Part shown: positions 1 through 21,272 of the stretch, one piece after another
How positions within the stretch are numbered: the stretch's first letter is position 1
Layout: every line of letters starts with the position of its first letter
Origin: Bugula neritina
Lineage: Eukaryota > Animalia > Bryozoa
Direction: 5' to 3'
Assembly (NCBI GenBank): GCA_964035545.1
Contig: CAXIUT010000001.1
Location: forward strand, 1-21,272
DNA length: 21,272 nucleotides
Program-made: the position numbers and the translations under genes
Notes under the pieces: generated by a model
The model's database searches: none
What the model was told of the DNA's origin: nothing
Seen by the model: only the letters and a program-made list of their open reading frames with translations

Positions 1-82
1 CCCAACCCCAACCCCAACCCCAACCCCAACCCCAACCCCAACCCCAACCCCAACCCCAACCCCAACCCCAACCCCAACCCCA
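1..82 (+). repeat. Telomere, (CCCCAA)n, left chromosome end
   Basis: Perfect C4A2 hexamer array at the start of the window, in the orientation expected for a 5' chromosome end. It is the Tetrahymena-type repeat. Confidence 0.97.
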
Positions 83-171
83 TCAGTATGATATTTATAA
101 GGAACATCATTATTGATATGTATCGGTTTATATTTTTTATTTATATACTATTTATAGATAATTTACGAGTA

Positions 172-1161
172 TCAGATCACAACTTTCTACTATTCCGACT
201 CACAACTATCAGAACTAAACCCGCCAATGCCATTATGCTGCTTATTGATTTATTTTTATGTAAACTCATAAAGATATTCATACTGAGAAGCAGTATGAAC
301 CATTCCCCATCTCTGCTCTCTAAACTTCCTCACCTCATTGAAAATTGACACCTTCTCATTAGCACCAATCAACAAACGAATCAATGCCATCATCATAAAA
401 GTTCCTGTTCTTCCCACGCCAGCACTACAGTGAACAATTGGTATCCTATTATCTTTAATATCACCTATAAATGCATCAAGCATGGTATTCATAAGTTTTT
501 TATTGCTTTTTTTAGGAACTTAACCATCAATCCAATCTATCTGCTGAAAATGATGAATAATTTGAGAAGTATTTGTGATATTATTTTTCAACTGCAGTTT
601 TCTGACTTTGACAGTTTTTTTATTATGAAGATCATATTCTTCAAGAAGGGATATTTCATATTACTTTTAGACCATTTTTGATTCGGGAAGAGTATTCTGA
701 GGATAGTAGCGATCACATTTAAGTTTAGTTTTTTACATTATGTTGCTCAACATAAATATCTTGGTCACTTTGTGCTGCTCAATCATTCTCCAAAAATTAT
801 AAAAAGATGTCTTTGATAAAGGAGCCTGAGTAGCGATTGCTGGCTTCCCTCTAATATCGATAAAGTTTGCATTGATATAATTGTCAATGTTCTATTTCTA
901 CTACTCTTTGCCTAGCCTCACTCGAGTTGCTTCAAATGTCATGAATTCAGGGTATCTGTTAAGTTTAAACTGTTCAGGGTGTTTATTTAGTTTATCTACA
1001 TGATGCTGAGTTTGAGTCATAAAGGTAATTAGTTTAAATTAGGTTGACAAGCAACGCTACATTCGTTCTAGACCAAACTAAACAGGAACTATCTACTAGC
1101 TAAGACTCCTCAAGTCTTCGTTTTAGGCCAACCACTGTTGAGATAAATCATTATAGTTCAT
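172..1161 (-). CDS. Classical protein tyrosine phosphatase (329 aa)
   Basis: Uninterrupted ATG..TGA frame when TAA/TAG are sense. Motifs NRYP, YINANFI, IATQAP, FWRMI, KCDRYYP, WIDG, PIVHCSAGVGRTG and QRWGMVHTASQY. Confidence 0.93.
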
Positions 1162-1515
1162 TTTCCCACAAATACAATATTAATTATAGCGAAAAAGGAG
1201 ATAAAAAGTCATATGCTCTTTTATAAATCATAAAATGACCGAATATCTTTTAAAACTTTGATAAATAATAAAACAATATTCTTTTATTGAGAGATAAACT
1301 ACTATTTTCAGTTAATTTTTCAAATGTGAAACAGTTTTTTAAAATATCTTCTTCTTTATACTATCTTTTTAACTAAATAAATCTCTGAAATAATCAAATA
1401 GTTGATTCAAATACTAATATTTGAACTAAATCATCGATATTATTGATTTAACTCTTTGAAAAGTGTCAAATATGAAAGTTAAATAAGGATAAATGCGATT
1501 GATAGATATATTCAA

Positions 1516-2889
<1,374 letters not shown>

Positions 2890-3283
2890 TTAACATAGAA
2901 AAAAATCACTCTAATCAGCCGTTTTTCTTATCAATGAAAAAACATTTCTAAACATTTTTTAACACTCATCATTCAATTTAACCCATTTTTCATCTTCTAT
3001 ATTATCAATATCATCATTTATTCGAATAGTTTATCATAAATAAAAATTCAAACTTTAATTCTGGTAAAAAATATTTCTTTTGATAAAAATCGACATAGTT
3101 GAACTTTGATGACTAAATCTCATTGGCTGAAAAGATAAAATAAATATATGTGCTTGATAAAGCATCTTTTATCAAATTTCTCTTATACCAGATATTAAAT
3201 CAATAAAATCAGAAATATAAACTCAATATTCAAAACTTTTCCAATAAACATCTCTATAAAATAACTACAGACTTATCAATTAA

Positions 3284-3760
3284 TCAATATCTATATTTTG
3301 AACCACTATAACTCTCTCCTTTATGATACTCATAACGTTGTGAATGATAGTTATTATGCTGCCCATAATCTCTCCTTACATGATCATTAGAATATCTTAA
3401 TGATTTAGAATCATCACTTTTTTATCGACTTTGTGTCCTTTAAAAATTATTCTGGCGGTAATAACTCTTCCCTGAACTTCTAAATAACTAATCCAATTTG
3501 GATTTATACTCTACTTTTGTTTACTTAAGATCCTTATTTTACTTTTTATCACTATTTAGCTCTTTATTTTTGTTATTCCATTCGTCAATTATACTTTACA
3601 GAGATTTATTCGGCTATTCAAGTTAAGATAATGTATGATCAATAGCAATACTTGAACAAGCTTCCAAGTACTGATGCTTATAGTTATAATTAGATGGATT
3701 TTGTTAAGTTGTAAAAGTCATTTTATAGTCATAGATTGACTAGATAAGGGGTCGAATCAT
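3284..3760 (-). CDS. Hypothetical protein (158 aa)
   Basis: ATG..TGA frame open under UAR=Glu, with no recognised motif. Could instead be the 3' part of the 3787-4560 gene. Confidence 0.55.
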
Positions 3761-3786
3761 AACTACAAATAAATGATATTTAGTGA

Positions 3787-4560
3787 TCAATTTTTAAGAA
3801 TAGGAGAACGAGAATAAATACCTCTTTGTATTTAACGAATCTGGTATTTTTTAAAGGGTTATATTTTAGTTCCCGATATTACTCTAGGACTCTAAGGTGA
3901 TTCCAAACGAACTTCATCATTTTTCTACTGTTTGTACACATAAAACTATTCAAAATTTTCTATTTAGCTGTATTTTGGAATAAATTCAGGACTCTGATAA
4001 GTAATAGCTTGATTTAAAAGGACAAGAGGTGTTGTTTTATTCATTGCCTCTTGCCGATGAGTCTGTATTCCATTTAAAGGCTTTTAATTTTGTAAAGTTT
4101 ACAGTTCTAGAACTTTGTTATTCATCGAGCCAGCTCTAATTCCTCTTCTATATGGTCTGATAGGAGTAACTGATCTAAGAGGAAAGCCTTTGATTGAGTC
4201 AATGGGACAAGCTGTATGTATAGCTCTGAAAGCTCCTGTTCTTAAACTTTATGGTAATTTTTATGAAAAGCTGGACATTTATTTCGGATGTTTTTGTTAT
4301 TTTTTTCTTAGATAAAAGTTATTTTTTTGTCTAATTTGGGTCTGTGCTTAATCTCTAACTGTATTAGGAGTGAGAACTAATGAGGTTTCATAGAGAGATA
4401 CTGGATTTCTTTATCTAATAACTTTTCTTAATTTTCCTTTTTTACTAATATTAAGATGAATAGGTTCTTTAATTTTTCCTTTCTGCATGTTATTTTATTT
4501 GGTGTTATTATAACTCTATTAGGTAATAACTAAATGCCATTACCTAATTAAAGATAACAT
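3787..4560 (-). CDS. Hypothetical basic, low-complexity protein
   Basis: 774-nt TGA-free frame with an alternative ATG at 4488. Ends TGA-T like the other genes. Confidence 0.55.
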
Positions 4561-4607
4561 TGATTAGATGATGATAAGGGAGATATACTAAATATATACA
4601 ATTATTA

Positions 4608-5293
4608 TCAAAGAACCTAGGGTTTTTGTTCGAATATATTGTCCATAGAAATAGTGGTTGAACTGTGACAAGTGGCTATTTTAAGATTTTATTGTTTTTT
4701 CTTTCTTTATTTTTTAATATGTTGAGTTTTTCCTGACTTTTTTGATTTTTTAGCTGGCTTCATTGTAGTATTAAACTTCTCACTCAATGTTATTATTTCA
4801 GAACAAAAAGAAGATGATCTCAATAACTTTTGGTGAGTTGGTATATTTACATGAGTCAAATAGTCATCAAAATGAGTCTTGCAAATACAACAAAAACTAT
4901 TGCTGCGAGATGGCTTAGGAACAAACTATATTAATAATCAATTACCAACTCTTATTTTTCTTGACTCATTTCCACCACTCTTTCTTCGTGCAATTTCAAA
5001 TAGGTGTCCAAATGTTTGATGGTCTTTGTCTAAAATAAAAGGGCTTTTACACTTTCAAAAGGAAGAGTAAAGCTAGGAGTAAAGAAATGATGATCCTTAT
5101 TAAAAACAGGATGAACAGCAAGAGAAGGCAATAAAGAATGTTGAGTGTCATTAACAGACTATGATTGAGAGATAGGGGAGAAATCTACTTGCACGAAAGA
5201 TAAATTCATGGACTCTACTCTTCTGAGTAGAAAGGCATGCCCGTTGTCCACAGACATCACCTCCGCACTAGTATTTTATTTCCCCTCTGCCAT
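4608..5293 (-). CDS. DBF-type zinc finger protein
   Basis: After removing a 20-nt intron (4926-4945) it reads FCCICKTHFDDYLTHVNIPTH, matching the zf-DBF CxxC...H...H pattern, followed by a basic tail. Confidence 0.7.
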
Positions 5294-5434
5294 GAAATTA
5301 TTATACCACAATATAACTCATTTTCAACTTATATCAGAGCCCACCCCATAAACTCAAAGCTCCTATCTAAGAACATACAACTACACCTATCCATCAATAT
5401 CCAATACAAATCATAATTATATCAAGATATTCAA

Positions 5435-6325
5435 TCATTGATTTCGCACCTGCATCACTCGTGACATAGAACTTTTAGAAAAGTTAGTTGTTGCTATATC
5501 AAATCAATAGTACATTGCATCTTTAAACTTTTTTAGAATTTTATGATCTACTGGTGATGCTGGTTCTAAAGCTACTTCATGAAGTTGTTGTATTTTTGAA
5601 TTAACCTACATATAAAATATTATACTTTTCATATTCAGTGTTTCTTGTCTTCTTTTGCTCCTAATATCCCTGCTACATCTTTTGCAGAAGTGCACTCATC
5701 TAAGTCTTCTGCTTGCTCACAAGTTGGCTCATCAAATTTTGTTTCTTTGCCTATTTACTTTGATTCCATTTCTAAAATTCAATCCTTTCTAAATTATATA
5801 TCTGTTTTTGCACTTGATGAGCATCAACATATTTTTCCTGCTTTGCCAAAGTCTCCTCTATCTTTCTTAAATTAATCAATTCTCCAGAATCTTTTTTGCA
5901 ATGAGCTATTGACTTTTAGATCTCTTATTAGAAAAAATCTAATTCTTATAAATGACGGACTTTGCATTAACTCTCAAGTTTTTACATTTATTCTTGGTAT
6001 TAAAGCTGTTTCTTATCCCAAAACTCATCAAATTAAGATTTTTATTAAATATGCGCCATCTCAACTTGCTTCTTTTCTTACTTAAAACGCATTTTTAACT
6101 AAAACTTTCTTTGCTTTTCCATCTCCTCTTTGATTTTAACTATTCTTTTCTTAGCAGCCTCAGCTTCCATATATTTACCTGTTTTTTAACATGTTTTTTG
6201 ATGCCCATAAAGCACTTATCTACCTTATTATAAACATACACATAGTCTTCTAGATTATCTCCTTAGAAATCAGGTACTGACACCCGACTCATCTGATTTT
6301 CTTTTCCAGTACGATATTGATTCAT
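5435..6325 (-). CDS. Coiled-coil protein of unknown function (276 aa)
   Basis: Three 20-nt introns (6220-6239, 5606-5625, 5494-5513) give one open frame. E/K-rich, with HQKTCEKTGKYMEAE and ELINLRKIEETLAKQ segments resembling a protist coiled-coil family I cannot name. Confidence 0.8.
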
Positions 6326-6398
6326 AAATTAACGAGAATATTATAATTATAAGATGTAATAACAAAAGTTGATCAACCAAATAGATATCAGCCACTAC

Positions 6399-7300
6399 AT
6401 GATTGACTAAAATCAACTCAATTTAGTCATTCCAGGTGATCTCATCATCGCCGAATAAGGATTCATCAAGTACATATTCACATATTCAGCGGACACGGCA
6501 CCTATAAAGTCAATAATTAAATTAGAGCATCAGTTTTAGGTACAGTATAAAAAACAAACAAACTCATCATTGTCAATCCTTTAAGAAATAAGTATGTACC
6601 TCAAGTAGGAGACATTATTGTTGGTCGTGTCCACTAAGTAGTTCTTTTTCGATTTAGATAGCAAACAAAAGATGGAAAATAGATATCAGAGGAGCAACAT
6701 ATGCCTATCTTTCCCTCAATTCAACTTATATACCTTAACAAAGAAAGAAAAATGAATAAGATTAATTCAATATGCGCAGAATCATGCAATAAGGAGATCT
6801 CATCGTAGCTGAAGTACATTCTATCAACAACGATAAAACATACAATTTGCACACTAGAAATCCTAAATATGGAAGACTTTAAAATGGAATTTTAGTTTAA
6901 GTTTCACATCGTTTGATCAAACGACAAAAAACATCATCTCATCAGTTTAGGAAAAGTAGGAGTCATACTAGCTAATAATGGAAACATTTATCTAAGCAAC
7001 TTTAGAAGAAATTAAGCCAGCAACCTCAAAGATACACTTATCAAACACGAAAAATATTCTAAAGAGGAAATGAAAGATATAACTATTGTTGGAAATCTCA
7101 TGAAGGTTTTAGGATTTGAAGGATTAGAAATATCATAAATACTCGTGAAAGAACTATTTTAATGGGTTGATAAGAATTCAATCGATGCTGTAAATATCTT
7201 ACAAGACAACAGTTAAGTTCGCTAAGAGTTGCTTTAGAGAGTTCGGACACGTATTCCAAAAAGGATAGAGTAGATTTCAAATTCTTTGAAGAAAGTTTGA
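6399..7300 (+). CDS. RRP4: Exosome cap subunit Rrp4 (EXOSC2)
   Basis: VIPGD, GHGTY, YVPQVGDIIVGRV, KRWKIDI, GDLIVAEV, LHTRNPKYGRL, IKRQK and VILANNGNIY motifs. 20-nt introns at 6470-6489 and 6638-6657. One extra A in the run 6926-6931. Confidence 0.93.
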
Positions 7301-7326
7301 TTTATACTGATTTATGATAGCATATA

Positions 7327-7840
7327 TCATTTAATAAGATCTTCTTTATTGGTTGAACTTCTTTCCTCATCATTTTTCTGAAACTTTGATTTGCAGAAAA
7401 GTCCAATGAATATATATAAAACTCCAATAGCAAAAATAAGAATAGCAGCTATCCAAGCTACAACAGTATTGTCAATTCCTCCACAAGTAAAGTAATAAAA
7501 AACAGATGATGCCATACTGAATGGATAGATATGTACAATAGATTGAATACTCCACGACCAAATATGACTTCATAAAGACAAAATGCTTAGTTATACATTC
7601 AACTTAAAATTAAGCAGCAGCAAAGAGTATACCGACCAATCTGAATAAGAGATACCTACATCATGAAGCAAGGAGAAAATAGTAGGAAAAATTTACCACT
7701 CTATAATGTCTGAGCCATTCCAATCAGACCTCCTATCCCAAAACCAATCAAAACCAACCTAAATACCTACAACTATACGCGTTCAGAATGTTTACTATTC
7801 GCATCACGACACCCATCTTGCTCCAACAACCTTATGACAT
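7327..7840 (-). CDS. COPI-associated / TVP15-like small multi-pass Golgi membrane protein
   Basis: Four hydrophobic segments and an FMKSYxGRGVFNLF motif. Introns at 7759-7778, 7641-7659 (19 nt) and 7517-7536. One base is missing near 7560. Confidence 0.75.
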
Positions 7841-7997
7841 CTTGAAGTTAAATATGATAATATTGCAATTATTTGTCCACCATAAACTACCTCATTATCA
7901 AATCACAACCACAACTATTAAATAATCTATCATAAACTTTTATTATTGCAATCTAGTAAACCATCACACCATAGAGGCAGATATATAAAATTTATTA

Positions 7998-9612
<1,615 letters not shown>

Positions 9613-9689
9613 TATCACTCTTATTATATATATACCAACTTCATGAAATTCAAAACCTTTCAATATCAAAATCAACTAAAGTTATTCAA

Positions 9690-9763
9690 GGGGTTGGGGT
9701 TGGGGTTGGGGTTGGGGTTGGGGTTGGGGTTGGGGTTGGGGTTGGGGTTGGGTTGGGGTTGGG
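9690..9763 (+). repeat. Telomeric (GGGGTT)n tract, right end of the first fragment
   Basis: G4T2 array with one G3T2 unit, 77 nt beyond the TTLL ATG. Confidence 0.95.
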
Positions 9764-10845
9764 CTATCTTGCTATTACTCTTTCTTTACATATTTCTATT
9801 ACAACTTTTAGAGCTTTATTTCTTATTTCTTCTCTTCTAATTTGGGTTCCTCTTTTTCTTTTTATTCTCCCTTGGTCTCTTCTGATTGTTTTTCTTCACC
9901 TGTAAAAGTTTTTATCACATCATCTCCATACTTTTTAGTAATGATTTTTTTTCCCTGACTGCCAAACTCTCCAACAACTTCTGTTCCACCTTTAATAAGT
10001 CCACTAAAAGCATCTCCAATAGCATTTCCAGAAACCTGCATTAATTCTATCTAATCAAGTATATACCTTTTGCATATTTGATAGTTTTGCTATCAGAATG
10101 ATTAACTTTCTCTTCAAGACTTTGAGTATACTATTTTGTTTTTGTAATAACTGGATTAAATAGTTTGTTAGCATATTCTGCACTGACACTGATAAAATTA
10201 TTAGTTCCTGATTTGATATTTTCCCATTTTTATTTAGTTCCTTCTGATACTTGAGTAGGCTCCCCTTCAGAAATCTTTTACCCCAAATAATTTCCACATT
10301 TCTCTACACCAGTTTTAAAATATCCACCAATGACAGTAAAAGCCTTATTAAAGAAATTCCCAGTACTAGCAATATATTTTTTAATATTATCAGGATAATA
10401 AATCTGTTCCTTCTCCAGCTGGGGATAATGTTCTTCTATCATCTTCTTTGTGTCGTCATTCTCTCTAACAGTAGAAATTTAATTCAATTTAGCTATTTAG
10501 TTTAGAAGAAGATCCACATGATGAATGATCTATTCATTTGGTGGAAGAGATATCGCACTCAAACCATTTTAAAATGAGGAAATATGTATGACACAGTATC
10601 AGGGTATACTACTTTAACAAAATTAGTATTTGCCTGAATACCGTAGTAGAAACTATTTAGATTAAGAAAATAAACAGGCTAGTTCTTGTTATTTTATAGC
10701 TTAGCTATTTTAAATGTTCCTGCATAAAGTCTAAAATACCTGATGTGAAGAGAGTTTTTTATTTTTTTAAGAGGCGATGCATAAAAACATGCTATATTTA
10801 TAAAAGAACAGCTGCGTTCACTTATTATTCACGAACAGACTACAT
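9764..10845 (-). CDS. Spartin / senescence-domain-like protein, 3'-truncated
   Basis: N-terminal VYFLNLNSFYY..SYIFP segment and a C-terminal amphipathic region ending KIITKKYGDDV. 20-nt introns at 10720-10739 and 10047-10066. One base is missing at about 10567-10574. No stop before the telomeric junction. Confidence 0.7.
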
Positions 10846-10929
10846 GGTTCGGTATTTATAGTCAAATATTATAAATATGGTATGATTTCGATATGATAAA
10901 TAAATTAGATATTCTGAAAATATCTTTTA

Positions 10930-11011
10930 GGGGTTGGGGTTGGGGTTGGGGTTGGGGTTGGGGTTGGGGTTGGGGTTGGGGTTGGGGTTGGGGTTGGGGT
11001 TGGGGTTGGGG
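10930..11011 (+). repeat. Telomeric (GGGGTT)n tract
   Basis: Perfect G4T2 array, 84 nt beyond the ATG at 10845. Confidence 0.95.
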
Positions 11012-11168
11012 CAAGCAAAAATAAAATCAGAAATAAATCAGTTATCTTGATATCTTTTATCAAATCAAGCTTTAAAAATATAAGTTCTATTTCTTATTTA
11101 CTGCTATATAATTATTTTCTATTTTTTCGGCTGCTAAAATTTATATAATATAAAAGTCCATAGAAATC

Positions 11169-12058
11169 ATGTAGTTCCTTCTCAAAGTTTTTGATTTCGG
11201 CTATATCACACCCTAAACTCAACTTTCCAGAGCCCTCACTGCTATCTAATTCAGTAGCACCTCCTCTTTGCCCCATAACCACTACCAACTTATCATTGGA
11301 ACAGAATAGTCGAAATAGAAAAGAATATTACTCTTCGAATAACTTCTAAAAAAAGCTAGCAAAGTAACTACCTTACCATAAGTAATAAAAATATTGACTC
11401 TTATTTTTTCAGCTTTGCTCTAAAACAAATTCAATGATAAATTTCTATCACTACTCGACACCTTGTAGACTCCAGAATTCGAGCTAATCGACTAATTGAA
11501 CGCCAAATGGATAAAGTAACTCTTCATCTGTTGCAAATCATATTTGTTGAAGCTAAGTTCAATGAATTAATTGATGAAGCGAGTTTTATCACGTGAGCCT
11601 CAAACCTTCAAACTTATCTATCAGATCTATATCTGATACTAAACACAATAGGATTATTCTTTCCCTTCGTTACAAACGCCTTTCACACATTTGGAAGATA
11701 CTATATGAAAGATAACAATTATATCAAATAATTCCATAAAAAAATAAGTCACTATCTGTTAATAAACTACTAATACGTCAGGACAATCGTTGGATAATTT
11801 TTAAAGAAATATAAATAATGTTAGATAATGTAAATACAATGTTTTTTGAATACGGTTCCATAGATATAGTTAATGTGTGATAAAATAGAAGAAGTATTAT
11901 TGAGTAAATATTACAAAGGAAAAGGGCCATCACCTAAAATATATTTTAAAGAATAAGATATAGATTAAATCAACTTTCATATCAAAGATATCAATAGTTT
12001 AAAAGAAATCAGCTCGGCTAAAACTGAAGATTAAGATGTATTTTCTTAATATATTTGA
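11169..12058 (+). CDS. Hypothetical helical protein, weakly ANTH/ENTH-like
   Basis: Two long TGA-free frames that join if one base is missing near 11628. Otherwise the first frame ends at TGA 11634-11636. Confidence 0.5.
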
Positions 12059-12180
12059 TTTTTATAATATAAAATCATCTATTTATTGTTATTTTGATGA
12101 TTAAATGATTTTATTGATATTTATTGGTATTTATTGATGAATACAATATTTAGTTTGAATTTATTGATATTTATTTATTG

Positions 12181-13515
12181 ATGTAGTACGAATACCTAAG
12201 GAGTTACAAACAAAAACATATTAACTTCCAAAAACTACATAAAAAAATACTAGACAAGTTTCAGAATTAAGGATAAAGCGTAGACAAATTAAGAAATTAT
12301 GATTAAATTCTATCAGTCATGGACGAAAGAACCAATGGAAAAGCAACCAGAGGAGTCTGTGAATAACTCTTCAACCAAACAAAAAAATAAATAAGGAAAA
12401 ACATCCATTAGTAAAATGGCATGGGCTTACATAGAAAATATGGAAACAGCCAAATTATGTCTTTTAAGAGATTAAAGCAAAATTACAGATTTGAAAAGAG
12501 ATAGCAGCCATGGACACAGAAGCAGCACCTTTGTTCATCTAAAAATCATGCAAGTTTCAGTATATTCACGGTTCAGTAGCGATGCCACCCTCAGCTATCA
12601 GATTACTCCTTCCAACATCCCGCCTGTTATCTTACAAAATACTATCAATCCAACACTCAATCACTAATATACCTTCAAACTTGAAGAAGATCACTAATTC
12701 ACAATCAATTTCATGGATAGTGGTATCAGTATCGGACAGTGGACCTTCCCTGATGAGCCAGGACTCAAAGAAGGAGAATATCATAGATTGAATACCTCCG
12801 AAAATGTCGCTTTTTAAGTTCAAATAAAATATTTGCCCAAAAATAGCAGCAGTCTTGAGATTCAAAAGCACTCCTAACTTCAAAAAGTTGAATCCCGAAA
12901 AACCAACAGTCGTTCTGCCTTTGAAACTCTTGTTCTTTTTGAACCTTTTATGAACAAAAAGACAATGCCCAGGTCAATTCCTCGATAAGAATAACCTCGT
13001 AACGAAGTATAAGACGAATACTAAGGTTGTTTTTCATTTTTTGGTTATCATGTAAGAAACCTTTTTGTTTTGCTAGTAGCTCTCATCATATTCTAATCAA
13101 TGTTCAGCTACTATAGTGCCATATAATTCCTCGATGTACTTATCAAATAAACTAGTTAATTATCGCTTTCTATTTGATCGGACTAATCCAAGCAAGATAG
13201 ATTCAAAACTATAAATCATACACCACTATTTTCTTGGTTTTATGTGTTTTATTCGTATTATGTATTCTCAAGAGTGTATGGGGCATGGCTGAGCCTCCTT
13301 TCTATGACAACAAACCTCTAAAAACAGTAATGATGATAATCTGCATGATTCTCTAGATCTGTATAATAGTAGCTTTAACTATATGCATGAACAACACTGA
13401 AGACATGGCAAAACAAAGAGATCTATTTTTTTATGGATAAGAGCTAGAAGTCAAACAGCCAATTCCCCAAACAGAACCAGAAGAAGACACCATCTGGTAG
13501 CAGGGATATCAGTGA
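12181..13515 (+). CDS. Putative C2-domain protein with C-terminal transmembrane helices
   Basis: C2-like segment (VHLKIMQVSV...NTINPTLNHEYTF...IGQWTF) followed by about four hydrophobic helices. 20-nt intron at 13136-13155. One extra base, most simply in the A run 12381-12387. Confidence 0.65.
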
Positions 13516-13563
13516 TAGTTCAAACAGGTTTATATGATGGTATTTATTAATAATTAATAAGAA

Positions 13564-14202
13564 TCAAGATTAATGTTTGGAGTATGATGAACGATACCTA
13601 TTCAAAGTTATTTTGGAGGTGCTATCTTTGAAGGAAATATTTGTTGAATAGAGTTGATTAAGTTGAGAACTAATTTGAATGAATTTTGTAGGTTTTACTT
13701 GTTTTGAACTTTTAAGAACATTTATAGATGTAACTGGTTTTAATTATTCTTCTGGTAAATACTTGAGGATGTTCAGTTCGTCTTTTTTGAAGTCTATTTT
13801 CCAATTAGGCTTATCATATTTAAAAGATTCTTTGTTTTTTACTTTATTATACTCACTAATACTTATCCTTTTTCTCACTTGATAATTTTCATTGTTTTCC
13901 TTTTTACCATATATTTGTCGATAATTCTTCTTCATGCCTTTTTGATCATTTTATGTATTTAGACGCAACAGTTTGCCTGAACTCTTAAAAAATTCAGATT
14001 TATTTGAATATCCCTTTAAAGAACTACATCTTGTAAGTTTATTTGGGTTCAAAGTTTTTTTTTCTTCTTTTTTGGAAAATAAAACTTTATCCTGACTGTT
14101 TTGAAAAGACACAGACTTCTAGTATTTACTTGCTATGTTTTGAATGAAATCATGTAAGTTTACCAGCAATTACGGTTAGTTATTTAACCTAAATGCTTCC
14201 AT
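13564..14202 (-). CDS. Hypothetical K/N/S-rich protein (212 aa)
   Basis: ATG..TGA frame open under UAR=Glu. It contains track ORF 13744-13935. Confidence 0.6.
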
Positions 14203-14350
14203 ATATATTATATAGACAGGAAATAAATAGATTAGAAAAGTTTCGAAAATATTTGTAATGAAATTATTTCTAAACCATTAAAATAAAAAACATCTACTTT
14301 TAACTGATTAAAATATGGAGAAGATAATATTTTTTTTTGAGTTTTTATAA

Positions 14351-15120
14351 TCAATTAAACATTTTGCCATAAACAGCTTTTTCCTTTATTTTTTGCTATT
14401 TCTACTCATTATCCAAAACAACTCCCAAACTTTTAAAGTTCTTTACCGTTTCTTCATCTTTACTATGTTCTATTCCAAACATTATATCGTGTCGAGCAGC
14501 CGGCCAATTTTTAAGACCTTTGTTTGCACTAGCTTTTCTATACACAGTCTTAACATTAGGCTCTAAAGTCTCCTGGAGATGCTTTTAACACCATTAAAGA
14601 GCTGACTTGAACTCGGATAAGTTCAAAGTGGCTAAAGCGAGGTTACTGATAAGAGACAATTTCAATTACTGACACTTTTAACTTGGGTCATTTACAATGA
14701 GATTATAAGCTTAACTATAAACTTTAATGGCTTTTTGGTATTATTTAGATTTAATAAAACCATTTCCTTCGACTTTTAAAGTTTAAGCCCTTTCGAATGA
14801 TGTTTTTTGTTCTTTTATTTATCCAATCTTAATTAGTTCAATGATATATCCAACTTTATTATGATCTAAATATCAGTAAAATATACCTTGAATAGTCCAC
14901 TTCTATCCTTCCTTCATCTGCAACAACACTATTTCTAATTTAGAATTGAACTAATTATTCCCTAGAACTCCGGAATGATTGATAGCAATCGAGCCCTCTT
15001 TCTGCATTCGAACTAAATCACAAACAAAATACATTGGACCTTCTGGAACTTGCTAGGAACCTTTCCATCTGCCTTCTCTACTTCTTTCTTGATGATAGCA
15101 TAACCAATATCTTCTTACAT
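14351..15120 (-). CDS. FKBP-like TPR co-chaperone with a degenerate PPIase domain (242 aa)
   Basis: TPR signatures KVEGNGFIK..YQKAIKVY, SNLALATL and NVKTVYRKASA. C-terminal EKAVYGKMF resembles large immunophilins. Introns at 15013-15032 (20 nt) and 14866-14886 (21 nt). Confidence 0.8.
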
Positions 15121-15180
15121 GAGTTGATTCTAGTACTTAAATTAAATAATAATTTATTGATTAGAATTATAAAGGATGAA

Positions 15181-16575
15181 TCAACTAGAAACAAGTCCAG
15201 ATGGCATAGTACTTGTTATTGTCTGTAAAATCTGGAAACCTAACTCTTCAGCTGGAATACCGAATTGCACCAATTTGGCCTCATAAACTCTAATAGCATC
15301 ATTATATGCCTTAGTCGCATGATGAATACTATACTTCAAGTTCTTTATATTTTGATTCTTGCTTTCAATTGACTCCTTCACCTTATTCCTGATGTCTTAG
15401 ACTAAGTTGCCCTCAAGAGCTGAGTTCTGAATCAACTGATGTAGTTGAGCCTACTTCTGTTCTAACTGTTCGATCTCAGTCTCAAGTTTACGAGTCAAAA
15501 CAACATTATGTAGCTAAGCATGTTTCTTCACCTCACTTGTTAGCTTTTCAAATTTATTTTTCAAATCTTTCTTATCAAGAACCACCTTATCATATTTCTC
15601 ACTCAACTAGATAAATTCCTTATCCAATCTGATAACTTTATCTTTAATCGATATCAATTTGCTTTTATAATTTTCTCTACTCATTTTATGTTTTTAAAAC
15701 TGTCTCAGAAGTGATTTCAACTTATCTCTTTCAAGTCCATCTCTTTTAAGAGGCTCCTTGAGTTAGTTATTAGCATTTCTCAACTAAAATATTTTCTTCT
15801 TATTTTTCTATGACTCATCATTTATCCTTTTGATTTCTCCTCGATGTTCTTTGATCAACTTGATATTATCCCTTGTTATCTAATTATAATAATTTTTCAA
15901 TTCAGCAAAAGCCTCCTCATGATTCTTCATCAATTAGTTAATATGTAAGTTTTTTCTTTATTCCAACTCATGAATTTATACTCTCAATTTTAGCTAAAGT
16001 TCTTCTTTCATTTTCGATAACTTAGATTCATATCCTTTTTCCATTTCTCCTAATTGAGCATCATGATCAACAACCATATACTGTTCTTTTTTTTTATGAT
16101 CCTGTTCAGTGATCTCAGTCTGTTCAATATCAGTCTTTTCTTAATCAATCAATTCTTTTTTCAAAGTTTGTTTTTTCTTTTTCATATCCTTCATTCTATC
16201 TTAATAATATTTATTTTCCTTAACTTTGGCTCCATCTCCATCTCCTTCAATATTCATATTAGCCTTTTCCTGCTAATATTCCAACAACTTCAATTTTTGC
16301 AAAAAGACCTTCACCTCAGTATTATGATTCTGCTGCATATTCTACCCCTCTGTCTACTTATTAAGAATCTATGTATGCAACTCCTGGATCTCTAACTCAG
16401 TATTATGATAAAACTGTTAAACCATATCTCTATCCATTTGAATATAGTTTCTTTTTGATTTTATTTCGCTCACCTTCTACTTAAACAACTTCAAATTGCC
16501 CTCCAATTCAGGTGCTATCATCTTCATAAACTAGTCATCCGGCTACTCCTACTTCTTCACACGCTTAGGACCCAT
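15181..16575 (-). CDS. GAS8: Dynein regulatory complex subunit 4 (GAS8/trypanin)
   Basis: RNYIQMDRD, HNTEVKVFLQK, EERKNLHINELMKNHEEAF.ELKNYYN and KAYND..FGIPAEELGF motifs. 1395 nt, no intron needed. Confidence 0.92.
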
Positions 16576-16786
16576 CTCTTTATTAATTATGCAACTTATC
16601 AATATCAATCACTCACTACTATTATTATCCATCTTAAACCAACTTAAATACTATTATCAAATCATCCATCTCTTCTAAGATCAGATTAGTCAAGATAACA
16701 AAGAGATGATGTAAAAGATGATACAGTCAGATAGTATCAGATAGATTGAAATTGATATTGATTATGTTGTCAGATATAGTACCTTA

Positions 16787-16858
16787 TCCACGGTCGTTCA
16801 ATGGTTAGGACATCGGACTCTAAATCCGAGAACCAGGGTTCGATTCCCTGTCGAGGAG
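16787..16858 (+). tRNA. tRNA with anticodon CUA (reads UAG), tRNA-Glu-type body
   Basis: Cloverleaf: acceptor TCCACGG/TCGAGGA, D arm GTTC..GGAC, anticodon arm TCGGA-CT-CTA-AA-TCCGA (anticodon 16820-16822), T arm CAGGG-TTCGATT-CCCTG, discriminator G. Confidence 0.95.
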
Positions 16859-16865
16859 TTTTTTT
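16859..16865 (+). terminator. RNA polymerase III oligo-T terminator
   Basis: T7 run immediately after the tRNA. Confidence 0.8.
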
Positions 16866-16904
16866 ATATTATTATTATCATTTATATCATTCATTTCATA
16901 GATA

Positions 16905-19229
16905 TCATATTTATATGTCATCTTCAATCTGTCGAATAGAACTGCCATCAGTTGACAACCCATCTCCCACCTTAAACAATGGATTAATTATTCGAGGTAT
17001 CTCTCCATCTTTGCCATAAATAGGAAAGTTAATCAAAGAGTCCTAAATAACATCAATAATACCATATTTTGAGGCCAATCAACCGATAAACTATTTTTCT
17101 TAGCATCATTTTTAGGTTTAATAATATAGTCACCAACAATAGCATTAACAATTCCATGCCCACCAGAAGTACCAGGCAACCAAGCAGCAATCACAGCATT
17201 CGACAAACCCAACAACTCATCAATAAGCATAGGTCTCCCAGACAAAAGAACGCTCACTACTGATATTTTTTAATCAACTTCTCTGATAGTATTGATAACT
17301 TCTTTATCATAGGATGATATTTACACTTTAAGACTAGTCAGTTGAACAGCAGGAGCATAAGGATTGATAAAAGGGAAATACAGACATCCCTACTTACCTG
17401 CAGGATGGCATTCAGGAATATTAACATCGCCATCAGATTCAGCATAAGGAAACTATCCAAATGAGCCAATAATAATTGTATTTCTAGAATTCATATTGGC
17501 TCGTTTTGATTTAAGTTGACTTATAAATTTATTTCTCTACTGGTTTATAGCCACAGAATCGATAAAAGTTGAATAATCAGCATAGAGTAATTAAAAGTTA
17601 TTTTATTTTTGTAGATCTTTCAAAGCATCCAAAATAGAAGATGCATTTGTTTTTGTTTTAGCATCTCCTGTCCAAAATTTCATTGCCCTCAGCTCCCTGC
17701 CATCTAACTGACCATCCTCCAGCCTGCATGCCTATGTTGTCAAAACTTCTAAACAAACGAATTGTTGTCAATCTGTTGATATTTATTATCTTCTAGCCGA
17801 CTAATATTACATATTTTATTGATGATTTTAGGTTGCTTGCAGGTAAGAAGTTATTAGTATTTTTAAGCAAAACCAATGATTACTGAACTGCAGTTAGACT
17901 GTCTTGGTATTCATTGCCTGATGATGATCGAGGAAGAGATACCGATTATTCAGGACTAGCAATAGGTTAGTATTTGTTATCACTGTTTTGTTTCTAGACC
18001 AATCCCATCGCCATCTTCACAGCTAGAATTCGAGTAGTAGCTTCAACAAATCTACTTCTAGGAGCAAAACCTTTACTTTGCATCTTTTTACCATGTTCAA
18101 ATATCCTCTGAACAATCGATAAATCAGATACCATAAACATATCAACTCCACTGTTAACCATAGCAGCATAACCTTCCTCCTATTTCTCAAAATGCATAAA
18201 AGTACGAGGAATGGTCCTTGTATTCATCCTAGTCACATCATCGTAATCAGATATCACGAAACCGTTGAATTTAATGTCTTCTCGCAGTAGACCCAATAAA
18301 TACTGACTGTTTATGGCAGATGGAATCCAGTTTATACCACTATATGAGGCCATTACGGATCCAATATTCTATTTTGCACTACCAATATATCCTTGAATGT
18401 TGTGAGGCAAGTAGCTTTTAAAACTCTGAACATTAGCTGTTCCCTAGTTGGTTCCTGACTGAGTAGATCCATCACCGAAAAAGTGTTTTACACTTCCTAA
18501 AATTCCATTGATCTTGTTATTTTTAACATCCTGCAGTCCTCTTGTATAAGCTGCAGCATATTTTTAGATATTTCCATCTTGTCCCATAGTTTCATAGTAT
18601 CTGCCCCACTGAGGATTATGACTCACAGCCACAGTAGGAGCAAAAGCATAATTAAAACCAACTTTCTTCACTCCTTCTTTAGTCCAATATCCCACATTCT
18701 AAAAGTTATCTTCGTTATGAGAACAAGATAACCCAATATTATGAGGAAATAAAATAGTTCCAATCGTATGCTGATCTCCATGAACAGCATCTGTCCCCAA
18801 TAAAAATTTTAACTTGTATTTCGTATTGTCTTTAGTGGTCACTGGGATTCCTTCTTGCACAAATCTGTCAGTAAACTTCTTCCAATTAGTCACGTTGCCC
18901 TTTCTAAAAACATCCATATGTTGCGAATAATCAGCAGTCGATGGTATTCTTGCAAGATTGCCATCTTCTGTAGGAGCAGCATTTCCATTAATAAGAAGAG
19001 AACCTAATTACATTTTGACTGCATCTTCAGGACGAGTCGATTGAGTGTCTTCGTTGGATATAACTTTGAAATCAGCTTGAATCATCTGTCCGATCAGTTG
19101 AGTATCAGTCATAGATTAGGCTATCTTTCTTGATTACTAATAGTACTGACTAAAGATATCAGTTTGAGCATGAACAAGAGTCAGCAGCAGACACAAAATC
19201 ATACAGTTGAGGATGTCAGATATTTTCAT
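16905..19229 (-). CDS. Secreted glycoside hydrolase family 3 beta-glucosidase / glucan exohydrolase
   Basis: Signal peptide, IGQMIQ, GTDAVHG, FPHNIGL, PQWGRYYE, VKHFFGDG, GFVISDY (nucleophile Asp), PYAESDGD and AAWLPGT. 20-nt intron at 17043-17062. One extra base near 17674-17680. Confidence 0.92.
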
Positions 19230-19622
19230 TAAAAATAATAATATGTCATTAAAAATCCTATTTGTTCCTAACATTACCTAATATATTTAAAATAATATTA
19301 GAAAGCTAAAAGAATGAAAGCATATTTCTCACTATAGGCTTATTCTTAATTAGCCATCATTTTAATCCTTTAATAGATTCCATTAAAATAAGTTTATCAA
19401 ATTTTATATTTCAAGTTCTTATCTCTCGACTAATTCATAATTTACTATCTAAAAAAGAGTAAATTCATAAAATAGACAACCAAATAATTATTTATATAAA
19501 CCAAGCAAATGAACAGTTTACTTGTAAAATCTCAAAAAAATCATGCAATGATGTTAAAAAATATGATAATTAATGAGTTAAATCATAAACTATAGTATAA
19601 AAAATGATTAATAATGATTCAA

Positions 19623-19685
19623 GGGGTTGGGGTTGGGGTTGGGGTTGGGGTTGGGGTTGGGGTTGGGGTTGGGGTTGGGGTTGGG
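19623..19685 (+). repeat. Telomeric (GGGGTT)n tract
   Basis: Perfect G4T2 array. Confidence 0.95.
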
Positions 19686-19740
19686 ATATGAATAATACAG
19701 TTAATTGAAAGTGTTATGTTTTATTTTATTAATCCCCTAA

Positions 19741-21272
19741 ATGTTAGCAAACAAAAATTATTTCCTCTGCCGCGACAAATAAACAAACCAAATAAACTGC
19801 TCCAACTGCCTTCTCTCAATCCAAAAATAAATGTACATATGCAGTCAATGCATAACAATCGTATGCTGGACCTGCATCCAAAAACATCAATGTCCAGCAC
19901 CCCAAAACAACAACTAACCTCCAAACAACACAGACAGTAAAGACATAAATGGATTTTAGTAGACAGCTCAAATAACAAGAGTCGACATGATAACACCAAA
20001 AACAATGAAAATGCACTGCTAGAGATGTAACTATAAACTAGCTGATAAGAAATGTCTCAAATGCAAGATAAGTTGCTACTGCTTATCTTGTTTCAAACAA
20101 ATACATTCATCAAGTAAAACTAGCAATCACTAATCAATCGATATCGGGAATAAAGTATAAAATTATGAGAAAAGAAATAAAGTCAATGGATTTTTAAATA
20201 CCTATCATGCAAAAAAATGGGATAGTAATAAATTGTCATAAGCAAGCTACTTTAATCAAAATAATATCGTAATTAAAAATTAGAATAATAATCAAAATAA
20301 AAATATAAATAAAAATACCAAAAAACAAACATAAGAAATAAAAACTAATATTGTATTACTATAATCATATAAAAAGTAAATATAAGAATAAAAAATAATA
20401 ATTAGAAATAATTCATAAGAATCTTTATCAAAAATATAACAATAGTTAGAAGGGCTTATTTAGACGATCAAATTAAAATTAATAGAAATTAATACTAATA
20501 TTAAATAGAGGCAATAAAATGATATTAAGTAGTGCTAAAATATTATCAAAAATATCAATCAAAGTTCTGTTATTTATCAACAAATTAATCTCATTATTTA
20601 GAATTAGTTTTATAATTAAAATTGGGAAAATAAAGTTATATAGAAATTAGAGGAATAAAATTAAAAAGTTTTTAATATCAAAAAAAATAAAGATTATCTT
20701 AATAAAAAATCATCACAAAAAATAACAGATATCTTCTATTAAAATAATGATAAAATCAATTAGATGATCAAAAAAATCGATATCAAAACCATACAACCAC
20801 CACCTTAGTTAGATAAAAGTATATCTATTGTTCTAAGTACACCCAAAAAACTCAATAAAAGTCATATTTAGATCAATAAAAGTCACATAGAAATCAATAA
20901 AAAAAAATCATAAATGAAAAGTTCAAAAGCTTCAAGCAATCTCAGTAACTACAGATCAATGGATAGACTCCCACCTATGTCCATGTTCTAACTACCCTCC
21001 ACAGGAAAAGCAGCCATGAAAAAGTCAATAGTTTTATCAAAAAATGGAGATAAATAGTCTCTCAACCAAACTGTTCACTGCGGCCATATTGCTACTCAAG
21101 CAGATGAGCCAAATTTAAAATAAAGCCATGATGTATAACTAGGCTACACAACGAAGCGAAGATACAACCCTTAGTTCAAAAAATAATAAATAAACGTGAA
21201 AGAACTTCTCTCTAAGACAACACTTCAAAAATCAGCCATCCAACCACGCAGAGCAGGAACAACCAAAAACAG
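19741..21272 (+). CDS. B-box zinc finger + coiled-coil protein (partial, runs off the window)
   Basis: TGA-free frame of more than 1.5 kb. Cys/His clusters CSNC..CSQC..CWTC..H and CERC..CLKC..CLSCFKQIH..H, then an E/K/I/N-rich coiled coil. Confidence 0.8.

Follow-up and report, generated by a model that had tools for sequence, protein, structure and literature searches.

A tRNA(CUA) gene on ciliate-type DNA in an animal genome assembly, a likely decoder of UAG as glutamate

Introduction

Among the closest described systems is the code of peritrich ciliates, in which UAA and UAG (UAR) encode glutamate and UGA is the stop codon. It is listed as NCBI table 30 (PMC10553269, PMC11687900, PMC4695839) and goes back to Sanchez-Silva et al. 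2003, as cited in PMC4967479 and PMC4695839. Oligohymenophorea sp. PL0344 (McGowan et al. 2023) has ten tRNA-Sup(CUA) genes, all most similar to tRNA-Glu, with 69-93% identity, and it reads UAA as lysine (PMC10553269). For Tetrahymena, tRNA-Gln(CUA) and tRNA-Gln(UUA) were described by Hanyu et al. 1986, as summarised in PMC10553269 and PMC4695839; according to these summaries, the CUA tRNA is found alongside a UUA species reading UAA (and UAG). Blastocrithidia nonstop decodes UAR as Glu with cognate tRNA-Glu (PMC12153298).

Here we analysed a window of 21,272 nt, the whole stretch of DNA under study, which carries a tRNA gene with a CUA anticodon. This is very likely a nuclear tRNA gene that is functional and transcribed by Pol III, from a ciliate with UAR=Glu and TGA as sole stop codon, and its product would put Glu at UAG.

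Origin of the contig

The window is an entire 21-kb contig (C10) of a 216-Mb assembly with 321 contigs. Tandem repeat analysis (TRF) identified a terminal telomere repeat, (CCCCAA)13.7, on the plus strand (1..82). An internal (GGGGTT)10.5 array (19623..19685, plus strand) closes an 8.7-kb segment (11012-19685) which holds the tRNA, and similar internal G4T2 arrays lie in the same orientation at 9690-9763 and 10930-11011. The large contigs of the assembly carry animal-type tRNA-Glu, Gln, Asp and Lys genes, as well as tRNA-derived repeats. A 4.3-kb stretch around the tRNA (window 15100-19400) was found in public runs from three studies, labelled as three organisms. Together, the C4A2/G4T2 layout, the animal-type tRNAs on the large contigs and the presence of the stretch in differently labelled runs indicate that the window is ciliate macronuclear-type DNA which travelled with the animal sample. 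This ciliate seems to turn up repeatedly in sequenced samples, as an associate or a contaminant. From its code alone it would be a peritrich. Further observations on its affiliation are the C4A2 telomeres, the closest homologue of its DRC4 protein in the PDB, which is from Tetrahymena, and its occurrence in wastewater and freshwater.

The internal G4T2 arrays are ~63-82 nt long, and each passes straight into non-telomeric sequence, the junction lacking C4A2. The small contigs C11, C14 and C15 have the same layout of telomere arrays as C10, and ~8,260 pattern matches suggest that it is widespread among the small contigs. Such arrays may represent mini-chromosomes chained by the assembler or in the library, alternative telomere-addition sites, or real interstitial tracts.

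The large host contigs (C1-C9) hold a tRNA-derived element in ~500 copies, its D arm being GTGTAATGGTTAGCAC; ARAGORN does not call most of them. A search of the assembly with a D-arm pattern was swamped by these ~500 copies. A second abundant host repeat contains TTTTAAACTTTTGGGTTATTTGTTCAAAAC. A dense cluster of more than 11 tRNA genes was seen at C214:41188-45349, and C73, with ~19% GC, also has tRNAs. Both contigs look like organelle genomes, either of the host or of the ciliate.

Protein-coding genes

The genes of the window were read with TGA as the only stop, and four were recognizable, all on the minus strand. One is a tyrosine phosphatase (172-1227). The second is a beta-tubulin (1516..2841; Pfam PF00091 and PF03953, and translation), with no in-frame TAA or TAG. 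Its GC content is locally high (0.44 compared with about 0.31), and the neighboring genes use 9 to 15 of each reassigned codon. This suggests that the reassigned codons are avoided in the highly expressed beta-tubulin gene. A beta-tubulin search aimed at placing the ciliate was uninformative, the protein being too conserved, and an exact look-up of the sequence found it not on record.

The third gene (15181..16575) encodes a DRC4/GAS8 orthologue of 464 aa, with 15 TAG and 9 TAA codons in frame. Pfam gave no match on its stop-free pieces, and the protein was identified by a PDB search (8tek_E from Tetrahymena, E 9e-31). Its TGA end gives the same C-terminus as in the Tetrahymena DRC4. The fourth gene, at about 17033..19229, is a GH3 glycosidase (Pfam PF01915 and homologues) with ~10 TAG and 11 TAA codons in frame, arranged tail-to-tail with the tRNA. 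Where the gene ends on the 3' side is uncertain, and a small intron may be present there. An extra base at 17678 breaks the GH3 frame. This base is absent from the contigs of three independent studies, and the gene reads through in one frame once it is removed, pointing to what is probably a consensus error. TGA is the stop codon at the end of beta-tubulin, DRC4 and GH3.

Genetic code

For the codon assignment, DRC4 was read through with an X at each TAR codon, and short segments were aligned to the Tetrahymena DRC4. The Tetrahymena residue at the 12 aligned TAG sites was Glu in six, Asp in four (4/12), Lys in one and Gln in one. At the nine aligned TAA sites it was Glu in six, and Gln, Ala and Lys in one each. 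Two of the TAA codons (15958-15960 and 15934-15936, minus strand) are part of the block ELE-x-RKNLHIN-x-LM (15934..15960). Tetrahymena has ELEERKNLHINELM at this block, meaning that both TAA codons align with Glu. At the first one (15958-15960), Glu is found also in the Chlamydomonas, Trypanosoma and mammalian chains.

In GH3, a TAG (17453..17455, minus strand) stands at the Glu of the motif FG-E-FPYAE, a position occupied by Glu in 16/16 aligned distant homologues. The GH3 orthologue on a public contig from a related ciliate (L085) has GAG here. Another in-frame TAG (18444..18446, minus strand) is located at a conserved Glu in the context KHFFGDG...GTN-x-G, with Glu in 14/17 distant homologues. 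Summed over eight columns of distant full-length homologues, the log-odds for TAG were +8.2 for Glu, the next residue being Gln with -8.1.

Closer comparisons came from five GH3 relatives on related ciliate contigs. Their pair counts are not independent of each other and are clear in direction: TAG faced Glu in 30/65 cases, Gln in 6 and Asp in 5, and TAA faced Glu in 41/102, Gln in 11 and Lys in 5. The partner profiles of both TAG and TAA fit Glu much better than Gln, Asp or any other residue, and Glu beats Gln by 69 to 108 log2 units.

These counts bear on a reading in which the tRNA is a retained ancestral oligohymenophorean suppressor charged with glutamine, UAG being Gln. Gln was the partner of TAG in only 1/12 DRC4 and 6/65 GH3 positions, against 6/12 and 30/65 for Glu, and the Gln profile was 69 log2 units worse than the Glu profile. 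The tRNA itself gives a divided picture. Its D arm matches the host Gln tRNAs in 13/16 positions and its anticodon loop, C-U-CUA-A-A, resembles Gln loops, whereas its acceptor stem matches Gln in only 1/7 positions. In the anticodon stem, 8/10 positions agree with Lys/Arg and 6/10 with Gln, so that the likeness of this arm to Gln is unspecific. UAR=Gln was inferred to be ancestral for the Oligohymenophorea (PMC10553269) and bacterial GlnRS readily accepts CUA anticodons (PMC9976931). With the codon counts as they are, we regard glutamine charging as very improbable and retain Glu as the reading of UAG.

For TAA, the seven GH3 columns available from distant homologues had Lys on top (+10.7 vs -5.3 for Glu); all seven are variable and uninformative. 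They would speak for a split code as in PL0344, with UAG as Glu and UAA as Lys, as would the lack of a tRNA(UUA) match that could show its body type. The window tRNA would read UAG as Glu under this code too, which is a different and rarer one than table 30. The other TAA positions disagree with Lys. In DRC4, TAA aligned with Glu at 6/9 sites and with Lys at one, including the invariant ELEERKN block, and in the GH3 relatives it faced Glu 41 times and Lys 5 times, with TAA and TAG interchanging 13 times among the five sequences. Furthermore, a kinesin gene on contig C256 has TAA at the Glu of DLAGSE, the kinesin switch II motif. A split code is highly unlikely in view of these positions. The Glu partners in the closer GH3 relatives settled the TAA question in favor of Glu.

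Overall, the alignments point to a code with TAG = Glu, TAA = Glu and TGA as the only stop, that is NCBI table 30. The sequence-only reading of this DNA, a preceding account made from the letters of the window, had proposed UAG=Glu from protein evidence, and this held in DRC4 (Glu in 6/12), in GH3 (Glu in 16/16 and 14/17) and in the substitution profile. It had also spoken of a variant code served by a UAG-reading tRNA(CUA) gene. Such a gene is indeed present in an organism with UAG as a sense codon. The variant code is real as well, with two corrections: it belongs to the ciliate mini-chromosomes and not to the main genome of the assembly, and it is the already known table 30.

tRNA gene

ARAGORN called a single tRNA in the window, at 16787-16858 on the plus strand, with the anticodon cta at position 34. 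The gene is 72 nt long and matches Rfam RF00005 in full length (model positions 1-71), with 57.2 bits against a gathering threshold of 29 and an E-value of 3.4e-10. It forms a class I cloverleaf with a 4-nt variable loop (without residue 47) and the discriminator G73, and no CCA is encoded. The anticodon CTA (16820..16822) is placed in the loop C-U-CUA-A-A. The B box, GGTTCGATTCC (16837..16847), matches the consensus perfectly, and an oligo-T terminator of seven T (16859..16865) follows directly 3' of G73. The A-box-like element, TCGTTCAATGG (16794..16804), shows only a partial match to the generally known A-box consensus. The B box, the oligo-T terminator and the absence of an encoded CCA are all as expected for a eukaryotic Pol III tRNA gene.

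Minimum free energy (MFE) folding of the single tRNA sequence did not give a cloverleaf (z-score 0.44). Such a result is usual for tRNAs and is uninformative, and the structural support was taken instead from the covariance model and from covariation among 26 family members. The tRNA gene was confirmed to be intact and genuine. The intact cloverleaf with a CTA anticodon, as first seen in the letters alone, was borne out by ARAGORN, by the Rfam score of 57.2 bits and by compensatory changes in the stems. From the promoter elements claimed at the same time, the B box and the T7 terminator stood, and the A box did so only in part.

The label given by ARAGORN was 'Pyl', and its sole ground was the CUA anticodon. 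tRNA-Pyl has an atypical fold, with a 3-nt variable loop, a small D loop without G18G19, no TTC-type T loop and a 6-bp anticodon stem. The tRNA of the window has a canonical G18G19 D loop (AATGGTTA), the T loop TTCGATT, a 5-bp anticodon stem and a 4-nt variable loop, which rules out tRNA-Pyl. The eukaryotic setting, the Pol III terminator, the absence of CCA and the Glu at UAG positions speak against it too, and a pyrrolysine tRNA has next to no probability here.

Related tRNA genes in public data

To search for relatives of the tRNA, we used a 61-nt pattern derived from the window gene and its one paralogue in the assembly, and ran it over JGI metagenomes. The anticodon and eleven other positions were left free and most tRNA positions were fixed, so the high conservation of the resulting CUA family is partly imposed by the pattern. 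We obtained 24 matching metagenome contigs, with a GC content between 23% and 46% and at least a dozen different flanks. The anticodon was CTA in 24/24 matches, though it was free in the pattern. The T arm, a region fixed by the pattern, was identical in 26/26 family members. In all 26 genes, six or more consecutive T lie no further than 0-1 nt from the 3' end, their flanks being otherwise unrelated. Long reading frames, delimited by TGA and rich in TAA and TAG, are also present on the metagenome contigs. In environmental ciliate DNA this tRNA is widespread, with CUA as its anticodon in every case.

Directly upstream of position 1, most family members have a short motif, A-A/C-C/T-T-T-A (ACCTTA, AACTTA). 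It was seen at 16781-16786 in the window and in the contigs L103-L126, and may be a transcription-start or leader element.

Covariation was analysed on 26 sequences (6 of them distinct), including the paralogue on C256. Seven of the 21 pairs changed on both sides and 98.4% of the cells were paired, compared with 40-56% in slid controls, and 0/500 shuffles reached the observed values. Among the covarying pairs were 1:72 (U-A/A-U), 4:69 (U-A/C-G) and 28:42 (C-G/U-A). The first two of these lie outside the fixed part of the pattern, and the switch at 28:42 lies inside the pattern.

The acceptor stem of the window tRNA has a blemish, A.A at pair 4:69, and a G.U at 7:66. Elsewhere in the CUA family, 4:69 is U-A, C.A or C-G. 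The A.A form recurs in two independent metagenome contigs with different flanks, which points to an inherited, tolerated variant and rules out an assembly error; C.A is found in seven more family contigs. This bears on the idea that the window copy is decaying or non-functional, leaving UAG to other copies or to a tRNA(UUA) that wobbles. The mismatch itself and the MFE folding without a cloverleaf would agree with decay, and in Tetrahymena the tRNA(UUA) reads both UAA and UAG (PMC10553269). Against decay, the gene is otherwise intact, as are its B box and its terminator, and its mismatch is shared with genes in other surroundings. In addition, the Rfam score of 57 bits is about that of a canonical tRNA-Glu(UUC) gene on contig C54 (56.6 bits), and a contig from a run labelled as another organism (X2) showed 8 differences over the 734 nt covered, none of them inside the tRNA. 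We consider decay improbable, and a working UAG decoder remains the preferred reading of the window gene.

Two further lines of public data concern the distribution of the gene. L085, a Logan contig from a related ciliate (GH3 with 64% protein identity), breaks off within this tRNA, which is again placed tail-to-tail with GH3, and all 25 nt of the tRNA 3' end present there are identical to the window tRNA. On nine other public contigs with GH3 relatives we found no tRNA downstream, so L085, the closest relative, alone shares the synteny of tRNA and GH3. The same tRNA is also present, in other flanking sequence, on contigs of the runs X1 and X2, showing that it is multi-copy. All four sampled 31-mers of the tRNA were found in 20 runs, which come from 16 studies; two of the runs are wastewater metatranscriptomes. 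The k-mers in the metatranscriptomes are a hint of expression and may also be DNA carry-over. Overall, the 31-mers occur in RNA and DNA runs from wastewater and freshwater.

Decoding of UAG and UAA

C34 does not wobble to A, and the CUA anticodon would therefore pair with no codon other than UAG. The tRNA would insert its amino acid at the many in-frame UAG codons of the ciliate genes, and the codon evidence points to glutamate as this amino acid. Charging would be by GluRS, for which the sequence-only reading had proposed a relaxed specificity. The anticodon loop has A36-A37-A38, a motif recognized by isopentenyl transferases and expected in a tRNA that reads a U-initial codon, and A37 is predicted to carry an i6A-type modification.

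UAA would be read by a separate tRNA(UUA). TAA is as common as TAG, so a decoder for UAA must exist. The sequence-only reading had predicted a tRNA(UUA) elsewhere in the genome, and this prediction found no support: three patterns run over the assembly returned host Lys-UUU genes, organelle tRNAs and a host repeat, with no match on any ciliate contig. This negative says little, given how few of the assembled bases are ciliate. Among the 24 metagenome matches, in which the anticodon was free, there was no U34 sibling of the CUA body either. Together, the lack of a tRNA(UUA) match and of a U34 version of the CUA body suggest that the UAA decoder probably has another kind of body.

A second, divergent tRNA(CUA) gene was found in the assembly (G000) at C256:3981-4052 (= L032:1499-1570), on the minus strand, adjoining the kinesin gene, with a score of 62 bits. 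It is 70% identical to the window tRNA and has the same T arm and anticodon loop, but differs in having A1-U72 and A73. None of the 24 metagenome matches of the pattern search was of this C256 type.

Similarity to tRNA isotypes

The sequence-only reading had placed the tRNA on a tRNA-Glu body, citing its acceptor ends and its D loop. The features cited are present: the D loop TGGTTAGGA, the pair U1-A72 and the acceptor ends TCC..GGA. They are shared with other isotypes. In the reference set used, the host tRNA-Asp also has U1-A72, TCC..GGA acceptor ends and G73, and the TGGTTAGG D-loop, together with a 4-nt variable loop, is common to Glu and Gln tRNAs. The E. coli identity marks for Glu are U11-A24, the 13-22 pair with A46, the absence of residue 47, U35 and A37 (PMC9976931). 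The CUA tRNA has U11-A24, C13-G22, A46, no residue 47, U35, A37 and, as a eukaryotic mark, U1-A72, with A36 instead of C36; the E. coli marks are a bacterial set, and most of these features are also present in Asp or Gln tRNAs.

For an overall comparison, identity was computed with the anticodon masked, and bit scores were taken from a covariance model of the 26 CUA genes. A search of the assembly for ciliate tRNA-Gln and tRNA-Asp genes gave host genes only. The references are thus mostly host tRNAs, plus the canonical tRNA-Glu(UUC), the only one found on a small AT-rich contig (G000:C54:4568-4640 = L084:41-113, minus strand, T6 terminator). With this small, mostly host reference set, the highest identity was with host Lys-UUU (68.6%, 60.2 bits), followed by host Asp (65.2%, 59.5 bits), host Glu-CUC (63.8%, 60.0 bits), host His (62.3%, 56.9 bits), the small-contig Glu-UUC (58.6%, 45.6 bits) and host Gln (58.0%, 56.7 bits). 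Within this set, the body was no nearer to canonical tRNA-Glu than to other isotypes. By region it is a mosaic, with an acceptor stem nearest to Glu-CUC and Asp, a D arm nearest to Gln and Glu, and an anticodon stem nearest to Lys and Arg.

The proposed tRNA-Glu body was hence upheld in its individual features and not in its overall similarity, which is equally close to Lys, Glu, Asp and Gln. The assignment to Glu would come from the codon evidence and not from the similarity of the body. As judged from these comparisons, the CUA tRNA does not appear to be a recent anticodon mutant of the C54 tRNA-Glu(UUC). It is better described as a member of an older, dedicated CUA lineage, whose body seems unassignable to one isotype by similarity.

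A more specific history would start from an old suppressor lineage with a mosaic body (Glu/Asp acceptor stem, Glu/Gln D arm, Lys-like anticodon stem and T arm), possibly derived from an ancestral UAR=Gln suppressor whose synthetase identity was switched, and not from an anticodon mutant of tRNA-Glu. We regard this history as unlikely, yet worth stating for what would follow from it. The identity switch would have come when peritrich-type ciliates moved UAR from Gln to Glu, and this sense-to-sense reassignment step would have acted on the identity elements of the tRNA and not on its anticodon. The UAA decoder would then be of separate origin, since no U34 sibling of the CUA body was seen.

Discussion

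The code itself is already known, and the window tRNA is another extra nuclear tRNA that pairs with a former stop codon, with TGA alone terminating. The analysis documents what is very likely the UAG decoder of a UAR=Glu ciliate. It also flags ~300 small contigs of an animal assembly as ciliate, which should be translated with code 30 and kept separate from the host annotation. A mild surprise is that the tRNA body is not recognizably Glu-like, which raises the question of how GluRS or another enzyme would recognize it. The unassignable body may also say something about the path by which UAR passed from Gln to Glu in this lineage.

In Blastocrithidia, UAR is likewise translated as Glu by tRNAs with stop-complementary anticodons. 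That organism is a trypanosomatid, in which UGA is also reassigned and UAA has a dual meaning, and the origin of the two systems is independent. Tetrahymena is like the ciliate studied here in having an extra nuclear CUA tRNA for UAG only and a C4A2 telomere. The amino acid differs, Gln there and Glu here. The Tetrahymena suppressors are close to the normal tRNA-Gln, as summarised in PMC10553269 and PMC4695839, while no such close parent was found for the window tRNA.

PL0344 is similar in that it is a ciliate with multi-copy CUA tRNA genes reading UAG as Glu, and with TGA as stop. Unlike in PL0344, the canonical Glu tRNAs compared here reach only 59-64% identity with the CUA tRNA, which does not exceed that of Lys or Asp, and UAA also appears to be Glu. 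From the known peritrichs, the ciliate differs in being assigned to this group from its code alone. It shares with the peritrich system the use of TAA and TAG for Glu, TGA as the only stop, the ciliate lineage and a dedicated nuclear tRNA with a stop anticodon. Its C4A2 telomere fits with the Oligohymenophorea, and the k-mers of its tRNA were found in wastewater and freshwater samples.
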